DNA from: Lysobacterales bacterium | GTDB taxonomy: Bacteria > Pseudomonadota > Gammaproteobacteria > Xanthomonadales > SZUA-5 | Reading direction: 5' to 3' | DNA: 64,000 bases | Assembly: GCA_022844165.1 (NCBI GenBank) | Contig: JALHMH010000015.1 | Coordinates: 26,263 to 90,262 of the forward strand | Shown: in pieces, positions 1 through 64,000 of the stretch | Numbering within the stretch: position 1 is the first letter of the stretch | Layout: the number at the start of each line of letters is the position of its first letter | The notes under the pieces: generated by a model | Databases searched by the model: none | Told to the model about the DNA's origin: nothing | What the model saw: only the letters and a program-made list of their open reading frames with translations | Position numbers and translations under genes: made by a program

Positions 1-708
1 GGTGCGCCGCTGCTCACGTTGCCAGCCATCAACGGGCAGCGCGTCGCGTGGTACGTGGGCGCGGTTGCGCAGAACGCCTTTTCCGCTACGTCGTTCTTGC
101 CGATTCGCACCGAACGCAATCCGAACTTCGTGGAGTATTTCGCTGGCGATGCCAATGGTCTGAGAATCACCGAGTGGATGTACGCTGGCGCCGCCGGCGA
201 ATTTATCGAACTGACGAACCTCTCCGATGCCGCCATCGATACAGCCGGTTACAGCATTGATGACAGCAATGCGACGGCCGGTACCTTTCCCATTGGTGCC
301 TTTGGTGTCGTTGCGCCCGGCGAATCGGTGATCATTACGGAAGCCGACGCCAGCGCATTCCGCACTGCCTGGAACCTGCCTGCCGGTGTCAAGATCATCG
401 GTGGGCTTGGAAGCGTAGGCTCGGGAGGAAACAACCTCGGCCGCAACGATCAGATTCACCTGTACAACGGCAGCAATGCGCTGATCGACCGGCTGTTTTT
501 TGGCGACCAGACCTTCAGCGGCACCATTCGCACTCAGAACCGAAGCGGTCAAACACAGTGCGCCAATGTCGGCCAGAACAATGTGACGTTGTGGGTGTTG
601 TCGACGGCTGGCGATGTCTTCGGTTCGGTCACTGCGTCCGGCGGAGATGTTGGCTCGCCCGGTATTTATCTGGCTTCGTGCGGACTGTTCGCGAATGGAT
701 TCGAGTAA
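1..708 (+). CDS. Secreted lamin-tail-domain (LTD)-like protein, 5'-partial, ending in LFANGFE
   Basis: Frame 1 has no stop from nt 1, so the ORF probably continues upstream. 'ITEWMYAGAAGEFIELTNLS' and 'NDQIHLYN' resemble the LTD signature. It ends ...CGLFANGFE-TAA. Confidence 0.6.
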   Translation, partial: GAPLLTLPAINGQRVAWYVGAVAQNAFSATSFLPIRTERNPNFVEYFAGDANGLRITEWMYAGAAGEFIELTNLSDAAIDTAGYSIDDSNATAGTFPIGAFGVVAPGESVIITEADASAFRTAWNLPAGVKIIGGLGSVGSGGNNLGRNDQIHLYNGSNALIDRLFFGDQTFSGTIRTQNRSGQTQCANVGQNNVTLWVLSTAGDVFGSVTASGGDVGSPGIYLASCGLFANGFE

Positions 709-885
709 GTCGGTCGGCGCACACTGCGGTCCTTCGATGCGGAGTATCAACAACACAGCGCAAAGACAGCTCAGCGGCGATGCTTCGCTGGCGTTTCGCA
801 AACGTGTTCTTCATCCCCGTTCATCGGTTTGACGTATTTGCGGGAGATGATTGTTGAAACTGGATTCTTGAAGAGAGCATCTGCC

Positions 886-1587
886 ATGACCAAACTGCTG
901 CTGATTGTTGTCTCCACACTGTTCGCTTCGAGCAGTCTGGCCAGCGTCGAATTGCCCAGCTTGCCTTACGCCTATGATGCGCTCGAGCCGGTGATCGACG
1001 CAAAAACCATGGAACTGCACCACGTGCGACATCACGGCGCGCAGGTGACAGGTTTGAACGCCGAGTACGAAAAGAACCCTTCTCTTGCCAAGTTGTCGTT
1101 AGAGGCTCTACTCGGCAGCATCTCTACGCTGCCACCGGCGGTTCGAAACAATGCTGGCGGCCACTACAACCACTCGTTGTTCTGGACGGTGATGGCGCCG
1201 GAAGGTGAAGGTGGTGAGCCTTCTGAATCGCTGCTGGCGGCTATCCGTCGCGATTTCGGTTCGATGAACTCGCTTCAGACCGCATTCGCGGCAGCCGCGG
1301 CAACGCGTTTCGGCTCGGGATGGGCGTGGTTGATCGTCGATGAAGACGGCAAGCTCAAAGTCACGTCCACGGCCAATCAGGACAACCCGCTGATGGACGT
1401 CGTGGAAGACCGGGGCACGCCGGTGTTAGGCCTGGATGTTTGGGAGCACGCGTATTACCTCAATTACCAGAACCGCCGCAGCGACTACATCGTCGCGTGG
1501 TGGAAGATCGTCAATTGGCATGAGGTCAATCGTCGTTTCGCATCGGCCGTCGGGCAAAAGGGGCAGGATCACGACGCTGCGCATTGA
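886..1587 (+). CDS. Fe/Mn superoxide dismutase with N-terminal signal peptide (periplasmic/secreted)
   Basis: '[25 protein letters not shown]' and '[15 protein letters not shown]' are classic Fe/Mn-SOD motifs. The internal ATG at 886 gives [21 protein letters not shown], which looks like a signal peptide. Confidence 0.9.
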
Positions 1588-1601
1588 TCGGCAACAATCG
1601 G

Positions 1602-2219
1602 CTATTGACCAGCGGCATCGCAGCGCTGGTTGAATTCGTCGATGGCGTGCGTGCGGCGGCGTTCGAGTCGCTCCTTTTCGCCGGCTGGCGTGAGCGACCA
1701 GACCGTGTGCGCAGCAGTGGCAGCCGTTGCGAGCGTCAGCACATTGCTTTCAAGCTCGCTGATGCGCCCGTCTCGAGCCGCTTCGGCACTCAGCAGCCGC
1801 AATCGGTCGGCGTTCATCGGTCCGGTGTTTTCACTGAGCATGAGGCTGACCGAAAGCAAATCGGAGTGCGGCGCTAAAGCGCGCCGCGCGTCGATCAGCG
1901 CATCCACTTCTGTGCATACGTGACGCATGGAGGTCATACGGCAAACGCCTTCGTCATGGCAGCGCAGGACTTCGCCGTACGCTTGTTGGCTTTGCGAATA
2001 GGCAAACTCAATGGCATCGAGTTGCTGTGGGGACTGAGCCGATTCCATGGGAGTCGCCGCGGCGTCGAGCAGTGTGCGAGCGTACAAAAGCCGATCGGTT
2101 TCGCCATCAATGACTTTCAGCGCCATCGGCGTATCGTCGTAACTGCAACTGGTCAGGATGGCGATTGACAACAAAGTTGCCAGAGTCCGCTTCTTGCCGC
2201 AGTGGTCGTTGTTTGTCAT
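1602..2219 (-). CDS. Hypothetical lipoprotein
   Basis: The N-terminus has a lipobox-like 'LLSIAILTSC'. I recognise no other family. Confidence 0.5.
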   Translation of the reverse strand: MTNNDHCGKKRTLATLLSIAILTSCSYDDTPMALKVIDGETDRLLYARTLLDAAATPMESAQSPQQLDAIEFAYSQSQQAYGEVLRCHDEGVCRMTSMRHVCTEVDALIDARRALAPHSDLLSVSLMLSENTGPMNADRLRLLSAEAARDGRISELESNVLTLATAATAAHTVWSLTPAGEKERLERRRTHAIDEFNQRCDAAGQ

Positions 2220-2381
2220 AGGCGTCCGCCCTTTTGTGATGCCCGATGCTCAATCGACAGTGTGCAACCAGGGAGCGCACGTGGCAAGGGCGACGAGGCC
2301 GATTCGTTGGACTTTTCGAAGGAGTTGCTGCGTTGGCCTGGGCAACCCGAACCGCGCATTCTGCCTCGGTCAATTGGCGGG

Positions 2382-2768
2382 TCAGGCGGTGGCCGAAGAC
2401 GTCGCGACACCCGCCTTGCGCATCGCAACCAGCCGCAGCAAACAGTAGATAGAACCGGCGATGAGTCCGGTTGCGCAAATCAGCATCGCCCAGATGCCGC
2501 GCTGATTGGGCGTTTGAATTTCGTCTGAGGCTGCGAGGTAAACAGCAAGAATCGATCCCAATCCAGAGGCTGGCGCAGCAACGAGGAACCAATAGGCGTT
2601 GATCCGGCTAAACAGCGAGTGGACCAACTGGCGAGCCCAGCCCTCAGGCATAGCGACATTCGCCGCGTAAAGAAGATCAAAGCCGCCCAGCGCGTCGAAC
2701 GTCCATCCGAACCCCAGCGCCAATTGCAGCGCCAGGGACGCGTAAAGCAGGAATTTGCGAACACGCAT
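2382..2768 (-). CDS. Small integral membrane protein (hypothetical)
   Basis: I trimmed the 261-aa ORF to the ATG at 2768, just downstream of the GST stop. Hydrophobic helices include 'FLLYASLALQLALGFGW' and 'IWAMLICATGLIAGSIYCLL'. Confidence 0.45.
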   Translation of the reverse strand: MRVRKFLLYASLALQLALGFGWTFDALGGFDLLYAANVAMPEGWARQLVHSLFSRINAYWFLVAAPASGLGSILAVYLAASDEIQTPNQRGIWAMLICATGLIAGSIYCLLRLVAMRKAGVATSSATA

Positions 2769-2779
2769 GTCCGACGAGA

Positions 2780-3463
2780 TCACTTGGTTCCGAACAAAAT
2801 GCGGCGCGTCTCTTCGGTCATTTGTGCGGGCGGTGTGTAAAAGTCGCCGTAGGCGTAAGCGCGCACCGTGGCTGGCCGCTCGCGGATCGCGTCGAACCAC
2901 CGCTTTAGATGGGGAAAGTTGTCGAGCGCCATCTGCTGGCGCTTGTGCGGCACGATCCACGGATAACAGGCCATGTCGGCAATGGTGTAGTCGTTGCCGG
3001 CAACAAACGCGTGCTGCGACAGCTGTTTGTCGAGAACACCGTAAAGGCGCGCTGTCTCTTTCACATAGCGCTCGATCGCATAGGGAATTTTCTCGGGCGC
3101 GTAGACGTTGAAGTGATGGTTTTGTCCGAGCATCGGACCCAGCCCGGCCATCTGCCAAAAAAGCCACTGCAAAGTGGTGTGCCGGCCGCGCAAATCGGAC
3201 GGCAAAAACTGCCCGTGTTTCTCCGCCAGATACAGCAGGATGGCGCCGGACTCGAACAGCGCAAACGGGTCGCCGCCGCCAACAGGCGCAGCGTCGACGA
3301 TCGCCGGCATCCGGTTGTTCGGCGCGATCTTTAAAAACGAGGGATCGAATTGGGCCCCCTGTGTGATATCCACGCGTTCGATGCGAAACGGCACGGCCGC
3401 CTCTTCAAGGAACAGGGTGATTTTGTGCGCGTTAGGTGTGGGCCAGTAGTGGAGGGTGAGCAT
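2780..3463 (-). CDS. yfcG: Glutathione S-transferase, YfcG-like (disulfide-bond reductase type)
   Basis: It aligns along its length with E. coli YfcG as I remember it: 'PTPNAHKITLFLEE', 'ISPNNRMPAIVD', 'ESGAILLYLAEK', 'LQWLFWQMAGLGPMLGQNHHF', 'IPYAIERY'. Confidence 0.85.
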   Translation of the reverse strand: MLTLHYWPTPNAHKITLFLEEAAVPFRIERVDITQGAQFDPSFLKIAPNNRMPAIVDAAPVGGGDPFALFESGAILLYLAEKHGQFLPSDLRGRHTTLQWLFWQMAGLGPMLGQNHHFNVYAPEKIPYAIERYVKETARLYGVLDKQLSQHAFVAGNDYTIADMACYPWIVPHKRQQMALDNFPHLKRWFDAIRERPATVRAYAYGDFYTPPAQMTEETRRILFGTK

Positions 3464-3720
3464 GGTGTGAGGTCGATTTGTGGTGGCGCGATGTTCGAGG
3501 GTCGCGCTCGCCGACGCAACAGTTGGTGTTCACAGGTCGATTTGCCTGAGCGTCATCGCTGCGCATCGATGTGCTCCAAAGGTGCAGTGCAGGTGCACTA
3601 CCCATGCGCATGACGAGCCGGTCGAAAGTCAGCGCCAATCCGAGCTTTCGCACTGCAACCTAATTGACAACCATTCGCATTACGATTAACTTAGCATCAT
3701 TGTTCCAGACATCTACGGCC

Positions 3721-3906
3721 ATGTACGTCTGTCTTTGCAATGGTGTGACCGAAGCGGCGGTGAAACGAGCTGCGGCGGCAGGTATCCGCAGTTTGGAGGA
3801 GTTGACAGCAGCCACCGGTTGCGGCGCGGGATGTGGTTGCTGCCGGGAGATGGCGGAACAGTTGCTCGACGAAGCGCACGGTTACGGTTTTGCGCTCGCC
3901 GCGTAG
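3721..3906 (+). CDS. bfd: Bacterioferritin-associated ferredoxin (BFD-like [2Fe-2S])
   Basis: 'MYVCLCNGVTE...TGCGAGCGCC' is the Bfd Cys pattern. It lies directly upstream of bfr. Confidence 0.85.
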   Translation: MYVCLCNGVTEAAVKRAAAAGIRSLEELTAATGCGAGCGCCREMAEQLLDEAHGYGFALAA

Positions 3907-3988
3907 GCAAAGCGCTTTCATTCGCATTTCGACATTGCGCGCCGAAAGTCTCTAGGATCGGGCCGTTACCGCAACGGAGTGCCGAACC

Positions 3989-4459
3989 ATGAAAGGCGAC
4001 AAGACTGTCATCCAGCATCTCAATAAGATCCTCGCCAACGAGCTGACGGCGATCAACCAGTATTTTTTGCATTCGCGCATGTACCGCAATTGGGGGTACA
4101 AAGTGCTGGCCGATCATGAGTACCACGAGTCGATCGACGAAATGAAGCATGCCGATCAGCTGATCGAGCGCATCTTGTTTTTGGACGGTCTGCCGAACCT
4201 GCAAAAGCTCAACAAACTGATGATCGGCGAAACGCCGGTCGACGTCATCCGCTGCGATCTGAAACTCGAAGAGATCGCGATTCCAGACTTGAAGGACGCC
4301 ATCGCGCATTGCGAGAAGGTTGCCGACTACGGCACTCGGGAATTACTCGAACACATTCTGGAGAGCGAGGAAGAGCACGTCGACTGGCTGGAGACGCAAA
4401 TGGCGCTGGTCTCGCAGTTGGGCGAGGCACTGTATTTGCAAAGCAAAGTCGGCAGCTGA
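3989..4459 (+). CDS. bfr: Bacterioferritin
   Basis: 'MKGDKTVIQHLNKILANELTAINQYFLHSRMYRNWG' is canonical Bfr. The length is 156 aa. Confidence 0.95.
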   Translation: MKGDKTVIQHLNKILANELTAINQYFLHSRMYRNWGYKVLADHEYHESIDEMKHADQLIERILFLDGLPNLQKLNKLMIGETPVDVIRCDLKLEEIAIPDLKDAIAHCEKVADYGTRELLEHILESEEEHVDWLETQMALVSQLGEALYLQSKVGS

Positions 4460-4595
4460 TCGATTCATCATCGGCGATCAACCGGGGCTGGTTCAATGTG
4501 CCGTGCCCGGTTGGTTGACGCGTGGCGGGCATTTTGAGCGCTGGTCAATAGACGTTGCGGTCGCTCAAGCGATTGGCGACCAACGCACTTGAACT

Positions 4596-4970
4596 TCACA
4601 TGGTTTCAAAACTGCCGCCGAAAACATCACTTTCGGCCTCAAAAGACACGACGCCGATTTGATCGCCGCGCATCTCCGTCATGGTCATCACCGATTCGTT
4701 TGCAGGCCGATCCTGAAACAGCACAGCAGCCAGACCCAACGCGGCAGCAGCGCCCAAAGCCGGACGCCAAAAACGTGATTGCCTCGATGCATTGTGCGCT
4801 TGCGTCACCCAGTTTCTCGCGAGCATCTCTGCGCCATCCTGCAACGCCATGGCCAACTTCAAGTCCCTCGCGACAGCACGGTCGGAGATCGCCGCCGTCA
4901 GCCAACGCTGGCGAGTGGCTTCATCCAGTTGAGGCCAGCGGGTCAGGTCATCGCGATTGAGTAGTGCCAT
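4596..4970 (-). CDS. Putative anti-sigma factor (single TM)
   Basis: It lies immediately downstream of the ECF sigma gene and overlaps it by 23 nt. It has one hydrophobic segment, 'ALGAAAALGLAAVLF'. The start is taken at ATG 4970. Confidence 0.45.
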   Translation of the reverse strand: MALLNRDDLTRWPQLDEATRQRWLTAAISDRAVARDLKLAMALQDGAEMLARNWVTQAHNASRQSRFWRPALGAAAALGLAAVLFQDRPANESVMTMTEMRGDQIGVVSFEAESDVFGGSFETM

Positions 4971-5484
4971 TGTTGACTCCTTCGCGCAGCGCATCCAGGC
5001 TGCGATAAACCACGTTTCTTGCCTTTGCCTCGGTCCATCGCAGGGCTTGACCAATTTCTGCGGTAGTGAATCCCTGCAAATACAAACCCAGCGCCTGCGC
5101 GACTTCGGGTTGCGTCGACACCAGTTCTTGCATCAGCACATGCAGATGGGCGCGTTCTTCATGCCCGATCCCATCGAGCGGCTGAACTTCCAGCGCTTCC
5201 AATCCAACATGTTCCCGATCTCCACCACGCACCTGACGCTTGCGGGCTGCATCGATCGCCACACTGACGACCACGCTACGAATAAAGGACGCAGGCTTGT
5301 CCCAGTTTCTCTCACGGCTCAATGTTTGCCAAAGACGAATACGGATTTCCTGCTCTACCTCTTCCAGGTCTGCCTCAGAAAGGCGACTATCCACAGACTT
5401 CAGCGTGGTTCGCACATACCGGCTCCAACGCGCCAAGAGCGCTTGAAACTCCGCCTCGAATGGTACCTTGCGCTTGAAAAACAT
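4948..5484 (-). CDS. ECF-type RNA polymerase sigma-70 family factor
   Basis: Region-2-like 'EQEIRIRLWQTL...FIRSVVVSVAIDAARKRQ' and region-4 HTH 'GFTTAEIGQALRWTEAKARNVVYRSLDALRE'. Confidence 0.85.
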   Translation of the reverse strand: MFFKRKVPFEAEFQALLARWSRYVRTTLKSVDSRLSEADLEEVEQEIRIRLWQTLSRERNWDKPASFIRSVVVSVAIDAARKRQVRGGDREHVGLEALEVQPLDGIGHEERAHLHVLMQELVSTQPEVAQALGLYLQGFTTAEIGQALRWTEAKARNVVYRSLDALREGVNNGTTQSR

Positions 5485-5837
5485 CAGCTTGCGCGCACAT
5501 GCCCAGCGGCGGCGAGCTCATCAATGTAGCGCTGCCAGTAGTCGCCCTGGTGCTGGCCTAACTCGTACAAGTAGCTGAATGAATAGATACCCGTCTTGTG
5601 GCCATCGTCGAATTCGAGCAGTACAGCGTAGTGTCCGACCGGATGGATCGCGGCGATATTGACGTTCTCCTTGCCCAATTGCAGAACTCGCTGATCGGGT
5701 CCGTGTCCTTTGACCTCCGCCGATGGGCTGAAAACGCGCAACAGCTCGCAAGGAAGGCGAAACACCTCACCTGTATCGAACGCGACTTCGAGGACACGGG
5801 AACGTTGATGGAGCCGAATGTCGGTTGGCTGGCTCAT
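5484..5837 (-). CDS. DUF971 family protein (gamma-butyrobetaine hydroxylase-like N-terminal domain)
   Basis: 'LPCELLRVFSPSAEVKGHGP...IHPVGHYAVLLEFDDGHKTGIYSFSYLYELG' matches the widespread DUF971 protein as I remember it. Confidence 0.8.
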   Translation of the reverse strand: MSQPTDIRLHQRSRVLEVAFDTGEVFRLPCELLRVFSPSAEVKGHGPDQRVLQLGKENVNIAAIHPVGHYAVLLEFDDGHKTGIYSFSYLYELGQHQGDYWQRYIDELAAAGHVRAS

Positions 5838-6913
5838 GTGCCGCCCTTGGCATGTACTGGCATTTCGCCGTCAAGCTTCTCGCCGCGATTCCATGCCAAT
5901 AACAGTGTGTATCCGACCGCGAGAAGCACAGGGCCCAGGAATACCCCGAGGAAGCCGAAGGCGAGCACACCGCCGATGACGCCCAGAAACACCAACAGGA
6001 ACGGCATCTGCGAGCCGCGGCTGATCAGATAAGGTTTGATGATGTTGTCGATCCCACTAATCACAAAGAATCCCCAGACGGCCATGAATACCGCGGCGGC
6101 GTAACGGTCTTGCGACCCAAGCCAGACAACCACGGGTACCCAGACGAGCGGAGGCCCCATTGGAATCAGCGACATGAAAAACGTCAGGAGCCCCAAAAAC
6201 AGTGCGCCAGGTACGCCGACGATCGAAAAGCCCACGCCCGCCAGCAGGCCTTGCGCCAGCGCTGTGCCGAGAATGCCGTACACCACGCCCTGGATTGTGC
6301 CACCCGCGACGTCGATGAACTGTCGCGCGCGCGGACCAATCAACCGCGTCAGTGCTTGACGCAATCCGATCGCAAGTTCGTCGCCGCGCCGGAACACAAA
6401 AAACGCAATGAACACCGACAAACCCAGCTCGACCGTGCCGCGCCCGAGCACCGCGCCGCCCTTGATCACGCCATCGCGCACTGGATTCAATGCCGCTTTA
6501 GCGGCCTCAAGCAGGCCGGTCTGTGATTCAAGTTCCTGCCAATAATCGGCGATGGCGACGCCGACCACAGGCAACTGAGCAACCCACGCCGGCGGCGGTG
6601 GCAATCCGCGTGCAACCCAGTCTTTCAGCGCCTGCGCCCAGGCCGAGACGTTCTCGGCCAACGTCAGGCCCACGACGACAAAAGGCAAAACCAGAACGCA
6701 CGCAACTGCCAGTGTCATGACGACAGCGGTTAACGTGCGCCTTCCTTGCAGTTTGCTCACCAGCCATTGGTACGCAGGCCAGCTTGCGTAACACAAGATC
6801 ACTGCCCACATCAGTGCCGACAAGAAGGGCTTGAGTACCAGGAAACAGCCCACGGCCAGGAAACTGAGCGCAGCAGCGGCAAACAAGGCTTCAATCAGTC
6901 GTTGACGATCCAT
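5834..6913 (-). CDS. AI-2E family transporter (PerM/UPF0118)
   Basis: Polytopic membrane protein of 359 aa. 'GLLTFFMSLIPMGPPLVWVPV' and 'ISGIDNIIKPYLISRG' are typical of the family. Confidence 0.85.
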   Translation of the reverse strand: MDRQRLIEALFAAAALSFLAVGCFLVLKPFLSALMWAVILCYASWPAYQWLVSKLQGRRTLTAVVMTLAVACVLVLPFVVVGLTLAENVSAWAQALKDWVARGLPPPPAWVAQLPVVGVAIADYWQELESQTGLLEAAKAALNPVRDGVIKGGAVLGRGTVELGLSVFIAFFVFRRGDELAIGLRQALTRLIGPRARQFIDVAGGTIQGVVYGILGTALAQGLLAGVGFSIVGVPGALFLGLLTFFMSLIPMGPPLVWVPVVVWLGSQDRYAAAVFMAVWGFFVISGIDNIIKPYLISRGSQMPFLLVFLGVIGGVLAFGFLGVFLGPVLLAVGYTLLLAWNRGEKLDGEMPVHAKGGT

Positions 6914-7021
6914 GGGTGTCGTATGCGCAAACCAGAGCCGAGTCTAGCGAGGTTTAGCCTCAGACCGGCGAGCTTTGTTGGCTCACGTCAAGCACGTTAG
7001 AGTCCTTGACGGCTCGACAAA

Positions 7022-7229
7022 TGAGTCAAGTTTTCGACGAAGCGGATTTGGCTTTTGAAGCCCCCTTGAGTCAAGCGGGGTGAGGATCGGCGCTGACACG
7101 CCGCAAGGCGTGTACGCGCCGAACGACCGGCGGCTGTGCCGTCGGGCCGGAAATGCGGAGCGCGGGGTTGTGGCGAGTACGCTGTCGGACGAAGCCAGCA
7201 ATGCTCGTCGGTCTGAGGCGAAGCCTCGT
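7022..7229 (+). repeat. Copy A of a roughly 205-bp dispersed repeat (second copy at 38501-38704)
   Basis: By-eye alignment to 38501-38704 gives about 85% identity in the same orientation. It contains two TGAGTCAAG motifs and conserved hairpins (GAGGC-GAA-GCCTC at the 3' end). Confidence 0.8.
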
Positions 7230-7302
7230 TAGTGGGTCGTTTGCGCAACCATGCCCTGAGGTTGCTCTTGTGTTCACGCAGACAGGCCACACCTTCTGAC
7301 CC

Positions 7303-8118
7303 ATGAACATCAGACCCCTGCCCGACGCGGCATTCACGCGTCAAGCACTGGCGCGAGATCGCCGTCGCCTTGAGACCGCCTTTTTTTGGGGGGCGATCAG
7401 CATCGCGCTGTTGTGGCTGGTGATGCTTGCCGAGTGGGCTGCTGGAACACGATTCTCGTTTCTCGGACTGGCCCCGCGCGAACTGACGGGGCTTGTCGGT
7501 TTGATCGGCGCTCCGTTGGTGCACGGCTCACTTGAGCACCTGATCGCCAATAGCATTCCAACTTTCGTCCTCATCAGCCTCGGTATGTATGCCGTGCCGC
7601 TGGCGACTGCGCGCGCAGTGCCGTTGATCTGGATCGTCAGCGGCGCTTTGGTCTGGCTGTTTGCCCGCGACTCGGTGCATATCGGCGCTTCCGGTGTGAC
7701 CCACGGTCTGATGAGTTTTCTGTTTGTGCTCGGTGCAGTCCGGCGCGATCGGATCACCATCGCCGTCGCGCTGATCGTGTTTTTTCTTTATGGCAGCATG
7801 GCCTACGGCTTCTTACCCACGAAAGCTGGAATCAGTTTCGAATATCACGGCGCCGGTCTGGTCGGTGGCGTCATCGCCGCGCTGCTTTGGCGAAATCTCG
7901 ATCCGCTGCCAGAACAAAAACGCTATGACTGGGAAGACGAACCTGAAAACGACGAGGAGTGGAACGACGATCCGCTCGAACCCCCGTCGCCGCAACATGT
8001 GCCGGTGCTTTGGGACGGGCCGCGTCGTCCCACGCGCGGTGCCTTGCTGCAATTTCCGTCGCGACGCCGAGTCGAGTTTGCCGATGACGAAGATGGTCGA
8101 ATCGAGCCGGAGCGCTGA
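7303..8118 (+). CDS. Rhomboid family intramembrane serine protease with acidic C-terminal tail
   Basis: Multi-TM protein. 'HGSLEHLIANS', 'HIGASGVTHGLM' (GxSG) and 'YHGAGLVGGV' match rhomboid catalytic Ser/His contexts. Confidence 0.85.
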   Translation: MNIRPLPDAAFTRQALARDRRRLETAFFWGAISIALLWLVMLAEWAAGTRFSFLGLAPRELTGLVGLIGAPLVHGSLEHLIANSIPTFVLISLGMYAVPLATARAVPLIWIVSGALVWLFARDSVHIGASGVTHGLMSFLFVLGAVRRDRITIAVALIVFFLYGSMAYGFLPTKAGISFEYHGAGLVGGVIAALLWRNLDPLPEQKRYDWEDEPENDEEWNDDPLEPPSPQHVPVLWDGPRRPTRGALLQFPSRRRVEFADDEDGRIEPER

Positions 8119-8159
8119 TTGAGGCTCAAACCCCATTGTTGGCGACAGCCAGGTTCCCT

Positions 8160-8566
8160 CCACCCGGGCCAGGCGATAAGCCGGGTTCTGTCGCGAACGA
8201 TCATTCCTCTGGAGCTGGCGTCGCCGCCAGTCTCAAGCAGCTTACCCGGGGAAGACGCGGGCCGCGCCATACTCCCCCTATTTAGCCTTGCTGCCGATGG
8301 GGTTTGCCGTGCCGTCCGTGTTGCCACGTCCGCGGTGCGCTCTTACCGCACCGTTTCACCCTTGCCCGCGCTCCTTTCGAAGCCGTTGGCGGTTTGTTTT
8401 CTGTTGCACTTTCCGTGAGCTCTCGCTCCCCAGGCGTTACCTGGCATCGTGCCCTGTGCAGCCCGGACTTTCCTCGGTGTTACCACCGCGATCGTTTGCC
8501 CGGCGCCGGATGGAGGGATCCGGAGTCTACTCTCTTTGGCAACCGTGGTTTGATCGCCTGGGCTTG
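8160..8566 (-). ncRNA. rnpB: RNase P RNA, bacterial type A
   Basis: The reverse complement contains 'GGAAAGTCCGGGC', 'GCCAGGTAACGCCTGGG', 'GGGTGAAACGGTGCGGTAAGAGCGCACC' and 'GACAGAACCCGGCTTATCG'. P1 pairs 8553-8561 with 8169-8177. The ends are approximate. Confidence 0.92.
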
Positions 8567-8699
8567 TGGCCACGGGATCGGCCATAAGTCGGTTCATTGG
8601 CTTGCAGCATTTTGACGTCCTCCCTTTTTGCCAACTGCCTCGTCGCGCACAGTATCGGGGTTACGTAGACTCGGCGCCCAACCTCCAAGGGCGTTATCA

Positions 8700-9554
8700 A
8701 TGTCCCATCGAACGATGATCGCGGTCTGGGTCGCGTGCAGTTCCTTCTGCTCGTCGGAAGCAGGCGCACAATCGCTGAGCAGCCCCGAGAGCCTGCAATT
8801 CGATAGCGCCAATCAGCGCTATCTCATCAGCAATCGCGGTGCCGGGAACATCCTGGCGCGCAGCACAGAAGGCACACTGACGGTGTTCACCGATGACCCT
8901 TCGAGCCCCGCAGGCATGGAGATCATGCAAGGCGCGGTGTACGTTGCCGATGGCGCCCGTGTGCGCGGATATCGACTGAGCGATGCCGTGCGTGTGCTCG
9001 ATTTTCCGATCCCCGGGGCAGGTTTCCTCAATGGTCTGGCGTCGAATGGCAACGGTATCTTGTGGGTGACCGATTTCAGCCAACGCCGCTTGCACGCGCT
9101 GGATGTTTCGAACTTGAGCGCGCCGGTTTTGAACACGCTGCTGACCGACACCGTCTTCACGCCCAATGGCGTGGTTTGGGATGGCGCAGAAAATCGTCTG
9201 TTGTTGGTCAGCTGGGGCGCCAACGCGCGAATCGCCGAATACCGTTTCGCCGATCAGATGCTCAACACAATCGTGACCACAACGCTCGGCAACTTCGATG
9301 GCATCGTGCTCGGCTGCGACAACGCTGTCTACGTTTCGAGCTGGTCCCCCAGCGGCACGATACGCAGGCTGGCATCGCCTTTGACCGTTGCCTCGCCAGC
9401 CCTGGACTTTGTCATGGGTCTGAGCAACCCTGCCGATATTGCCTTCAGCCCGGAGCGTAGCGAGATCGCAAGCCCGAACGCGGGCAACAACTCCGTCAGT
9501 TTTCATCCCATCGTGTGCCCAACCGAGCCACTGTTTGCGAACGGTTTCGAGTAA
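8700..9554 (+). CDS. Secreted beta-propeller-like protein (SMP-30/gluconolactonase/NHL-like), ending in LFANGFE
   Basis: The ATG at 8700 gives a signal peptide, 'MSHRTMIAVWVACSSFCSSEAGAQS'. Repeated blade-like segments ('GNILAR...', 'GILWVTD', 'PNGVVWD', 'DGIVLG'). It ends PLFANGFE-TAA. The fold call is tentative. Confidence 0.6.
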   Translation: MSHRTMIAVWVACSSFCSSEAGAQSLSSPESLQFDSANQRYLISNRGAGNILARSTEGTLTVFTDDPSSPAGMEIMQGAVYVADGARVRGYRLSDAVRVLDFPIPGAGFLNGLASNGNGILWVTDFSQRRLHALDVSNLSAPVLNTLLTDTVFTPNGVVWDGAENRLLLVSWGANARIAEYRFADQMLNTIVTTTLGNFDGIVLGCDNAVYVSSWSPSGTIRRLASPLTVASPALDFVMGLSNPADIAFSPERSEIASPNAGNNSVSFHPIVCPTEPLFANGFE

Positions 9555-10089
9555 CTTCCGGCCTCGCGAGGCATACCTCTGAATCATGCCCGTCAACGGG
9601 TCAGGGTTCATCTCGATAGTTGACGAACAACGTAGGAAGAGAGGTTGACACAGAGGGAGGCACCACAACGACGCCGAATACGTGTCCGAGAACCGAACCG
9701 CTGAAATCGCAGGAAGAAGTCGATCGAAACGCTGGAACGACGCAGAAGCACGACCGAGGAAGTAACGCGGGACCCGGATCTCGATCATCGAGACGGGGCG
9801 GTGTTGACCCAAGTCCAAGTAGTAGGATCAAAAACTAGAAGCAGATCAGGTGTTGACAGGAGGCGTCCATACGTGTCCTCGTTATGTTGTTCACCGACTA
9901 GGCGCACCTAGAGATTTTCGATGGATGAACTGCAATGAGTCCCGAATTAAGCGCTTTTTACAAACAGCTTCGGATATACCGTAAAATCAAATTCGCAGCC
10001 GTTATCGCGACGGATCGCCCTGTCGAGAAAAAACATCATGGACCAAAGCGCAGCCTGCCCGCCTTGATTCCGTAACATCTTTGGCGCAT

Positions 10090-10566
10090 TTAGTCTATTA
10101 GCTGCACATCGGCCAAGGAAAGCGCTGAAATAATACGCTCGGCTTTAGTGCGACAATTGGAGTTGCACGTCTTCGAGAGCGAACTCAATGCCCTTATTAT
10201 CCGAAGCTTGACTCCGCGCAGCTGTTCCACTTCCGATTCTGAATCTGTGGTTAAAAGCAACGCTCCCGCGTCGCTTACCCATGCATCAAAGTCACTCTCG
10301 TGCCTTTCGAACCAGACAAGCATCATCTCCGGCCGGCATTCTAGCGCTCGACCAAGGTGATCTGATACCTCAAAGCCAAGCGCACCATCTCTAATCAACC
10401 AAAGACTACCAATCGTATGAATGACTGGAATCGCGTCACTTTCTCTTTCGCCGCAAAGTAGTTTTTCTGCATTGGTGTCCAGCCACAATAAACTCTCCGA
10501 TGCGAAATCGCGCGACCAAGCGGTTGATTGAAGAAAGAAACTAACGGCAATCAAAAGCCTACTCAC
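10090..10566 (-). CDS. Putative periplasmic immunity protein for the upstream toxin-like ORF
   Basis: Its GTG start overlaps the toxin stop (GTGA). It has a signal-peptide-like 'MSRLLIAVSFFLQSTAWS'. The sequence is AT-rich and I recognise no family, so the role is inferred from context. Confidence 0.45.
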   Translation of the reverse strand: MSRLLIAVSFFLQSTAWSRDFASESLLWLDTNAEKLLCGERESDAIPVIHTIGSLWLIRDGALGFEVSDHLGRALECRPEMMLVWFERHESDFDAWVSDAGALLLTTDSESEVEQLRGVKLRIIRALSSLSKTCNSNCRTKAERIISALSLADVQLID

Positions 10567-11336
10567 TCAAACCCTCCATCGAAACGCTCTGATATAATAA
10601 TCCTTGCAGTCATTTGCTGCCGAATGGAATTATATAAGGCTTTGGTTGCTGCACGACTGTTATAAACTCTGTTGGAGCGATATTCGCTTCCAGGCATTAA
10701 GCAACCAAGTGTATGCGCCGGTGTATTCCCAGAATGAATGAGGATTTTCGACCTGCCGGGCACTCGTTGCAATTCAAATGCCGACGGATACGCGCGGCTT
10801 GAGTACGGCATGAGCTCATATGATCCGGGCATTATTCTTAGGTCACTACCTTCGATTGTAGAACTTGGTCCAGCGGGCTCCAAAACAAATGCGCTGTTGA
10901 AGTTTCCGTAAAGATCTTCCCAATATATTTCGCTGATCGTAGCTTCGTTCGTTGTGAGAAATCTAAATAATTTTATCTCAAGTTCGGTTGGCAAGAAATC
11001 TTCGACTGCGTCGGAGCCATACGGATCCGGAGGAGGAGCACCTGGCCCATTCGCCGGTCGATGCCATTCATCATTAAACGCCCTAGAAAACGCCGCCGTG
11101 ACTGCCCCATTGGCGAACTTCCCACCGCTCGCCGCGCTGACCGATCCGCCTACGAGAGCGGCGGCGATGACTCGGCTGGGGCTGAATCTGCGGTTCGCCG
11201 CGTCCAGCGTGTCGATTTTTCCTGAGAACGCTTGTGTCACGCCTGCGGACAGGAAGCCATGGCCAAATTTTCCGCCCTGCAAAGTCTGCATCACGCCACC
11301 CGCAATGCCATGCGCAGCCACTTTGGCCGCGAACAA
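10563..11336 (-). CDS. Orphan polymorphic-toxin-like C-terminal module (Gly-rich pre-toxin segment plus DUF5675/YkuD-like domain)
   Basis: 'GGKFGHGFLSAG...GGKFANGAVTAAFSRAF' resembles the pre-toxin region of CdiA/FhaB/Rhs-type toxins. The C-terminal 'ILIHSGNTPAHTLGCLMPG' resembles the DUF5675/L,D-transpeptidase-like His...Gly-Cys motif (from memory). GC drops near nt 11060. The start is uncertain: TTG at 11336, with the first ATG at 11291. Confidence 0.55.
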   Translation of the reverse strand: MFAAKVAAHGIAGGVMQTLQGGKFGHGFLSAGVTQAFSGKIDTLDAANRRFSPSRVIAAALVGGSVSAASGGKFANGAVTAAFSRAFNDEWHRPANGPGAPPPDPYGSDAVEDFLPTELEIKLFRFLTTNEATISEIYWEDLYGNFNSAFVLEPAGPSSTIEGSDLRIMPGSYELMPYSSRAYPSAFELQRVPGRSKILIHSGNTPAHTLGCLMPGSEYRSNRVYNSRAATKALYNSIRQQMTARIIISERFDGGFE

Positions 11337-11666
11337 GCCGGGACTCAGGTCCGTGCGCTATAGCGCGACCCACAAGAGCGACGTGTCCCGTTGGTCGCGC
11401 CATGCGACGCTGTTGTCTGGAATGCTGCGGTGAAGTCGCCCACTGGATGGGCTGCCTTCCTGCTGTGGGGGGCGCGATAACTTCGACAGTCGATGGTGAA
11501 TCTGGCGGGCTGACCCGCAACGGCTTTGACATAGTTTCTCCGATCAAAGCCGCTCTGAAATGAGAGATAACTCAAAGTATAACTGGCAGGTCGCATTGAT
11601 TTGAAGATGCACGCACCCTGGACCGACCAGGGCGCGCGGTGTCTTTTGGCCTGGATGACCGTTCGA

Positions 11667-14600
11667 TCATTCAAATCCGTTCGCGAACAGTCCATCGTCT
11701 GCGCCCGCCGCGATCACGCACCATTGATTAACGGTGCCGCTGTCGCCGGTGGCATCGTCAATGACGGTCAGACGGAAGTCGCCGGCGGGCAGGCCATTGA
11801 ATCGTGCCAGATCGTCTTGCGGACGCAATTCGCCGTTGATGGCTGGTGCGGTGGTGCGACAGGCGACGATTGCGCTGTCATCGTCGTTGAAGGTGCCGTT
11901 GACATCATCGCCGGTGCAATTGTTTTGTTTGGTGTACAGCCGTGCTTCTACGCCGCTGGCGACGTGCGTGAGACGGAATGCCAACTGTCCAGCGCTGGTG
12001 TGTGCGGTATTAATGCTGACATCCAGATCGCCGATCAGCGAGCCAGGTACGGTCAGTGTCTGCGTGGCACCGCTGGCGTTGCCATCGGGAATCGGCAGGG
12101 CGCTCTGCGAACAAATGGCGGCGGCCGTTGTGAAGCTGCGCATGGTGCTGGCGGCAGACTCGCCGCAGGCGTTGATTGCGGTCACGCGCCAAAAGCGGGT
12201 GACGGCCGGCGCCAGTTGTGGCAAGCGGAACTGCGTCGCGATGGTCTCGAAGCTCTGAGTGTTCGGTCCGGCTGCAAAAGCACTGCTGTCGGATACGTCC
12301 ACGCGATAACGCAACGCGCCCGTCGCGGCCTGCCAGGACAGCTGTGGCGCGCGTTTGACGCCTGTCTGACTATCGCCCGGGCTGCCCAGCAATGGCGCAG
12401 CTGAGGTGCTGCTCGATACCCATAGTGGCAGCGCCAGTTCGTCGTCCGTACCGCCGCTCACGTCAGCGCGAACAGTGGTTGGATACGCACCGGGGACCAG
12501 TCCTGCCTGCGGTGTCAATGTCAGCGTGCTGCTGCCGGTGTTGATCGAGGCGGGCGCAAAGGCCACGCCGAGGCCGCTCGGTGCGCCGTCCAAACTGAGC
12601 GCAGCGTTGCCGGCAAAACCGGCGAAACTGCCGAAACTCAGGTTGGTCTGCGTCGGCGTTGCGCCGCAGACATTGATCGTTGTTGCCGGGGAAGTGATCG
12701 CCACACCCGCCTCGCGACAGTTGGTGCACACCAATGCGTAATCTTGCGCGGGTGTTCCGGGCGTGCCGTTGCCCGCGAGTGCATCGGCGTTGATCGCCGC
12801 GGCCGTCAATGTGATCGTTGTGGCGCCGCCGGCGGGCGCTGCCAGATAGACATTTTCAATGTTGTTCAGCCGATCGAAGCTGCCGCCGGTTACCGACGTG
12901 CCGTTGTTGAAGACGTTGCCAAAGTACGTCTGGCCACCGTTCACCACGGTCAGGTCCAGATCGTTCACGAGGGCCGGATTGGCCTGCACCGCGCCAGGCG
13001 CATCGGTCCACACCAGCGAGATCTTCATGGGTCTGCCGGGATCGACCAACCCGACCGTAAAGCTTCGCGTTTGTCCGGTGGCTGTGAGTACATCGTCCTG
13101 ATCGCGATACACGCCGCGCAAGCTCGGATCGAAGGTGTACTTCAGGTCGACCTGACCCCAGCCCTCGTCGTTATTCGGTATCGGTCGCGAGCCGTCGTTG
13201 GCGTTTGGTGTGCCGGTGCCGGCCAGATCGTAGGCACCATTGATCAGTACCGCTTTGGTCATGGCTGGAGACGGAACGGCACCGGCGAATTTTTTGGCCC
13301 ACCATTCGTGCACCAGAGCTGCCGCGCCGGAGACCATGGGCGTGGACATGCTGGTGCCGGAGCACAGCGAGAACAGGCCGTTGGTGCCGGCGATTGCCGT
13401 TCCGCATTGGCCACCTTCAGCGCGACGTGTTGAACCGGTATTGCCGCCAACGCCAGTGATCGTGGGGAGGGTCCGACCATCTTCTGCGGGTCCTCGCGAC
13501 GACGAGGAACTGATGTTGCTGGAGCTGGCGGGGTTGGTGCGCCCGACTAACGAATTGGCTACGGAGATGATGTTTTTCGCCACGTGGGGGCCGGTGAGGG
13601 TCGATACGCCGGGTCCAGCGTTTCCAGCTGAAAACAAGATCGAAAAAGCTTGGTTACCGGTGGTGTTGAAATCGCCGTCGCGAACCAGAGTGTCGTATTC
13701 ACGCTCGCTGGCAAGGTAACGCACTTGCGGCGAACTGCCCGAGTTGTTCCAGGAATTATTTGATCCGCGCGAACCCGCCGCCAATGGAATGCGCGTGCGC
13801 TCGGGGTTGGGCATGCCACCGCAACCCACCGATCGAACCGCAAAGAGCCCCGCCGCCGGAGCGACGCCTTGACCATATCGGTAACCGTTGGCATCGGTTT
13901 CCGCCGCGGGCCCGGAGAAGTCTCCAGTACCGCGACCCGCCAGCGATCCCGAGACATGCGAGCCATGCCCACCGCTGTCGTCGCCCGGCAACGGGGCCGT
14001 GGGGCAGCCTGGGCCGTCGTGACCGCCCACCCGCGCCACCCCCAAATCCGGATGCTCCCAATCGGTACCAGAATCGACCACCGCCCAGGTGATGCCTGCG
14101 CCGCTCAAGCCCAGATCCCACGGCACGCCGATGGTCTTCAGGAAATCAAGATATCCCGGTGCGTTGCCGATTCCGCTGGGCGAGAAGTTGCGCGCGAAGA
14201 CCTGGTTGGCCATTTCATCGTCGGGCTGCGCCTCCGATTCGCGACCAACCCAAACCAACTCCGGGAGCTGTGAAACAGCCGCTAGAGCGCCGGCGTCGAT
14301 GCGACCTGACGCGCGATAGAAGCGGGCGTCCGGCTGGGCTGGGTAAAACTGTTTGAGTGACACGCCGCGCGCGGCTAGCGTGCCCTGCAGCGTTGTCGGT
14401 GAGCCAGAGTTGAACAACAGAAAGCTTGCGTCTTCAATCGGCCCATTGCTGCTGCGCAAGTTCGGATCGATTCGCAGGTCGCCGCCGAAGGCTGCTGCGC
14501 CGCGAATCATCGGTTGACCGTCCAGCGCAGCGATGGATGCCCCGTCGGCCCAGACGAGATAGGCGTTGTGCGGATAGTACTGAAGCGGCAATACCTCGGC

Positions 14601-14954
14601 AGATTCCAGGGCCTGCGTCCAGGCGGCGCGCGCCGGGCCATCGAATTGCACCAGAAACAACCCTTGTGCGGCGGATTTGTCAGCGAGGCGCGGTGCGGTC
14701 ATGGGCACTTGAACAGAACCAACTCGCACATCGTCGCCAGCGATCTCGACAATGATCCCGCGACTACGAAGTTTGGCGATCGCGGCTGGTTCCAGCCGCG
14801 CCCAGGAAAAGCCTCCGTGGTCTTCGACTCGTTCGACGTACTCGCCCAGCGTGGCGATCGTTTCGGGTGAGGCATGGACACGCACGGCGATCGGGTCGGC
14901 AAGAGCGGCTTGCGCAAGAATGGCGCCGAGCGAAATGACGGTGAGACGATTCAT
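11667..14954 (-). CDS. Large secreted subtilisin-family (S8) serine protease with proprotein-convertase P-domain, ending in LFANGFE
   Basis: Catalytic triad contexts 'VVDSGTDWEHPDL', 'GGHGSHVSGSLAG' and 'SGTSMSTPMVSGAAALV'. P-domain-like 'IPDGNASGATQTLTVPGSLIGDLDVSINTAHTSAGQLAFRLTH'. The ATG at 14954 gives signal peptide 'MNRLTVISLGAILAQAALA'. Confidence 0.9.
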   Translation of the reverse strand: MNRLTVISLGAILAQAALADPIAVRVHASPETIATLGEYVERVEDHGGFSWARLEPAAIAKLRSRGIIVEIAGDDVRVGSVQVPMTAPRLADKSAAQGLFLVQFDGPARAAWTQALESAEVLPLQYYPHNAYLVWADGASIAALDGQPMIRGAAAFGGDLRIDPNLRSSNGPIEDASFLLFNSGSPTTLQGTLAARGVSLKQFYPAQPDARFYRASGRIDAGALAAVSQLPELVWVGRESEAQPDDEMANQVFARNFSPSGIGNAPGYLDFLKTIGVPWDLGLSGAGITWAVVDSGTDWEHPDLGVARVGGHDGPGCPTAPLPGDDSGGHGSHVSGSLAGRGTGDFSGPAAETDANGYRYGQGVAPAAGLFAVRSVGCGGMPNPERTRIPLAAGSRGSNNSWNNSGSSPQVRYLASEREYDTLVRDGDFNTTGNQAFSILFSAGNAGPGVSTLTGPHVAKNIISVANSLVGRTNPASSSNISSSSSRGPAEDGRTLPTITGVGGNTGSTRRAEGGQCGTAIAGTNGLFSLCSGTSMSTPMVSGAAALVHEWWAKKFAGAVPSPAMTKAVLINGAYDLAGTGTPNANDGSRPIPNNDEGWGQVDLKYTFDPSLRGVYRDQDDVLTATGQTRSFTVGLVDPGRPMKISLVWTDAPGAVQANPALVNDLDLTVVNGGQTYFGNVFNNGTSVTGGSFDRLNNIENVYLAAPAGGATTITLTAAAINADALAGNGTPGTPAQDYALVCTNCREAGVAITSPATTINVCGATPTQTNLSFGSFAGFAGNAALSLDGAPSGLGVAFAPASINTGSSTLTLTPQAGLVPGAYPTTVRADVSGGTDDELALPLWVSSSTSAAPLLGSPGDSQTGVKRAPQLSWQAATGALRYRVDVSDSSAFAAGPNTQSFETIATQFRLPQLAPAVTRFWRVTAINACGESAASTMRSFTTAAAICSQSALPIPDGNASGATQTLTVPGSLIGDLDVSINTAHTSAGQLAFRLTHVASGVEARLYTKQNNCTGDDVNGTFNDDDSAIVACRTTAPAINGELRPQDDLARFNGLPAGDFRLTVIDDATGDSGTVNQWCVIAAGADDGLFANGFE

Positions 14955-15106
14955 TGGAGTTTCCCTGGGAACGGTCGAAACAAGAGAGTGCTCGCGGCGT
15001 CGAAGTTGCGCCAGGAACTTCTTTGGCTGGGCGCGAGCGACCGGTAGAGTGCCAGGGGCAGCCATCGGACGGCAAGTGCCGTTGCAGCAAGCTCGCTTAC
15101 GCAGCG

Positions 15107-15955
15107 CTAACTTGTGCCCCGCTGCAAAATCAGTTCCAGAACGAACTTGCTACCGAAGAACGCCAGCAGCAGGACGGCCATGCCGGAGAGCGTGAATCGC
15201 ACCGCCGTGCGTCCGCGCCAGCCGAAACGCCAGTGGCCGAGGATCAGGGCGCCAAACACGAGCCAGGCGATGATCGTGAGCACGGTTTTGTGCACCAGCT
15301 GCTGTGCCATCCAGTCGTCAATGAACAGCGCGCCGCTCAAAATCGTCAACGTCAGCAGCGCAAAGCCCGCGACAATCATCTGAAACAGCAAATTCTCCAT
15401 CGCGATCAGCGGCGGCAGCGCGCGCAGCGCAGGGCCGAAGCGCTTCTTGCGCAGACTATGTTCTTGCCACGCAACGATGATGGCCTGCAGTGCCGCAATA
15501 CTCAGCAACGCGTAAGCCGACAGCGCGATGGCCACGTGCAGTCGGATTTGCCAGCCGTTTTCGTGATCGTGCGGCGCGCCTGGCAGCCAGGCACCGGCCG
15601 GTGCAGCCAGCAAAGCGATCGGCCAGACTGCGACCAATAGCGGCCGCGTGCGTTCCCGCAACCCGGCAACCGTCATTGTTGCGGCCATCACAAAAGCGAC
15701 CAGCGACAGCATTCGAAAGAAGCCAGTGCCGTCGGGTGCACCGATGGGGCCGAATAACAACAGCCCATGGAGCACGCCGGCAGCGGTTCCGAAATAAAGT
15801 GCAGCCAGCGACGATTCGCCGCGCAGACCGCTGCGGATCAGCAGTGCGGTGCCGAAGGCGTAACCGGCAATCAGGGCGAGAGTCAAGGCCAGGAGCATGC
15901 CGGGATAATAGGCGGCGAAGGCAACCCAGCGCGATGCCAATTTGCGGTGATCCAT
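15107..15955 (-). CDS. Cytochrome c assembly family membrane protein (CcsA/YpjD-like)
   Basis: Polytopic 282-aa protein with a Trp-rich 'WMAQQLVHKTVLTIIAWLVFGALILGHWRFGWRG' region typical of YpjD/CcsA-like proteins. Confidence 0.7.
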   Translation of the reverse strand: MDHRKLASRWVAFAAYYPGMLLALTLALIAGYAFGTALLIRSGLRGESSLAALYFGTAAGVLHGLLLFGPIGAPDGTGFFRMLSLVAFVMAATMTVAGLRERTRPLLVAVWPIALLAAPAGAWLPGAPHDHENGWQIRLHVAIALSAYALLSIAALQAIIVAWQEHSLRKKRFGPALRALPPLIAMENLLFQMIVAGFALLTLTILSGALFIDDWMAQQLVHKTVLTIIAWLVFGALILGHWRFGWRGRTAVRFTLSGMAVLLLAFFGSKFVLELILQRGTS

Positions 15956-16069
15956 GGCATCGCCCTGGAGCAGAAGTACGGCTGCCGGCGCCGACTGCGA
16001 TCATGCAAACCGCTCAATCTGTGCGCGATTGGCGGCGCAACAGCACGTTCGACGGCTATTCTTCGCGCT

Positions 16070-16948
16070 ATGTACACCCAATGCCCAAGCTGTATTACTG
16101 TCTACAAACTTCAGGCCGAGTCGCTGGCGCGGGCGCGAGGGCGATTCCGTTGCGGGCACTGCGGCGAGGTGTTCGACGGGCTCGAGCGTCTGGTCGAACG
16201 CTTGCCGGAGGAGGGTTTTATCGATCTGCCGGAAGAGTTGGCCAGCGCCACGCCTGTCGTGCTTGCAGTGCCGGCGATGCGCCCAACGCGACAGCCCGCC
16301 CTGGATTTGCGCGCCTCCGAGCCGGAGACGCGCCATGCGCCAAAGTGGAGTAGCGACTGGACAGAAGCGGTGCGCGAGGCAAGGCCGCCGTCCAGACCGA
16401 CTCCGCAGGCGCATCGCCCGGAGCGTCACGAAGCGGCGCCGAGTCGTCGCGGTTGGTGGCTTGGAAGCGCCGCGTTGACTTTGGCATTGGGTGGGCAGAT
16501 TGCTTTTGCCGAACGCGAGTTTTTGCTACAGGATCCGCGAACGCGGCCGATGCTCGATCGCGTTTGTGCGGCAGTGGGTTGTTTGTTGCCGATGCGCGAG
16601 TCGCTCGCCGATGTTCGACTGGTGTCGCGCGAAGTGCGGCCACACCCGGACGCGCCGAAAGCGCTGTTGATCAGCGCCAGCATGGTCAACGACGCAGCTT
16701 TCACGCAGGCATTCCCGATCGTCGAAGTCACTTTGTCCGATCTGTCCAATCGGCCCATCGCACAGCGTCGTTTTATGCCGATGGAGTACCTGGCTGAAGA
16801 TGCCAGCATGAATCGCGGGTTCCCGCCTGGTTCGACGACACCCCTGGTGTTTGAGGTGGCCGATCCGGGGCAGTCGGCAGTCGCTTTCGAGTTTCGTTTC
16901 CTCTCCGAGCGCCCGGTCCCGGCGCGGGTGCTTTTGTCGTGGCCATGA
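16070..16948 (+). CDS. Zinc-ribbon plus DUF3426 domain protein
   Basis: The ATG at 16070 gives 'MYTQCPSCITVYKLQ...FRCGHCGEVF' (MJ0042-type zinc ribbon). It then has one TM segment and a C-terminal 'FPIVEVTLSDLSNRPIAQRRF' DUF3426-like domain. Confidence 0.7.
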   Translation: MYTQCPSCITVYKLQAESLARARGRFRCGHCGEVFDGLERLVERLPEEGFIDLPEELASATPVVLAVPAMRPTRQPALDLRASEPETRHAPKWSSDWTEAVREARPPSRPTPQAHRPERHEAAPSRRGWWLGSAALTLALGGQIAFAEREFLLQDPRTRPMLDRVCAAVGCLLPMRESLADVRLVSREVRPHPDAPKALLISASMVNDAAFTQAFPIVEVTLSDLSNRPIAQRRFMPMEYLAEDASMNRGFPPGSTTPLVFEVADPGQSAVAFEFRFLSERPVPARVLLSWP

Positions 16949-17038
16949 CAGTTGTCAGGTGCGCAAGCTGACGCAGCGCACTCTTCGCTAGAACAAGCGC
17001 CGGGCAAGCTGTCCGCAGGCGCCAGAGACGGTCGAAAA

Positions 17039-18133
17039 ATGGAAGCAGCTGCAATCACTTCGAGAGATATGAAACTCTGGCGCAAAGCCAATCTGGTCTA
17101 TCTGGTCTTCGCGTTTCTGCCGCTGGCGCTGAGCCCGTCGCTTCGAGATTCGGCCCTGGCGTGGTCGGCGACGCTGATTGCGATTGTGTTGTTTCTGCCG
17201 CTTTACTGGGTGAGCTACACCCAGCCTGCGCCGCGGCAGTTGCTCGTGTGTGGCGGCATTGCGCTGATCGGTCTTGCGCTGACGCCATTCAACTACGGTG
17301 GCAATACCATTTTGATTTACGCCATGGCCGCAGCGGGTTACGGTCAGCCTGCGAAGCGTGCCGTCGCGATCGGTATCGCGATCGTGCTCGCCTACGCAGC
17401 GGTGTTGCAGTTCTCCGGTCAGCAGCTGTTTCCGACACTGATGCTGGTACTGATCGGCGGTTCGGTCCTGATGGGTGCCATCCTGGGCACTGCGCAAGAG
17501 CGCCGCAATGCCGAACTGAAGCTGACCCAAGAGGAGGTCAAACGTCTGGCGAGCATGGCCGAGCGAGAACGCATCGGTCGCGATTTGCACGATCTGTTGG
17601 GACACACGCTGAGTTTGATCGCAATCAAGAGCGAGCTGGCAGGAAAACTGATGTCCCGCGACCATGCCAGTGCAGCCGCGCAAATTGCCGACATTGAGAC
17701 GATCGCACGCAAAGCACTGGGCGAAGTGCGCGAAGCGGTGAGCGGCATTCGCGCCACCGGTTTTGCCGCCGAGCTGGCGGCGGCACGACTGAGTCTGCTG
17801 AGCGCTGGTGTGTCACTGGATACGAAAATCGACCAGATGCCGGCGCTGGCCAGCGAAATCGAATCGGCGCTCGCGATGAGTCTGCGCGAGGCGGTGACCA
17901 ACGTGGTGCGGCACGCGGCCGCAGGTCGTGTCGAAGTTGAAATCGAATCCTCACCGCGTGCGTTGTTGTTGTCGATTAGCGATGATGGTCGTGGGGCAGC
18001 CATTGCACCGGGTAACGGATTGACAGGCATGCGCGAACGGCTGGAGAAACTCGGTGGGCAATTAAGCGTCGATAGCGTCATCGGCGCTGGCACCCGATTG
18101 CGCATCTGGCTGCCGACAGCGGCCACAGCATGA
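17039..18133 (+). CDS. Sensor histidine kinase (HisKA_3 / DesK-NarX type)
   Basis: Multi-TM N-terminus, H-box 'RERIGRDLHDLLGHTLS' and ATPase 'GNGLTGMRERLEKLGG'. The start is uncertain (17039 or 17069). Confidence 0.85.
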   Translation: MEAAAITSRDMKLWRKANLVYLVFAFLPLALSPSLRDSALAWSATLIAIVLFLPLYWVSYTQPAPRQLLVCGGIALIGLALTPFNYGGNTILIYAMAAAGYGQPAKRAVAIGIAIVLAYAAVLQFSGQQLFPTLMLVLIGGSVLMGAILGTAQERRNAELKLTQEEVKRLASMAERERIGRDLHDLLGHTLSLIAIKSELAGKLMSRDHASAAAQIADIETIARKALGEVREAVSGIRATGFAAELAAARLSLLSAGVSLDTKIDQMPALASEIESALAMSLREAVTNVVRHAAAGRVEVEIESSPRALLLSISDDGRGAAIAPGNGLTGMRERLEKLGGQLSVDSVIGAGTRLRIWLPTAATA

Positions 18134-18735
18134 TGCGCATTGTGCTCGCCGAGGATCAGGCGATGGTGCGCGGCGCGCTGGCGGCGTTGTTGACGTTGGA
18201 AGACGACATCGAGGTTGTCGCGCAGGCCGCCGATGGCCTTGAGGCTGAGCGTTTGGTGATGGAGCTCAAACCCGATCTGCTGGTGACCGATATCGAAATG
18301 CCTGGTCAATCCGGGCTTGATCTGGCGCGGCGACTGCGCGAATCCGGCAATACGACCCGTGTGGTGATCGTTACGACATTTGCGCGTGCGGGTTATCTGC
18401 GCCGTGCGCTCGACGCGGGCGTGCGCGGATATTTGCTGAAAGACGCGCCATCGAGCCGGCTGGCCGAGGCTTTGCGCGATGTCCATAAGGGCGGACGCGC
18501 GATCGCGCCGGAACTGGCGCAGGACGCGTGGCGCGAGGACGCCGATCCGCTGACCGATCGTGAGCGCGACGTCCTGCGATTGGCGGGCGAGGGCTTGAGT
18601 TCGTCGGAAATCGGCGAGCGTTTGCATCTGTCCGCGGGAACCGTGCGCAATTATTTGAGCGAAGCGATCAGCAAGTTGAACGCGAGCAATCGCATCGAAG
18701 CGCATCGCCTCGCGCGGCAGCGTGGATGGCTTTAG
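18130..18735 (+). CDS. Response regulator, NarL/LuxR family
   Basis: Receiver domain 'MRIVLAEDQAMVR...LLVTDIEMPG' plus LuxR HTH 'LTDRERDVLRLAGEGLSSSEIGERLHLSAGTVRNYL'. It overlaps the kinase stop by 4 nt. Confidence 0.92.
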   Translation: MMRIVLAEDQAMVRGALAALLTLEDDIEVVAQAADGLEAERLVMELKPDLLVTDIEMPGQSGLDLARRLRESGNTTRVVIVTTFARAGYLRRALDAGVRGYLLKDAPSSRLAEALRDVHKGGRAIAPELAQDAWREDADPLTDRERDVLRLAGEGLSSSEIGERLHLSAGTVRNYLSEAISKLNASNRIEAHRLARQRGWL

Positions 18736-18740
18736 AGCTC

Positions 18741-19142
18741 ATGTCGGGTATTCGCGATTTGCCAACGCTGTTGCGCTCGATGTCGCCGAAACACAACGCC
18801 GGCGCCTATGTATTCGCGTCTGTCGCGGCCCTTCCGCCTCAGGCCATTGCATCCATGCGCGAAGCGGAGGGCCTCTCGGTGGTGCTGCCCGAGGCGGTAG
18901 CGAATGCACTTGGCATCGAATCGGGAATGCGCTGCGCCTGGATTACCTTGACCGTAAATTCGGCGCTTGAAGCTGTGGGCCTGACGGCAGCCGTGGCGTC
19001 AGCGCTCGCTGCTGCCGGCATTGCGTGCAACGTCATTGCAGCCATTCACCACGATCACCTTTTTGTGCCGTTCGAAGAGGCCGATCGAGCCCTGCGAATA
19101 CTGCAAGATCTGAGCACCGCGTCGAATAGCCCTGACGCCTGA
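18741..19142 (+). CDS. ACT-domain protein (COG3602/DUF2241-like)
   Basis: 'MSGIRDLPTLLRSMSPKHNAGAYVFASV' and 'AAAGIACNVIAAIHHDHLFVP' match this family as I remember it. Confidence 0.65.
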   Translation: MSGIRDLPTLLRSMSPKHNAGAYVFASVAALPPQAIASMREAEGLSVVLPEAVANALGIESGMRCAWITLTVNSALEAVGLTAAVASALAAAGIACNVIAAIHHDHLFVPFEEADRALRILQDLSTASNSPDA

Positions 19143-19265
19143 GCATGGCCCGGTCATGCAGATCGCTGCGAGCCGACGACATGCGAAGATTCGGCGAATT
19201 TCTGTCACGCGATAGACAAACCTCTGCAAGACTCCCAACGTCTCGAAGTATCCAGGAGGACGATC

Positions 19266-21206
19266 ATGACTTTGCGTCTATGGCGACGGCTGATGGCAGG
19301 TTGCGTTCTACTTCTTTCGCCAACGACGTTGATCGCGGCGGACCTGACAGCGATGACGCCAGGAGGTACTGAGTTCTTGCATCCGGCCGGCTGGCGACTC
19401 GAGCCATCGGAAGACATCGCGATACTGACCGCGCCTGAGGACAACGCGCGAATGGCAATCGCGCAGGTTGAAGCAGAGTCGGCCGATGCAGCGGTCGCCG
19501 TGGCGTGGGCGTTGTTGGGTGTGTCGCATACGCTGGACGAAGCGACCGATCGTGACGCGCGATTCGGTTGGACAGTGATGCGTGCCTACCGGTATCGGTC
19601 GAAGGGCGAGTCGGATCGGTTTGTCCAGGCACTCGCCATGCGCCAAGATGCGCATTGGTCGGTGCTGCTGCTGGATATCGCAGCGGCAACGATGAGTCGA
19701 CGCGAGAAGCAGGTGACGCGATTCATCCAGAGCGTTCGCGCACCTGGCTACCAGCCGCCGACGTTACGCGACCGCAAGCACAGAGTTCTGTCGAAAGCCG
19801 ATGTCGCGTCATTGGTCAGTTTCCTCGACGCTGCGCGCGAGACCTTCGGCATTCCCGGCATTGGTCTTGGGATCGTGCAAAACGACAAAGTGCTGTTCGC
19901 GGGCGGTTTGGGCGTCAGGCGCATCGGCCGGCCCGAAAAAGTCGATGCGCGTACGCTGTTCCTGACCGCGTCGATGACCAAACCACTGACTTCGCTGCTG
20001 CTCGCCAAACTGGTCGACGGCGGCAAACTGAACTGGGCGACACCTGCCCAACAGGTGTTGCCTGCTTTCCGTGTCGGCGATGCGCAGTTGTCCGAAAAAA
20101 TCGAAATTCGCCATCTACTGTGTTCTTGCACCGGCATTCCGTCTAAAGATATGGACTGGATCTTTGCTGGCGACACGATGGACGCCAATGACGTGCTGCG
20201 CATCTTGGGCGAGATCAAACCGGTCGCAGGTCATGGCGAGTTGTACCAGTATTCGAATCTGATGGCCGCCGCAGGGGGCATCGTCGGTGGCCACGCCGCC
20301 GATCCGAAGCAGCCGCTGGACGACGCTTACGATGTGGCGATGCAGCGTCTGGTCTTCGATCCGCTCGGCATGCGTGCCACCACTTTCGACGCAAAGAAAG
20401 CGCAGCGTGGCAATCATGCTCGGCCGCATGGCACGACGATCGACGGTGAAACCACCGAAGCAGCGATGGGTTTCAATGAAGCTGGTCACGCGATGCGCGC
20501 CGATGGCGGCGCGTGGAGCAACGTTGAGGACTTGCTCAAGTATTTGCGCATGGAGCTGGCGAGTGGTCGGCTGCCGGGGGGCAAACGCTATATCGCCAAA
20601 GTCCAACTGGATGAACGGTTGAAGCCGCAAGTTGCGAGAGGCGGTCCCGAGCAGTGGTACACAATGGGTCTAAAGACGGATCGTCAGTTGGGCATTCTGC
20701 AAGTGCTTCACGGCGGCAGCATGGCCGGCTACCAGGGCGAAGTCTTTTGGCTGCCCGAATACAATGCTGGATTCGTGCTGTTGATCAATGCCGATGCTGG
20801 GGGCCTGCTGCGTTCGCCGTTCGCGCGGCGCTTTGTTGAGATGCTCTTCGATACGGATCTTGGTGCGCGCAAGGAAATGGCGGACTTGCCGCAGATCATC
20901 GAGCGAGAGCGCGCGGAGTATCGCAAGGAGATGATTGTCCCGCTCGCGGCTATGGTCAGCGCCAATCTCGCGGAGCGTTATCGCCATCCAGAGCTGGGCG
21001 ACATCGTAGTGGTAAGGCGCGGCGTCGCAACGGAGCTGAATTTTGGCGGATGGTCGTCCGCTGTGGCGTCAGTCACCGATGGCGAGCGTGTTTTTGTCGA
21101 GACGATTTCGCCGGGCGTATCGGGCTACCGTTTCGAAGTTCGCCGTCGCCAGCTGGTTCTGGACGACGGCGAACGCGAATACATCTTTGCTGCCGAGGAA
21201 AAGTAG
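19266..21206 (+). CDS. Serine hydrolase, beta-lactamase/PBP4* family, secreted
   Basis: Signal peptide, 'SMTKPLTS' SxxK motif and 'YSNLMAAAGG' (YxN). Confidence 0.8.
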   Translation: MTLRLWRRLMAGCVLLLSPTTLIAADLTAMTPGGTEFLHPAGWRLEPSEDIAILTAPEDNARMAIAQVEAESADAAVAVAWALLGVSHTLDEATDRDARFGWTVMRAYRYRSKGESDRFVQALAMRQDAHWSVLLLDIAAATMSRREKQVTRFIQSVRAPGYQPPTLRDRKHRVLSKADVASLVSFLDAARETFGIPGIGLGIVQNDKVLFAGGLGVRRIGRPEKVDARTLFLTASMTKPLTSLLLAKLVDGGKLNWATPAQQVLPAFRVGDAQLSEKIEIRHLLCSCTGIPSKDMDWIFAGDTMDANDVLRILGEIKPVAGHGELYQYSNLMAAAGGIVGGHAADPKQPLDDAYDVAMQRLVFDPLGMRATTFDAKKAQRGNHARPHGTTIDGETTEAAMGFNEAGHAMRADGGAWSNVEDLLKYLRMELASGRLPGGKRYIAKVQLDERLKPQVARGGPEQWYTMGLKTDRQLGILQVLHGGSMAGYQGEVFWLPEYNAGFVLLINADAGGLLRSPFARRFVEMLFDTDLGARKEMADLPQIIERERAEYRKEMIVPLAAMVSANLAERYRHPELGDIVVVRRGVATELNFGGWSSAVASVTDGERVFVETISPGVSGYRFEVRRRQLVLDDGEREYIFAAEEK

Positions 21207-21211
21207 CAGTG

Positions 21212-21240
21212 GCTCGCCGCAAACTGCTCGAGCGGCGAGC
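21212..21240. terminator. Hairpin between convergent genes (possible bidirectional terminator)
   Basis: GCTCGCCGC (21212-21220) pairs with GCGGCGAGC (21232-21240). It lies between the stops at 21206 (+) and 21251 (-). There is no clear U-tract. Confidence 0.4.
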
Positions 21241-21250
21241 GCAACCTCCA

Positions 21251-23032
21251 CTACGGCGCGCTGATCGTGCAACCCGTGCGCGGCACAAGGTTGACCACGC
21301 GACGCGGCTCGCTGACAAAGCTGCCGATGCGATAGCCGATCAGAGCCTCAGAGCAACTCAGGAACCGCACCGTTAGCGTGCCCACATCGCGAGTGACCGT
21401 CGGCGACGGTTGCCCGAAGGCGCCGCCCGTGCTTTCGTACACACTCAACACCGCTTCGCGATTGTCGAAGCCGCCCGGCTGAGCGCACACCGAGGAACCA
21501 ACTTCGGAGCGGCAACTATCCAGTGTGTACCACAGGTGGCGACCCGTGCCATCAGCGGCATAGGTGTACCAGGCGCCGACCAGACGGTTTTGACCCGGAA
21601 TGGCGTGGAAGCTCCAGCCCTGACCGTTAATCGCCGGATTAAACCAAAGACCGTCTGCGCTGGTATTGACGTTTGCTTCCAGAGGCACATCGCCGACGGG
21701 AACGGCCACGATGCCGAGCGGCTGGTTGATGCCATCGCCCACGGCGTACGCCGTCGCAATCGCCCCAGCCGGCAGATTCAGGGGCGCCAGGTCGATCAGA
21801 TTGGCGGCGCCGTCAGGCGTTGCCACTTTAACATCGAGCGTGCCCACGGGGAGCTCCAGATAGCCGCTGGCCGCGCCGAATGGAACGTTCGAGAGCCCGG
21901 CCACGACATCGCCGCCGTCCGTGCGAATCGATACGGCCGTGCCCTGCGGCGTGTTGGCGAACGGGGCGGTGTGCGCGATTCGCAGCGCATACGTTCCCGC
22001 CGGCGGTGTGGTGGTGCGGTCTTCAAAACGCTGCAGCGCGAGTGGCTGCAGTGACCCATTGCCGACAGCGGCAAGGGTGTAGCTACGGTTGCCGTCCAGC
22101 TCGACAGTTCCGCTGATGGCTGCCGACGTCGACCCCTGCGGGAATACCTGAATGGCATAAGCGCCCTGTGTCAACGTGAGCTCCGGCGAAAACTGCCGGA
22201 ATCGAAAATTGTTCAATATCTCATTGCCGTTCACAGTGACCCGAACGGCTGTGCCGGCGAGGGTTTGAGCAAAGGGTGCAAAGTGAGCAACGCGGACTTT
22301 GACCGGACCGATTGCGAATGTGGGTAGGGGATTGCTCGGCGCGGCGCCAGTGGTAATGGCGGTGATACCAGTCGAGTAGCCATTGGCGCCGCCGGTTGCC
22401 ACCAGCGTGAAAATGCGGCCTGCCGGTAACGACACGGGCTTGGGATCGATCAAGGTGGTGTTGCCATCGGGTGTGGCGATTCTCAGATCGTAGCTGGCCG
22501 CGGGCAACGTCAGATAGCCGCTGGCGCCACGGAATGGGACACGGGCGAGGCCGCCGACCACGCCACCTGCGTTATCGCGCACAGAAACTTCGGTCGCCGC
22601 CAGTGTGTTGGCAAAGGGCGCCGCATGCACCACGCGGACTTTGACCTGGCCGGCTGGCGGTGCGGCGTTATCGTCGGTCAGTGGCAGCAGGGCCAATGGC
22701 TGGTTGCCACCGTCGCCCACGGCAAGCACGGTGTAGTCGGTATTGTTGGCAAGATCTACCGAAGCACTGATCGCGACCGTCGTCGTGCCAGAAGGTAGAA
22801 CTTCAATGGTGTAACGGCCGGCTGGGCCCAGCGTGAGGTAGTCCGTGAATTGTCCGAACACGACATTCTGCAGCGCGACCGCGCCGTTGACGCGGATGCT
22901 GACGCTGGTGCCCTGCAACGTGGGGGCGAAGGGCGCGAAGTGGCCCACTGTTACGCGGGCGTTTGCGAGCACATCGGTGCTTACGGTGGCCAGCGCGATC
23001 AATGCGCCAGCTGTCCATCGTTGATAGTTCAT
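21251..23032 (-). CDS. Secreted protein with four tandem DUF4397 domains plus a C-terminal domain
   Basis: Signal peptide, then four repeats of the pattern 'V(R/T)V(V/A)H(A/F)APFA...V.V..NG...' ('ARVTVGHFAPFAP', 'VKVRVVHAAPFAN', 'VKVRVAHFAPFAQ', 'YALRIAHTAPFAN'). Confidence 0.7.
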   Translation of the reverse strand: MNYQRWTAGALIALATVSTDVLANARVTVGHFAPFAPTLQGTSVSIRVNGAVALQNVVFGQFTDYLTLGPAGRYTIEVLPSGTTTVAISASVDLANNTDYTVLAVGDGGNQPLALLPLTDDNAAPPAGQVKVRVVHAAPFANTLAATEVSVRDNAGGVVGGLARVPFRGASGYLTLPAASYDLRIATPDGNTTLIDPKPVSLPAGRIFTLVATGGANGYSTGITAITTGAAPSNPLPTFAIGPVKVRVAHFAPFAQTLAGTAVRVTVNGNEILNNFRFRQFSPELTLTQGAYAIQVFPQGSTSAAISGTVELDGNRSYTLAAVGNGSLQPLALQRFEDRTTTPPAGTYALRIAHTAPFANTPQGTAVSIRTDGGDVVAGLSNVPFGAASGYLELPVGTLDVKVATPDGAANLIDLAPLNLPAGAIATAYAVGDGINQPLGIVAVPVGDVPLEANVNTSADGLWFNPAINGQGWSFHAIPGQNRLVGAWYTYAADGTGRHLWYTLDSCRSEVGSSVCAQPGGFDNREAVLSVYESTGGAFGQPSPTVTRDVGTLTVRFLSCSEALIGYRIGSFVSEPRRVVNLVPRTGCTISAP

Positions 23033-23331
23033 GGTCGTCTCTTCTTGTCATGTGGGGGTCACGATCCTGCTGGTTAGCAGAACTGGTTCGGGCGAAAACC
23101 AGACTGGCTAATCCTCAGGCGCTCGTGCAGCGCAGGCCGGCGTTGGTTCCAACCTGTGACGAAGCATGAAGAGTCGGGCATCAAAGCCCGATGCAATTGA
23201 GATCAATTGCGTGTGGGGTTTTCGTGCCGCAGGTGTCGAAGACAGGTTTGCGTTCTGTGAATCTGTACAGCGCCATCAGTCGCGCGCGTTGCAGAATCGA
23301 ACAGCGCGTTTCGAATACGCACGAGACGCGG

Positions 23332-23847
23332 CTATCGCAGCTCCCGTGCTCGCTCGTACTCGGGTTCGGTGGCATCGGCGCTGGTGTCGATCCAAAACTG
23401 GCAGTGCCGAATCTGCACGGCAAAACGTCCATGGTAGGTTTGATCCGGGGCACCTGGAGTGATCACGCGCAGACGGTAGAAGCCCGCGTCGCTGCGCATA
23501 TTTCCTGTGGCGATCGATACGGTGCGCTTGAAATCGAGATCGGCACGCGCGCCTGAGCTGGCATCGCCCATTCCCAGCGTTGCAAACAACTCAGCGAAAT
23601 GTGCGCCGATGGCCTTGCGGCCTTCGCGCAGTATCGGGTCGGCGCCGGAGTAAAGCTCCTGATAAATCGCATCCGCCGTATACGCACGAGCGGCCGCTTG
23701 TGCATCAGCAGTGCGGTAGGCATCGCGCAGGACCAGGTACGGATCGCTGCTGCAGGCTTCGTTGAGTGAAACGGGCGATGCGTCGGTCGAGGTTGTAAAA
23801 GCGGTCGCAAGAACAATAATGCAGACTGCCGTTGCCCTGAGGTTCAT
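23332..23847 (-). CDS. Hypothetical secreted protein (possibly NTF2/SnoaL-like)
   Basis: The ATG at 23847 gives signal peptide 'MNLRATAVCIIVLATAFT'. The fold guess is weak. Confidence 0.45.
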   Translation of the reverse strand: MNLRATAVCIIVLATAFTTSTDASPVSLNEACSSDPYLVLRDAYRTADAQAAARAYTADAIYQELYSGADPILREGRKAIGAHFAELFATLGMGDASSGARADLDFKRTVSIATGNMRSDAGFYRLRVITPGAPDQTYHGRFAVQIRHCQFWIDTSADATEPEYERARELR

Positions 23848-23916
23848 GGCGTGGGGTGTCGGTTCGGAGGGGCCATATGATCTGCATGATGTGTGCCAGC
23901 CCAAGCTTGAGCGGTT

Positions 23917-24357
23917 TCAATGTGGCTGCGCCAACAAACGCCAACCCCAGGCGGTGCCAAGGATGGCCAGGAGCACGAACGCCGTCGCGAGAGCGAACCC
24001 GATTCGACTCATTCGGGCAGCCTCTGAGCCGCGCACAACGGGCATATCGTGCATCAGGCGAGCGCCGCTGTGCGGATAGCGTTGCTCCCGGTGCACGCGC
24101 CAGGACGAGTAGCCAATCGATACGCCCGCAGCGGCGCCGACCAGGCCCAACAGGCACAAAGCCAGGCGCACCAGGGAGTAGAAGCGCTCCATGGCGGTGT
24201 CCAGTTTGCCCGATTCAATCCCGAAACGAATCGCAGCCAGCTCCCACTGCAGATACAGCAGCGCTACGACAGCCAAAGCACAAGTACCGGCGGCAATCCA
24301 AAGCAGGCGTCCCTTTTGGCGAGGATCTGCGCGATGGATTTCGCCGGCGTCCATCAA
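23917..24357 (-). CDS. Hypothetical membrane protein
   Basis: It has three hydrophobic helices. Its ATG overlaps the nitrilase-family stop (ATGA). Confidence 0.45.
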   Translation of the reverse strand: MMDAGEIHRADPRQKGRLLWIAAGTCALAVVALLYLQWELAAIRFGIESGKLDTAMERFYSLVRLALCLLGLVGAAAGVSIGYSSWRVHREQRYPHSGARLMHDMPVVRGSEAARMSRIGFALATAFVLLAILGTAWGWRLLAQPH

Positions 24358-25370
24358 ATCAAGCCCCGTTGCGCCAGAACTTCAAGGACGCGCTTTTGCG
24401 TCTCCAGAAAATGTGCACGTGTGGGTGAACTGGTGGCTAACGTGTTTTTCGGGTGGACGACGCCCGAGTAGGTAGGTGCGAATAACTCAAGTCGCTGGCG
24501 TGCGAGGAAATTGCCCATGCCAGGTCGGCGCCGCCACGCACGTTGGGCATCCACGTCGATCATTCCGTTCGCCACCATCGACTCACCTGTTGCGGCTTCG
24601 GCCAGCGCCATGCCTTTGTAATCGATGAGCGTCGACATCCCGTCCGTTGACTCTGCCGGAATGGGCGTGCCTTCGATGCCCGCTGAGTTGGCCGATATGA
24701 CGTAAGCCATGTTCTCCAGTGCGCGCGCGCGTTTGGCGATGTGTTTTTGCGTCAGCTGCGGGCTGCTCACTTCGCTGGTCGAGTGCACAAAGATTTCGGC
24801 ACCACGCAAGGCATGTGCGCGAGCGATTTCCGGGTACAAGATCTCTTCCGAGGCGATCGCCGCGAGTTTCCCGATCGGTGTTGCGGCCACGGGGAAAATG
24901 CCGTCCCAGCCATAGCAGTCCAGGTACGCATCAAGCACATCGTGCGGCGTCGGTGCGAACATGGAGACCAGTCGCCGATAGCGCAGCACCAATTCGCCGC
25001 TGGGTGCGATCACAAAGCTCGTCTGAAAGTACAACGCGGGGAAATGATGGTCGAGCTCGTACGCGTTACCGGCGATATACAACTGCTCGGTCGTGGCGCA
25101 TTCGGCCATCAGATCGTACAGCGGGTCGTCCATGGCCAGGCACGCCAAGGTTTGCCAATGTTCGATCGACTCACCTTGCGGGAAACTGGTCAAGAAATAC
25201 TCGGGCAGAACCACGAGCTTCAGATCGGGTCCGATGAAGCGTTTGCTGGCTGCGATCTGCGCGACGACTCGCGTTGCCGTATCGCGCATGCGCAGACGCG
25301 CCGCATCAATGGCCATACCGTTAACCGCGAAACAGCGCGTCTGCAGCGCAAGAGCGAAAAAGCGGTTCAT
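24354..25370 (-). CDS. Carbon-nitrogen hydrolase (nitrilase/amidase superfamily)
   Basis: 'KLVVLPEYFL' (catalytic Glu context), overall length and 'AYVISANSAG' fit the CN-hydrolase family. The start is taken at ATG 25370. Confidence 0.7.
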   Translation of the reverse strand: MNRFFALALQTRCFAVNGMAIDAARLRMRDTATRVVAQIAASKRFIGPDLKLVVLPEYFLTSFPQGESIEHWQTLACLAMDDPLYDLMAECATTEQLYIAGNAYELDHHFPALYFQTSFVIAPSGELVLRYRRLVSMFAPTPHDVLDAYLDCYGWDGIFPVAATPIGKLAAIASEEILYPEIARAHALRGAEIFVHSTSEVSSPQLTQKHIAKRARALENMAYVISANSAGIEGTPIPAESTDGMSTLIDYKGMALAEAATGESMVANGMIDVDAQRAWRRRPGMGNFLARQRLELFAPTYSGVVHPKNTLATSSPTRAHFLETQKRVLEVLAQRGLI

Positions 25371-25374
25371 CGGT

Positions 25375-26130
25375 TTATCCAAAGTCGGCAGGTTGTTTGG
25401 TGACGAAGGCCGCGGCGCCAGCCGCAAACTCTTTGCCACCGAAAGCCGCGATCGCTAAGTCATCGAGGGTCGGATCGGTGGCGACCGCGGACACAGCACG
25501 CAGCGTTCGCTTGATATTTGTCAGCGCCTCGGATGGTCCCGTAGCCAACTGCTGCGCCAGCGTCGACAATTGCCCTTCCAGATTCGCGGGCGCGCAGCGG
25601 CGCTGCACAAGGCCCATACGGAGCGCGTCGTCTGCATCCAATTCGCGTGAGGTCAACAGCATGTCGCTGGCGTGCGCAAGACCGATCGCAGCGACCAGTC
25701 GGTGCGTGTCAGCGGGGCTGTAGATCAATCCGAGGCGAATGGGCGTCACCGCAAAACGGGCGGTGTCGTCCGCAATGCGCAGATCGCACGCCGTTGCCAG
25801 CCCGACACCGCCGCCATAACAGGCGCCGCGGATGGCAGCAATGGTGGGAATCGGAGCCTCGAACAAAACACGTTGCGCGCGCTGCACACAAGCGTGGTTA
25901 TCCGACATCCATTGTGGGTCGTCGATATGCGCTCGTAGCTCGTGCACATCGGCGCCGGCACAAAAGTGTGCGCCGCCTTCGATGGACACCACGCGCGCCC
26001 CGGCGTTGGTCAGGATGGTATCGGTCAACGCCTGCCAGGATTCGTGGTCGAGCGCATTGCGTTGCGCCGGACGATCAATCGTGATGCGCAGCCAACGTCC
26101 GCCCAGTTCGTGCCGAACAATGAGGCTCAC
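25375..26130 (-). CDS. Enoyl-CoA hydratase/isomerase family protein
   Basis: 'ITIDRPAQRNAL', 'FCAGADVHEL' and 'PTIAAIRGACYGGGVGLATACDLRIA' are crotonase motifs. The GTG at 26130 overlaps the upstream stop (GTGA). Confidence 0.82.
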   Translation of the reverse strand: MSLIVRHELGGRWLRITIDRPAQRNALDHESWQALTDTILTNAGARVVSIEGGAHFCAGADVHELRAHIDDPQWMSDNHACVQRAQRVLFEAPIPTIAAIRGACYGGGVGLATACDLRIADDTARFAVTPIRLGLIYSPADTHRLVAAIGLAHASDMLLTSRELDADDALRMGLVQRRCAPANLEGQLSTLAQQLATGPSEALTNIKRTLRAVSAVATDPTLDDLAIAAFGGKEFAAGAAAFVTKQPADFG

Positions 26131-26426
26131 CAGTTGCGCCCTCCCACCCAGGTGCCTGCCGCCGCGCGGTAGCCATGGACGTCGATACGTCGCCAGACAT
26201 TGGCACGAGTGTAAGGATCGGCTGCGATCCACGCGCGTGCTGCCGGCAAAGACTCGGCCTCAATCACAAACATCGACCCGATCATCGCGCCAGCATCGTT
26301 CAACCACGGCCCCGCAATCCGAATAATCGCCATCTGCGTCTCAATGAATGCGAGGTGCTCGGCGAGATGTAATGCGCGCAATTGCGCGCCTTCGCTGCTA
26401 TCGATTGCCCAGATCACTGCCAGCAT
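26127..26426 (-). CDS. YciI family protein
   Basis: A 99-aa protein. 'RALHLAEHLAFIE...GPWLND...AADPYTRANVW' is YciI-like. Confidence 0.7.
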   Translation of the reverse strand: MLAVIWAIDSSEGAQLRALHLAEHLAFIETQMAIIRIAGPWLNDAGAMIGSMFVIEAESLPAARAWIAADPYTRANVWRRIDVHGYRAAAGTWVGGRNW

Positions 26427-26633
26427 GGTCCGTCCGCGCCGATGTGTCCCGCGCATGCTACCGCGTTGGCGTCGAGCGCATTTCGAGCAAGGATCACGCG
26501 AACCGCCGCGAAGCAGTCTTTTGCTGAGTCGCCTGAACAACGTCCGTCGGTGGTTCGGCCCCCGGTTGACGAATGAAATACGCTAAGGCTTAATTGCGGG
26601 CTCGGCGCGTTGTTCCTCCCGCCGAGCCACTTC

Positions 26634-26709
26634 GGCCAGGTAGCTCAGTTGGTAGAGCAGGGGACTGAAAATCCCCGTGTCGGCGGTTCGATTCCGTCCC
26701 TGGCCACCA
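26634..26709 (+). tRNA. tRNA-Phe (anticodon GAA)
   Basis: GGCCAGGTAGCTCAGTTGGTAGAGCAGGGGACTGAAAATCCCCGTGTCGGCGGTTCGATTCCGTCCCTGGCCACCA forms a cloverleaf with the anticodon loop CT-GAA-AA and an encoded CCA. Confidence 0.95.
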
Positions 26710-27013
26710 TCTCGATCAAGCGCTTAGATCACGTTTCGGGAATGTTCTACTTCGCCGGCTCCGATCTGGTGCCCGTTGGTTGGCTGGCTTGATCCGTTTT
26801 CTCATTGAAGAGAACCGATGGGCCCGCGTTGGTGCAAGTCGGGACGAGCCCGTCCGCGCTCCTGCTCCCAGCGACTTTTGACGAGAACGCTTATCGAGCT
26901 GTACTTCCGACGTTCGAAGCAGGGCTTGCGTTTTTCGTCACGAACGGACATCGACGGCAACGCGTGCTACGTCTGCGGACACGGTGAGCTCGACGCTGAG
27001 GCACTGCATGACT

Positions 27014-28294
27014 CTACTGCCGCTCCAAAATCATCGCCACGCCCATACCGCCCGCGGCGCAGGCGGTGATCAACGCGCGGCCGTGGCCTCGTTCGGCGAG
27101 CTGCTGCGCGGCTCCAATGAGCATTCGACCGCCGGTTGCGGCGAAGGGATGACCTAAGGCGAGGCTGCCGCCAGCGAGGTTGATTTTGTCGACATCGATA
27201 TGGCCTAAGGTGGCCGTGAGCCCGAGTCTGTCGCGACAGAACTTGACCGATTCTGCCGCGGCGATGGTCGACAGCACCTGCGCTGCAAAAGCCTCGTGGA
27301 TTTCGATGATGTCGAAATCGGCGAGCGTAAGCCGGGTCCTGGTCAAGAGGCGGGAGATGGCCACTACGGGCGCAATCAACAGTCCCTCGCCTCCGACAAA
27401 ATCCACCGCCGCAACTTCCGCATCAATCAGCGCAGCCAGCGGTGTATGGCCGTGCGCTGATGCCCAGTTCGCGGTGGCCAGTAGCACTGCGCTGGCGCCG
27501 TCGGTCAATGGCGTGGAGTTGCCGGCCGTCAGCGTACCTTGTCCTGACATTTTATCGAAGGCAGGTTTCAGGCTGGCGAGCTTTTCGAGTGTCGTGTCCG
27601 GCCGCAAAATCGTGTCGCGGCGGATTCCGCCGAACGTGAGTAACGAAGCGTCGTAGAAGCCGCGGTCATAGGCTGCCGCGGCACGTTGATGACTCAGCAG
27701 CGCCAGGCGATCCTGATCGGCGCGAGAGATCGCCCAGGTCTTGGCCATCATCTCGCAGTGCTCGCCCATGCTCTTGCCGGTGCGCGGTTCGCTCACCTGC
27801 GGCGCGCTGGGTTTGAGTTCCTTGAACACAAATCCCTTGAATGCGGCAAGACGTTCGCCGAAGGTCCTGGCTCTGCTGGCGGCGAGCAGCCGCGCATTCA
27901 AAGTGCGATTGAGTACCAGCGGTACTTCGCTCGATGAGTCACTGCCGCCACCGATGCCGACCTCGATCTGTCCCAGGGCGATTTTGTTGGCGACTGCGAT
28001 CGCCGCTTCGAAACCGGTGCCACAGGCACGCTGCAGCGTAAGTCCAGGCGTGGTTGCGGCAAGGCCTGTGCCCAAGACGATTTCGCGTGCCAGATTGAAG
28101 TCGCGCGAGTGCTTCAAGACAGCGCCGAACGCGACATCGCCGAGCTCCTGAGCTTGCAACTGGAAGCGCTCTACCAACTTAGCGACGACTTCGGTGCCAA
28201 GTGCGAGATTTCCGAGCTCAGCAAACGCCGTGTTCTGGCGGCAGAAGGGCGTGCGCACGCCGCCGAGAATGTGCGCCAAGGGTTTGCGGTTCAT
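27014..28294 (-). CDS. Acetyl-CoA C-acyltransferase (thiolase)
   Basis: 'LQRACGTGFEAA' (active Cys), 'NLAGGSLALGHPFAATGGRM' and 'ACAAGGMGVAMILE' are thiolase signatures. The start is at the internal ATG (MNRKPLAHILGG). Confidence 0.9.
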   Translation of the reverse strand: MNRKPLAHILGGVRTPFCRQNTAFAELGNLALGTEVVAKLVERFQLQAQELGDVAFGAVLKHSRDFNLAREIVLGTGLAATTPGLTLQRACGTGFEAAIAVANKIALGQIEVGIGGGSDSSSEVPLVLNRTLNARLLAASRARTFGERLAAFKGFVFKELKPSAPQVSEPRTGKSMGEHCEMMAKTWAISRADQDRLALLSHQRAAAAYDRGFYDASLLTFGGIRRDTILRPDTTLEKLASLKPAFDKMSGQGTLTAGNSTPLTDGASAVLLATANWASAHGHTPLAALIDAEVAAVDFVGGEGLLIAPVVAISRLLTRTRLTLADFDIIEIHEAFAAQVLSTIAAAESVKFCRDRLGLTATLGHIDVDKINLAGGSLALGHPFAATGGRMLIGAAQQLAERGHGRALITACAAGGMGVAMILERQ

Positions 28295-28483
28295 CCGTTG
28301 TCTCCGTTCGGAGATTGGGATGTTACGCCGGTCAGAGGCCAGGGTCTTGGACCGGACCGCAGTCGCCCAGCGAGATCGATAACATCGATTTGCCCCAACG
28401 GGGCAACGCATACCAGCCCAGGGTGCAACCCTGGGGTATCAATGCGAATGCGAATGCGGTCTGAGGGAACGCCGCATAGGTAC

Positions 28484-29812
28484 TTATAAAATGTAGCGGC
28501 TCAAATCCTCGTTCTTGACCAGCTCGGCGAGGTGCTCATCGACAAAGCGACTATCGATGGTCACCTCGTCGCCGCTGCGATCGGAGGCGTCGAACGACAG
28601 CGACTCGAGGAGTTTCTCCAGCACGGTGTGCAACCGCCTGGCGCCGATATTTTCCATGCGCTCATTGACGTGTGCCGCGATTTCCGCCAGACGGCGCACG
28701 CCATCGCCGGTGAATTCGATACGCAAACCCTCGGTGCCCATGAGCGCAACGTATTGCCGCGTTAAGGCATTCGACGGCTCGCACAGGATGCGTTCGAAGT
28801 CGTCAACATTAAGCGCCTGCAACTCGACTCGGATCGGGAACCGGCCCTGCAATTCCGGGATGAGATCCGACGGTTTGGCCAAATGGAAAGCACCCGAGGC
28901 AATGAACAGGATGTGGTCGGTCTTGACGGTGCCGTACTTGGTAGAAACGGTCGACCCTTCGACCAGCGGCAGCAAGTCGCGTTGCACGCCTTCGCGCGAG
29001 ACATCCGCGCCGCCATATTCGCCGCGGCGGCAGACCTTGTCGATTTCGTCGATGAACACGATGCCGTTCTGTTCCACGTTGTAGATTGCCGCGGATTTGA
29101 TCTCGTCCTCGTTGATCAGCTTGGCGGCCTCATCGTCGATCAGCAGCGCACGCGCTTTGCCGATCGGCAGCTTGCGCTTCGTGCTGCGTTGGCTCGCCAG
29201 ATTTTGGAATAGACCTTTCAACTGGCTGGTCATTTCTTCCATACCCGGTGGCGCCGCAATCTCGATGCCGAGCGATTGCGCCAGATCGATCTCGATTTCC
29301 CGCTCGTCGAGCGCGCCGGCGCGCAATCGCTCCCGCAGCTTTGCCCGAGTTTCATTGTCGCGGTCCACCGAGTCGGACGGATTGTGATCGAAGCTCAGTC
29401 CCTGGCGCCGCGGCACGAGCGCATCCAGGATGCGTTCCTCGGCGCGTTCTTCGGCTGTGGATTTGACCTTCTCGACCGCCAGTTCGCGTGCCAACTTGAC
29501 CGCCGCATCGGCGAGATCGCGAATGATGGTTTCGACATCTTTGCCGACGTAACCAACTTCGGTGAACTTCGTTGCTTCAACCTTGACGAACGGTGCGTTC
29601 GCGAGCGCCGCCAACCGGCGTGCGATTTCCGTCTTGCCAACACCGGTGGGGCCGATCATCAGAATGTTCTTGGGCATCACCTCGTTGCGCAGCGCGGGAT
29701 CGAGCTGCATGCGTCGCCAGCGGTTACGCAAAGCGATCGCGACAGCGCGCTTGGCAGCGGACTGGCCGATGATGTACTGATCTAAAGCGGCGACAATGGA
29801 TTTCGGGGTCAT
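28484..29812 (-). CDS. hslU: ATP-dependent protease ATPase subunit HslU
   Basis: '[25 protein letters not shown]' and '[22 protein letters not shown]' are canonical. Confidence 0.97.
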
Positions 29813-29912
29813 TTTCGATGGCCGTTTTGCGCGTGGCAGGTTGTGGGTAGCGAGCTTTGGTCGTGTGGCCCGGTGCTGACCGCCATCCAGGCAACGAAGA
29901 CCAAACCCGGTC

Positions 29913-30458
29913 CTACAACTCCTCCAACGTCAAGTTGTGATTGGTGTAAATGCAGATGTCGGCCGCAATGTTGAGTGCACGTTCGACAATCTCGCGCGGG
30001 CCAAGCTCCGTGTTTTCCAGCAGCGCTTTCGCCGCCGCCTGCGCATAATTGCCGCCGGAACCGATCGCGATCAGCCCTTGCTCGGGCTCCAGAACATCGC
30101 CGTTGCCGGTGATGAGCAGCGATGTTTCGCTGTCGGCAACCGCCAGCAGCGCTTCGAGGCGCATCAGTCGCCGCTCGGTGCGCCAGTCTTTGGCCAGTTC
30201 GACAGCAGCGCGCGTTAGGTTGCCGCCATGTTTTTCGAGTTTTGCGTCGAACAATTCGAACAATGTAAATGCGTCCGCCGTCGCGCCTGCGAAACCGGAC
30301 AGCACGTTGCCTTTGCCCAATCTGCGGACTTTGCGCGCATTGCCCTTAACAACGGTATTGCCGAGCGACACCTGGCCGTCGCCGCCCATCACAACGCGGT
30401 TGCCGCGGCGCACGGAGAGTATGGTCGTGCCGTGAAAAGATTCGCTCATTGGAATCAA
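29913..30458 (-). CDS. hslV: ATP-dependent protease subunit HslV
   Basis: '[37 protein letters not shown]'. The start is ambiguous (30458 or 30449). Confidence 0.95.
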
Positions 30459-30710
30459 CGTGACTCAGGAAGCCCAGTTGTGGGGGCGGTCCATCAAGAA
30501 ATCAAATGGCTGGATCGTGAGAACCGAGGCAACTCAAGCCGCGTTCGTTCACCTGAGAGCGGTTTGAATAACCTACTGCGCGGGCCGATGGCTGCGTTGG
30601 ACGGTGCTCGCTTCCTTGCCTATCGACTTGATATGTCTGCGTCGCTCCGCGCCGTCTGCCTTGCCCTCGGCCCGCTCACTACGGTTATTCAAACCGCTCC
30701 TGAGATTGTC

Positions 30711-31790
30711 TTAGCGAAATTCGATCACCTCGACTCCATAACCGGCAAGCCCAAAATAGGGGCGCGCTGTGCCCAATACGATGATCTTCCGAGCGCCCAA
30801 ATCGGCCAGAATCTGCGCGCCGATGCCGGTGGTGCGCCAGGGTTGCGCCGGCGTCGACTCGGGCGGCTCGCCCAACAAGCGACGCAACTGCGACGATGGG
30901 TCTGATCGGTCCCCAAGCACAATGACCACGCCGCTTGGCGCCTGCGCGATGGTAGTCATCGCATCGCGCAGCGATAGCCCGAAATCGCCGCGCTCGATTC
31001 CGAGCAGGTCGCTCCAAATATTCTTGTTGTGGACACGCACCAGAGTCGGGCTGTCCGAGTCGATGACACCTTGAATCAACGCGTGGTGTAACTCATGGGT
31101 CAGAGTGTCTCGGTACACGATTAACGAGAACTCGCCGACTGCTGTCCGGACCAATTGCTCCGCGACTCTTTCGACCGTTTTTTCGTTGCCCAGGCGATAG
31201 CGAATCAGGTCTGCGATGCTGCCGATCTTGAGTCCGTGTTGGGCTGCGAAGAGTTCCAATTGTGGGCGCCGCGCCATGTGGCCGTCGTCGCTCATGATTT
31301 CGACCAGTACGCCGGCAGGTTCATGTCCGGCCAAACAAGCGAGGTCGACGGCTGCTTCGGTATGCCCAGCACGCGCCAGTACACCACCAGGTTGCGCGGC
31401 CAGCGGGAAAACGTGGCCCGGTTGCACCAGGTCGTCCGCGCGAGCCTGCGCAGCGACCGCGGTGCGGATCGTATGCGCCCGGTCGTAGGCCGAGATGCCG
31501 GTGGTGACGCCGCTGGCGGCTTCGATAGAAACGGTAAAGGCGGTGCCCATTCGTGTGCCGTTGCGCGCCGTCATCGGTCCGAGTTGCAGGCGTTTGCAGC
31601 GCTCCTGCGTCAGCGCAAGGCAGATCAGGCCGCGCGCGTGGCGTGCCATGAAGTTGATGTCGTCAGGCCGCACGCAGCTGGCGGCCATGATCAAATCGCC
31701 TTCGTTCTCCCGGTCCTCATCATCGAGGACCACCACCATCTTGCCAGCGCGGAGATCGTCGAGAAGCTCGGGAATGGTATTGAAAGACAT
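30711..31790 (-). CDS. ribBA: Bifunctional 3,4-dihydroxy-2-butanone-4-phosphate synthase / GTP cyclohydrolase II-like protein
   Basis: 'VVVLDDEDRENEGDLIMAA', 'GLICLAL' and 'RAGHTEAAVDLA' are DHBPS motifs, followed by a C-terminal GCHII-like domain. The start is at ATG 31790. Confidence 0.9.
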   Translation of the reverse strand: MSFNTIPELLDDLRAGKMVVVLDDEDRENEGDLIMAASCVRPDDINFMARHARGLICLALTQERCKRLQLGPMTARNGTRMGTAFTVSIEAASGVTTGISAYDRAHTIRTAVAAQARADDLVQPGHVFPLAAQPGGVLARAGHTEAAVDLACLAGHEPAGVLVEIMSDDGHMARRPQLELFAAQHGLKIGSIADLIRYRLGNEKTVERVAEQLVRTAVGEFSLIVYRDTLTHELHHALIQGVIDSDSPTLVRVHNKNIWSDLLGIERGDFGLSLRDAMTTIAQAPSGVVIVLGDRSDPSSQLRRLLGEPPESTPAQPWRTTGIGAQILADLGARKIIVLGTARPYFGLAGYGVEVIEFR

Positions 31791-31985
31791 GCGGTATGGT
31801 CGATGAGAACCGTCGCGCAGTCTAACGGCTGCTCGCCGTGCATGCGTCGACTTGTCGCGATACGCGTTGGTTCTCGATTCCACCGTCGCACCTGTTCAAG
31901 CGGGCGTTGGCGTCGGTTGGAAATGCGGTGATACACGTTGTCCGGATTATCTCGTCGCGCATGTTCGAGCGTGCGTCAGCGAAAA

Positions 31986-32447
31986 TCACTGATTCTCGAT
32001 GGGTTTGGCATTGCGCTGCAGGTCGCGCGTTGCGCGCCTGGCGTTTCGTGCCCGGTCTTCCCGTTGACCAACCGTCAGGCACAGCTCTCGCGGCAGGCGG
32101 CTGCCGATCGGTGCCTCTTTGGTGCAGACGATCCGGTTCTTATTTCTGATTCGTAAATGTTCGTCCAACTGCGCTCGCGCATTGTCAAGAACTTCGCGAT
32201 CGGCTGCGCTGAGATCGGCAAGGCTCGAGCTGCGTTTGGCAATGTTGGCAATCGCGCGCGCAGCTTCCGTCGCGCGTTCGCGGCTGAATTTCGACAGTTT
32301 GCCGTACTGGCCGGCGCGCGCCAGCTGCATCGCCAATTCGGTCTCGCTGGCGATCTCGGCCAACTCCAGCTGGCGATCGGTTTCTGTGATAGCCACCGCG
32401 TTGCCGAACATCATCAACATAACCACCCAAAGTGCAATGCGCTGCAT
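31986..32447 (-). CDS. Hypothetical secreted protein
   Basis: The ATG at 32447 gives signal peptide 'MQRIALWVVMLMMFGNAVA'. I recognise no family. Confidence 0.4.
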   Translation of the reverse strand: MQRIALWVVMLMMFGNAVAITETDRQLELAEIASETELAMQLARAGQYGKLSKFSRERATEAARAIANIAKRSSSLADLSAADREVLDNARAQLDEHLRIRNKNRIVCTKEAPIGSRLPRELCLTVGQREDRARNARRATRDLQRNAKPIENQ

Positions 32448-32685
32448 ATCACCGGCCCCTATCACGTTGTTGAGGACTCGCTCTCCATGGATCAAGCACT
32501 TACGTGCTCGACCCAATTGCGAATCATCCTATGGTTCGCGCCCGCAGGCCGTTTCTCAACAGCCTGCTATGCGCTGACAATCCATTCCCAAGGCCAAGAG
32601 ATAATCACAGGGTGGCACAGCTGGCAAATTAAAATTCGAAAAGGCACGAAGCGGGCGGTGCTGTTGGGTGATCGGCGTCGATCGT

Positions 32686-33258
32686 TCAGGTCAGACGTGC
32701 GAGCGGCGCGATACGGCAAAGAACAACTTCGCCGCCGCCGTCCAGCACGGCCCGGCCGCCTGAGCCGTCGCCGCTCAGAAGCAAGGCATGCTGTGCACCA
32801 AGCCACTGGCTGCGTTCGCCTGCGCGCAGCGTCGCTTCGCCGCTGACCAGATACACGAGCCAGCTCACGTCGATTTCATTGAACAGCACCATGGCGCCGA
32901 CGAGTGGCCGCGGCAGCAATTTGGCATCGATGAGGTGTGGGTCGTAGATCAAGTTGAAAACCGAGCACGGGAAATCCCCTTGCGCGTTGCATGGTGTATC
33001 GCTTGGGATCGTCTGCGCGCTCAGGCGCGGCGCGATGTCAATGCGGCGCTCATCGACGTCCAATGTGAGCGGTCCGCCGTCGAGCAATGCGATCAGCCGA
33101 GTCTTGCCAGGGAAAGCGGTGAAATCGCCCGCCGCATCGATGCGTGCGACGCTTGCTCGCCACTGCCAGGGATCGCCACCGCGGGCGATTTCGCGGGTTG
33201 CGCCATGTGACCAGGGGGACACACGCTGCGATTGTGGTTCGATACAGGTCAACTTCAC
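32686..33258 (-). CDS. hutD: HutD/Ves family protein
   Basis: 'RVSPWSHGATREIA...WRASVARIDAAGDFTAFPGKTRLIALLDG' matches the HutD pattern. The GTG start overlaps the upstream stop. Confidence 0.7.
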   Translation of the reverse strand: MKLTCIEPQSQRVSPWSHGATREIARGGDPWQWRASVARIDAAGDFTAFPGKTRLIALLDGGPLTLDVDERRIDIAPRLSAQTIPSDTPCNAQGDFPCSVFNLIYDPHLIDAKLLPRPLVGAMVLFNEIDVSWLVYLVSGEATLRAGERSQWLGAQHALLLSGDGSGGRAVLDGGGEVVLCRIAPLARLT

Positions 33259-33743
33259 TTCTTGGCCCTGGAAATCATTGTCGTTCTAATGCCTTCCGCA
33301 AAGTCCACAAAACACTGATCGAACTGATAGGAGAGAAGCGGCCACTCACGAGAGAAGTGGGGATTCTTAAAGCAGTCTTCCAAATATCCAACCCATCCCT
33401 GCCACTGAACCTTTCGAAAACCAGATCGTGTATCGCGATAAAGCAAGAAAGCTCGTTCGTGCAGACTCAATAGCAGGCAGAAAAGTAGCTGCATTCGTTT
33501 CCGCCGTTCGCCGCTGAGCGGTTCCGTTACGTCGCTGCCATTCCCGAACGCGGGCAAGTCCGGATTTTCCAGACAAGTCCTGAGATAAGCGTCATAACAA
33601 TCACCCAGCGTAGAATACGTGCGACTTTCACGATCTTTAATCTCGCGAAATTTGCCATAGACGAAGACGCCGATGCCAACTGGCACGCCCAGAAGTTGAA
33701 TCCAGAGGATCAACAGTTCGATAAGTTCTTTCGACAAGATCAT
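33255..33743 (-). CDS. Hypothetical N-terminally membrane-anchored protein (AT-rich islet)
   Basis: One TM segment, 'LLILWIQLLGVPVGIGVFVY'. I recognise no family. It lies 2 nt downstream of the SET gene and overlaps the hutD start. Confidence 0.45.
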   Translation of the reverse strand: MILSKELIELLILWIQLLGVPVGIGVFVYGKFREIKDRESRTYSTLGDCYDAYLRTCLENPDLPAFGNGSDVTEPLSGERRKRMQLLFCLLLSLHERAFLLYRDTRSGFRKVQWQGWVGYLEDCFKNPHFSREWPLLSYQFDQCFVDFAEGIRTTMISRAKK

Positions 33744-33745
33744 TC

Positions 33746-34123
33746 CTAGATAAAGTCCAGATGCGAGCAGTCTGCCATGAACTCTCGATAGTCTGAAGTG
33801 AGTTCCGTATTTTCCGGAATGCGTTCCCTGGCGAATCCCAAGCCCTCTCTTGTAAAATCCGTATTGGGCGATCGAGAGTGGTTAATGAACCTGCCCGCTG
33901 TGGATTCGTAATAAATCGGCCCGTCAATGACTGACCGCCAGGCATGTATTTCAAGTTCGTTGCGAACGTCGAATGGTATCGTGTTCCATTCTTCCTCTGT
34001 GAAAATCAGGTCGAAGCGCTCGTCAAAGCGCCATATGAGTTGGCCCTTTTCAATATTCGTTCTGGTAAAGACACCTACGCCGGAAATTGGGCTTGGGGCC
34101 ACGAAGACTGGAATTATAAACAC
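33746..34123 (-). CDS. SET-domain protein (putative protein lysine methyltransferase)
   Basis: 'GVGVFTRTNIEKGQLI', 'GRFINHSRSPN' (NHSxxPN-like) and 'ELTSDY' are SET-domain core motifs. The protein is 125 aa and AT-rich. Confidence 0.75.
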   Translation of the reverse strand: MFIIPVFVAPSPISGVGVFTRTNIEKGQLIWRFDERFDLIFTEEEWNTIPFDVRNELEIHAWRSVIDGPIYYESTAGRFINHSRSPNTDFTREGLGFARERIPENTELTSDYREFMADCSHLDFI

Positions 34124-34384
34124 GACAACCTCTGCGTATTAAAATGACAATGAGTTCCAAGAACTGTGTTTGGGCACCTTGTACCTATCTCCGATCAAAC
34201 GAACGGACGACAGGACAACACGCTGCATCCGGAGCGAATCATGGCCAAGTATGACAGCGGAGCGCGCGGGTTGAAGCCTTCAACGAGCAGTCGCCTGCCG
34301 CTCTTTTGCTCGGCGGCTCGGGTCGGCATACTCCGACAGCTGGCCGGCGAGCTGCCGCAGCGCCGCAGGCATAGGAACCTCCGC

Positions 34385-35215
34385 ATGAGCGATTCAAAGC
34401 CAGTATTCGTAGAAGTTGCGCCGAATGCCTTCGTTTTTCGCGAGGGCGACGTCGGAACCGATATGTACATCATCGAAACCGGTACTGTCGAGGTGCTCCG
34501 CGAAGCGCGCGGCGGCGATCCGATCGCGGTGCTTGGCGCCGGGGACTTTTTCGGCGAGATGGCCATCTTGGAAGACCAGCCGCGGTTCGCGGCTGTGCGC
34601 GCAACCTCTGCGGCGCGACTGTTGAAGGTCGATCGTGCCGCTTTCGCTGGCATGCTGCGCGACAACTTCGAGATTGCCGTGCGCATCATGCGCAAGCTGG
34701 TGGCGCGGTTGCGCCGAACGGAAGAGCAGTTGCAACAAGCGCAAAATGAGCTGGATTTGTTGCGCCGCGGCGGGCCAGACAAGGCTGCGCCAGTGAAGCC
34801 GAGTCGCGATACAGTCAAGTCTGATGTCGCTAAACTATCGCCGACGCCCAGCAAACGCATTACCCCAATCGATCCGAACACGATCGGCAAACCCATCAAA
34901 TTGGTTCATGCTCCAAGCGGCAGCGAGTTTGCGCTCGCGACGGGCAGGCAAGAGATGCTGATTGGTCGACCAGACCCGGTCACCGGATTGTTGCCAGAAA
35001 TCAACCTTGGACCGTTGGACACTCAGCGCAGTCTGTCGCGGCGGCACGCTAAAATCATCAACGAAGCGGGCATATTTTTTCTGCGCGAAGAAGTCGGTAC
35101 GACGAACGGTACTTTCGTCAACAACGAGCGTATTGCGACCGGGCAAGCGCGTCCTTTGGCACCAGGCGATCAGTTGCGCTTCGGTTCCGTCGAATTAGTC
35201 GTACAAGCGATTTGA
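34385..35215 (+). CDS. Cyclic-nucleotide-binding domain plus FHA domain protein
   Basis: N-terminal 'FREGDVGTDMYIIETGTVEV...GAGDFFGEMAIL...RFAAVRA' is the cNMP-binding signature. C-terminal 'LIGRPD...SLSRRHAKI...GTTNGTFVNNERI' is FHA. The ATG at 34385 follows an AGGAA RBS. Confidence 0.82.
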   Translation: MSDSKPVFVEVAPNAFVFREGDVGTDMYIIETGTVEVLREARGGDPIAVLGAGDFFGEMAILEDQPRFAAVRATSAARLLKVDRAAFAGMLRDNFEIAVRIMRKLVARLRRTEEQLQQAQNELDLLRRGGPDKAAPVKPSRDTVKSDVAKLSPTPSKRITPIDPNTIGKPIKLVHAPSGSEFALATGRQEMLIGRPDPVTGLLPEINLGPLDTQRSLSRRHAKIINEAGIFFLREEVGTTNGTFVNNERIATGQARPLAPGDQLRFGSVELVVQAI

Positions 35216-35226
35216 GGAGGATGGAA

Positions 35227-36246
35227 ATGGCGCTGGATCTCGATAAACTCGATCTGTCGGCAGTCGATTCACTAGTGACGCTCAAAGCCGAACAGGATCA
35301 GTTGGGCGAGCGCCTGAAAGCCATGGCGGCACGACGCGAGCAGGTATCGGCCGCTGTGTTTGCCCGCGTGCATGACGACTATCGGCAGCGCTTCGATGAG
35401 CTGGCGCAGCAGGCCACGCCTCTGAAGGTTGCCGCCGGCGTTGTCTATCGGGCATTGAAGGAAGAGCTTGAAAGCCTCGAAGCCGCCGTTGCGACAGCGG
35501 CGACGGATCGCGAAGAAATCGAGTTCCGCCACAGCCTTGGCGAATTCGACGCAGCGGGACTCAAAGAGCGGTTGGCGGTTGTCGAGAAGCGTTTGGGCGC
35601 GCAAGGCACCCGGCGCGAAGCTGCGATGGCTCTCAAAGCCCGCTTTCTGGCGGTCGTCAGCAGCGAAGCAGAACTCGATTGCGACGATGGCGACACGGCT
35701 CGCCTGACCGCGATGGCCGCGCCCGATGGTCATTCGGCGACGGTCATTGCAGTGCCGGTTGCGGCGCCTCAAGGCGACTACTCGGCGACCATTGTTGCGG
35801 CGCCCGTTGTTGCTCCGCCGCCGCCTCCTGCGGCGGTGGCAACGATGCCGAGCGTTACCCTGGCAGCCGGCGCACCCCCGGCGCAGACGCTGGCGTCTTC
35901 GGCGGCTGCTGGCAAGCCCCTTAAAGCACGCAATCCGGATGCAACCGTGGTGTTCCGTCAGGGCCGGCTGGAGCCGCGCAACGGCGATGCTGGTTCAGTT
36001 GTGCAGACCTTGGGTCTAAAGCCAGTTAGCATCGGCGCGGATGGCGCTTGCGATGTACAGTTGGCCGTTGCTGGCGTCAGCAAAAAGCACGTTGAGATCA
36101 GCATGACGCGCGCCGGTTTTCAAGTGCGCGATGTAGCGGGTTCCAAGATTGTGAAAGTCAACGGTGAGACGATCAGCGAGAAGGTACTCGTTGACGGCGA
36201 CACTCTCAGCGTGGGTTCCGCACAGTTCGGCTTCCGCTTGATGTAG
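35227..36246 (+). CDS. Coiled-coil plus Pro/Ala-rich linker plus C-terminal FHA domain protein
   Basis: The RBS GAGGAGG (35214-35220) sits 6 nt upstream of ATG 35227. C-terminal 'VSIGADGACDVQLAVAGVSKKHVEI...VNGETI...GDTLSVGSAQFGFRL' is FHA-like. Confidence 0.7.
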   Translation: MALDLDKLDLSAVDSLVTLKAEQDQLGERLKAMAARREQVSAAVFARVHDDYRQRFDELAQQATPLKVAAGVVYRALKEELESLEAAVATAATDREEIEFRHSLGEFDAAGLKERLAVVEKRLGAQGTRREAAMALKARFLAVVSSEAELDCDDGDTARLTAMAAPDGHSATVIAVPVAAPQGDYSATIVAAPVVAPPPPPAAVATMPSVTLAAGAPPAQTLASSAAAGKPLKARNPDATVVFRQGRLEPRNGDAGSVVQTLGLKPVSIGADGACDVQLAVAGVSKKHVEISMTRAGFQVRDVAGSKIVKVNGETISEKVLVDGDTLSVGSAQFGFRLM

Positions 36247-36281
36247 CGTTGCGGCCTGGAATTCGATCCTCAGAGGACATC

Positions 36282-36824
36282 ATGGCGCTTGAGATAGGCA
36301 ACGAAACGATCAGCGACTTTAGAGTGTTGCGGTTGAAGGGCCGACTCGATACCGAGACCAGTGCTGACTTCGAATTGGCCGCGCATGATCTTACCGAGGC
36401 TGGCGACAAGCGCTTTATCGTGGATCTGTCGGAGATCAGCTACGTCAGTTCCGCCGGATTGCGCGTGCTGTTGGCGCTCGCGAAACAGACGGACGACACC
36501 TCAGGTGGTGTGTTGCGGTTATCTGGAATGAGCAGCACGGTCAGGCAAGTATTTGATCTTTCGGGTTTTTCGAAACTCTTTCACATCGCTCCCGATCTGG
36601 ATGCGGCGCTTCGCGGCGATGTTGCGGCGGCCACACCGTCGTCGCCGTCAGCAAAGGTCTCACGCACCGCAGCCGACTTGCTCGGCGCCAGCGGCGGCGG
36701 TCCATCCAGACCCGCGCCGCGGTCGGCCGACGTAGGCCGCCAGGCAGGTAGTCTGCTAGGGGCGCCTGCTGCTCCAAAGCGCAGCCTGTGGGCGCGAATT
36801 TTGGGTTGGTTCAAGGGCCAGTAG
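36282..36824 (+). CDS. STAS-domain protein (anti-sigma-factor antagonist, SpoIIAA-like) with disordered C-terminal tail
   Basis: 'FRVLRLKGRLDTETSADFE', 'FIVDLSEISYVSSAGLRVLL' (phosphorylatable-Ser context) and 'LSGMSSTVRQVFDLSGF'. Confidence 0.78.
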   Translation: MALEIGNETISDFRVLRLKGRLDTETSADFELAAHDLTEAGDKRFIVDLSEISYVSSAGLRVLLALAKQTDDTSGGVLRLSGMSSTVRQVFDLSGFSKLFHIAPDLDAALRGDVAAATPSSPSAKVSRTAADLLGASGGGPSRPAPRSADVGRQAGSLLGAPAAPKRSLWARILGWFKGQ

Positions 36825-36846
36825 CCCGGATCTTTTTGACTATCGA

Positions 36847-36876
36847 CCAGCAGGCAGTTGAGACGCTGCCTGCTGG
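36847..36876 (+). terminator. Strong hairpin downstream of the STAS gene
   Basis: CCAGCAGGCAG (36847-36857) pairs perfectly with CTGCCTGCTGG (36866-36876) over 11 bp with an 8-nt loop. There is no U-tract. Confidence 0.45.
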
Positions 36877-36981
36877 TGCGAAGCAGGGATGGTTCGCTCA
36901 TGGATCGAGCACGCATGTGGTTGATCCATAGAGAGAGCGAGTACCGACACGCGTTTTTCAACAACTTTTCAGGAGAAGTTT

Positions 36982-37461
36982 ATGGCGATTCAAGTCGGCG
37001 ACCGTTTGCCCTCAGGCACGCTTGCTTATCTCAAAGACGGCGTGCAACACATCAGCACCGATGACTTGTTTGCCGGCAAGATGGTCGTGATGTTCGCCGT
37101 CCCCGGAGCTTTCACGCCCACTTGTTCGGCCCGGCATTTGCCCGGCTATGTCGACAAACTGGAGGAACTCAAAGCCAAGGGCGTCGATTCAATCGTATGC
37201 CTCTCGGTCAACGATGCCTTCGTGATGGATGCGTGGCGCAAGAGTCAGTCTATTCCTGACGATGTGCAAATGTTTGCGGATGGCAATGCTGTTTACGCCA
37301 AGGCGCTGGGCCTGGAGCTCGATGCCAGTAAATTTGGCATGGGTACTCGTAGCCAGCGCTTTGCGCTGGTCGCTAAAGATGGCGTTGTGACGCAAATGTT
37401 CGTTGAGGCGCCGGGCGAGTTCAAGGTGTCGAGCGCCGAGCATGTATTGAGCGCACTCTAA
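36982..37461 (+). CDS. Peroxiredoxin, Prx5/PrxD (glutathione-dependent) subfamily
   Basis: 'MFAVPGAFTPTCS' peroxidatic Cys motif. The length is 159 aa. Confidence 0.9.
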   Translation: MAIQVGDRLPSGTLAYLKDGVQHISTDDLFAGKMVVMFAVPGAFTPTCSARHLPGYVDKLEELKAKGVDSIVCLSVNDAFVMDAWRKSQSIPDDVQMFADGNAVYAKALGLELDASKFGMGTRSQRFALVAKDGVVTQMFVEAPGEFKVSSAEHVLSAL

Positions 37462-37464
37462 CCC

Positions 37465-38442
37465 ATGCACGCGGTCGCGCTGAAGCGATTTCCGGTGGGC
37501 GTGCCGTGTGCGGAAGATTTTGTCATTGTCGCAAACGATGTGCCGTCCGGCGACGCAGGTGCGCGGCTCCGTGTGCGTTACTTGTCGCTCGATCCTTACC
37601 TGCGTGGCGTCATGAGTGGTCGCCACATGGGTCACTCCATGGCGCTCGGCGATGTCGTGCCGGGTGGTGGCGTTGCGGAAGTGATCGACTCGACAACGCC
37701 AGAGTTCGTTCGAGGTGAGTTTGTACAAGGCGAGACGGGCTGGCGCGAGGAAGCCTTCTTGCCAGCGGATCGGCTGCGTAAGTTGCCGCCCGATGTCCCG
37801 CCGAGTACCGCGCTGGGAGTGCTCGGAATGCCGGGGCTGACGGCCTTTGCGGGCGTGAGGGACATTTTGCAGCCACGCGAAGGCGAGACGGTGGTGGTCT
37901 CGGCTGCGTTAGGGCCTGTCGGAAGCACTGCAGCTCAGCTGGCGCAGCGCGCTGGCGCACGCGTGGTCGGGATCGCAGGCGGTGCGAAGAAGTGTGCGAT
38001 GGCTCTTAAGTTCCTGGGTTACGATGCCTGCGTCGACTATCACCGCGACGACTTTGGTCCAGCGCTCCAGCTCGCTTGTCCGAATCGCATCGATTGTTAC
38101 TTCGACAATGTCGGCGGACGTGTGCTGGAAACAGTGCTTCAGCATCTAAACCTTCGCGCTCGAGTGGTACTGTGCGGATTGATGGATCAATACAATAAGT
38201 CGGAACGGCCACCGGGCCCGAATCTGGGTCCGGTCATTGCGGCGCGAGCAACGCTGACCGGGCTCGTGGTCTACGATCACTTCGCACGGCTTCCGGCCAT
38301 GCTGGACGAACTCGTGCCGTTGGTACGAAGTGGTCGACTCAAATACCTCGAAGACGTTGCATACGGCATTCAGGCCACGCCGGATGCATTTGCCAGGTTG
38401 ATGCGTGGCGAGAATATTGGCAAGGCCATCGTAGCGCTGTAA
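37465..38442 (+). CDS. NADP-dependent oxidoreductase, MDR superfamily (YncB/CurA/PTGR-like)
   Basis: 'GMPGLTAFAGV...GETVVVSAALGPVGSTAAQLAQRAGARVVGIAG' is a Rossmann motif of this subfamily. Confidence 0.85.
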   Translation: MHAVALKRFPVGVPCAEDFVIVANDVPSGDAGARLRVRYLSLDPYLRGVMSGRHMGHSMALGDVVPGGGVAEVIDSTTPEFVRGEFVQGETGWREEAFLPADRLRKLPPDVPPSTALGVLGMPGLTAFAGVRDILQPREGETVVVSAALGPVGSTAAQLAQRAGARVVGIAGGAKKCAMALKFLGYDACVDYHRDDFGPALQLACPNRIDCYFDNVGGRVLETVLQHLNLRARVVLCGLMDQYNKSERPPGPNLGPVIAARATLTGLVVYDHFARLPAMLDELVPLVRSGRLKYLEDVAYGIQATPDAFARLMRGENIGKAIVAL

Positions 38443-38500
38443 GCCGGGTTTGTTGGCGATGCAGACACCAGAGTCCATAACGGAGCCGGATCTGTACATT

Positions 38501-38704
38501 TGAGTCAAGTTTTCTGCGGAGCGGCTTTGGCTTTTGCGGCCCCTTGAGTCAAGGGGTGAGACTCGGCGCTGACTCGCCACAGGCGTGTGCCGAGTCGAAC
38601 GCCCGGCGGCTGCGCCGCTGGGCCGGAAACGCGAAGCGCGGGGTTGTGGCGAGTACGCTGACGAACGAAGCCAGCAATGCTCGGCGGTCTGAGGCGAAGC
38701 CTCG
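38501..38704 (+). repeat. Copy B of the roughly 205-bp dispersed repeat (copy A at 7022-7229)
   Basis: See copy A. It has the same orientation and lies in the intergenic region upstream of serC. Confidence 0.8.
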
Positions 38705-38897
38705 CCAGAACTATCCTCAGTGGGAATCGGGTGCCATGGTGGTTGGGTAGAGCAACGAAGCTCCGGCCAGCGAAGCTCTTGCACAAAAGCGACCGGGAAC
38801 GGGCAAGTACCTGTATTCGAATAAACACTCCTTTCAAGCTGGCGATGGCCCGCCTATGCTGCGGCGCGTCAAGCTGGCTTTCACAAGGAAGATTGCG

Positions 38898-39980
38898 GTG
38901 AGTCGAGCGTTCAATTTCAGCGCAGGTCCAGGCGCGTTGCCGAAACCGGTTTTGCAGCAGGCCCAGAGCGAAATGCTCGAGTGGCAGGGCGCTCGCGCCT
39001 CGGTGATGGAGATTTCCCACCGCGATAAGCTTTTTGTGCAGTTGGCCGAACGCGCCGAGGCTTCGTTGCGCGACATTTTGGGCATACCAGCCAACTACAA
39101 GGTGCTGTTCCTGCAGGGCGGAGCAACCACGCAATTTGCGCTGCTGCCGATGAACTTTGCGGCGCCCGATCAAGCCGCTGACTACGTGCTGACTGGCCAT
39201 TGGGGCGAAAAGGCGCAGAAAGAAGCCAAAGCGGTGTGCGTATCGAAGATTGCCGCCACGAGCGAGGCGAGCAACTACACCACCGTCGCGCCGGTCAGCG
39301 ACTGGAGCTTGAGCGCAAACGCAGCGTACTTGCACGTGACGCCCAATGAGACCATTCACGGTGTCGAGTACTACGATTTGCCGGCACAGAGCGCGCCGGT
39401 GATCGCGGATGTGTCGAGCACGCTGCTGTCGCGTCCGCTCGACGTCTCGCGATACGGCGTACTGTATGCCGGGGCGCAAAAAAATATCGGCCCGTCCGGT
39501 ATCACGGTGCTGATTGTTCGCGACGATCTGCTGGAGCGCAAGCCGCGCGTCGTGCCGCAGATCCTCAGCTACAAGGCGCACGCCGACAACGCCTCGATGT
39601 TGAATACGCCGCCGACCTTCGCCTGGTACATCTCCGCGCTGGTGTTCGACTGGGTCAAGGCCGAGGGCGGTTTGAGCGCCATCGGCGCGCGCAACGAGCG
39701 CAAAGCACAAACGCTGTATCAGTTGATCGACGGCTCCGGCGGCTTCTATACGAATCCCGTCGATGCGCGCTATCGCTCCTGGATGAACGTGCCGTTCGTG
39801 CTTAAAGACAGCAGTCTGGACGCCGCATTCCTGAAGGGCGCCGAAGCGAAGGGGTTGCTCGGACTCAAGGGTCACCGCGCCGTTGGTGGAATGCGCGCCA
39901 GTATCTACAACGCGGTACCCGAAGCCGGCGTGCAAGCGTTGGCTGGATACATGCGTGAATTCATGCGGGTGAATGGTTAG
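38898..39980 (+). CDS. serC: Phosphoserine aminotransferase
   Basis: 'FNFSAGPGALPKPVLQQAQ' and 'EISHRDKLF'. The GTG at 38898 follows an AAGGAAG RBS and gives the N-terminus expected from E. coli SerC. Confidence 0.93.
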   Translation: MSRAFNFSAGPGALPKPVLQQAQSEMLEWQGARASVMEISHRDKLFVQLAERAEASLRDILGIPANYKVLFLQGGATTQFALLPMNFAAPDQAADYVLTGHWGEKAQKEAKAVCVSKIAATSEASNYTTVAPVSDWSLSANAAYLHVTPNETIHGVEYYDLPAQSAPVIADVSSTLLSRPLDVSRYGVLYAGAQKNIGPSGITVLIVRDDLLERKPRVVPQILSYKAHADNASMLNTPPTFAWYISALVFDWVKAEGGLSAIGARNERKAQTLYQLIDGSGGFYTNPVDARYRSWMNVPFVLKDSSLDAAFLKGAEAKGLLGLKGHRAVGGMRASIYNAVPEAGVQALAGYMREFMRVNG

Positions 39981-40157
39981 AAACGTGGGGCGATAGGCGC
40001 TGGCACAGGCGCGGGACAGGCTCCGGTCAGCGACAGTCAAAACGCCTATATCTGCCCGATCAGCGTTTCCAGATGCGAAGCCGAGATTTCCGACACTTGC
40101 CTCGCGCCAATCGAGTTTATGTAGCGAAAAACTTCTCAAGCGAATTCAGCCTCTGCC

Positions 40158-41321
40158 ATGCTCAAGATCAAGACCTACAATAAAATTTCCACCAGCGGCA
40201 CCTCGCGTTTGCCGGCGCAGCGTTATGAGATCGGCGACAAAGTCGATGCGCCAGACGCAATTCTGGTGCGTTCGGCGGACTTGCATACCATTGCGATCAA
40301 TCCTGAGCTCAAGGCCGTCGCACGCGCCGGGGCAGGCACGAACAACGTGCCGGTGGTCGAGCTCAGCAAACGCGGCATTGTTGTGTTCAATGCACCGGGC
40401 GCCAATGCGAACGCAGTAAAGGAACTGGTTCTCGCAGGCATGCTGATGGCGGTGCGCAATCTGCGCGAAGCCACGGAATTCGTGCGTGGCCTCGATGCCA
40501 ACGATCCAGAACTTGAGCACAAGGTCGAGGACGGCAAGAAGCGCTTCGTCGGCAGCGAGGTCGTGGGCCGCACACTCGGCGTCGTTGGCCTGGGTGCAAT
40601 CGGTGTGCGCGTGGCGAACGCTGCCAAGGGCATCGGCATGAACGTGATCGGCTTCGATCCGCACATGACCGTCGATGGCGCCTGGCAGTTGTCGAGCGAT
40701 GTGGCCAAGGCCGGTAGTTTGAGCGAGATCCTGGCAGCCTCGGATTTCGTTTCGCTGCACTTGCCGCTCAATGCCGGCACCAAAGGCAGCATCAATGCGA
40801 CCACCCTGGGTGGCGCCAAACAAGGGCTTGTGCTGTTGAACTTCGCGCGCGAAGGCGTCGTCGATGAGGACGCCGTGATCGCCGCGTTGGACAGCGGGCA
40901 TCTGTCGCACTACGTGACCGATTTCCCGACGTCGCGCACGGTGGCGCACGGCAAGGTCGTGTCGTTCCCGCACTTGGGCGCATCAACCAACGAGGCTGAG
41001 GAGAACTGCGCGATCATGGTCGCCGATCAGCTGCGCGACTATTTGGAAAACGGCAACGTCAACAATTCGGTGAATTTCCCGAGCATGCGCCTGGCGCGTG
41101 CCGGTGCGCAGCGCCTGACAGTGGCCAACCGCAATGTCCCGAACATGATCGGTCAACTTTCGCACGTTCTCGGCGAGGCCGGCGCCAACATCGCGCAGAT
41201 GCTCAACGCTTCGCGCGGCGAACTGGCCTACAACATCCTCGATCTCGATCAGCCGATCGGTGCGGATGTAGTGGAAAAGGTCAAGGGTATCGATGGGATT
41301 TTGGCGGTGCGGGTGATTTGA
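40158..41321 (+). CDS. serA: D-3-phosphoglycerate dehydrogenase (with C-terminal ACT domain)
   Basis: 'GRTLGVVGLGAIGVRVA' NAD-binding motif, 'LLNFAREGVVDEDA' and 'PHLGASTNEAEEN'. It is adjacent to serC. Confidence 0.85.
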   Translation: MLKIKTYNKISTSGTSRLPAQRYEIGDKVDAPDAILVRSADLHTIAINPELKAVARAGAGTNNVPVVELSKRGIVVFNAPGANANAVKELVLAGMLMAVRNLREATEFVRGLDANDPELEHKVEDGKKRFVGSEVVGRTLGVVGLGAIGVRVANAAKGIGMNVIGFDPHMTVDGAWQLSSDVAKAGSLSEILAASDFVSLHLPLNAGTKGSINATTLGGAKQGLVLLNFAREGVVDEDAVIAALDSGHLSHYVTDFPTSRTVAHGKVVSFPHLGASTNEAEENCAIMVADQLRDYLENGNVNNSVNFPSMRLARAGAQRLTVANRNVPNMIGQLSHVLGEAGANIAQMLNASRGELAYNILDLDQPIGADVVEKVKGIDGILAVRVI

Positions 41322-41421
41322 AGCTGTTTTCGACGCAATACCATCCCGACGTGAGTTTAGATCGCTCTTGAGCAATTCCGGTTTCTGTCTGGTAGTGTGT
41401 AAGAAACGGAGATTCGTACAC

Positions 41422-41616
41422 ATGAGAACCAACATCGACATCGATGATGAACTGATGGAAGAAGCGATGCGTCGAACAGGCGCTTCTACCAAGAAGGCGG
41501 CGGTTGAGATGGGGCTGCGGATGCTCTTGCAGGTCAGTCGACAACTCGATATCCGGAAACTTCGCGGGCAGGTTCAGTGGCAAGGCGATCTTGAGAAAAT
41601 GAGGCTTGATCATTGA
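41422..41616 (+). CDS. vapB: Type II antitoxin VapB family (DUF2191/Arc-MetJ-like)
   Basis: 'MRTNIDIDDELMEEAMRRTGASTKKAAVEMGLR' is typical. It overlaps the vapC start by 4 nt. Confidence 0.78.
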   Translation: MRTNIDIDDELMEEAMRRTGASTKKAAVEMGLRMLLQVSRQLDIRKLRGQVQWQGDLEKMRLDH

Positions 41617-42008
41617 TCTTGGTCGATAGCAGTGTCTGGATCGATTACTTGCGTGGCAACGCCACGGCGCCAGTGGAGAAGCTCGAATCTCTGCTGGGGA
41701 TTGCGCCGCTCGCTGTTGGTGATCTCATTCTTGCGGAGGTCTTGCAGGGATGCGGGAGCGAGAAAGAGTTCGACAGTGTTCGAACGTTGCTGTTTGGACT
41801 GGTTGTTGTGGACTTATGTGGTGCGGAACTTGCTGTCCAAAGCGCTCGGCATTTCCGGACGCTACGGCAGCACGGCATTACAGTCCGCAAGACCATCGAT
41901 TGCATCATCGCCACGCGTTGTGTCGTCGACGACTTGGAGTTGCTTCACGATGATCGCGACTTCGATGCTTACGAAAAGCACTTAGGTTTGCGCTGCGTAG
42001 CATGTTGA
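41613..42008 (+). CDS. vapC: Type II toxin VapC (PIN domain ribonuclease)
   Basis: 'MILVDSSVWIDYLRG' (first acidic residue), later 'IDCIIA' and 'LLHDDRDFD'. Confidence 0.85.
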   Translation: MILVDSSVWIDYLRGNATAPVEKLESLLGIAPLAVGDLILAEVLQGCGSEKEFDSVRTLLFGLVVVDLCGAELAVQSARHFRTLRQHGITVRKTIDCIIATRCVVDDLELLHDDRDFDAYEKHLGLRCVAC

Positions 42009-42027
42009 ACTGAAAGCGAGGCCGACG

Positions 42028-43131
42028 GTGGCGAAAAAAACTGATCCAGACGTCAGGCTCAGCCTCCCGGACCTCCGCCAGCGCATCGACGCTGTCGATC
42101 GGCAAATCCAGGAGCTGATCGCTGAGCGCGCGGGTTACGCGCGGCAGGTAGGCGTCGCCAAAGGGCCGCTCAAAGCCGCGATCGACTACTACAAACCGGA
42201 GCGTGAGGCGCAGGTGTTGCGCGGTGTGGTCGATCGCAACCAGGGTCCGCTGTCGAACGAAGAGCTGCACCGCGTGTTTCGCGAGATCATGTCGGCGTGT
42301 CTGGCGCAGCAGAATCCGCTGAAGATCGCGTACCTCGGACCTGAGGGTACTTTCAGTCAGACCGCGGTGCAAAAGCACTTTGGGCATTCGGTGATCGCCA
42401 TACCGATGGCGAGCATCGAGGAAGTCTTCGCCGAAGTGGAATCGAGCGACGCCGATTTTGGTGTGGTGCCGGTGGAAAACTCCACCGAGGGCGCCGTGCA
42501 TCACACCTTCGATATGTTCTACACCACGCCACTGAAAATCTGCGGCGAAATCGAGCTGCGCGTGCATCAAAACCTGATGTCGCGGGCGACGGATCTGGCG
42601 CACATCGAACGCGTGTACTCGCACGCGCAGTCCTTGGCGCAGTGCAAGGGTTGGTTGCGCCGGCATCTGCCGAAGGCAGAGCGCATCCCGGTCAGCAGCA
42701 ATGCCGAAGCGGCGCGGCGCGCGCGCAATGCCGACGATGCAGCGGCGATTGCCGGCTTGGCCGCGGCGCAGGTGTATGGCCTCAAGATTCTGGCGCCGAA
42801 CATTGAGGATCGGCCAGACAACACGACGCGCTTCTTTGTGCTTGGGCGCGAGCTGTTTCCGCCCTCGGGCCACGACAAGACTTCGCTGCTGCTGGCCGTC
42901 AAGGATCAGCCCGGCGCACTGTATTCGCTGCTGACGCCGCTCGCCAAACATGGCATCAGCATGACGCGTATCGAATCGCGCCCGGCGCGCGGCGCGAAGT
43001 GGGAGTACGTATTTTTCGTCGACGTCGAGGGCCATGTCGATTCCGGCGCGCTGAAAGCAGCGCTGAACGATCTGGGTCCCGTGGCGGCGCAGTTGAAAGT
43101 GCTGGGGGCGTATCCGGCGGCGATCGTATGA
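42028..43131 (+). CDS. pheA: Bifunctional chorismate mutase / prephenate dehydratase (P-protein)
   Basis: CM 'LRQRIDAVDRQIQELIAERA', PDT 'IAYLGPEGTFSQ' and 'TRFFVLG', ACT 'ESRPAR...WEYVFFVDVEGH'. Confidence 0.93.
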   Translation: MAKKTDPDVRLSLPDLRQRIDAVDRQIQELIAERAGYARQVGVAKGPLKAAIDYYKPEREAQVLRGVVDRNQGPLSNEELHRVFREIMSACLAQQNPLKIAYLGPEGTFSQTAVQKHFGHSVIAIPMASIEEVFAEVESSDADFGVVPVENSTEGAVHHTFDMFYTTPLKICGEIELRVHQNLMSRATDLAHIERVYSHAQSLAQCKGWLRRHLPKAERIPVSSNAEAARRARNADDAAAIAGLAAAQVYGLKILAPNIEDRPDNTTRFFVLGRELFPPSGHDKTSLLLAVKDQPGALYSLLTPLAKHGISMTRIESRPARGAKWEYVFFVDVEGHVDSGALKAALNDLGPVAAQLKVLGAYPAAIV

Positions 43132-43361
43132 ATGCCGCGCATTTCACAGCGGCTATGTTCCGTGATGGTCGCTGGTGGTACGGTTGGGTTAGCGAGGTGC
43201 CGGGCGTCAATTGTCAGGAGCAGTCGAAGAAAAAGCGGATCGAATCAATGCGCTCGGTGCCGGCCCAGGCCCTTGAGTTTTGTTCGATTGACGGCCAGCT
43301 TTCCATCCTCACCCAAGCCACTCCCGTCCGAGTGGGAACAGACGTCGCTCTTAGAACATGA
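43128..43361 (+). CDS. Small HicB-like (UPF0150) protein without a HicA partner
   Basis: 'FTAAMFRDGRWWYGWVSEVPGVNCQEQSKKK...AQALEF' resembles short HicB antitoxins ('DGDWWIGWIEEVPGVNCQ') as I remember them. ATGA overlaps link it to the pheA stop and the hisC start. Confidence 0.5.
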   Translation: MNAAHFTAAMFRDGRWWYGWVSEVPGVNCQEQSKKKRIESMRSVPAQALEFCSIDGQLSILTQATPVRVGTDVALRT

Positions 43362-44482
43362 ACATCGAACAACTCGCCGCTCCCGGCGTGCGAAAACTGA
43401 CGGCCTACGACCCCGGTTACGATCCGGAGACCATTCGACAGATGCTCGGCTTGCCGTGCATGGTGGAACTGGGTTCCAACGAGAACGGCTATGGGCCGAG
43501 CCCCAGTGTTCGCGAGGCGCTCAAGTCCTGCGATTTTGCCGATTTGATTCGCTACCCAGACGCTGGCGCGCGGCGCTTGCGCGAGGCGATTGCGCAACGT
43601 TGGAACGTCGATCCCGCTGCCATCACTTTGGGCAACGGTTCGCACGAACTGCTGGTGCTGATCGCCGAGACCTTTGTCGCCCCGGGTGATGAGGTCGTGT
43701 TCAGTCAACATGGTTTCGCCGTGTTCAAGCTTGCCGCGATCGGTAGTGGCGGCACTCCTGTGGAAGTCGCGGCGCTGCCGCGCAGCGGCGAGCAGCCACT
43801 CGGTGCGGATCCGGCCGGTTTTGCGCGCGCGTTGAGTCCGAATACCAAACTCGTCTATCTGGCGAATCCCAACAACCCGACAGGCACCTGGTGGCGGCGC
43901 GAAGTGTTGGCGGATTTTCTCGCGCGTGTGCCGCACTCTGCGTTGGTTGTGATTGATGAGGCGTATCGCGAATATGTCGACGAGGATGAGGTGCCCGATG
44001 CACTCAGTTTGACCGGCCTGCATCCGCATCTGATTGTCACGCGCACGTTCTCCAAAGCGCATGGTCTGGCGTCGTTGCGCATTGGCTATGCGATCAGTTC
44101 GCCGCGTCTGGCGGCGGTGCTCGAGCGCACGCGACTGACGTTCAACGTCAATTTGTACGCGCAGCTTGCCGCCCGATTTGCCATGAACGATGTAGCCCAT
44201 GTCGAGCGCGTGCGCCATGGAAACGCTACTGAGCGGAACTGGCTTGCCCAGCAGCTGCGTGCGCTTGGGCTGTTTGTATTTCCCTCGCAAGGAAACTTTG
44301 TGTTGGTCGATTTCCAGCGCCCAGCCAAACCGATTGAAGACGCGATGCTGAAACGCGGCGTCATCCTGCGGCCGATGGGTGGTTACGGTCTGCCGACCTG
44401 TTTGCGCGTAACCGTGGGTCTGCGCGACGAGAGTCAGGCGCTGCTGTTGGCGTTGCGCGAAGTGCTGGCGGAGTGGGCATGA
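43358..44482 (+). CDS. hisC: Histidinol-phosphate / aromatic aminotransferase
   Basis: 'LGSNENGYGPSP', 'YPDAGA', 'NPNNPTG' and 'RTFSKAHGLASLRIGY' (PLP Lys). Confidence 0.9.
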   Translation: MNIEQLAAPGVRKLTAYDPGYDPETIRQMLGLPCMVELGSNENGYGPSPSVREALKSCDFADLIRYPDAGARRLREAIAQRWNVDPAAITLGNGSHELLVLIAETFVAPGDEVVFSQHGFAVFKLAAIGSGGTPVEVAALPRSGEQPLGADPAGFARALSPNTKLVYLANPNNPTGTWWRREVLADFLARVPHSALVVIDEAYREYVDEDEVPDALSLTGLHPHLIVTRTFSKAHGLASLRIGYAISSPRLAAVLERTRLTFNVNLYAQLAARFAMNDVAHVERVRHGNATERNWLAQQLRALGLFVFPSQGNFVLVDFQRPAKPIEDAMLKRGVILRPMGGYGLPTCLRVTVGLRDESQALLLALREVLAEWA

Positions 44483-45807
44483 GTGGCTCCGCATTGATCT
44501 ATAGCCTTTCGCCCAGCGACTGCGCCAGTGGTCGAATCGCAGTTCCGGGCGACAAGTCGATTTCGCATCGCGCTGTGATGTTGGGCGGAATTGCGGGCGG
44601 CGTTACGCGCGTCAGTGGTTTCCTGCCCGGCGAAGACACGTTGGCCACCGCGCAAATCCTGCGCGAGCTTGGCGTTCGCATCGAACGTCTCGATACCACG
44701 ACGCTGGAGATTCACGGTGTGGGATTGCGCGGACTTCGTGGCGCCAGCAAATCGCTCGATTGCGGCAACGCGGGAACGGCGATGCGCTTGCTCACAGGAT
44801 TGCTGGCCGGCCAGGCGTTCGCCAGCACGCTCATCGGCGATGCGTCCTTGAGCAAGCGGCCGATGCGCCGCGTGATGGATCCGCTGCGCGCGATGGGCGC
44901 CGACATCCGCGGCAGCGAACAGGGGACCGCACCATTGGCGATTGCGCCGGTGCCGGCGTTGAATGCCATTCACTACACGTGCCCGGTCGCTAGCGCGCAG
45001 ATCAAGTCGTGCGTGCTGCTCGCGGGGCTGTATGCGCAAGGCGCGACGACGGTGGTGGAACCCACTGCGACGCGCGATTACACCGAGAGCATGCTGCGCG
45101 CGTTGGGTGCCGATCTTGCTGTGGATGGACTGGCGGTGACGATTCGACCTGGAAACGAACTCAACGCGGTTCCGGTAAGCGTGCCGGGCGATTTCTCGTC
45201 CGCGGCCTTCTTCCTGGTCGCCGGATTGCTCTCGCGCAGCGGTGAGCTGGTGATCGAGAACGTCGGCTTGAATCCGCGTCGCACCGGATTGCTGCTGACG
45301 CTCAAAGACATGGGCGGCAATATCGAGATTCTCGACGAGCGCTTGCAAGCTGGCGAGCGCGTCGGCGACTTGCGCGTGCGCCCGAGTGCGCTGCGCGCTA
45401 CCGACGTACCGATGGAACGCGTGCCCGACATGATCGATGAGTTCCCGGCGTTCTGTATCGCCGCCGCTGCCGCCAGCGGCACCAGCACCGTGCGCGGCGC
45501 GCATGAGCTGCGCGTCAAGGAAAGCGATCGCATCGGCGCGATGGCTGTCGGCTTGCGGACGCTGGGCATCGAGGTCGAGGAGTTCGACGATGGTATGGCG
45601 ATCACTGGCGGCTCGATGGGCGGCGGCGAGATCGACAGCCGTGGCGATCACCGCATCGCCATGAGCTTCGCAATTGCGTCGCTCCGAGCCACCGGTAACA
45701 TCAAGATTCTGGATTGCGCGAATGTGGCGACGAGCTTTCCTGGATTTGCCGGTTTGGTTTCCAGCATTGGGATCGACCTTAAAGAACGTGGCGGTTTAGT
45801 TCGGTAG
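44479..45807 (+). CDS. aroA: 3-phosphoshikimate 1-carboxyvinyltransferase (EPSP synthase)
   Basis: 'VPGDKSISHRAVMLG', 'LDCGNAGTAMRLLTG' and 'RVKESDRI'. The ATG at 44479 overlaps the hisC stop. No fused TyrA domain is present. Confidence 0.95.
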   Translation: MSGSALIYSLSPSDCASGRIAVPGDKSISHRAVMLGGIAGGVTRVSGFLPGEDTLATAQILRELGVRIERLDTTTLEIHGVGLRGLRGASKSLDCGNAGTAMRLLTGLLAGQAFASTLIGDASLSKRPMRRVMDPLRAMGADIRGSEQGTAPLAIAPVPALNAIHYTCPVASAQIKSCVLLAGLYAQGATTVVEPTATRDYTESMLRALGADLAVDGLAVTIRPGNELNAVPVSVPGDFSSAAFFLVAGLLSRSGELVIENVGLNPRRTGLLLTLKDMGGNIEILDERLQAGERVGDLRVRPSALRATDVPMERVPDMIDEFPAFCIAAAAASGTSTVRGAHELRVKESDRIGAMAVGLRTLGIEVEEFDDGMAITGGSMGGGEIDSRGDHRIAMSFAIASLRATGNIKILDCANVATSFPGFAGLVSSIGIDLKERGGLVR

Positions 45808-46035
45808 CCAGGGGAGCTGGCCCAAGTCGTCTATTGAGTTTTCGCTATCCAGGCTGTCGGTGAACTGTTGGTAGAGAGCGTAAAGCTGCGATGCGCCCAC
45901 CGGGGTTCCGCATGCTTCACGGGGTTCAATGTCCAGCGGATCGCTATCCTGAAATGCACGCCGAAGGTTATGTGCAGCACCCGCCATGGTAAGTGCGCGC
46001 GCGATCTTTAATTGGTCGGCTGCCGACTCCGGCAA
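45796..46035 (-). CDS. Hypothetical 79-aa ORF in the AT-richer aroA-cmk spacer
   Basis: This is only an ORF, with no recognised motif. It overlaps the aroA 3' end by 12 nt on the opposite strand. Confidence 0.25.
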   Translation of the reverse strand: MPESAADQLKIARALTMAGAAHNLRRAFQDSDPLDIEPREACGTPVGASQLYALYQQFTDSLDSENSIDDLGQLPWLPN

Positions 46036-46321
46036 GATTTGGCGCCAAAACCATACGGATTGGCATCAAGCGTTGTGCGGTCGTTCCCGAATACTGTTAC
46101 ACCGGTTGTTTCGAAGTGATATGTCTCCGGTAGCTCTAAGGCGATGGCGATGCGAGCGGCAATCGCAAAGTTTGGAGCGCAGGCGAGGGAGGTGAGCCAG
46201 AATTACACTTGGTTTCACGTTGAGCCTCGAAGCGGCGTGAGCGACTCTCGGACGATAGCGCTGTTCAAACATTCGGTAAAAGACAATTAGACTGGACGCT
46301 GGTCCGCCTACGCCCGACTCT

Positions 46322-46993
46322 ATGTCCATCGCCCCCATCATCTGCATCGACGGACCCTCCGGCTCCGGCAAAGGCACCATCAGCCGCGCGGTGGCTCGCG
46401 CGCTCGGCTGGCATTTCCTCGACTCGGGCGCGCTTTACCGGGCGGTCGGCGTGGCGGCGCTGAGTGGCGGCTATCCACTGGACGATGAGCCCAGCCTGGC
46501 CAAACTCGCGTTGCACGCCGATATCGAGTTCGAAGACCGCATCGATCGCGAGCCGCACGTTTGGTTGGGCGACGATGATATTTCGGAGATGATTCGCACC
46601 GAGGAAGCCGGGCAGGCGGCCAGCAAGGTGGCTGCTTTGCCGGCTGTCAGGGCAGCTTTGCTGCAAAAGCAACGCAATTTTGCGCAGCCGCCGGGTCTGG
46701 TTGCCGATGGGCGTGATATGGGCACCGTGGTCTTTCCGCACGCCGAACTTAAAGTATTTCTGACCGCAAGCGCCGAAGAACGTGCCCGGCGTCGCCATAA
46801 ACAGTTGAGCGAAAAGGGAATCGAGGCTATTCTGCCCGCCCTTTTGCGCGAGATCGAAGAGCGCGACCTGCGTGATCGCACGCGAGCCGTCGCCCCGCTC
46901 GTTCCTGCCAACGATGCACGGATAATCGATTCGACGTCGCAGTCGATCGATGTCGTCGTCGCCACTGTGCTCGACTGGGCTCACGCGCTGTAG
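46322..46993 (+). CDS. cmk: Cytidylate kinase
   Basis: '[35 protein letters not shown]'. Confidence 0.95.
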
Positions 46994-47127
46994 CGCTCGC
47001 CGGGTCTTTCGCCAAAGGGAACGGCCCGCAGGAATCGTCTTGCGGATATCAACTCAAAACCCACGCGGAGCAATCCGCAAAAGGTGGATCGCCGCGAACG
47101 CGGTGCATCCGAACTCTTGGACTCAAC

Positions 47128-48792
47128 ATGACTGAAAGTTTTGCCGAACTGTTTGAACAGAGCGAGCGATTGAGCAAGCTCAAGCCGGGCGCCATCGTGA
47201 CCGGTACCGTTGTCGAGATCCGCACAGACGTGGTGATCATCAACGCCGGTTTGAAATCCGAAGGCGTCGTGCCCATCGAGCAATTCCGCAATGAAGCGGG
47301 TGAGATCGATGTTGGCGTCGGCGATGAAGTGAAAGTAGCTCTCGATTCGCTTGAAAACGGTTTCGGCGAAACCGTGCTGTCCCGCGAAAAAGCCAAGCGC
47401 GCGATGGTGTGGGACGAACTCGAAGATGCCCAGTCAAAGGATCAAACGATCGTCGGCCGCATCAGTGGCAAGGTCAAAGGCGGCTTCACGGTCGACATCA
47501 AGGACATCCGCGCGTTCTTGCCGGGTTCCCTGGTCGATGTGCGCCCGGTCCGCGACCCGGTGTATCTGGAAGGCAAGGATCTCGAGTTCAAGATCATCAA
47601 GCTCGATCGCAAACGCAACAACGTCGTGGTCTCGCGTCGCGCCGTGGTCGAGAGCGAGTTCAGCGTCGAGCGCGAACAGCTGATGGAGAAGCTCAAGGAA
47701 GGCGCGGTGCTGAAGGGTGTGGTCAAGAACCTCACCGATTACGGCGCGTTCGTCGACCTGGGCGGCATCGATGGCTTGCTGCACATTACCGATATGGCGT
47801 GGAAGCGCGTGCGTCATCCCTCTGAAGTGGTCAACGTTGGCGACGAAATCGATGTGCGCGTGCTGCGCTTCGATCGCGAACGCAATCGCGTCTCGCTGGG
47901 TCTTAAGCAATTGGGTGATGATCCGTGGGTCAATATTTCCCGCCGTTATCCGCAGAGCACGCGTCTGTTCGGCAAAGTCTCCAACGTCACCGAATACGGT
48001 GCATTTGTCGAACTTGAGCCGGGCGTCGAAGGGCTGGTTCACGTTTCGGAAATGGATTGGACCAACAAGAACGTCAACCCGGCCAAGATTGTTTCTATCG
48101 GCGACGAAACCGAAGTGATGGTGCTCGATATCGATGAAGAGCGTCGCCGTATTTCGCTCGGCATGAAGCAGTGCACAAGCAATCCGTGGGAGGCGTTCGC
48201 AGGCAACTTCAAGAAGAACGATCGCGTCATCGGCACGATCAAATCGATCACGGATTTCGGCATTTTCGTTGGCTTGGAAGGCGGTATCGACGGTCTTGTT
48301 CACTTGTCGGATATTTCCTGGCAAGGCACCGGCGAGGATCTCGTCCGTAACTTCAAGAAGGGCGAAGAAATCAGTGCGGTCGTGCTGGCCGTCGATCCGG
48401 AGCGTGAGCGCATCTCGCTGGGGATCAAGCAGATGGAGCAAGATCCGTTCGGCAGCTTCATGGCCGCCAATCCGAAGGGCAGCATCGTCCATGGTGTGGT
48501 TCGCGAAGTCGATGCGCGCGGCGTGACGGTCGATCTGGCGGATGGCATTGAGGGCTATCTGCGTGCTGCGGATATCGCCAAGGAACGTGTCGACGATGCC
48601 ACCGTGCATTTCCGTGCAGGCGACAAGATCGAAGCTAAGTTCACGGGTCTCGATCGCCGCGGTCGCATCCTGCAATTGTCGATTCGCGCCAAGGAAGACG
48701 ATGAGTTGGCCGAAGCGCTTGAGGAATACCAGAGCACAGCGGCGGGCGTGACGAAGCTTGGCTCGCTCTTCAAAGAGCAATTGAATCGTTGA
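47128..48792 (+). CDS. rpsA: 30S ribosomal protein S1
   Basis: '[12 protein letters not shown]' followed by six S1 repeats ('GFTVDI', '[20 protein letters not shown]', and so on). Confidence 0.97.
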
Positions 48793-48804
48793 GGTTGCTC
48801 TGGT

Positions 48805-48837
48805 GTGCAACACCCCGGTATGTTCGGGGTGTTGCAC
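48805..48837 (+). terminator. Perfect 13-bp hairpin between rpsA and ihfB (attenuator/terminator candidate)
   Basis: GTGCAACACCCCG (48805-48817) pairs with CGGGGTGTTGCAC (48825-48837) around a 7-nt loop. There is no U-tract. Confidence 0.45.
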
Positions 48838-48879
48838 CACGCTAAGCTTGCGAAGTCTGCACCTGCACTGGAGTTCGAC

Positions 48880-49188
48880 GTGACCAAGTCGGAATTGATT
48901 CTTGCGTTATCTTCCCGGCAGGCGCATCTGGCCCAACCAGATGTGGAACTCGCTGTGAAATCCGTCATCGATCAAATGGCGGATGCTCTCGCGGGCGGGG
49001 AGCGCATAGAGGTTCGGGGTTTTGGTAGTTTTTCGCTACATTTTCGGCCACCGCGCATGGGTCGAAACCCGAAGACCGGGGACGTTGTCGCGCTCGACGG
49101 CAAGTATGTGCCGCACTTTAAGCCTGGAAAAGAACTCCGCGAGAGAGTGAACGCGAGCGCCAAATCGGGCGTGCCGATCATCGGATGA
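48880..49188 (+). CDS. ihfB: Integration host factor subunit beta
   Basis: 'TKSELI...[26 protein letters not shown]'. The GTG start at 48880 follows a GGAG. Confidence 0.93.
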
Positions 49189-49436
49189 TGTGGCGCATCG
49201 TTTCCAAGATTGTGGTTTTGTCCGCGCTGCTGATTGTGTTGGTGTTTGCCGCCTTGAACTCGACGATGGTCGAAATCAATGTGCTCGCTCAAGCCGTCTC
49301 CGTGCCGTTGGGTGTTGGATTGGTGGCTTTCTTCGCCATGGGCAGCCTGGCCGGAGCACTCGGCCTTTATCTTGCGGTCGTATTGCGTCTTAAGCGAGAT
49401 CTGAAACGGGCGCAGAAGGCGAGGGGTCCGGTGTGA
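49185..49436 (+). CDS. lapA: Lipopolysaccharide assembly protein LapA (DUF1049)
   Basis: Small two-TM protein directly upstream of lapB, overlapping the ihfB stop. Confidence 0.72.
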
Positions 49437-49491
49437 GTTCGCCCGTACGTTTGCGGCTCCTGGAGCAACCATTTGCTCGCGACCTCATGAA

Positions 49492-50661
49492 ATGCCCGGG
49501 CTAGAACTCTTCTGGTTGTTGCTCCCACTCGCGGCCTATTCCGGGTATTTGACGGGTCGGCGAGGTAGCGAGCGAAGCAGCGGTGCACGGTTCTCCGAGC
49601 TCTCGCAAACCTATTTCAGTGGTCTTAACTACCTGTTGAACGAGCAGCCAGACAAGGCGCTCGAAGTCTTCTTGAAGATCGCGGAGATGGACAGCGATAC
49701 CTTCGAGACACAATTGGCACTGGGCAACTTGTTTCGCCGTCGTGGCGAAACAGACCGAGCGATTCGCCTTCATCAAGACCTGTACAGTCGTCCGAAATTG
49801 TCTTCGGAGCAGCGCTCGATCGCTCTCCAGGAGCTGGGGGAAGATTACATGCGAGCGGGTCTGTTAGATCGCGCAGAAGCGCTCTACACCGATCTGCTGA
49901 ACGTCGGCTCGCAGGAACCCGCAGCGTTAAAGCATCTGATCGCAATCTATCAACAAGAACGCGATTGGACGCGCGCTATTGAGATGGCGGTACGCCTCGA
50001 TCAGCTCAAAGGCGGCGGTGCTCCACTGATTGCCCAGTTCTACTGCGAGCTGGCTGAGCAGGCCCGCACCCAGGGTGCATTCGACGAAGCCCGGAGTACT
50101 GCACAGCGCGCGCTCCGTACTGATTCCAAGTGTGTGCGCGCGAGAATTTTGCTGGGTCGCATTGAGCGCAATCTCGATAGGATGGACCTTGCCATCGAAC
50201 ATTTCGAGGCCGCCGTCGAGGTTGATCCGGATTTTCTTCCGGAGGTGCTGCCGGAACTTCTGGACGCTTATGAGGCCCAAAGCGCTTGCCACCAGGCGCG
50301 GGATTTTCTCGACCGCATGCTGGTTCGCGATCGCGGCGTCAGTGCCATGCTGGCGCGCAGTGAGATGATCGAACGGACTCAATCGCGTAGTGATGCGATT
50401 ACGTTCCTGGCAGATCGGTTGCACCAGCGCCCCAGCGTTCGCGGTGTGCTGAAGGTGATCGATTTGTCGTTCGCCGGCGAACTCGGTCAGCGCGCCGAAG
50501 CTGTGGGCCTTGTGCGCGAATTGTTGCACCGTTTGCTCGACCGCAAGCCTGGCTATCGTTGCAGCCGATGCGGGTTCTCGCCGCGGGCGTTGCACTGGCA
50601 ATGCCCGAGTTGCAAGAGCTGGGGCAGCATCAAACCTGTGCCGGGTGTGGCGGGCGAGTAG
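49492..50661 (+). CDS. lapB: Lipopolysaccharide assembly protein LapB (YciM): TPR plus rubredoxin-type metal site
   Basis: N-terminal TM segment, TPR repeats and C-terminal 'YRCSRCGFSPRALHWQCPSCKSWGS'. Confidence 0.9.
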   Translation: MPGLELFWLLLPLAAYSGYLTGRRGSERSSGARFSELSQTYFSGLNYLLNEQPDKALEVFLKIAEMDSDTFETQLALGNLFRRRGETDRAIRLHQDLYSRPKLSSEQRSIALQELGEDYMRAGLLDRAEALYTDLLNVGSQEPAALKHLIAIYQQERDWTRAIEMAVRLDQLKGGGAPLIAQFYCELAEQARTQGAFDEARSTAQRALRTDSKCVRARILLGRIERNLDRMDLAIEHFEAAVEVDPDFLPEVLPELLDAYEAQSACHQARDFLDRMLVRDRGVSAMLARSEMIERTQSRSDAITFLADRLHQRPSVRGVLKVIDLSFAGELGQRAEAVGLVRELLHRLLDRKPGYRCSRCGFSPRALHWQCPSCKSWGSIKPVPGVAGE

Positions 50662-50681
50662 CCTCTGCTGAGTGGAATCGG

Positions 50682-51686
50682 ATGGCGCCCATATTGACCT
50701 TCGCACTGTGCGCTGTCGCAAGTGCAATCCTGACACGGCTCGCAATCGCCTACGCGCATCTGTCTTCGATGCACGATCATCCAGGTGCGCGGCGCATGCA
50801 TACGGCGCCGATTGCCCGCGGAGCGGGGATCGGTTTTGTTGCGACCATCGTTGCGCTGCTTGGCGGGTTTGCTGCGGTGCTCGGGAACTCGCCGCATGGT
50901 CGCTGGACCTTGTCTTTGTGTGTGGCGTTGGCGCTCGTTGCGACAGTGAGCTGGATCGACGACAAACGCGGTCTGCCAGCGCTGCCGCGACTTCTCGCGC
51001 ACTTCGTCGCTGCAACGCTGATCGTTGTCAATTCGGCGTTGCCTGTTTTCCTTTGGCCGTTGACGATTCTCGTCATCGTTGCGACGGTCAACTTCTGGAA
51101 TTTCATAGACGGCATCAACGGCATGGCGGCATTGCAATTCGTGCTGCTGTCGCTGGTTGTCGCGGCGCTTCTATTTGGACAGAGCAGTTATCTGGCGGCG
51201 CTCTTTGCTGCCGGATTCGCTGGTGCCGTTGCTGGCTTTCTGCCGAGTAATTTCCCCAGAGCGAGGGCCTTCATGGGGGATGTTGGCAGCACATGCCTGG
51301 GCTTGCTGGCGCTGGCGCCGGCGTTGTTGCCGCCGGGCGAGGGCATTCACCCTGCATCCGTTCTGGCGCTCGCATCGGCGGTACTTGTTGATCCCGGTCT
51401 GACGCTGCTCTGGAGAATCAGGCGGCGACGAAGACGCTTTTGGTACACTGCTCACCGCGAACATTTGTATCAGTGGATGACACGCGCCGGCATGAGCCAT
51501 ACACAAACGACTTTGTCATATGGTGCCTGGACGCTGGGGCCAGCGGCCTTGGCTGCGTGGCAAATCCAGACGGCGCCTGATCAAGCTTGGCAATGGTTGT
51601 GCGGATTGTATTTGTTTGGGGCGGCGGTCTGGATGGCGCTGCGGCCGCGGATGCTGAGTCAATTTCGAATGCGGAGAATCGGATGA
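50682..51686 (+). CDS. Polyprenyl-phosphate N-acetylhexosamine-1-phosphate transferase (GT4, WbpL/WecA/MraY family)
   Basis: Polytopic protein with 'NFWNFIDGINGMA' (the family's NxxNxxDGxDG motif). The start is at ATG 50682. Confidence 0.82.
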   Translation: MAPILTFALCAVASAILTRLAIAYAHLSSMHDHPGARRMHTAPIARGAGIGFVATIVALLGGFAAVLGNSPHGRWTLSLCVALALVATVSWIDDKRGLPALPRLLAHFVAATLIVVNSALPVFLWPLTILVIVATVNFWNFIDGINGMAALQFVLLSLVVAALLFGQSSYLAALFAAGFAGAVAGFLPSNFPRARAFMGDVGSTCLGLLALAPALLPPGEGIHPASVLALASAVLVDPGLTLLWRIRRRRRRFWYTAHREHLYQWMTRAGMSHTQTTLSYGAWTLGPAALAAWQIQTAPDQAWQWLCGLYLFGAAVWMALRPRMLSQFRMRRIG

Positions 51687-53575
51687 GTCGTGCCGTGCGG
51701 GCATTCGTGGCATTGATTCATCCGCGAGCCGCGGTTGTGCTCCACGATTTGGCGATGATTTTCCTCGCCTGGTGGATCGCCAAGTCGGTCCGCCTGAGCT
51801 TTGAGCCGGATACGCAGCTGACCGCTATTGCGTTTAACGAAGTGCTGATGGTGCTCGCAATTCAGGGCGGGATTTTCTGGACGACCGGTTTGTACAAGGG
51901 GCTTTGGCGCTTTGCGAGCCTGCCGGATCTGTGGAATATCGTACGCGGTGCAATGCTGGGCGCGTTGTCCATTGCTTTGGCACTATTTCTCTATGACCGG
52001 CTCGCCAACGTACCGCGCAGCGTCCTCATCATCTACCCTGCGCTGCTGACCGCGCTTCTGGGCATCCCGCGGCTGACCTATCGATTTTGGAAGGATTCGC
52101 GCCTCGACTTCTACGAACGCACCACGCGCCATCGTGTGCTCGTTCTGGGCGCCGAGCGCGCCGGTGAGATGTTGGTTAGAGATTTGCGCGCTGGAGGCCA
52201 CTATTTGCCGGTCGGCTTTCTGGACGACAATCGAATGTTGCGAGGTGCGCGTGTGCACGGAATTCCCGTGCTCGGCACGATTCATGAATTGAGCGATATT
52301 GCCCGCGAGGCTGCCTGCGACATGTTGCTCATCGCCATGCCAAACGCAACAAGTGCGGAAATGCGCCGTGTGGTCGAACTCTGTGAGGAGACCGGTTTAC
52401 CGTTTCGCACAGTGCCGAGATTGCAAGATGTTGTCGCTGGTCGTTCGGCGTTCAACGAGCTCAAAGAGGTTGCCATCGAGGACTTGTTAGGTCGAGAGCC
52501 GGTACAACTCGATTGGACCGCCATTCGCCAGGCACTGTCGGGCAAACGGGTTTTGGTGAGCGGCGGCGGTGGTTCGGTTGGCGCCGAATTGTGCCGGCAA
52601 ATCGCTCGCCTGGGCGCATCGGCGCTTGGGATATTGGAGCAGAGTGAGTACAACCTATATCAAATCGAACGCCAGCTTCGGCGCGAATTTCCTGATTTGG
52701 AGCTGTTTCCGGCACTCGGAGACGTGTGCGACCCCGCAACTTGCCGCTATGTGCTTGAGCAGGTCAAGCCGGAAATCGCTTTTCATGCAGCTGCGTATAA
52801 ACATGTGCCGCTGCTGCAAGCGCAGGTGCGCGAGGCGTTCCGCAACAACGTGCTCGGTACGCGCACGTTGGCATTGGCGGCGGACGAGGCGGGTGTGGAG
52901 ACCTTCGTCCTGATCTCGTCCGACAAAGCAGTCAATCCTGCTAACGTGATGGGCGCAACCAAGCGCATGGCTGAGATCTTTTGCCAGAACCTCGCCAAGC
53001 GATCGCGAACGCGGTTTATGACCGTGCGGTTCGGCAACGTACTGGACTCTGCCGGTAGCGTTGTTCCGTTGTTTCGCGAACAGATTCGGCAAGGCGGTCC
53101 GGTCACCGTCACTCATCCGGAGATCACGCGTTACTTCATGACCATTCCCGAGGCTTGTCAGCTGATTCTCCAGGCCGCGACGTTAGGGCAGGGCGGGGAG
53201 ATTTTTGCGCTCGATATGGGCGAGCCTATTCAAATCCGATACCTGGCTGAGCAGATGATCCGGCTTGCCGGCAAACTGCCTGGTCAGGACATCCAGATCG
53301 TCTATACCGGTCTTCGCGAAGGGGAGAAACTCTTCGAAGAGCTGTTCCATGAGCACGAAAGTTACCAGCAGACGCGACACCAGAAGATCTTCCTGGCACA
53401 GCATCGGGCCGTTAACTTCGATGAGCTAAGTCAGGCGCTGTTGCAAGGCGAGGCGGCCTGCAAGCGTTACGGTAGCGAGGAGTTGCGCGACATTCTTGCC
53501 AGATTTGTCCCTGAATTCGCGTCGCGCGGTGTAGCGGAAGATGAAAGCAATGTTGTTGCATTGCGGCGCGCTTAG
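51683..53575 (+). CDS. Membrane-anchored nucleotide-sugar 4,6-dehydratase/epimerase (WbpM/CapD/PglF family)
   Basis: N-terminal TM helices, 'VLVSGGGGSVGAEL' Rossmann motif and 'AAAYKHVPL' (YxxxK). The ATG overlaps the upstream stop. Confidence 0.88.
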   Translation: MSRAVRAFVALIHPRAAVVLHDLAMIFLAWWIAKSVRLSFEPDTQLTAIAFNEVLMVLAIQGGIFWTTGLYKGLWRFASLPDLWNIVRGAMLGALSIALALFLYDRLANVPRSVLIIYPALLTALLGIPRLTYRFWKDSRLDFYERTTRHRVLVLGAERAGEMLVRDLRAGGHYLPVGFLDDNRMLRGARVHGIPVLGTIHELSDIAREAACDMLLIAMPNATSAEMRRVVELCEETGLPFRTVPRLQDVVAGRSAFNELKEVAIEDLLGREPVQLDWTAIRQALSGKRVLVSGGGGSVGAELCRQIARLGASALGILEQSEYNLYQIERQLRREFPDLELFPALGDVCDPATCRYVLEQVKPEIAFHAAAYKHVPLLQAQVREAFRNNVLGTRTLALAADEAGVETFVLISSDKAVNPANVMGATKRMAEIFCQNLAKRSRTRFMTVRFGNVLDSAGSVVPLFREQIRQGGPVTVTHPEITRYFMTIPEACQLILQAATLGQGGEIFALDMGEPIQIRYLAEQMIRLAGKLPGQDIQIVYTGLREGEKLFEELFHEHESYQQTRHQKIFLAQHRAVNFDELSQALLQGEAACKRYGSEELRDILARFVPEFASRGVAEDESNVVALRRA

Positions 53576-53585
53576 CCCGCGGACT

Positions 53586-54371
53586 TCAAGTGTTCAGCCG
53601 TGCCTTCTCAGGTTTACGGTAAAGCAATGAACGAAGCAGCCCGTCGTTCTCGAACGGTTTCCATTCGCCCTCCGGTTGTGCAAGGCGGTCGGCAATCGCC
53701 CAGAGCGCAATCGGATTGGCGCCCATACCGAAGTGTGTGGCTGGAATCTCGATATTTTCGCTGTGCGGTTCGTTCGGTGCGAGACTGACTTGCCAGGAGA
53801 CGATGCCGTCGGCCTTGCTCAAGATGGACGTATTCGGCATCGGCGGCATGCGTCCTGCGAGCTCGTGAAGCTCCGGATCATCCGCGCTCCAGCCGCTGAC
53901 GGCTTCAAACAACCGCCATGCATTGGTTGCTTTTGGGTACGGCTGTATCGGAGAGCCCAGTGTAATCACAGTACGCACGATGTCTGGCAATTCGGTTGCA
54001 AGCGCGCGTGCCATTGCGCCGCCCAGCGACCACCCGATCAGGCTGACGCGTTGACCATGGTCACGATTCAGCTTGACGATCTTGTCGATCAGTTTGGGAA
54101 CGGTGGCGCCGCGCGGACCAAAATTCAATCCCAGGTCCCACGGTTGTGAGGCATAACCGAGTTGCTCCAGAAAGCGCCGTAATGGCCATGTGCTTGCGTC
54201 GCCAGCGACCAACCCGGGCAGGACAAGCACTGGGTGGCCGTCGCCCGCCGGCGCCCGCTTTAGCCATGGCCAGGCGAGCAGCAGTGAAGCCCACTCGAAC
54301 GTTGCGCGCGCCTCAAGTGCCATCAGCAGCAAGGAGGGTGCCTGCGGTGCGTTGTTGGCCTCGAGTTTCAA
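53586..54371 (-). CDS. Alpha/beta-fold hydrolase
   Basis: 'VLVLPGL' and the 'LIGWSLGG' nucleophile elbow (GxSxG). It overlaps the WS/DGAT stop by 4 nt. Confidence 0.7.
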   Translation of the reverse strand: MKLEANNAPQAPSLLLMALEARATFEWASLLLAWPWLKRAPAGDGHPVLVLPGLVAGDASTWPLRRFLEQLGYASQPWDLGLNFGPRGATVPKLIDKIVKLNRDHGQRVSLIGWSLGGAMARALATELPDIVRTVITLGSPIQPYPKATNAWRLFEAVSGWSADDPELHELAGRMPPMPNTSILSKADGIVSWQVSLAPNEPHSENIEIPATHFGMGANPIALWAIADRLAQPEGEWKPFENDGLLRSLLYRKPEKARLNT

Positions 54372-55774
54372 GCTGGAGCCCTTTTGATCAGGGTCGCCAG
54401 GGCCTTGTTCATGCCAGTGGCGATGGCTTCGGGTTTAGGCACGACATCGCGTGCAGCGATGATGCCAAAGTCCATCCAGGCGCCATAACTATGTACCGTA
54501 ATATTGAGCGCCAGGCCATGCGTGACGATCGATACCGGATAGTAGTGCAGCAGTTTTGCGCCGGCCAGAAACAGATCGATCGGTGGACCAGGGACATTGG
54601 AAACCACGAGATTCGCGAGCGGTGGCAAGCGCTCAGCAACCTTGCCTCGAGCCCAGAGGCGCGACAAGCCGGAGGCCCAGATCGGTGCCGCAAGGCCCGG
54701 AAAATCGGTAGGGATGAGATCCTTGAATGCCGCGACCTGATTCTTGATTTGAAGGGTGGCCGTGTGTATCGCACGCAGCCGATCAACGGGATCACTCAAC
54801 TGGGTAGGCAGTGGGCATTGAACCATCGACACCTGATTGTTGGCTTCGGTGTCGCCACTGCTCCGAAGCGACACCGGCATCGCAACCACCAGTGGATCGC
54901 CGGGCAGTTCGTCTCGTCGTTTCAGATAGTCGCGTAACGCGCTCGCGACCAGCGCAAGCACCACATCGTTCGCGCTCACGGCGAAAGCGCGCGCCACTTT
55001 CTTGATATCGGCCAGCGGCAGGCTGCACACGCCAAAGCTACGTTGACCACCAATCTGTGCATTGAACGGCGTACGTGGCGCCAGCAGGAGAGCGTCTTTG
55101 GCGCGTCCGATCAGGGCGCCAGCATCGCTCAACGCTTGTCCTGCGAGTTTGAGTGTCGAAGGCACTGCGCGCAGCAACTTGGAAAACTGATTGACGGTGG
55201 CACGAAATGCCGTACTCGTAATCTCGCTTTGCCGCACAGCGGGATCTGGCGCCATCGCCGAGGCGCGTCGCTTCCTGGGTACCCGCGCTTCGAGATCGAG
55301 AACCGCCTGTGCCAGTGCCTGGCCCCCCTGACCATCCAGCAGCGCATGATGTACTTTGGAGTACAGGGCCAATTCACCGCTGGCCAGTCCCTCCAGGACC
55401 ACGAATCGCCACAAAGGACGATCGCGCGGCAGCGGATCGGCATGCAAGTCAGCAACCCTGCGCAATAGTTGCGAGAAGGTGCCGGGACGCGGCAGTCGTT
55501 CGTGGCGTATGTGCTCTTTGAGATCGATCTGTGCGACTTCGCCCCACATCGGGTGCGCCAGATCGAGCGGCGCATCGATGAGTTGCCGTTTCAAAGCGCG
55601 CGTCTTGGGCAGGCGCTCTGCAATCAAATCGGTCAGTGACGCGTGAAATTCATAACCGCGCCGTTTCGGCGGCGAGAGCAGCATGAGACTGCCGATGTGC
55701 ATCGGCGTTCCCGCAGCTTCCAGGTACAAGAATCCGGCATCGAGTCCACTCAGTGGCTTCAAACGCACGCGCAC
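54368..55774 (-). CDS. Wax ester synthase / diacylglycerol acyltransferase (WS/DGAT)
   Basis: 'HHALLDGQGG' (HHxxxDG active site) and N-terminal 'LSGLDAGFLYLE...PMHIGSL'. Confidence 0.88.
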   Translation of the reverse strand: MRVRLKPLSGLDAGFLYLEAAGTPMHIGSLMLLSPPKRRGYEFHASLTDLIAERLPKTRALKRQLIDAPLDLAHPMWGEVAQIDLKEHIRHERLPRPGTFSQLLRRVADLHADPLPRDRPLWRFVVLEGLASGELALYSKVHHALLDGQGGQALAQAVLDLEARVPRKRRASAMAPDPAVRQSEITSTAFRATVNQFSKLLRAVPSTLKLAGQALSDAGALIGRAKDALLLAPRTPFNAQIGGQRSFGVCSLPLADIKKVARAFAVSANDVVLALVASALRDYLKRRDELPGDPLVVAMPVSLRSSGDTEANNQVSMVQCPLPTQLSDPVDRLRAIHTATLQIKNQVAAFKDLIPTDFPGLAAPIWASGLSRLWARGKVAERLPPLANLVVSNVPGPPIDLFLAGAKLLHYYPVSIVTHGLALNITVHSYGAWMDFGIIAARDVVPKPEAIATGMNKALATLIKRAPA

Positions 55775-55828
55775 TCTTCCCGCAATCGATGTGCGCGCAG
55801 CATAGGGGAAATTTCGCGCAAAGATCGA

Positions 55829-56173
55829 TCAGGATTCGTTCTTGGCCTTCTCTGATTCGACCGCCGAGCCGGGTTCATAGTCACCCTCTGTACGAACCAG
55901 TACGCCATCCTCAAAAACGACGGTAATACGCTTCAACTCAACGTTGCCGTCCTGGTCCCTAAAGCTCGACACATAGTCCCAACGATCGTCGCGAAACGCT
56001 CCTTGCAACGCCGGAGATCCCAGAACCAGCGTGACCTGACGCTTGGTCATGCCAGGCTTGATGGCATCGATTTGCTCAGGTTCAAGCACGTTGCCTTGTT
56101 GCACCGGCTGTTTGTAAAGCAAACCGCAGCCACTCAACGCAACGATTGCAAGCGCCAAAACTGAAATCCGCAT
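55829..56173 (-). CDS. bamE: Outer membrane protein assembly factor BamE (SmpA/OmlA)
   Basis: Lipobox 'LALAIVALSGC', then 'QQGNVLEPEQIDAIKPGMTKRQVTLVLGSP'. It is divergent from fur, as in many gammaproteobacteria. Confidence 0.85.
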   Translation of the reverse strand: MRISVLALAIVALSGCGLLYKQPVQQGNVLEPEQIDAIKPGMTKRQVTLVLGSPALQGAFRDDRWDYVSSFRDQDGNVELKRITVVFEDGVLVRTEGDYEPGSAVESEKAKNES

Positions 56174-56246
56174 GTATGTCACCCGCCCTTGAGGAATGCG
56201 GTGGATAATACCGCGCAACGATGGCCACCCCGTTAATGAGGATTGC

Positions 56247-56684
56247 ATGCCGAATCGAAGCGAACGCGCCGAAACCCAGGACCTGCGCAAAGTAGGTCTA
56301 AAAGTCACGCACCCGCGCATGCGCATCCTTGACATCCTGGGCAACGCACAGAAGAAGCACATGACCGCCGAGGACGTATATCGCCTCTTGATCGAACAAG
56401 GCGACGATATTGGTCTGGCGACGGTGTACCGCGTATTGAACCAGTTCGAAACTGCGGGAATCGTTGTGCGCCATCACTTCGAGGGTGGTCAATCGGTGTA
56501 CGAACTGGACCAGGATGGCCATCACGATCACATGGTTTGCGTTGCGACCGGCAAAGTCATCGAATTCCAGAATGCCGAAATCGAACGGTTACAACGCGAG
56601 ATTGCCGAAGCGCACGGATATGACCTGGAGGACCACAGCCTGGTTCTCTATGTTCGCCCAAAAAAGGTCGGTAAGGGGCGCTGA
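56247..56684 (+). CDS. fur: Ferric uptake regulator
   Basis: 'LRKVGLKVTHPRMRIL', 'ATVYRVLNQFETAGIV' and 'HHDHMVC'. Confidence 0.93.
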   Translation: MPNRSERAETQDLRKVGLKVTHPRMRILDILGNAQKKHMTAEDVYRLLIEQGDDIGLATVYRVLNQFETAGIVVRHHFEGGQSVYELDQDGHHDHMVCVATGKVIEFQNAEIERLQREIAEAHGYDLEDHSLVLYVRPKKVGKGR

Positions 56685-56772
56685 ACAGGAATCATCGAAT
56701 TCGGCGGTTTCACCGACGGCTCAGGTTGAACATGCGAGAACTTGTCACGACGCTCACCTTGGAGGAGTCGCG

Positions 56773-57207
56773 ATGTCGACGTTTCGTGTTGCGCTGATGG
56801 CAATTTCGGTCCTGTTTCTCACCGCTTGTGCCAGCAGCGGTGGTTATCGTTACGATGATGGTTACGATGGTTACTGCAACAACTGTGGCGTCGTCGAACG
56901 AATCGAGCGTGTCTATGGCGAGCGAAAAACAACCGGTGGCGGCGCCGTGCTCGGCGCGATCATCGGCGGTGCATTGGGTAACCAGGTTGGCAAAGGCGAT
57001 GGTCGTAAAGCTGCAACAGTCGCCGGTGCTGTGGCCGGCGGCATCGTCGGCAACAACGTTGAGAAGAACCAGCGTAGCCAACCCCGCTTCGAAATTTTTG
57101 TGCGCATGGATGACGGGCGGCGTCTGGTGATCGAGCAACCCACGCTCGACGGACTGCGCGACGGCGATCGAGTGGTTGTCAGCGGCGGTCGCGCGCGCCT
57201 GCGTTGA
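56773..57207 (+). CDS. Glycine-zipper (2TM) outer-membrane lipoprotein
   Basis: RBS GGAGGAG, lipobox 'VLFLTAC' and 'GGGAVLGAIIGGALGNQVG...AGAVAGGIVGN'. Confidence 0.75.
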   Translation: MSTFRVALMAISVLFLTACASSGGYRYDDGYDGYCNNCGVVERIERVYGERKTTGGGAVLGAIIGGALGNQVGKGDGRKAATVAGAVAGGIVGNNVEKNQRSQPRFEIFVRMDDGRRLVIEQPTLDGLRDGDRVVVSGGRARLR

Positions 57208-57233
57208 ACCCCGTCTACGAGCAGCGCTCCGGC

Positions 57234-58409
57234 ATGAGGCGAATAGATCCGACGTCTCGCCTTGTGGCGAACGAAGTCACGATCGAATTCGAGTCGCAGG
57301 GAAACGTCACGCTTAAGCGTGGCGGTAACGCATTGAGCGTTTCGCCTGTAGCGCTGCGCGTGTTGGAGGCGTTCGCCGCGCCTGTTGTCTATAGCGATGC
57401 TGTCAGCCGTTTGCTCGCATCGTCGACCAAGGCGGGATTCATTACGATGACCGCCTTGATCGCCGAGCTGTTCGACCAGGGTTTTTTGGGCGAGACGGGG
57501 TCTGCACCGATGTCCGGCCGCTTCCACGGCGAAGTGGGTATGCATATCGCCATGCTCAACGATCGTGCGCGAACTCAAGCTTATCTGGACGCTATTGCCC
57601 GTATCGTGCGTCCGGGCGATGTGGTGATCGATCTGGGAACCGGCACGGGGGTCTTGGCCATGGCTGCCGCCCGAGCCGGCGCTTCGCGGGTCTACGCCAT
57701 CGAAGCCAGCAGCTTTGCCGACACGGCAGAAAAAACCGTCGCCGACAACGGCTATGCCGATGTGGTACAGATCGTACGCGGCTGGTCCACAGAAATCGAT
57801 CTCCCCGAACGCGCCGACGTGTTGCTCTCCGAGATTATCGGCAACGATCCTTTTGCCGAGGGCTTTCTGTTGTATCTGAGTGATGCGCGTCGGCGATTCT
57901 TGAAACCGGATGGGATCCTGTTGCCGGATCGTTTTGCGCTCGGAGGTTATTTCGCGAGCGCTTCGACCAGCGCGGTTTCCGAACGCCGCGTTGTCACCCA
58001 TGATGCCGTGCGTTGGCAACAAGTGTATGGGATGGATTTTTCCGAGTTTGCCGATCTCACGCGACGCACGACCATGCGACTGTATCTTCCGCCGTCGGTG
58101 AGTTCGACATGGCCGATGTGCAGTCCGGCACGCCTGCTTTGGGAGCATTGCTTCGCTCACGACCCGGAGGTTCAGTCTTTGTCCTTCGATTGGCAGATTG
58201 CCGATGAGGTCGAGCATCCGGCGTTCGTTTGGTATTTCGAGCTCGGATTTGGTACCCAGACGCTCAGCACCGATCCGCGCGTCGATTCGACATCGCACTG
58301 GAAGCTGCCGGTCGACTTGCCGCCCGCGGCAAGCAGGTATCGACTTGATCTGCGCACCAGCGCTGTTGCGCAGAAATTATTGAGTGAGTTCAAAGTGCTG
58401 TCACCGTAA
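57234..58409 (+). CDS. PRMT-like class I SAM-dependent methyltransferase (protein arginine methyltransferase homologue)
   Basis: Motif I 'VVIDLGTGTGVLAMAAARAGASRVYAIEAS', 'ADVLLSEIIGNDPFAEG' (double-E-loop-like) and 'STSHWKL' (THW-loop-like). The start is uncertain (57204 TTG or 57234 ATG). Confidence 0.65.
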   Translation: MRRIDPTSRLVANEVTIEFESQGNVTLKRGGNALSVSPVALRVLEAFAAPVVYSDAVSRLLASSTKAGFITMTALIAELFDQGFLGETGSAPMSGRFHGEVGMHIAMLNDRARTQAYLDAIARIVRPGDVVIDLGTGTGVLAMAAARAGASRVYAIEASSFADTAEKTVADNGYADVVQIVRGWSTEIDLPERADVLLSEIIGNDPFAEGFLLYLSDARRRFLKPDGILLPDRFALGGYFASASTSAVSERRVVTHDAVRWQQVYGMDFSEFADLTRRTTMRLYLPPSVSSTWPMCSPARLLWEHCFAHDPEVQSLSFDWQIADEVEHPAFVWYFELGFGTQTLSTDPRVDSTSHWKLPVDLPPAASRYRLDLRTSAVAQKLLSEFKVLSP

Positions 58410-60474
58410 TGCGGACGCCGTTCAGCGCCGCATTGCCGCTGGGCAGATCCAGATCCGACGGATCGCTGAGGTCGTTGTACGACGCGCCGGGTAGCACCTG
58501 AGCCCTTTGCAGTTTTATGCCATCGACCTGATGACCGAAGCCATGAGGCAGGCACGCGACGCCGCGCCGCAAACTGTCGTCGGCAATCACTTCCGTCACG
58601 ATGGCGCCGACGGCTGAACTTACCCGTACTCTGGCGCCATCGCCGATTCCGAGTGCCGCAAGATCTGCCGAGTGCATTTGCAACTGGTGTCGCGGTTTGC
58701 CTTTGATCAGGCGCGGTGCATTGTGCATCCAGCTGTTGTTGCTGCGGACGTCGCGGCGGCCGATCAACTGCAATCCGCCAGCGACTTCGCACGCGACCAG
58801 ACGCGCAAGATCCTGCACAATAAACTCGTGCCAACATTCGATCTGCCCGCTTGCAGTTTCCAATCGCGTCAACAACGTTGGTTCCAGTGGGCCGAGATCG
58901 AGGCCATGCACGGCACCCAGCAATGCATCGAAGTCGACGTTACCGGTCCGGCGGATCAGTGCTTCGATCAACTTTCTTGGTTCGGGCAATTCGTCGAACG
59001 CCTTTCCGGTCGCCATCGCGTAGGCTCGCGCGATGCCGCCGATGATTTGAAAGTCGGCACGTTCATTCGCGGCTTGTTCGCGCAGCGGCGTATTGATGCG
59101 GGCGATACGGCGCACGGCGAAGGCATTGAAGACCGAGTCGTAGTGATACTGCGTCAGGAACGAAGCAGGCGGAAGAATCAAATTCGCGTGGCGCGTCGTC
59201 TCGTTGATGTAAATGTCCATCGAGACCATCCATTCTAGTGATGCGAGTGCCGAGTCGAGACGCTGCCCGTTGGGTGTGGATAGCACTGGATTGCCGGCCG
59301 ACGTGAACACTGCACGCACTTGATCCTGGCCGGGCGTTTCGATTTCTTCGATCAATGCCGAGACCGGGAGTTCACCGGCGAATTCCGGCAACCCTCGAAC
59401 GCGACTATGCCAACGTGCCCGATTGCCGGGGGACGTGCCTTTGCCGGTGACCGGCATCACCGGATCGTTGGGCAACACGCCGCCGCATTTGTCGAGTTGC
59501 CCAAGGTAAATGTTGATCAGCTGTATGAGCCATTGGCAAAGCGTGCCGAAGGCTTGCGTTGACACGCCCATACGACCGTACACAGCGGCATCACGCTGCC
59601 CGTAAATCTCGCGCGCGATGCGATCGATGTCTTCATGCGGCAGGCCAGTCCGCTGCTCGATTTCATTGGCGGCAAAACCAGGCAACGCGTCCAGCGACTG
59701 CAAGAACCCGTTCAATCGCCCGCCGTAGTGTTCGAGCCGGGCCGGGCCGCAGCCGCGCAAGGCATCGAGCAGTGCGATCAAGAACACCGCGTCGCCACCG
59801 GGTTTGATGGGTAAGTGCCGCGAAGCTATTTCGGCCGTCTCGGTTCGGCGCGGATCCACGACGATCAAGGTGCCGCGTTGCGTCAGCGCTTTGAGACGTT
59901 TGGCGATGCCCGGTGCAGTCAGCAAACTGCCGTTCGAGGCTACGGGATTGGCACCCAGCATCAGCAAATAATCGCAGCGATCCAGGTCGACAATCGGGAT
60001 CAGGAACTGATGCCCATACATTGCCCAGGCAACGAGTTGATGTGGCCACTGGTCGACGCTGGAGGCAGAATAGACATTGCGCGTTTTCAGCAGCCGCAGC
60101 CACTGGGGAAGATAGGCAATGTGCCCAAAGTGGTGGACGTTCGGATTACCGACATAGGCGCCGACAGCGTTCGCGCCATATTTGGCCTGGACGGCAGCGA
60201 ACCCCTCGCCAGCGCGCTGCAGCGCTTCTTCCCATCCGATCTCGACGAATCGCCCGTTGACTTTTAGTCGTGGCGTATGCAATCGGTCCGGATCGGCTTC
60301 CAAATCCAGAATGGCGTTGCCCTTCGGGCAGATATGACCGCGGCTGAAAGGATCGCTGAGGTCGCCGCGAATGGCTGTGAGCCCTTCGTCCTGCGATTGA
60401 AATTCAAGGCCACAAATAGCCTCGCACAGTGGACAGGCGCGATACTGGCGAAACATGGCTGGACCTGAAGACAC
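58390..60474 (-). CDS. Molybdopterin (bis-MGD) oxidoreductase family protein
   Basis: N-terminal Cys cluster 'CPLCEAICGL...ICPKG' and the size and domain order of the DMSO-reductase superfamily. The substrate is unknown. Confidence 0.85.
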   Translation of the reverse strand: MSSGPAMFRQYRACPLCEAICGLEFQSQDEGLTAIRGDLSDPFSRGHICPKGNAILDLEADPDRLHTPRLKVNGRFVEIGWEEALQRAGEGFAAVQAKYGANAVGAYVGNPNVHHFGHIAYLPQWLRLLKTRNVYSASSVDQWPHQLVAWAMYGHQFLIPIVDLDRCDYLLMLGANPVASNGSLLTAPGIAKRLKALTQRGTLIVVDPRRTETAEIASRHLPIKPGGDAVFLIALLDALRGCGPARLEHYGGRLNGFLQSLDALPGFAANEIEQRTGLPHEDIDRIAREIYGQRDAAVYGRMGVSTQAFGTLCQWLIQLINIYLGQLDKCGGVLPNDPVMPVTGKGTSPGNRARWHSRVRGLPEFAGELPVSALIEEIETPGQDQVRAVFTSAGNPVLSTPNGQRLDSALASLEWMVSMDIYINETTRHANLILPPASFLTQYHYDSVFNAFAVRRIARINTPLREQAANERADFQIIGGIARAYAMATGKAFDELPEPRKLIEALIRRTGNVDFDALLGAVHGLDLGPLEPTLLTRLETASGQIECWHEFIVQDLARLVACEVAGGLQLIGRRDVRSNNSWMHNAPRLIKGKPRHQLQMHSADLAALGIGDGARVRVSSAVGAIVTEVIADDSLRRGVACLPHGFGHQVDGIKLQRAQVLPGASYNDLSDPSDLDLPSGNAALNGVRITVTAL

Positions 60475-60515
60475 CGGAGCTTCTATCGTACATTGCTTCT
60501 GGTCGCCCGTGATGA

Positions 60516-60887
60516 AGGGAATCGCAGCACCGCGTCGCGCTCTGCGCGCGAGCCGTGAAGCTGTTGCGCCAACTACCGCGTGAGAGCGACTTCGTGTTGC
60601 TGGGCAGCCAACCGCGCACGCACTTCAACGCCGAATCGCCGCGCGCATTCTTGCAGCGCGATCTCGGAAAGACTGGCATCACCGCGCACGGGTTCCGCTC
60701 GTCCTTCCGCGATTGGGCCGTAGAAACCACCAGGCTCGGCAGCGACGTTGTCGAAATGGCGCTCGCGCACACCATCAAGAACAAAGTCGAAGCCGCCTAC
60801 CGTCGCGGCGATCTTTTCGCCAAGCGTGCGAAGCTCATGCAAGCGTGGGACGATTACCTGAGCCAGCGAAAATCCGCCGCCGCTTGA
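60516..60887 (+). pseudogene. 5'-truncated P4-type tyrosine integrase (C-terminal ~120 aa only)
   Basis: 'ITAHGFRSSFRDWAVETT...VVEMALAHTIKNKVEAAYRRGDLFAKRAKLMQAW' is the catalytic C-terminus (R..HxxR..Y) of P4-like integrases. The frame is closed by a stop at 60513-60515. The roughly 280 N-terminal codons are absent. Confidence 0.8.
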
Positions 60888-60903
60888 CGAACACAACGAG
60901 CGA

Positions 60904-61719
60904 TCAAAGCTTGCCCTTGATGTAGATCGCTGCCTTCTCGATCTCGGGGAACATCGAGCTGTCATTGATCGCCATTCGGTCTAGTTCGTCGCAGATGAGC
61001 TCCTTCTTGTTCCCATTGATGTGTATTCGCTCCACCGCGATCCCATCAGGCGGTGCTGATTCAAGGTCAACATTCTGACCGAGAAGAATGAACGCACCGG
61101 ACTGGGCGAGGATGCGCCTGTTGTTGAGCTTTGGCTTTACTACTATCGCCGTCTGGAGATGCTCCGGTTTGATCTCTGCACGAAAGTGCGGTTTTTCTGC
61201 CCGAATGAACTGAAGCAATCTATCGACTGGCGTTTGCGAGTTGAAATCATGCCCCGTTTGCGTGAAATCGATTGCCCTCTTTTCGCTGTCGCTCAAATGC
61301 GCCAGGTTCGCGATACAACTTGCGGTATCGCTGTCGTAGTACTTGACCAAGTCTCGGTTAATACGGAATACGACGACCTCGCCGGGCTTGCCTGGGTCAT
61401 CTTTAGCGGCAAAGTAAAGGCCAGCAAGCGGATTCCATGTCACGTCAAGTAGCCTCGTTGGCAGCGAGTAGTGTTGAACTCGTGCCAACTGCTCAAGCGT
61501 GGTCCCATCTTGAGCAAAATCGCTTGGATGTGAAGCGACCAACTCGCGAAGAATCTGATGCTCGGCGTCACGAAACCGCGCCTCCCGAAGGACGGACGGG
61601 ACGAGCTTGAATTTGATTCGATCTGAGTGGCCCCGATAGAGCAACACTTCGTCATTGACCGGTTTGACCTGACGAATCTTGCGAACAAAACCTTCAAGGC
61701 TGGAAATCGTCTGGGTCAT
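60904..61719 (-). CDS. FRG-domain protein
   Basis: 'LLYRGHSD', 'ARVQHYSLPTRLLDVTWNPLAGLYFA' and 'RILAQSGAFILLG' match the FRG-domain core as I remember it. Confidence 0.7.
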   Translation of the reverse strand: MTQTISSLEGFVRKIRQVKPVNDEVLLYRGHSDRIKFKLVPSVLREARFRDAEHQILRELVASHPSDFAQDGTTLEQLARVQHYSLPTRLLDVTWNPLAGLYFAAKDDPGKPGEVVVFRINRDLVKYYDSDTASCIANLAHLSDSEKRAIDFTQTGHDFNSQTPVDRLLQFIRAEKPHFRAEIKPEHLQTAIVVKPKLNNRRILAQSGAFILLGQNVDLESAPPDGIAVERIHINGNKKELICDELDRMAINDSSMFPEIEKAAIYIKGKL

Positions 61720-61816
61720 CTTTGTGCAATGCTCAGCCGCGCGGCTCGCTGCTTACAATACTGCCGAATTTGGTTCGTCACCTGTAGCAAAGACGAAGAA
61801 GGCAGCGTGATCCGAG

Positions 61817-62497
61817 ATGCGCAAGATCGGGACGAGGAATCCGACGCACACAATCCGACCTGAGGCGCTAGCCACATCTCCACGAAATTGGGATGTGCTT
61901 GAAAGGAGTCTCAACGATATCTGCCCAGGTCATGGAGCTTCGGTCTTTTCGAAGGTCGCTCCGAAGGTCGACTGGCTTAGGGATTGCGTAACGTTCGCCC
62001 AGTACGGACCCTCGCCAAAGGAGCGCAAGCTTTACTGCGAGCAATTCGCAAAAGCCGCGCAAGACTTGCTCGCGCTTCTTGAGATTAGACAGGTCCAAGC
62101 TCAGTCCGGAAGGCGACATTTTCATCCGGGGTTCGTCGACATCCTGCACGCTGCCGGCGACCGGGCAAAAAAAGTTGACACTGAAGCGGAGGAATTTGTT
62201 CGCCTTCTCCTGGAAGTTGCAAATCGCGCCACATCGTCTCCTCACCGCTCGCGCTTGTCGATTGATCGAGAAGTTGTATCCCTAGCGAAGATCGTCATCG
62301 GTCTGCCGCCACATGAAAAGCCCGCGACCGTGCGCAACGACAAATACGGGGAGCCGCTCTCTGAAGATCAACATTTGCTGCTGGTCTTGCTGAAGCACGC
62401 TGGCTTTCCAGGTTCGCTCTCTCAGGCAAGCCTAGCCAAGTACTTGGCGAAGGCGCGCAAGACGGTGAATGGAAAAAGTAGGGTCAGTTGCACCTGA
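61817..62497 (+). CDS. Hypothetical protein (island cargo, divergent from the FRG gene)
   Basis: A 226-aa ORF with no recognised motif. Confidence 0.4.
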   Translation: MRKIGTRNPTHTIRPEALATSPRNWDVLERSLNDICPGHGASVFSKVAPKVDWLRDCVTFAQYGPSPKERKLYCEQFAKAAQDLLALLEIRQVQAQSGRRHFHPGFVDILHAAGDRAKKVDTEAEEFVRLLLEVANRATSSPHRSRLSIDREVVSLAKIVIGLPPHEKPATVRNDKYGEPLSEDQHLLLVLLKHAGFPGSLSQASLAKYLAKARKTVNGKSRVSCT

Positions 62498-62565
62498 CTT
62501 TTGGTTTTGCCTTCGGCGTTCTGGATGGTCAACACTCTCTCCGCACACCGACACGGAGACCGTTG

Positions 62566-62808
62566 ATGCACACGATGACCACACACGGGGCAACCGAACA
62601 ACAGATCGTCCAGCGGCGCTTGATTACCGGCCCGGTGGCTTGCCAGATTCTCGGTCTTGGAGAAACGAAGCTTTGGCAATTGGTACAACGCGGCGACATC
62701 ACCCGAATCCAACTCACGCGCAAGATGACCCGGTACGATCTCGCCGAAGTCAACGCGCTCGCCGATAGCTGGATCGCCGCAGCGAAGGCGCGGAAGGTGG
62801 CCGTATGA
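62566..62808 (+). CDS. AlpA/excisionase-family HTH DNA-binding protein
   Basis: 'LITGPVACQILGLGETKLWQLVQRGDITRIQLTRKMTRYDLAEV' is a MerR-superfamily AlpA-like HTH. GGAG lies 7 nt upstream of ATG 62566. Confidence 0.65.
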   Translation: MHTMTTHGATEQQIVQRRLITGPVACQILGLGETKLWQLVQRGDITRIQLTRKMTRYDLAEVNALADSWIAAAKARKVAV

Positions 62809-63038
62809 GGGAGCACGGCGATTCAATCGGGCTGGCGCCTTGCGAACTATTCCCCACGGCACGCCATCTGGTGTGCGTGGTGGCTACTGCATGCGACTCT
62901 GCAAGCGCGACTTGTGAAAAGCTGGCGCAGATGATGGCGCCTGAACTTGCCGAGCAACTGGCCGAACAGGGCAGAGAAATCACCCGAGCCGCCAATTGCG
63001 CGCGCCTGTCCCTCTTGCGCGAGCAACGCGCAGTGTGA
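62805..63038 (+). CDS. Hypothetical small protein
   Basis: A 77-aa ORF whose ATG overlaps the alpA-like stop. No motif recognised. Confidence 0.3.
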   Translation: MREHGDSIGLAPCELFPTARHLVCVVATACDSASATCEKLAQMMAPELAEQLAEQGREITRAANCARLSLLREQRAV

Positions 63039-63499
63039 GTGTCAAGCCGATGGAATCAAAGAGGAAACGCAACAAGAGTAAGCACGATTCGGGCTGGTCC
63101 GAAATCAAAGGTGGGCAGGCTTTCGTCATTCCGGTGGCGTTGCTCAAGCACGACAATTTTCGCCGCCTAAGTCCTCACGCCTGCAAACTCCTGTTTGACC
63201 TTGGTCGCCAGTTCACCGGGTCAAACAACGGCTATCTCCACCCCGGCATCAAGGTCTTGCGAGAACAGGGATGGCACTCTTCGCATACGATTGTCAAAGC
63301 GATTCGCGAGCTTCGACATTACCGAATCCTGACGCAAACCGTCCAGGGCGGAAAGAACCGGCCTAGCTACTACGGTTTCACGTTCCGAAAAATCACCGAG
63401 AATCCCAAACGGCCGTTCGACCGACCGATGCCGATCAAACAGCCTACCGACGAGTGGGAAACGCCGGCAGAAGCTTTTCCTTCCGGGAAAAATCCTTAG
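63035..63499 (+). CDS. Hypothetical winged-helix-like protein (possible replication/regulatory protein of the island)
   Basis: The basic N-terminus and 'SSHTIVKAIRELRHYRILTQ' suggest a wHTH. The start is either GTG 63035 (GTGA overlap with the upstream stop) or ATG 63050. Confidence 0.4.
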   Translation: MSVKPMESKRKRNKSKHDSGWSEIKGGQAFVIPVALLKHDNFRRLSPHACKLLFDLGRQFTGSNNGYLHPGIKVLREQGWHSSHTIVKAIRELRHYRILTQTVQGGKNRPSYYGFTFRKITENPKRPFDRPMPIKQPTDEWETPAEAFPSGKNP

Positions 63500-63507
63500 T
63501 GCAATAG

Positions 63508-63643
63508 GTGCACAAAATTAGAGCAGCCACTGCTCAAGTCTGCCTGCGGTTTGTGCTCTCACTGCACAAGATTTCGCCAGCTTGTGCATTACGTGCCCTA
63601 GTCCGCACGACTTTGAGAGGTGCGTTTGTGCAGCGACTGCACA
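63508..63643. promoter_or_regulatory. Cluster of TTGTGC(A)/(T)GCACAA half-sites and inverted repeats (operator or iteron-like)
   Basis: TTGTGC-N7-GCACAA at 63551-63569. TGTGCAG-cga-CTGCACA at 63627-63643. Extra half-sites near 63508-63517 and 63582-63588. The region is noncoding and lies between convergent ORFs. Confidence 0.35.
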
Positions 63644-63722
63644 GTTATGCATCTTATGCCATACCAATGCTTGAAGATCGGGATCAGGCACCGTTGAATC
63701 GGTTCGCAGCCGATGCCAAAAC

Positions 63723-64000
63723 TCAAGCCCTAACCTTCGCTTGCATCGCTTCGCTTGTATCGCGGCTATCGTCGGCGGATTGCTTAGGCTCGGTCGCCGA
63801 CGAAGGATCGAGCACCGGGAGCAGGTAGCTGTTCCAGTTGCTAGCGGCCAAGTTCTCCCAATACGACTGGCCGTCCTCCGCGTCGCGCTTCGCATACCAC
63901 GGGTGCCGCACGTACCGCTCTCTCAATCGTGCTGCGCCCAACGCCAATTTCTGGGCGGAGGTTAGGTTCTTGAGATGCTCGGGAATCTCTCGCGTCGTCA
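63723..64000 (-). CDS. Hypothetical protein, 5'-partial (continues beyond the window end)
   Basis: The minus-strand frame is open from nt 64000 down to the TGA at 63723-63725 ('...EIPEHLKNLTSAQKLALGAARLRERYVRHPWYAKRDAEDGQSYWENL...'). No family recognised. Confidence 0.35.
   Translation of the reverse strand, partial: TTREIPEHLKNLTSAQKLALGAARLRERYVRHPWYAKRDAEDGQSYWENLAASNWNSYLLPVLDPSSATEPKQSADDSRDTSEAMQAKVRA

Follow-up and report, generated by a model that had tools for sequence, protein, structure and literature searches.

Three protein-coding genes in the analysed stretch of Lysobacterales DNA (64,000 nucleotides, hereafter the window) encode unrelated domains and end in the same seven amino acids, LFANGFE, followed directly by a stop codon. 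Gene A is cut by the window start and represented by its 3' part (1..708, + strand), which encodes an LTD-like domain (PF00932, 2e-14) ending in GGDVGSPGIYLASCG, then the first copy of the tag (ctgttcgcgaatggattcgag, 685..705, + strand) and a TAA codon at 706-708. A full-length homologue of this gene (L024:2650-4884, 745 aa) carries a choice-of-anchor X domain and has the C-terminus LCELFADGFE, again followed by the stop. Gene B (8700..9554, + strand) encodes a 284-aa secreted six-bladed beta-propeller of the NHL/SGL type, which is 100% identical to P0001 and matches the PknD-sensor and Pizza propellers in the PDB. Its predicted Sec signal peptide (MSHRTMIAVWVACSSFCSSEAGA, 8700..8768, + strand) was read from the sequence, with the inferred cleavage site preceding QS, and in the alignment of gene B homologues a conserved AQ-LSGPES block begins directly after the signal peptide. 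The second copy of the tag (ctgtttgcgaacggtttcgag, 9531..9551, + strand) closes the gene, with TAA at 9552-9554.

Gene C lies on the opposite strand (11667..14957, - strand) and encodes a 1095-aa secreted S8 subtilase (PF00082, 3.7e-27; P0130, 100% identical), the C-terminal part of which consists of Ig-like and P-domain-like domains before the third copy of the tag (ctgttcgcgaacggatttgaa, 11670..11690, - strand; TGA at 11667-11669). It too has a predicted Sec signal peptide (MNRLTVISLGAILAQAALA, 14901..14957, - strand), read in the same way and with an inferred cleavage site before DP. Orthologues of gene C at 38-78% identity retain the tail, and the closest identified relative is the Lysobacterales MAG GCA_022844135.1, with a subtilase 78% identical to gene C. 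An earlier note on this DNA had described three unrelated ORFs with LFANGFE-stop C-termini, called them LTD-like, beta-propeller-like and subtilase proteins, and pointed to differing codons and to signal peptides on the two N-terminally complete proteins. The tags are indeed present at all three positions, the domain calls agree, the three 21-mers vary at synonymous sites, and both B and C begin with Sec-type signal peptides as read from the sequence.

Within the window the motif is both rare and precisely placed. A degenerate scan of both strands of the 64 kb for F-x-[D/N]-G-F-E returned exactly the three tag sites, against 0.03 expected from shuffles, and none of 100 shuffles reached three. 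No internal copy was found with a looser protein regular expression in all six frames of the window, and no transmembrane, basic or hydrophobic segment lies in frame past the stops of the three tags, which are of two kinds (TAA twice, TGA once). Read-through into a hidden transmembrane segment was rejected on that account. The tagged genes are three among 69 ORFs chosen by a heuristic. All three window copies have a cysteine 2-11 residues upstream of the tag, a feature that is not general among tags. A further C-terminus, RFDGGFE-stop, had been put forward as a related tail; its position was right (10566-10586, at the end of a DUF5675 toxin-like ORF), but the kinship was not. This tail has an extra glycine, its ORF belongs to a cassette with a GC content of 45-52%, against 60-64% in the flanks, and it was judged unrelated and rejected as a fourth copy.

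Beyond the window the motif proves degenerate, with the core [LIVM]-[FY]-x-[DN]-G-[FL]-E lying 0-3 residues before the stop and preceded by a short, non-conserved and often acidic linker. The bare heptapeptide at a free end, as the tail was originally described, holds for the window copies, which end at the glutamate, but elsewhere one to three extra residues are common (P, TP, SP, AQ, TR) and one form has a 12-residue extension. The tail ends observed include E, EP, ETP, ESP and ...VP. Terminal specificity was tested by a genome scan for LFANGFE with no requirement for a stop. In Lysobacterales-type MAGs, all 38 sites among the matches listed fall in long ORFs, 15 of them exactly terminal and 10 with 1-3 extra residues; in most other phyla the matches listed fall in short ORFs and look like chance. 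An unbiased count is given by non-seed variants of the motif in the same loci, seven of which are terminal and none internal in about 160,000 aa. Apart from a few exceptional LFANGFE sites inside proteins or close to the N-terminus (L027, L063, L074, L107), the tail is strongly confined to the C-terminal end. A set of 49 LFANGFE sites is encoded by 28 distinct 21-mers, so that conservation lies at the level of the peptide and is not that of a DNA repeat, as had been proposed.

The tail is not the mark of a local secretome, as the earlier note had suggested, but is instead lineage-wide in many Lysobacterales. The core [LIVM]-F-x-[D/N]-G-F-E occurs near the stop in more than 200 Lysobacterales proteins, carried by Aquimonas, Tahibacter, Dokdonella, Chiayiivirga, Rudaea and many MAGs, and a longer form of 19 residues, [PLI]F-x-DGFESGDTSxWSxxVP before the stop, is found in Thermoanaerobaculia. 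Loci of 8 kb often contain two or three tagged genes, and in this sample the tail is present on a few percent of genes in the whole clade; the distribution is thus both lineage-restricted and dense. Among the matches listed from the genome scan there was no named match to Xanthomonas, Stenotrophomonas or Lysobacter, which is only suggestive of these genera being non-carriers. The scan of viral contigs gave 0 matches, and a 44-aa tail profile run against a set of 5.8 billion proteins retrieved only 11 candidates.

The proteins that carry the tail are diverse. Forty-two tagged proteins match about 50 Pfam families (FG-GAP, beta-helix, M14, M28, reprolysin, PliI and GSDH among them), extending to many folds the claim that the tail is attached to unrelated domains. 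The proposed link to export was likewise borne out: by a strict home-made heuristic, signal peptides were scored on 19 of 29 tagged proteins and on 72 of 270 untagged ones (odds ratio 5.2, p = 5.7e-5), and by eye about 25 of the 29 tagged proteins have one. The motif or a close variant stands at the end of about 100 homologues of the propeller and of about 80 out of 120 homologues of the subtilase, and within each of these two families the tail is highly conserved and has a conserved cysteine just upstream. The tailed subtilases include 750-aa forms that lack the Ig and P domains, which indicates that the tail tracks the C-terminus whatever domain precedes it. Some family members of the same order have no tail at all, which means that neither folding nor export as such depends on it.

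Structure predictions place the tail outside the folded part of the protein. The propeller of gene B is modelled by AlphaFold with a pLDDT of about 98; the final 14 residues of the protein (IVCPTEPLFANGFE) form no structure, and pLDDT drops along them from 74 to 57. In the model of the C-terminal part of gene C the tag (residues 325-331) has a pLDDT below 50 and no secondary structure. The domains before the tag reach 92-98 in the two models and the tag is undocked from them; the tail is accordingly predicted to be flexible, with 7-14 disordered residues past the last folded domain in both B and C.

What the tail might do is suggested by what stands in its place in relatives. Bacteroidota homologues of the propeller have a T9SS C-terminal domain (CTD, PF18962) where gene B has LFANGFE. 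Homologues of the LTD domain in other lineages share a domain end GD[IV]GNPG (GDxGNPG) and continue into PEP-CTERM, IPTL-CTERM-like or T9SS-like tails; PEP-CTERM follows right after GDxGNPG in at least 21 of 150 such homologues. Tagged proteins match the NCBIfam models "choice-of-anchor B/J/Q/X", as well as "rhombosortase-dependent M36", "myxosortase-dependent M36", "T9SS-dependent M6-like" and ExeM/NucH. Judging from these homologues, the tail is interchangeable with known sorting tags in the manner implied by "choice of anchor". With its many families, C-terminal confinement, signal peptides and interchangeability, it would belong to the generic class of modular C-terminal protein-sorting tags. 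Since it sits where relatives carry surface-sorting signals, it is probably a sorting or retention tag.

No known system accounts for it. In NCBIfam the tails matched no sorting-signal model, whether whole proteins (E<=1) or the tails alone (E<=10) were scanned, and the tails of the window match no model in either Pfam or NCBIfam, sorting signals included, as the earlier note had anticipated. Searches of the literature by motif string and by concept found no published account of the tail, and Haft's 2023 myxosortase preprint makes no mention of Xanthomonadales or Lysobacter. The tail also fits none of LPXTG, PEP-CTERM, GlyGly-CTERM and the T9SS CTD, a point on which the original description stands; having no transmembrane helix, it fails membership of every known sorting-signal family.

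The comparison is closest with PEP-CTERM/exosortase and IPTL-CTERM, which are also short modular C-terminal tags, lineage-restricted, numerous in each genome and found on many unrelated proteins with signal peptides; among LTD-domain proteins, PEP-CTERM occupies the very place of the GFE tail, a few residues past GDxGNPG. Unlike PEP-CTERM (TIGR02595) and IPTL-CTERM, however, the GFE tail has no PEP or IPTL signature, transmembrane helix, Arg/Lys cluster or HMM match. The stop directly after the motif leaves no room for a helix or basic cluster, so intramembrane cleavage by an exosortase is not possible. Tagged proteins include relatives of ExeM/NucH and of the M36 peptidases that NCBIfam labels rhombosortase-dependent or myxosortase-dependent, but the tag lacks the Gly/Ser-rich motif, invariant cysteine, transmembrane helix and Arg tail of GlyGly-CTERM (rhombosortase) and MYXO-CTERM (myxosortase). 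It similarly lacks the LPXTG motif, transmembrane helix and basic tail of sortase substrates. The T9SS CTD (Por_Secre_tail) resembles it as a C-terminal signal with no membrane anchor that is recognised after Sec export, but that CTD (PF18962/TIGR04183) is a folded beta-sandwich of about 80 aa and the tag a disordered stretch of 7-9 residues. PF18962 has no match in the window proteins, and no T9SS is known from Gammaproteobacteria.

Very short unstructured C-terminal peptides read in trans are familiar from KDEL, the PTS1 signal SKL, bacterial PDZ ligands and the beta-signal of outer membrane proteins (YxF-COOH). All of these need a free carboxylate at a fixed distance, whereas the tag tolerates 0-3 or 12 further residues; recognition of a free carboxylate is therefore not essential, and the analogy with signals of the PDZ, KDEL or PTS1 kind is weakened. 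The beta-signal also requires a terminal aromatic residue on a beta-barrel, whereas the core of the tag ends in glutamate and its passengers are soluble propeller, subtilase and LTD proteins.

We favour, with about even confidence, the reading that LFANGFE represents, in this window, a modular C-terminal tag on Sec-exported proteins, serving as a sorting or retention signal for a putative receptor in trans. The earlier note's interpretation is thereby kept in part: the tail is peptide-level, modular, linked to signal peptides, terminal and covered by no known model, but it is neither local nor a bare heptapeptide, and RFDGGFE does not belong to it. The putative role, the compartment and the existence of a receptor are all suggested by comparative anatomy. 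A passenger would be exported by Sec, lose its signal peptide and fold in the periplasm, leaving the tail exposed and flexible. A shared soluble or outer-membrane receptor would then bind the tail in trans; the surface recognised would comprise the two aromatic residues and what is probably a type I' turn at N-G/D-G. The protein's destination, whether it is sent or retained there by the receptor, would be the cell surface, the outer membrane, vesicles or the medium. The tail would thus functionally replace the PEP-CTERM, IPTL-CTERM-like or T9SS C-terminal tails of its relatives. Recognition could not be by an intramembrane enzyme of the sortase type, because the tail has no membrane-spanning segment.

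More tentatively, and with a good deal of doubt, the tag may be the cargo mark of an undiscovered Gram-negative envelope sorting or attachment pathway, one that reads an anchor-free peptide of 7-19 residues after Sec, is distinct from sortase-type systems and T9SS, and perhaps works by strand donation to a jelly-roll receptor. To our knowledge, all described prokaryotic C-terminal sorting signals are either tripartite (motif, transmembrane helix and basic tail, cut by a membrane enzyme) or, in the T9SS, folded domains about 80 residues long; to read a disordered seven-residue tail that lacks a membrane segment would take recognition machinery of another kind. Such a pathway, if it exists, would give bacteria an equivalent of terminal linear signals like KDEL and PTS1.

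Neither a receptor nor a processing enzyme nor a transport gene turned up near the tagged genes, and all-versus-all clustering of ORFs from 48 loci gave no recurrent untagged neighbour except common GGDEF-type and kinase/TPR paralogues. A rhomboid gene (7303-8118) adjoins gene B and was considered as the processing enzyme; it was rejected, since it scores 27.7 bits against the rhombosortase (TIGR03902) cutoff of 84, the tag offers no transmembrane segment as a substrate, and the relatives L121 and L122 do not preserve its synteny. Per-genome tag counts can serve as a phylogenetic profile for finding the machine, and cultured carriers exist in Tahibacter, Dokdonella, Aquimonas, Chiayiivirga and Rudaea. 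The tag would also sharpen annotation of the secretome and surface proteome of Lysobacterales abundant in soil, water and wastewater, and if sufficient for targeting it would make a very small display or secretion tag.

An unlikely alternative, which is a specific mechanistic version of recognition in trans, is that the tail is the orphan first strand (the first two in the long form) of a jelly-roll of the MAM/NTTRR-F1 type, complementing a strand-deficient partner or the edge of a sheet and so tethering or oligomerising proteins at the surface. The long Thermoanaerobaculia form resembles the start of InhA-like MAM domains in the same subtilase family (LFSDDFESGAPGWTSGGT, LLFDDMESGAPGWTHSGT), with hydrophobic-F-x-[DE]-[DG]-F-E-[ST]-G-x-x-x-W in common, of which the short tail shares the first seven residues; the lack of structure of the tail on its own in AlphaFold models is also consistent with a donated strand. 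In the NCBIfam scan one of ten tails, a long one, matched NTTRR-F1 at positions 4-22 of 155 (E = 0.006), but at 16.8 bits against a cutoff of 70; the short tails match neither MAM nor NTTRR-F1, and Pfam gives nothing for tails of either kind. Only the first 7-19 residues of the domain would be represented, with the rest absent, and a donor strand of seven residues would be very short. No partner lacking such a strand was identified, and the likeness could be convergent, both sequences being a beta-strand followed by a turn.

Slightly less probable is a protective end-cap with no sorting role, a compact hairpin with Glu or Pro at its end, which would shield exported C-termini from the cell's own tail-specific proteases and carboxypeptidases. 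Ends of the Glu/Pro kind, such as those of the tails, are attacked poorly by A/B-type metallocarboxypeptidases and by proteases of the Prc type, whose preference is for apolar ends; N-G and D-G, as found in the tail, favour a tight type I' turn. Carriers also encode many secreted peptidases, some of them tagged (M14, M28). However, capping would call for no more than the final one or two residues, leaving unexplained both the near-invariant aromatic pair and glycine over about 50 families and the exact coincidence with the position of the sorting tags of relatives, and AlphaFold predicts no stable hairpin.

It is very improbable that the tail is an intramolecular element, a latch or final strand belonging to the domain before it and kept by each family separately for the sake of folding. 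Its strong conservation within the propeller and subtilase families would agree with this, and the conserved cysteine upstream in those two families could pin the C-terminal segment by a disulfide; but that cysteine is not general, the same heptapeptide follows propeller, LTD, P-domain, MAM, beta-helix and FG-GAP folds, and the tail is undocked and of low pLDDT in both models. There are, moreover, subtilase homologues in which the MAM domain is itself the C-terminus, with no tail behind it. Chance, repetition at the DNA level or an error of annotation, such as an overlooked read-through into a transmembrane segment, has nothing but the shortness of the motif in its favour and a practically negligible probability, being refuted by the shuffles, the diversity of the 21-mers, the two stop codons with no hydrophobic or basic segment beyond them, and the recurrence of the tail in more than 200 independently assembled proteins.

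A six-frame scan of the window confirmed that three ORFs end in L-F-A-N-G-F-E followed immediately by a stop codon, as the earlier note had described. The tag closes gene A, an LTD-like protein (PF00932) of which the 3' part is present (685-705, plus strand, TAA); gene B, a 284-aa six-bladed NHL/SGL beta-propeller (9531-9551, plus strand, TAA); and gene C, a 1095-aa S8 subtilase whose C-terminal domains are Ig-like and P-domain-like (11670-11690, minus strand, TGA). The same note's statements that codons differ between the copies and that both complete proteins carry signal peptides were also borne out: the three 21-mers vary at synonymous positions, and Sec-type N-termini were seen on both. 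Across both strands of the 64 kb, a degenerate DNA pattern for F-x-[D/N]-G-F-E occurs at the three tag sites only; dinucleotide shuffles give an expectation of 0.03 sites, and 0 of 100 shuffles reached three. A looser protein regex found no internal copy in any frame of the window, and the tail is absent from the window's other genes with signal-peptide-like N-termini, which include a SodA-like protein, a lipoprotein, a beta-lactamase-fold protein and a 598-aa protein. Immediately 3' of gene A lies an Fe/Mn superoxide dismutase (PF00081 and PF02777; 709-1587, plus strand) whose N-terminal extension resembles a signal peptide, which suggests an exported enzyme.

One further claim did not hold up, namely that RFDGGFE-stop (10566-10586) is a related copy. 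It has an extra Gly, no signal peptide was seen, and it terminates a DUF5675 toxin-like ORF that also contains a fragment of the DUF637 pre-toxin region and is followed by a small putative immunity ORF. We judge it a chance resemblance to the tag within a toxin/immunity module. This orphan polymorphic-toxin module (9555-11336; minus-strand ORFs 10563-11336 and 10090-10566, with the DUF637 fragment and a DUF5675 C-terminal domain) sits between two tagged genes, has a GC content of 45-52% against 60-64% in its flanks, and was probably acquired horizontally.

The tail is modular, terminal and lineage-restricted. A search for LFANGFE across 185,579 species genomes, whether or not a stop codon followed, returned at least 120 loci. 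Among the matches listed, 38 fall in Lysobacterales-type MAGs (Aquimonas, Chiayiivirga, Rudaea, Pseudolysobacter, Rhodanobacteraceae and others), all 38 in long ORFs; 15 of these are exactly terminal, 10 are followed by 1-3 further residues, and several more lie 4-8 residues before the stop. Another 71 of the matches listed are in other phyla, most of them in short ORFs, and most look like chance. The exceptions among them are four Acidobacteriota loci (Thermoanaerobaculia, Holophagae and one unclassified) and one unclassified bacterium, all with a 19-residue long form, F-x-DGFESGDTSxWSxxVP-stop, whose first seven residues are the Lysobacterales tag. The long form is carried at loci L013, L019, L035, L049, L073 and L094 (Thermoanaerobaculia and other Acidobacteriota) and by the homologous proteins P0180, P0181, P0193, P0195, P0197, P0206, P0214, P0216, P0223, P0226 and P0243.

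To avoid ascertainment bias, terminal position was counted only for variants other than the query within the same 8-kb loci (MFRDGFES, VFADGFEN, LFADGFE, LFSDGFED, VFANGFEP, VFLNGFE, FVRDGFE and VFKQGFE); across long ORFs totalling about 160,000 residues, 7 were terminal and 0 internal. Signal peptides, scored by a strict home-made heuristic, were enriched (19 of 29 tagged against 72 of 270 untagged genes; odds ratio 5.2, p = 5.7e-5), and by eye they are also present in at least six of the ten tagged genes scored negative. The 42 tagged proteins match 50 different Pfam families. The only conserved feature ahead of the core is that position -2 tends to be D, E or G, and the upstream Cys of the window copies is not general among tagged proteins. 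The 49 LFANGFE sites comprise 28 distinct 21-mers, so selection acts on the peptide. A few sites are internal or near the N-terminus (loci L027, L063, L074 and L107). In two such rare cases (L063:3740-5098 and L027:2625-5633), one site lies about 57 residues into the protein, directly after a lipoprotein-like signal peptide, and the other lies in a linker about 30 residues ahead of a MAM-like domain.

Orthologues conserve the tail in a degenerate form. Nearly all of about 100 propeller homologues, mostly metagenomic and including one named Xanthomonadales, terminate in C-x(3-5)-[LVIM]-[FY]-x-[DN]-[GRSD]-[FLM]-E-x(0-2)-stop (for example CATSNIFANGFE, CAGVLFRDGLETR, CAGVLFRDRFE and CEPAVFASDFER). 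Among 120 subtilase homologues, from named sources that include Tahibacter soli, T. aquaticus, Dokdonella, Wenzhouxiangellaceae and Rhodanobacteraceae, orthologues of 38-78% identity end in [LVMIY]F-x-[ND]GFE(P). Subtilases of 750 aa without the Ig and P domains keep the tail (...CTNC-x(3-6)-LF[ER][ND]GFE[AG][QPE]), those whose last domain is InhA-like MAM end in IFADGFDD, IFENGFD or IFKNGFEP, one sub-group ends in F-x-DGFGE, and those of Thermoanaerobaculia carry the 19-residue [PLI]F-x-DGFESG[DN][TL]S-x-WS-x-x-VP. Some homologues stop directly after the MAM domain and have no tail. The tail thus goes with the C-terminus whichever domain precedes it and is dispensable for the fold.

The tail occupies the place where relatives carry known sorting tags. 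Bacteroidota propeller homologues have a T9SS CTD (PF18962) in place of a GFE-type tail. In the LTD-like family, searched exhaustively among 1.84 billion representatives, the domain end GD[IV]GNPG precedes several alternative tails: PEP-CTERM (VPEP, hydrophobic helix, RRR) in at least 21 of 150 homologues; IPTL-CTERM-like tails (IPTVSEWG...), T9SS-like ends or dockerin-like repeats in others; and the GFE tails IFENGFE-stop, VFADGFESP-stop and VFRDGFELPTK-stop. The window protein ends GDVGSPGIYLASCG-LFANGFE-stop. Tagged proteins match the NCBIfam families choice-of-anchor B, J, Q and X, T9SS-dependent M6-like, rhombosortase-dependent and myxosortase-dependent M36, ExeM/NucH and ELWxxDGT repeats. 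Across 611 ORFs from the Lysobacterales loci sampled, tripartite C-terminal tags hardly occur, with 2 doubtful cases.

The tail itself, as first proposed, fits no known sorting signal: no Pfam or NCBIfam sorting-signal model matched whole proteins or isolated tails (E<=10), and no hydrophobic or basic segment lies past the motif in frame. By their defining tests it belongs to no known sorting-signal family, and it behaves like the general class of modular C-terminal sorting tags. A rhomboid-family gene (PF01694; 7303-8118, plus strand) lies directly upstream of gene B; against the rhombosortase model it reaches 27.7 bits, below the cutoff of 84, it is not kept beside propeller orthologues, and it is probably a coincidental neighbour. 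No recurrent gene family adjoining tagged genes was found. Large Ser/Thr kinase/TPR proteins recur in tagged-gene loci (L003, L037, L076, L122 and L124); those of four loci cluster together, L124 has a similar one by Pfam listing, and they probably represent a large paralogous family, not a functional link.

An AlphaFold2 model of the propeller (114-sequence alignment) has a pLDDT of about 98, and its last 14 residues lack secondary structure as pLDDT falls from 74 to 57. The last 331 residues of the subtilase (36 sequences) give a mean of 92.6, with the seven tag residues below 50. The tail is a free peptide in these models, with no predicted packing against the protein that carries it. Such conservation without packing is characteristic of a linear motif that is read in trans. 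In two-residue hairpins, type I' turns favour N-G and D-G, and this would account for the D/N-G core.

With moderate confidence, we read the tail as a modular C-terminal tag recognised in trans that would direct or retain Sec-exported proteins. As to function, compartment and receptor, we infer that it would send the protein to, or hold it at, the surface, outer membrane, vesicles or medium and that, since it lacks a membrane segment, its receptor would be soluble or in the outer membrane. A donor-strand version of recognition in trans is rather unlikely, and a protease-resistant end-cap is unlikely. An intramolecular structural element, set against the unpacked models, is very improbable, and chance or artefact is negligible beside the shuffles. 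Functions beyond these take up the remaining probability. That the tag marks a new pathway is less likely than not but a real possibility. No description of the tail was found in the literature searched, whose incomplete coverage makes this weak evidence of absence.

The sole model match, a weak one, placed one long tail on positions 4-22 of the 155 in NTTRR-F1, with E = 0.006 and 16.8 bits where the cutoff is 70. It agrees with the MAM-like domains inside members of the subtilase family, whose opening, LFSDDFESGAPGWT or LLFDDMESGAPGWT, closely resembles the long tail. The tail may have arisen from the first strand of a MAM/NTTRR-F1-type jelly-roll, or may imitate it. The subtilase homologues P0209, P0220, P0224, P0228, P0234, P0240 and P0247 have another short tail without a TM helix, ...[LV][YF]LP[LI][IV]-x(2-3)-stop (for example TNLLYLPLIVGD and RLVFLPLVLRP); some other hits among the subtilase homologues are named Ardenticatenaceae or Promineifilaceae. 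This ending may be another unrecognised C-terminal tag.

Follow-up and report, generated by a model that had tools for sequence, protein, structure and literature searches.

A three-gene signalling operon of the Lysobacterales encoding a CRP-like FHA protein, a coiled-coil protein and a STAS protein

The analysed stretch of DNA (the window, 64 kb) contains three co-directional genes, which an earlier note had read from the sequence as a linked set of phospho-reader and partner-switch proteins with no kinase or phosphatase nearby. Such a locus raises the question of whether the switch works without enzymes or whether its enzymes have to be sought elsewhere. FHA domains read phosphothreonine and not the phosphoserine of a STAS protein; thus, the FHA domains and the STAS protein would belong to two different phospho-circuits.

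Results

Organization of the operon

The three genes (g1, g2 and g3) and the two elements flanking them are as follows:

34385..35215, + strand: g1, predicted cyclic-nucleotide receptor with an FHA output, 276 aa (Pfam, AF2, homologue alignment)
35227..36246, + strand: g2, predicted coiled-coil scaffold with a degenerate FHA-like domain, 339 aa (Pfam, AF2, Foldseek)
36282..36824, + strand: g3, SpoIIAA/RsbV-type STAS switch protein with a C-terminal tail, 180 aa (Pfam, TIGR00377, SpoIIAA alignment)
34306..34332, + strand: promoter-like motif, TTGCTC (34306-34311), 15-nt spacer, CATACT (34327-34332)
36847..36876, + strand: stem-loop after the operon, perfect 11-bp arms (36847-36857 and 36866-36876), 8-nt loop

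The trio is a genuine three-gene signalling operon, whose products are a predicted cyclic-nucleotide sensor, a putative scaffold and a phospho-switch protein. All three ORFs proposed in the earlier note were present, with the same gene order in about 60 related loci, a recurrence beyond chance, and the cNMP_binding, FHA and STAS domains that it had suggested checking were all matched in Pfam. Alignment of homologues set the starts at ATG 34385 for g1 (M1 being invariant), ATG 35227 for g2 and ATG 36282 for g3, which gave spacers of 11 nt between g1 and g2 and 35 nt between g2 and g3. The strong Shine-Dalgarno sequences ascribed to the operon were found upstream of g2 (GAGGAGG) and g3 (AGAGGA), but that of g1 (AGGAA) was only moderate.

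The promoter-like motif was located about 55 nt 5' of the g1 ATG and was not called in a generic sigma-70 scan. The pattern TTGC(C/T)G-N15-18-(TCGG)CATA(A/C)T was found 5' of g1 in most of the inspected related loci, whichever gene lay upstream, with a spacer of 15 nt in the window and locus L012 versus about 18 nt in most relatives. This conservation suggests a promoter function. The perfect 11-bp hairpin noted earlier at the end of the operon was present, enclosed in a larger fold (36827-36896) of -39.7 kcal/mol (z = -5.84, 0/200 shuffles as stable in RNA folding). It was not called in a terminator scan because it has no U-tract, and it matched no Rfam family.

The g1 protein

The proposed fusion of a cyclic-nucleotide-binding (CNB) domain to an FHA domain was supported by Pfam (cNMP_binding, 2.2e-21, 76 bits, residues 9-94; FHA, 1e-11, residues 209-267). 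The AF2 model consisted of a beta-roll CNB domain (7-82), a long C-helix of 44 residues (84-127), a disordered linker (129-161) and the FHA domain (171-275). The phosphate-binding cassette FGEMAILEDQPRFAAVRA (residues 56-73, nt 34550-34603) was invariant or nearly so in 20 homologues, its Gly-Glu and Arg being invariant. Known cNMP receptors follow the consensus F-G-E...R-(A/S/T)-A, with Ala, Ser or Thr after the cassette Arg. In g1, a putative cyclic-nucleotide receptor, an invariant Phe directly follows this Arg, which is unusual and a reservation about this role.

The phosphothreonine pocket of FHA domains has the consensus G-R, S-x-x-H and (S/T)-x-N-G. The corresponding residues of g1, GR (194-195), SRRH (218-221) and TNGT (240-243), were invariant or nearly so in the 20 homologues. 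The g1 FHA domain is predicted to be canonical and to hold the only intact phosphothreonine pocket of the trio, and the invariance of this pocket implies that some phosphorylated partner exists.

The order of a beta-roll and a long C-helix is common to g1 and the CRP/FNR cAMP receptors. CRP was the best NCBIfam match over the g1 CNB domain and homologues are labelled 'CRP-like cAMP-binding protein' by JGI. CRP/FNR factors possess a C-terminal HTH, whereas g1 has none according to Pfam and AF2 and carries the FHA domain in place of the DNA-binding domain. An assignment of g1 as a true CRP was rejected (CRP equivalog, 45 bits versus a cutoff of 266; no HTH).

The search for proteins of the cNMP-FHA type returned 652 representative clusters at E<=1e-30. 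Among the best 150, two-domain proteins of 238-367 aa numbered 114. The architecture appears to be widespread in metagenomes, and no experimental study of it was found in the searched literature. Two Bdellovibrio proteins couple one of these domains to a signalling output: Bd1971 (cNMP-binding and EAL), which was among the PDB sequence matches of g1, and DgcB (FHA and GGDEF), which was among the fold matches of g2. The two domains are not combined in either protein, and no STAS or PP2C gene is linked to them.

The g3 protein

The STAS/SpoIIAA-like character read in g3 was upheld by Pfam (STAS, 6.9e-18, residues 19-120 in the numbering of a 191-aa ORF, the domain being residues 1-112 of the 180-aa protein), by the anti-sigma factor antagonist model TIGR00377 (68.4 bits versus a cutoff of 53.45) and by the best PDB matches, which were SpoIIAA proteins. 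The serine context SYVSSAGL lies at residues 53-60, and its Ser57 (codon 36450-36452) aligned with the phospho-Ser58 of SpoIIAA (1TH8_B) and is a candidate phosphorylation site. This position was occupied by Ser in 63/68 loci, including the window, and by Asn in 5/68. No conserved Thr was found in g3. An MlaB-type assignment was discarded, with NF033618 scoring 26.7 bits versus a cutoff of 90 and no mla genes nearby.

The tail of g3 (about 113-180) contains the motifs AADLLGA (130-136) and AGSLLGA (155-161), and the tail motifs were conserved across the 68 loci. The basic tail described earlier corresponds to the end of the protein, RSLWARILGWFKGQ (167-180), which is amphipathic and has a net charge of +4 over the last 16 residues. 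The membrane-targeting sequence of MinD is KGFLKRLFGG. The C-terminal hydrophobic moment of g3 was 0.46, as compared with 0.45 for the MinD anchor, and was not significant against shuffles.

The g2 protein

The AF2 model of g2 (mean pLDDT 83) showed three long helices (11-143), a Pro/Ala-rich disordered linker (about 168-233) with the motifs SATVIAVP and SATIVAAP, and an FHA fold (246-338). The N-terminal domain matched no Pfam family, and the C-terminus matched FHA (4.8e-08) and Yop-YscD_cpl (5.3e-08). The architecture and the fold expected from the earlier note were thus found, but the phosphothreonine-binding residues were lost. The pocket positions read GA / SKKH / K in the window, and the GR, SxxH and NG residues were lost in all 25 Lysobacterales-type sequences examined (alignment A2), with the Arg and the Asn missing in every one. 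Six distant homologues carried the full canonical set. Judged by these residues, g2 is not a phospho-reader in the Lysobacterales lineage, contrary to what had been proposed.

Foldseek matched g2 only to the FHA domains of the actinobacterial proteins GarA, OdhI and FhaA, the closest solved folds, with TM-scores of 0.8-0.9 when normalised to the target. Small FHA proteins act in these systems as adaptors for Hanks-kinase signals, and would do so in that of g2. The phosphothreonine pockets of GarA and OdhI are intact, and both have an N-terminal phospho-switch, whereas in g2 the pocket is lost and a coiled-coil domain of 150 residues is present.

Related loci

Apart from two exceptions, the 75 loci identified in a genome scan belonged to Lysobacterales genomes or to unclassified gammaproteobacterial ones. 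The order g1-g2-g3 was kept in about 60, and seven contained only g1 and g3; adjacency and Ser/Asn counts were taken over 68 related loci. The operon is kept together across one order, the Lysobacterales. A complete genome carrying the trio is that of Tahibacter amnicola (CP104694).

The neighbourhood analysis proposed in the earlier note revealed a recurrent partner. In 41/68 loci, a gene for an FHA-(GAF)-SpoIIE (PP2C) phosphatase was located immediately 3' of g3 on the opposite strand, with conserved FHA residues (GR, SRRHA, SANGT) and PP2C motifs (GGD, DVSGKG, TDGxDE, DDxT). All 41 PP2C-bearing loci kept Ser at the position of SpoIIAA Ser58, whereas none of the five Asn loci had an adjacent PP2C (Fisher p = 0.004, uncorrected for phylogeny). 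In 21/68 loci, among them those of cultured Tahibacter species, no PP2C gene was adjacent despite enough flanking sequence. An RsbW-type HATPase_c_2 gene was detected within about 2.5 kb of g3 in only two Lysobacterales loci (L018 and L034), and a Hanks kinase gene flanked the homologous core in L014. No sigma factor was linked in any locus examined.

In most Lysobacterales loci, the operon was divergent from atpI and the atp operon. Intact trios were found in three unrelated contexts: the atp locus, a HutD/peroxiredoxin context (the window and L012) and a 2OG-oxygenase/RNase PH context (L085). The PP2C adjacency is largely one inherited synteny at the atp locus, so the 41 loci are not independent events and synteny alone could account for part of the linkage. 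Neither L012, the closest relative, nor any other locus contained the SET-domain islet of the window, which is unrelated to the trio.

Distant g2 homologues (27-30% identity) were found in fuller clusters on five contigs (L080, L081, L082, L086 and L087), where genes for a Hanks Pkinase, a coiled-coil FHA protein, a STAS protein, an FHA-GAF-SpoIIE protein, HATPase_c_2 and DUF7005 were grouped. The HATPase_c_2 gene was present on all five contigs, and DUF7005 was co-operonic with the RsbW-like gene. The STAS gene was present in L080, L081 and L087 and was not called in L082 and L086. An FHA-FHA-ABC exporter was encoded in the clusters of L080, L082 and L087, and C39-ABC exporters also clustered with this clade. 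The PP2C of the distant clade matched that of the Lysobacterales at 1e-76.

Search for enzymes in the window

The reported lack of a kinase or phosphatase near the trio extended to the whole window, as no Pkinase, PP2C/SpoIIE or RsbW-type gene was detected by Pfam (most of the larger ORFs and all ORFs near the trio) or by phmmer (every ORF >=70 aa, with kinase, PP2C and RsbW queries). Over 34 kb upstream and 27 kb downstream of the trio, neither a PP2C, an RsbW-type kinase or a Hanks kinase nor a candidate sigma factor was found. The sole signalling genes besides the trio encode a NarL-type two-component pair (16952-18735), whose HisKA_3 histidine kinase (16952-18133) gave the only HATPase match. 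Here and in the nearest relative, the operon has moved from the atp locus to a HutD/peroxiredoxin context; hence, the enzymes would be encoded elsewhere in the genome or have been lost, and their lack here looks like a local rearrangement.

Discussion

A module intrinsically free of enzymes does not agree with the PP2C gene directly downstream in 41/68 loci, nor with the RsbW-type and Hanks kinases clustered in other lineages. Because relatives carry the phosphatase, and a few of them a kinase, beside the operon, the trio most likely represents a familiar bacterial switch in a variant that has not been studied. In the earlier note, a known module with the missing enzymes encoded just beyond what was recognised would have refuted the reading. 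Such enzymes do stand beside the operon in relatives, which goes part of the way towards that refutation, yet the trio is not one of the characterised modules, and nothing on it was found in the searched literature. With a confidence slightly better than even, we take the trio as the operon at the core of an elaborated partner-switching module specific to the Lysobacterales, with its enzymes elsewhere in this genome or lost.

In such a module, g3 would be the switch, phosphorylated on Ser57 by an RsbW-type (HATPase_c_2) kinase and dephosphorylated by the dedicated FHA-(GAF)-SpoIIE PP2C. The g1 protein, built like CRP with the FHA domain replacing the DNA-binding domain, may change its docking on a phosphothreonine partner upon cNMP binding. 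This partner could be a substrate of a Hanks kinase or the kinase itself, the Thr-containing linker of g2 being a candidate. The g2 protein would be a coiled-coil scaffold whose pocket-less FHA fold offers a surface for interactions that do not depend on phosphorylation. Acting jointly, g1 and g2 would control how active the phosphatase/kinase pair is, or where it is located, and hence the phosphorylation state of g3. Unphosphorylated g3 would bind the RsbW-like protein or another target, possibly at the membrane by means of its two AAxLLGA motifs and its basic, amphipathic end. In this scheme, the direction of each phosphorylation, the ligand, the source of phosphothreonine and the output are all inferred. 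The earlier description of a cyclic-nucleotide-gated, phospho-dependent scaffold is still reasonable for g1, but it does not suit g2, whose pocket is lost, and in relatives the enzymes are adjacent.

The trio resembles the Bacillus modules SpoIIAA-SpoIIAB-SpoIIE and RsbV-RsbW-RsbU/RsbP, in which the phospho-Ser of a single-domain STAS protein occupies the position of Ser57 in g3 (1TH8_B alignment). The pairing of STAS with a SpoIIE-family PP2C is genetically linked in relatives of the trio, and the RsbW-type HATPase_c_2 kinase is linked in some of them. In contrast to the Bacillus modules, the trio has no linked sigma factor, its enzymes are unlinked in this genome, g3 bears an additional 70-residue tail with conserved motifs, and two further FHA-type proteins are encoded, of which one has a cNMP-binding domain. 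The sensor of the relatives' phosphatase is also different, being FHA(+GAF); PAS/RR/GAF/HAMP are the phosphatase sensor domains listed in PMC12143880, in which 'FHA' occurs 0 times.

Cross-talk between a Hanks Ser/Thr kinase and a STAS protein has a precedent in M. tuberculosis, where PknD is reported to phosphorylate the anti-anti-sigma homologue Rv0516c (PMC1847690). Hanks kinases likewise flank the core in the distant clade and in L014. There, a Thr of the STAS protein itself is reportedly phosphorylated, whereas here the conserved site is a Ser and FHA proteins are interposed. The Anabaena HenR-All4160 system, as outlined in its abstract, comprises a PP2C and a STAS protein with kinases encoded elsewhere and a non-sigma output (bioRxiv 10.64898/2026.04.08.717354), and is a precedent for the trio in both respects. 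The organism is unrelated, the output is polysaccharide synthesis, and the abstract describes no FHA or cNMP component.

A scaffold that works without dedicated enzymes in this lineage, in which g3 would act by ligand- or tail-dependent binding (cf. MlaB and SulP STAS domains) and g1 and g2 would be adaptors gated only by cNMP, is considered unlikely. The trio is intact without an adjacent PP2C in 21/68 loci and in three genomic contexts, the five Asn loci still keep the operon, the g2 pocket is already lost, and the tail motifs and amphipathic C-terminus of g3 may serve as phosphorylation-independent surfaces. However, Ser57 is conserved in 63/68 loci, the window included, the g1 pocket is invariant and implies a phosphorylated partner, the core is clustered with PP2C, RsbW-type and Hanks kinase genes in other lineages, and the MlaB model was far below its cutoff.

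It is also quite improbable that g3, tethered through an amphipathic helix at its C-terminus, binds and controls a transporter or the neighbouring F1Fo ATP synthase instead of sequestering an RsbW-type protein, with the phospho-circuit only tuning this binding. The position of the operon divergent from atpI/atp in most Lysobacterales loci would fit such a role, but in three cases (the window, L012 and L085) the operon lies undisrupted at other sites, so atp adjacency is not required. The FHA-FHA-ABC and C39-ABC exporters clustered with the distant clade would fit as well, but no ABC exporter was consistently found near Lysobacterales loci. The terminal residues of g3 are similar to the membrane-targeting sequence of MinD, yet their amphipathicity was not significant against shuffles. 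A non-sigma output has a precedent in HenR-All4160, as its abstract presents it.

A role as a secretion-system accessory, by analogy to T3SS SctD/YscD-like or T6SS TagH/Fha-like FHA proteins under a threonine phosphorylation pathway, is very improbable. The g2 match to Yop-YscD_cpl was marginally at the cutoff (33.5 versus 33.2 bits) and g1 matched TIGR03354 (TagH) weakly (39.7 bits, far under the cutoff of 120.25), but both matches span the generic FHA fold only, and TIGR02500 was not matched by g1-g3. As had been noted for the surroundings of the trio, no T3SS or T6SS gene was present in the window, nor in the approximately 85 loci examined. Least credible of all is a Pycsar-like anti-phage effector sensing cCMP or cUMP made on infection, as the partial PADLOC matches to Pycsar effector models and to PycC (E 1e-9 to 1e-12) are limited to the g1 CNB domain, and the operon is inherited vertically throughout the order, in a housekeeping setting with no defence-island features. 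Pycsar systems pair the PycC cyclase with an effector in which a CNB domain is fused to a TIR or transmembrane domain, and neither such an effector nor a cyclase is encoded nearby.

A bolder form of the partner-switching reading, for now tentative and rather doubtful, is that the trio and the FHA-GAF-PP2C form an undescribed hub merging cNMP, Hanks-type phosphothreonine and STAS phosphoserine signals, with a non-transcriptional output in which membrane-anchored g3 controls a transporter or another membrane machine. On the g2 scaffold, the FHA domains of g1 and of the phosphatase would then be the readers of phosphothreonine, and the output of g1 would be a phosphopeptide-binding domain instead of DNA binding or catalysis. 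The cNMP-FHA proteins would in that case represent a broad class of phospho-adaptors gated by second messengers, as yet unstudied.

Among bacterial signalling devices other than two-component systems, partner-switching modules are one of the main kinds. Their usual inputs are PAS, receiver, GAF or HAMP domains on the phosphatase, whereas here the input would pass through FHA domains and a CRP-like receptor, and the module would link three signalling currencies, cNMP, phosphothreonine and phosphoserine. 'Orphan' signalling operons may be explained by comparing relatives, since the seemingly absent enzymes adjoin the operon in sister lineages. These enzymes are concrete candidate partners, and cultured strains of Dokdonella and Tahibacter are available.

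Organization of the trio operon

Three co-directional ORFs were found on the plus strand between 34385 and 36824, where the earlier note had described an operon of FHA and STAS genes without a kinase or phosphatase nearby. Its domain calls for g1 (cNMP-binding and FHA), g2 (coiled-coil with an FHA-like domain, ccFHA) and g3 (STAS with a tail) were all matched by Pfam. The features of the operon are as follows.

34306-34332, upstream of g1: promoter-like motif, TTGC(C/T)G-N15-18-TCGGCATA(A/C)T
34385-35215, plus strand: g1, 276 aa; Pfam cNMP_binding 2.2e-21 (residues 9-94) and FHA 1e-11 (residues 209-267)
Start ATG 35227, plus strand: g2; C-terminal Pfam FHA 4.8e-08 and Yop-YscD_cpl 5.3e-08
Start ATG 36282, plus strand: g3; Pfam STAS 6.9e-18 plus STAS_2
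36847-36857 and 36866-36876, after the operon: 11-bp perfect inverted repeat

The starts were fixed by alignment of homologues. The N-terminal Met of g1 (ATG 34385) was invariant across 20 homologues, the g2 start (ATG 35227) has GAGGAGG seven bases before it and the g3 start (ATG 36282) is preceded by AGAGGA. The resulting intergenic spacers are 11 and 35 nt long. Compared with the homologue alignment, database entry P0001 (324 aa) was 48 residues too long at the g1 N-terminus; with the true start at ATG 34385 in the family, the public annotation is therefore probably too long. Both P0001 and the longest ORF (349 aa, GTG 34166; 34166-34384 in the window) begin upstream of the promoter-like motif.

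This motif was detected upstream of g1 in most related loci regardless of the adjoining upstream gene and is probably the trio's own promoter. Its retention whatever the upstream gene, with the trio in differing contexts, indicates that the trio travels as a unit. The motif spacer was 15 nt in the window and in its closest relative (locus L012) versus about 18 nt in most relatives, a difference that might make the motif weaker or change its regulation. The hairpin claimed after the operon was also present; the larger structure that contains it folds at -39.7 kcal/mol (z = -5.8, with none of 200 shuffled sequences equally stable). A canonical intrinsic terminator was rejected since the U-tract was absent and a terminator scan made no call there. 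The Rfam search of 33900-37100 gave no RNA family match.

Genes surrounding the trio in the window

The trio is surrounded by genes with housekeeping functions (hslVU, ribBA, HutD, peroxiredoxin, quinone oxidoreductase, serC, pheA, hisC, aroA, cmk, rpsA and lapB), and signalling genes are limited to one two-component pair of the NarL type, some 16 kb upstream. Pfam analysis of most of the larger window ORFs, combined with Hanks-kinase, PP2C and RsbW queries against every ORF of at least 70 aa, revealed no Ser/Thr kinase, PP2C or RsbW-type kinase, so the absence of kinase and phosphatase noticed in the vicinity of the trio extends over the whole 64 kb. Two genes are located directly upstream in the opposite orientation.

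33746-34123, minus strand: SET-domain gene, Pfam SET 4.8e-12
33255-33743, minus strand: 162-aa gene without a family

GC3 in these two genes (33255-34123) was 0.55-0.56 versus about 0.70 in the neighbours, which suggests a small islet of recent acquisition. The SET gene had no match among all ORFs of the related loci, and in L012 an unrelated gene lies between HutD and g1 in place of the islet. As it occurs in the window alone and lies in a low-GC3 islet, the SET gene was not considered part of the trio module and a functional tie between the two was rejected. The 162-aa protein gave one weak PADLOC match (Drt1b/RTasTM, E 5e-4). Elsewhere in the window, at 41281-42008, a PIN-domain gene (41613-42008, Pfam PIN 5e-10) and, next to it on the opposite strand, a small ORF of lower GC3 separate pheA from a serA-like dehydrogenase gene. 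The row of biosynthetic genes is conserved apart from this pair, which may represent an inserted toxin-antitoxin system.

Conservation of the trio and the phosphatase gene beside it in relatives

When one genome for each of 185,579 species was scanned with a g1 profile, in a search biased towards close relatives because it was based on two exact peptide patterns, 75 loci were obtained; with two exceptions, they came from Lysobacterales or unclassified gammaproteobacterial/Pseudomonadota genomes. The genera represented were Tahibacter, Dokdonella, Rudaea, Ahniella, Chiayiivirga and Pseudomarimonas, plus many MAGs. Comparison of the window proteins with all locus ORFs, in which gene calling was crude and the loci were phylogenetically non-independent, revealed g1-g2-g3 in the same order and orientation in about 60 loci and g1-g3 without g2 in seven. 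The neighbourhood check suggested in the earlier note thus came out in favour of conservation, and in Lysobacterales the trio forms a conserved operon. Among complete genomes, Tahibacter amnicola CP104694 carries the trio only, and Dokdonella sp. MW10 NZ_CP197094 the trio together with the PP2C.

The usual setting comprises the atp operon with atpI (opposite strand), g1, g2 and g3, an FHA-PP2C phosphatase gene (opposite strand), MAPEG and phasin. In the window and L012 (g1 identity 89%) the trio is located between HutD and peroxiredoxin, and in locus L085 between 2OG oxygenases and RNase PH. A gene encoding FHA and SpoIIE (PP2C) domains directly follows the STAS gene, on the opposite strand, in 41 of the 68 STAS-bearing loci. 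The Lysobacterales proteins are 370-630 aa long with SpoIIE scores of 143-150 bits, and a GAF match was obtained in locus L050 and, clearly, in a more distant clade. The 41 aligned proteins contain the canonical FHA residues GR, SRRHA and SANGT as well as conserved GGD, DVSGKG, TDGxDE and DDxT, which we take to be the metal-binding motifs of PP2C; the proteins are predicted to be active phosphatases. Short forms of about 370-390 aa without the GAF-like middle (L014, L015, L039 and L040) belong to one Lysobacterales sublineage. In L014 (6563-9205, minus strand), the gene divergent from g1 encodes a TPR-repeat Hanks kinase. An RsbW-type HATPase_c_2 gene lies just past MAPEG in loci L018 and L034. 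In L054, from an uncultured gammaproteobacterial genome, an extra cNMP_binding and DUF1003 gene (12675-13493, minus strand), a second cyclic-nucleotide receptor within the module, is located between the STAS and FHA-PP2C genes.

The g3 protein scored above the TIGR00377 cut-off of NCBIfam for the anti-sigma-factor-antagonist superfamily (68.4 versus 53.45 bits), and phmmer aligned its Ser57 on phospho-Ser58 of G. stearothermophilus SpoIIAA (1TH8_B). Ser was kept at this position in all 41 loci with an adjoining phosphatase. Asn replaced it in five loci (Tahibacter soli, two of Pseudomarimonas and two of Chiayiivirga), none of which had a phosphatase between STAS and MAPEG (Fisher p = 0.004 for Ser/Asn against phosphatase presence, uncorrected for phylogeny and representing about three lineages). 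The main alternative, considered unlikely, is that lineages with the trio alone, this one included, function with no dedicated enzymes. The enzyme-less look of the trio in the window appears to be explained by rearrangement.

The two FHA proteins of the trio

In the AF2 model of g1, a beta-roll (residues 7-82) leads into one unbroken helix (84-127), after which a disordered linker (129-161) connects to the FHA domain (171-275); according to this model, g1 is built like CRP with FHA replacing the DNA-binding domain. In the phosphate-binding cassette FGEMAILEDQPRFAAVRA, the Gly-Glu and the Arg are both invariant in the family, and the Arg is directly followed by an invariant Phe. Characterised cNMP receptors have Ala, Ser or Thr after the cassette Arg. 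The best homologues of g1 had two domains and came from genomes of Lysobacterales, Xanthomonadales and Rhodanobacteraceae. The g1-profile search of 1.84 billion representative proteins gave 652 clusters at E<=1e-30, and 114 of the best 150 were proteins of 238-367 aa, most matched over both domains, the remainder being long multi-CNB proteins or fragments. The cNMP+FHA architecture is therefore common, and no study of it was found in the literature searched. On the chromosome of Tahibacter sp. UC22_41 (locus L065, 10001-12169), a frameshift close to the g1 end joins g1 and g2 into one ORF of 722 aa and destroys the last FHA strand. On this ground, and given the normal g1 stop codon in the sister strain (L060), the long ORF was not counted in favour of a natural fusion; a sequencing error or a pseudogene is the probable cause.

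To bind phosphothreonine, an FHA domain needs the G-R Arg, both Ser and His in S-x-x-H, and the N-G Asn. Every pocket residue is present in the g1 FHA, invariant or nearly so, whereas the window g2 has G-A, S-K-K-H and K in these columns, and the pocket Arg and Asn were missing in all 25 Lysobacterales-type sequences of the g2 alignment. The six distant-clade sequences in the same alignment all have G-R, S-R-x-H and S-x-N-G. The Pfam FHA scores (33.7 bits for the window g2 versus 66 bits for the distant-clade contig L080) agree with the pocket comparison. The fold itself (residues 246-338) was modelled with AF2 pLDDT above 90 and a TM-score of 0.8-0.9 to GarA, OdhI and FhaA. Hence, of the phospho-reading FHA domains assumed earlier, that of g1 stands and that of g2 does not: Lysobacterales g2 has kept the FHA fold and lost the pThr pocket in a lineage where g1 provides an additional, canonical FHA protein.

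Three long helices (11-35, 42-103 and 109-143, pLDDT about 97) make up the N-terminal 150 residues of g2, with conserved RVRxDY, PLK and LDxQExExRHxLGEFD motifs. At E<=10, Pfam returned only noise for this domain, such as ZapB and CdvA-like coiled coils, and Foldseek against the PDB gave nothing but FHA among the 50 matches listed for g2. Disorder is predicted for the Pro/Ala linker, which contains, in both clades, short (S/D)AT(V/I)(I/V) or T(Q/M)(V/I)(M/L)P motifs. Such T-hydrophobic motifs numbered 2.0 per linker versus 0.6 in shuffles, a partly confounded count, as the regex missed 18 sequences and misread the window's own linker, and one motif is the first FHA beta-strand. The linker Thr motifs are suggestive as candidate phospho-acceptor sites.

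A distant clade with fuller clusters

The g2-profile search revealed a second clade with 27-30% identity and a length of about 380-395 aa, and shorter relatives (about 309 aa) labelled Thermoanaerobaculia. A recurring arrangement was found on five contigs (L080, L081, L082, L086 and L087), with ccFHA, STAS and FHA-GAF-SpoIIE in this order; STAS was called on L080, L081 and L087, not on L082 or L086. Upstream, at a distance of a few kb, L080, L081 and L086 carry a Hanks Pkinase gene (the sequences of L082 and L087 end before this point); on a shorter sixth contig, L084, one is located about 3.4 kb upstream of the ccFHA gene. On the opposite strand, the arrangement includes HATPase_c_2 and DUF7005, and DUF7005 may be a partner of the RsbW-like protein. 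An FHA-FHA-ABC exporter, similar in architecture to Rv1747, comes after DUF7005 on L080, L082 and L087, and a C39-peptidase ABC exporter then follows on L080 and L087. The operons facing ccFHA-STAS-PP2C are located as follows.

L080, 13379-21116: HATPase_c_2/DUF7005/exporter operon
L082, 5749-11475: HATPase_c_2/DUF7005/exporter operon
L087, 4305-12153: HATPase_c_2/DUF7005/exporter operon

An FHA-trypsin protease gene is divergent from ccFHA in L082, L083 and L084. The L080 PP2C matched the Lysobacterales phosphatases at 1e-76 and its ccFHA matched g2 at 1e-39; therefore, the ccFHA-STAS-FHA-GAF-PP2C core is common to both clades.

Proposed role of the trio

On balance, we lean towards a partner-switch model of the trio in its overall shape. 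In it, g3 would be the STAS switch phosphorylated on Ser57, with FHA-(GAF)-PP2C as its phosphatase and an RsbW-type protein as its kinase, neither being linked to the trio in this genome. A Hanks kinase would create pThr sites, possibly in the linker of g2, as docking points for the FHA domains of both g1 and the phosphatase; g2 would serve as a coiled-coil scaffold, and cNMP bound to the CRP-like g1 would gate this docking. Dephosphorylated g3 would bind its target, possibly at the membrane. Beyond STAS, the g3 family has kept two AAxLLGA motifs (window residues 130-136 and 155-161) and a basic amphipathic C-terminal end, e.g., RSLWARILGWFKGQ, GFFARLLGIFRK or WKRLFGK, which we take to resemble the MinD membrane-targeting sequence. 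Its hydrophobic moment was 0.46 versus 0.45 for the MinD reference, and no more than 7 of the 68 sequences reached significance when compared with shuffles; membrane targeting by this end is hypothetical.

As regards the output, the exporters of the distant clade and the amphipathic end of g3 might also suggest a membrane machine controlled directly, a second alternative that we regard as rather improbable. Unlinked kinases and non-sigma outputs in partner switches have precedents in a preprint (bioRxiv 10.64898/2026.04.08.717354), and a Hanks-kinase input into a STAS protein is reported in another paper (PMC1847690). A secretion-system reading was rejected on NCBIfam comparison, and a Pycsar/defence-system reading likewise, the PADLOC matches being confined to the g1 CNB domain.

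The full-text literature searched on STAS, FHA, cNMP, PP2C, partner-switching and Lysobacterales contained nothing on the trio module, and the sources give its proteins generic names only. An eLife paper on conflict systems names its domain types only in unrelated contexts, and a recent survey of partner-switch phosphatase sensors lists PAS, receiver, GAF and HAMP, not FHA (PMC12143880). In the distant clade, both kinds of kinase are clustered with the core, and this clustering of the shared core is the strongest evidence that the trio of the window belongs to a phosphorylation-driven partner switch.

Follow-up and report, generated by a model that had tools for sequence, protein, structure and literature searches.

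Two adjoining genes, one encoding an FRG-domain protein of 271 aa and the other a 226-aa protein transcribed away from it, raise the question of whether they form one accessory module, possibly directed against phages, or are two separate genes. A sequence-only reading of the window (the whole 64,000 nt stretch of DNA that was analysed) had proposed the former, and had placed the pair in a slot between an integrase gene (int) and the gene for an AlpA-like regulator. Both ORFs, their divergent layout and the 97 bp spacer between them were exactly as described, and the pair was indeed of lower GC content (0.526 for the FRG gene and 0.555 for the 226-aa ORF, the window as a whole having 0.595 and the int fragment 0.633). 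We favour a different explanation, to which we assign a probability of about 0.7: the two genes are functionally independent and occupy the left end of an integrative element that has decayed and was probably mobilizable, with the FRG gene representing a solo member of the PADLOC defence-candidate family PDC-S15. The features of the locus are as follows.

60525..60887 (+): 3′ fragment (114 codons) of a P4-type tyrosine integrase, a pseudogene; NCBIfam NF007246 positions 295-395 of 413
60886..61719 (-): extent of the FRG cassette, ORF plus 18 bp beyond the stop codon; the only stretch with DNA homology to the closest relatives
60904..61719 (-): intact gene for the 271-aa FRG-domain protein, from Pfam FRG and PDC-S15 matches and conservation
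61720..61816: divergent intergenic spacer, 97 bp, unique to the locus; absent from FRG relatives and from the related element
61817..62497 (+): gene for the 226-aa all-helical protein, a near-ORFan with one homologue, just before alpA
62480..62501 (+): hairpin resembling a terminator, across the stop codon of the 226-aa gene, from a consensus scan only
62566..62808 (+): AlpA-like HTH_17 regulator/excisionase; Pfam HTH_17 E=5e-4, phrog_66 excisionase/regulator
62996..63499 (+): 167-aa protein, weakly like replication initiator O; phrog_678 E=0.007
63705..64000: renewed homology to the backbone of the related element, matching L001 11392-11670 downstream of the primase there; blastn 80% identity

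The FRG gene as a single-gene cassette

The 271-aa protein carries the eponymous motifs of its domain, with YRGH at residues 28-31, QHYSLPTRLLDVT at 82-94 and ILAQSGAF at 203-210, and scored 56.6 bits against Pfam FRG PF08867 (gathering cutoff 25; E=5e-15). This Pfam model spans no more than residues 26-107, whereas an alignment of 81 homologues, comprising short, long and phage-borne forms, showed that the conserved unit is the whole ~270 aa. All 49 positions that are conserved in at least 97% of these homologues are retained here, and the conserved polar residues are R29, H31, E53, H83, R89, D92, D129/D131, E175/K176, R202 and Q206. The family is represented by 2,488 homologues from many bacterial phyla and from phages, with a match to phrog_4962, and half of the relatives have an extra N-terminal region of ~160 aa that the 271-aa protein lacks.

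The earlier statement that no named defence system matches was mistaken for the FRG protein, which corresponds to PDC-S15. Model PDLC04933 aligned residues 3-270 to profile positions 7-279 of 286 (E=4.4e-98), PDLC04936 matched at E=1.3e-96, and 12 further PDC-S15 sub-models were also matched. These profile matches place the 271-aa protein in a known candidate family that is still uncharacterised, and it has in common with this family a full-length HMM match, solo occurrence and relatives in defence islands. The present copy differs in adjoining an integrase remnant rather than being embedded in BREX, DISARM or restriction–modification (RM) loci, and shows no structural difference. FRG-domain proteins are widespread and already catalogued as defence candidates, and the gene described here contributes no new kind of system; it is a clean minimal example, a single-ORF cassette with defined invariant polar residues.

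The boundaries of the cassette were defined by blastn. The 83% identity to loci L087 and L088 was limited to 60886-61719, and 74% identity to L095 extended across 60910-61725. Identity to the nearest relative is 87% for the protein and 83% for the DNA, without a frameshift. The 558 neighbouring genes from 78 FRG loci fell into 517 clusters, the largest of only four members, and varied in size, strand and spacing; no conserved partner gene was found among them. The FRG gene is a self-contained single-gene cassette, in keeping with PDC-S15 as a single-gene system without an obligatory conserved partner, and our data support its being horizontally acquired cargo adjoining the integrase fragment. 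In both contexts in which the closest relative (87%) was seen, the next gene encodes an unrelated 225-aa protein. We asked whether this might be the 226-aa protein in diverged form and rejected the idea (blastp E>10; absent from all other FRG loci); the 225-aa protein may be a lineage-specific helper of the closest FRG relatives that is absent at this locus.

The spacer had been described as a shared promoter region. Its 97 bp length stands, and no sigma-70 consensus promoter was detected within it, including upstream of FRG, by a consensus scan that is insensitive; the shared promoter is thus an assumption. No obvious RBS was seen upstream of FRG. Homology to the FRG relatives ends at 61719, and L001, a locus of the related element, shows none for the spacer. 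As the cassette homology ends at the FRG start codon, neither the spacer nor the 226-aa gene travelled with FRG. A search of the spacer for repeats returned short, chance-level matches only. A 12 bp perfect palindrome at 61735-61746 is no more than 64 kb of sequence would yield by chance.

The 226-aa gene and its host element

The 226-aa protein had been reported to contain no recognisable motif, and this was borne out: it matched nothing in Pfam (HTH and Xre models included), NCBIfam, PADLOC or PHROGs. Among ~15 billion proteins it had one homologue (P0002, 43% identity), which was the outcome both of a search of 5.8 billion clusters and of HMMER run exhaustively over 1.84 billion representatives. 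The two proteins align end to end, N-terminus included, and P0002 is encoded between int/HTH_3 and alpA in L001-L006, an FRG-less related mobilizable element. The ORF is a real gene, since its sole homologue aligns over the full length and occupies the same place in the related element, although the DNA of the two counterparts is no longer alignable. An 889-aa protein (P0123) with a weak match (E=1e-4, eight repeated stretches) was dismissed as a relative, being helical low-complexity sequence. The AlphaFold2 (AF2) model of the 226-aa protein is of low confidence (pLDDT 63); Foldseek returned only coiled-coil noise and no fold match for it, and a PDB sequence search gave chance matches only. 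We propose that the gene, of backbone or accessory type, diverges fast and is restricted to this element family, and our best guess is that it encodes a regulatory or maintenance protein of the element.

The int of the earlier description is integrase sequence, but not an intact gene. Measured against a 433-aa relative, the fragment retains residues 299-412: ~298 codons have been lost from the 5′ side, and at the FRG junction, where the alignment diverges after 60880, other sequence stands in for the final ~17 codons. The fragment directly adjoins the beginning of a gene for a molybdopterin oxidoreductase, is 92% identical at the nucleotide level to L001 7227-7579, and by tblastn is 91% identical over residues 299-412; no other pieces of int were found in the window by tblastn. 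We considered whether 60880 is a recurrent recombination boundary common to three int copies, and rejected this, as the alignment shows a boundary specific to the window. A functional integrative element would have an intact integrase, and with a fragment of 114 codons in its place the element is a remnant.

The remaining backbone was interpreted by comparison with the sister element in L001, which has the order int, HTH_3, a 227-aa gene, alpA, primase (D5_N/DUF5906), MobC and relaxase, and lacks FRG. The window shares three backbone blocks with it (92, 78 and 80% nucleotide identity). The alpA ORF as listed starts at 62488 and its likely start is an internal ATG; it is 77% identical in amino acids and 78% in nucleotides to alpA of L001. 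The 167-aa gene occupies the place of the Zn-ribbon primase and D5_N/DUF5906 helicase of the related element, and the L001 primase genes had no tblastn match in the window. Where FRG sits here, L001 and its remnant carry dnstrm_HI1420 antidote-type (HigA-like) HTH genes. In a metagenome scan, members of the wider integrase family were at most 58% identical, too distant for alpA to be detected by tblastn. Their integrase-proximal ORFs were variable; among the first three after int (Pfam and PADLOC), a minority had AlpA/HTH_17 and known defence genes were almost absent.

The interval from int to alpA had been called a known defence hotspot of P4-like satellites and related islands, which is imprecise. 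The published hotspot of these satellites lies between psu and int, and that of P2-like phages between gpA and gpQ, proximal to cos (Rousset et al. 2022, PMC9122126), whereas the FRG slot is int-alpA. As in P4-like satellites, variable cargo lies directly beside a P4-type integrase. However, no psu, sid, delta or alpha-type primase is present in 60525-64000, the window ending 3.5 kb into the element, which runs off its end. The D5-type primase, MobC and relaxase of the sister element identify it as an integrative mobilizable element and not a P4-like satellite. The host of the FRG cassette is probably a decayed element of this mobilizable kind.

Predicted fold and defence context of the FRG family

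Frg has been described as a clade of the ADP-ribosyltransferase (ART) superfamily and predicted to be an NADase antiviral effector, RES being placed in the same superfamily (PMC9503650); the source cited for the prediction is Burroughs & Aravind 2020 (PMC7685563). The AF2 model of the FRG protein (pLDDT 86.6) was compared with the PDB using Foldseek, and its best neighbours were the NAD+-degrading RES toxins MbcT (MbcT-MbcA, 6fkg) and VPA0770 (8gug), followed by Arr and PARP2, all of the ART fold. These matches were sub-threshold: the best, MbcT, had E=0.045 and TM scores of 0.28/0.39, and none reached E≤0.001. A PDB sequence search with the FRG protein gave no match. We predict that FRG is an effector of the ADP-ribosyltransferase superfamily. 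The assignment follows from the literature; our own fold search agrees only weakly, its score being sub-threshold. NAD+/ADP-ribose chemistry is the function that we infer.

The PDCs number 145 and are candidates discovered inside BREX, DISARM and type I RM loci (Payne et al. 2024 bioRxiv, 10.1101/2024.01.29.577857); they were "still uncharacterized" in 2025 (PMC12482510). The supplements of the PDC paper (10.1101/2024.01.29.577857) contain no text on PDC-S15 or FRG, and no experimental evidence for any FRG protein was found in the literature searched. PDC-S15 has been listed among the top predictors of Pseudomonas aeruginosa phage infectivity, a finding that is correlative only.

The neighbourhoods of FRG relatives are defence-rich, and the expectation that such relatives lie near known defence genes was upheld. 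A 73%-identical homologue is flanked by Septu PtuA (2e-145) and Wadjet JetA (8e-195), and around the homologue of 87% identity PDC-S33 and PDC-S19 occur. Immediate (±1) FRG neighbours matched 242 PADLOC families in 143 proteins, versus 47 in 77 for ORFs >7.5 kb away, in a crude family count from our own ORF calls that carries no per-gene statistic. The Pfam families found among the neighbours include RES, CAP12 TIR, SLOG, GmrSD and LmuB-type proteins. An anti-phage function of FRG is likewise one that we infer.

Alternative readings and a possible mechanism

The proposal that the two divergent genes form an accessory or defence module under joint control of the 97 bp spacer draws on their adjacency and divergence, their shared low GC and their common position between int and alpA. 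Co-occurrence of the two genes across genomes had been set beforehand as its test, and the result went against it: relatives of the 226-aa protein were found in none of 80 FRG loci and among none of the 558 neighbours at maximum HMM sensitivity, and the only other member of that family belongs to an element without FRG. The cassette also stops at the FRG start codon, and the 226-aa gene, which has the same position in the sister element, evidently predates the arrival of FRG. We consider the module very improbable and this reading largely refuted. The part of the proposal that survives is the FRG gene as acquired cargo of a defence-candidate family. The main value of the analysis is negative, in that a false two-gene "system" is kept from propagating and the neighbour is shown to be an unrelated near-ORFan.

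Two further readings concern the FRG gene by itself. It could encode an addiction-type toxin of a toxin–antitoxin system, similar to RES toxins, that stabilizes the mobile element and has no anti-phage role. The top fold matches, the occurrence of RES genes among FRG neighbours and the antidote-type HTH genes in the slot of L001 and its remnant are consistent with this; however, RES-Xre systems have a conserved adjacent antitoxin gene, and no conserved antitoxin-sized partner was found in 78 loci, the 226-aa protein being without an HTH/Xre match. FRG also shows no significant sequence or fold score to RES toxins, lacks a cognate antitoxin gene, and is much larger, with ~100 additional residues in a unit conserved over ~270 aa. 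We regard a toxin of this type as unlikely. Alternatively, because the host element is a remnant, FRG could be an inert passenger on its way to decay, whose intact frame is accidental and which is neither expressed nor functional in its present host. In favour are an integrase that has lost sequence from each end, the lack of the primase module that the sister element has, and the failure to find a consensus promoter or an obvious RBS before the gene, although the promoter scan was insensitive. Against this stand the full-length reading frame, the retention of every family-invariant residue and the unshifted alignment to the nearest relative, and inertness seems to us a distinctly poor prospect.

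In the preferred reading, that of two independent genes with FRG as a solo candidate, the cassette would have recombined into the integrase-proximal slot, clipping the 3′ end of int. The 226-aa gene would by then have been in place, because it has the same position in the sister element. The FRG protein may act as a one-protein sensor-effector of ~270 aa with an ADP-ribosyltransferase-type fold; when a phage infects, the protein would use up NAD+, or would transfer ADP-ribose or derivatise it, and the infection would be aborted. Residues ~125-271 are as conserved as the rest of the protein and are covered by no Pfam model. We speculate, tentatively, that the short FRG protein provides immunity on its own, and that in it an ART-type NAD+/ADP-ribose core (~25-125) is joined to a conserved C-terminal sensor or regulatory half (~125-271), the two together sufficing to abort phage infection; a sensor or regulatory role of the C-terminal half would be previously undescribed. 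If true, its characterisation would supply the FRG/PDC-S15 family as a whole with a first mechanism, one that would extend to the long forms in the hotspots of P2-like prophages. One such long-form homologue lies in that hotspot in Peduovirus P22H1, after gpA at the right (cos-proximal) end of this P2-like phage.

Layout of the FRG gene and its neighbour

The sequence-only reading placed a divergent pair of lower-GC genes between an integrase gene and alpA, and its description of the two ORFs is borne out. The features concerned are as follows.

Features of the slot and its flanks (window positions; nucleotide identity to the sister element)
60525-60887, integrase (int) fragment; int 3' part, 60528-60880, 92% identity
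60904-61719, minus strand, FRG gene, 271 aa
61817-62497, plus strand, 226-aa gene
62637-62808, alpA, 78% identity
62805-63700, ORFs of 77 and 167 aa
63705-64000, further backbone block, 80% identity

The FRG protein carries the motifs quoted for it and exceeds the Pfam FRG gathering score, and the 226-aa protein is without a recognizable motif, with zero matches in Pfam, NCBIfam, PADLOC and PHROGs. The ORFs are divergent across a 97 bp spacer, and their GC contents (0.526 for FRG, 0.555 for the 226-aa ORF) lie below the window mean of 0.595 and the 0.633 of the neighbouring integrase fragment. The spacer had been called a shared promoter region; no sigma-70 consensus promoter was found within it. 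It contains a perfect 12 bp GC-rich palindrome (AGCCGCGCGGCT, 61735-61746) that could be an operator, although its presence does not exceed what chance would give in a 64 kb window at 60% GC.

The proposal that the two genes form a module is refuted, on the criterion set for it in the sequence-only reading, by their lack of co-occurrence elsewhere. No relative of the 226-aa protein was detected by tblastn in 80 FRG-bearing genome loci (±10 kb), or by a maximum-sensitivity HMM search among 558 FRG neighbours. No neighbour of FRG is conserved: clustering of the genes within ±4 positions at 78 loci gave 517 clusters, the largest having four members, and these genes differ freely in strand, spacing and size. 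Compared with its closest FRG relatives (87% amino acid and 83% nucleotide identity), the window shows DNA homology confined to 60886-61719, the ORF plus 18 bp. This homology stops at the start codon, so the spacer and the 226-aa gene did not travel with FRG. The left junction of the cassette, at 60881-60885, lies within the integrase 3' end, where the last ~17 int codons have been replaced, and FRG fills the slot occupied by an HTH gene in the sister element. The 226-aa gene is an unrelated near-ORFan beside FRG.

Family membership and genomic context of the FRG gene

The FRG gene by itself, not the pair, holds up as a defence candidate. The pair had been said to match no named system, yet the FRG family is already in the PADLOC catalogue: the best match is the PDC-S15 model PDLC04933 (E=4.4e-98, residues 3-270, full length), and twelve more PDC-S15 sub-models match. 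We put the probability that FRG is a solo gene and a PDC-S15 member at about 0.9. The FRG gene is a further member of a known, uncharacterized family and not a new kind of system. The PDC systems are 145 untested single- and multi-gene candidates, which Payne et al. (2024) selected because members are embedded within loci for BREX, DISARM or type I RM; they are still termed uncharacterized in 2025 literature. In P. aeruginosa, PDC-S15 is reported by one preprint to be one of the best predictors of phage infectivity, a correlative result only.

FRG homologues number 2,488 at E<=1e-3, many of them exactly 271 aa, and occur in Proteobacteria, Nitrospirae, Acidobacteriota, Verrucomicrobia, Bacteroidota and other taxa. 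Genome homologues with a callable ORF divide into short (264-341 aa, 39/78) and long forms (429-487 aa, 39/78). The ~160-aa N-terminal extension of the long forms has no Pfam match and may be a sensor domain. Long forms are typically ~435 aa (e.g. L056:9524-10825 and L084:5646-6977, among genome loci L019-L086; also L099:320-1684), and the phage-borne copies, Peduovirus P22H1 gp44 and that of Escherichia phage PhiR11_1, are also long. Across 81 aligned sequences, two of them phage copies and all 38-73% identical to the window protein, conservation reaches at least 97% at 49 positions. At every one of these the window protein carries the consensus residue, and the gene is therefore intact. The conserved residues include R29-G30-H31, E53, E59, D71, R80, Q82-H83, P87-T88-R89, D92, N96, D129-S130-D131, N138, E175-K176, R202, Q206, G208 and K239, and conservation spans the entire ~270 aa, beyond the Pfam-covered third.

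A 73%-identical homologue (L007) lies between Septu PtuA (E=2e-145) and Wadjet JetA (E=8e-195), and an 87%-identical one (P0004) is found in two different contexts, with either PDC-S33 (RelA_SpoT protein, 2e-103) or PDC-S19 (DUF3644, 8e-138). In both contexts a co-directional 225-aa gene follows 119 bp downstream (L087:5085-5762, L088:3211-3888; also L089-L094). This gene has a weak, sub-threshold DUF5677 match, is absent from all other FRG loci, and could be a lineage-specific partner or a mere co-travelling gene; as a counterpart of the window's 226-aa protein it was rejected, the two being unrelated. The surroundings of an 81%-identical homologue include transposase fragments along with Replic_Relax, Nmad3 and Cas9 genes. 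Immediate neighbours at the 78 loci include LmuB (three times), PDC-S06, C5 methylases, GmrSD, RES, CAP12-type TIR and SLOG proteins. At E<=1e-10, 143 immediate neighbours matched 242 PADLOC families versus 47 from 77 ORFs >7.5 kb away at these same loci, most of the latter matches coming from one methylase; the resulting ~2.8-fold enrichment per protein is crude, as its unit is the family and not the gene and as it depends on our own ORF calls. FRG homologues also match phrog_4962 (E=2e-38) and eight phage records. One of these records is P22H1 gp44; it follows gpA at the right-hand genome end, the cos-proximal locus described as the P2 defence hotspot (PMC9122126).

Predicted fold and activity

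Frg has been described as a clade of the ADP-ribosyltransferase (ART) superfamily (Aravind group). The AF2 model of the FRG protein is confident (pLDDT 86.6, pTM 0.83), but Foldseek found no significant match in the PDB. The top match, the RES toxin MbcT, is sub-significant (E=0.045, probability 0.47, TM 0.28/0.39), and other ART-fold matches (RES toxin VPA0770, Arr, PARP2 and the TASOR pseudo-PARP) are interspersed with unrelated dehydrogenases. Against BFVD, a phage polyvalent protein ranks first (E=3e-3), and no PDB sequence matched. The ART assignment thus agrees with our data, which stop short of demonstrating it. We infer that FRG would be a self-contained sensor-effector, which on infection might attack NAD+ or transfer ADP-ribose and so cause abortive infection. 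An anti-phage role for this candidate seems somewhat probable to us; the predicted NAD+/ADP-ribose chemistry is a tentative and more doubtful proposition.

The 226-aa protein and its element

A word-indexed search of 5.8 billion clusters returned a sole homologue of the 226-aa protein, P0002 (227 aa, 43% identity), and exhaustive HMMER of 1.84 billion representatives with a two-sequence profile again found only P0002. All 14 metagenomic contigs that encode P0002 share a single arrangement, from which FRG is absent: int (433 aa), an HTH_3/dnstrm_HI1420 (HigA-like) gene, the 227-aa gene beginning 14 bp later, a 71-aa HTH_17 gene (alpA), a 54-aa ORF, a Zn-ribbon primase and a D5_N/DUF5906 helicase, with MobC and a relaxase further on. 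The two proteins share their start, the motifs CPGHG and HPGF-D--HAAGD, among others, and a basic C-terminal SLAKYLAKA-K tail. Their 43% identity compares with 91% for the flanking int and 77% for alpA at the protein level; as it holds the same position in this close sister element, the 226-aa gene is thus position-conserved yet fast-diverging in the element family. The protein is predicted to be all-helical, modelled confidently only at residues ~25-60 and ~148-220, and its model has no fold match. In the window, a terminator-like hairpin overlaps the stop codon. Most likely, though we commit to this weakly, it is an element-specific regulatory or accessory protein and not a defence partner of FRG.

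The "int" adjoining FRG is integrase-derived, but a mere fragment clipped at both ends (NCBIfam model positions 295-395 of 413; residues 299-412 of the 433-aa relative), with no other integrase pieces in the 64 kb window. About 50 bp separate its beginning from the molybdopterin oxidoreductase start codon (gene at 58390-60474, minus strand), right beside which the 5' ~300 codons of this pseudogene are deleted; no tRNA or att site lies near the fragment. Downstream of alpA, the primase-helicase module of the sister locus (L001:9208-11360) gives way to two ORFs, one of 77 aa and one of 167 aa that weakly resembles replication initiator O. The element is a fixed remnant, visible for 3.5 kb up to the window end, and a P4-like character is not demonstrable for it. 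PADLOC gave no further match, whether in the visible stretch or in the sister element.

Among distant integrase relatives (<=58% identity), ORFs between int and the AlpA-like gene are mostly unannotated singletons of ~150-260 aa, and only ~3/112 match PADLOC models; the slot is hypervariable. The slot ORF is usually co-directional, lacks a family match and differs at nearly every locus (L101-L180; e.g. L133:8196-8849, L143:6970-7638, L166:3706-4500). Window proteins looked up within 1-60474 (e.g. 19266-21206, 21251-23032, 47128-48792) were all singletons at 90% clustering, the source genome being without close sequenced relatives in the searched collection. In the sister locus (L001:4713-5432), a second, degenerate int 3' end matches window 60824-60880 at 95% identity. 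Behind it come an ORF of 74 aa and a further dnstrm_HI1420 HTH gene, all upstream of the intact element, which suggests tandem or serial insertions at one site.
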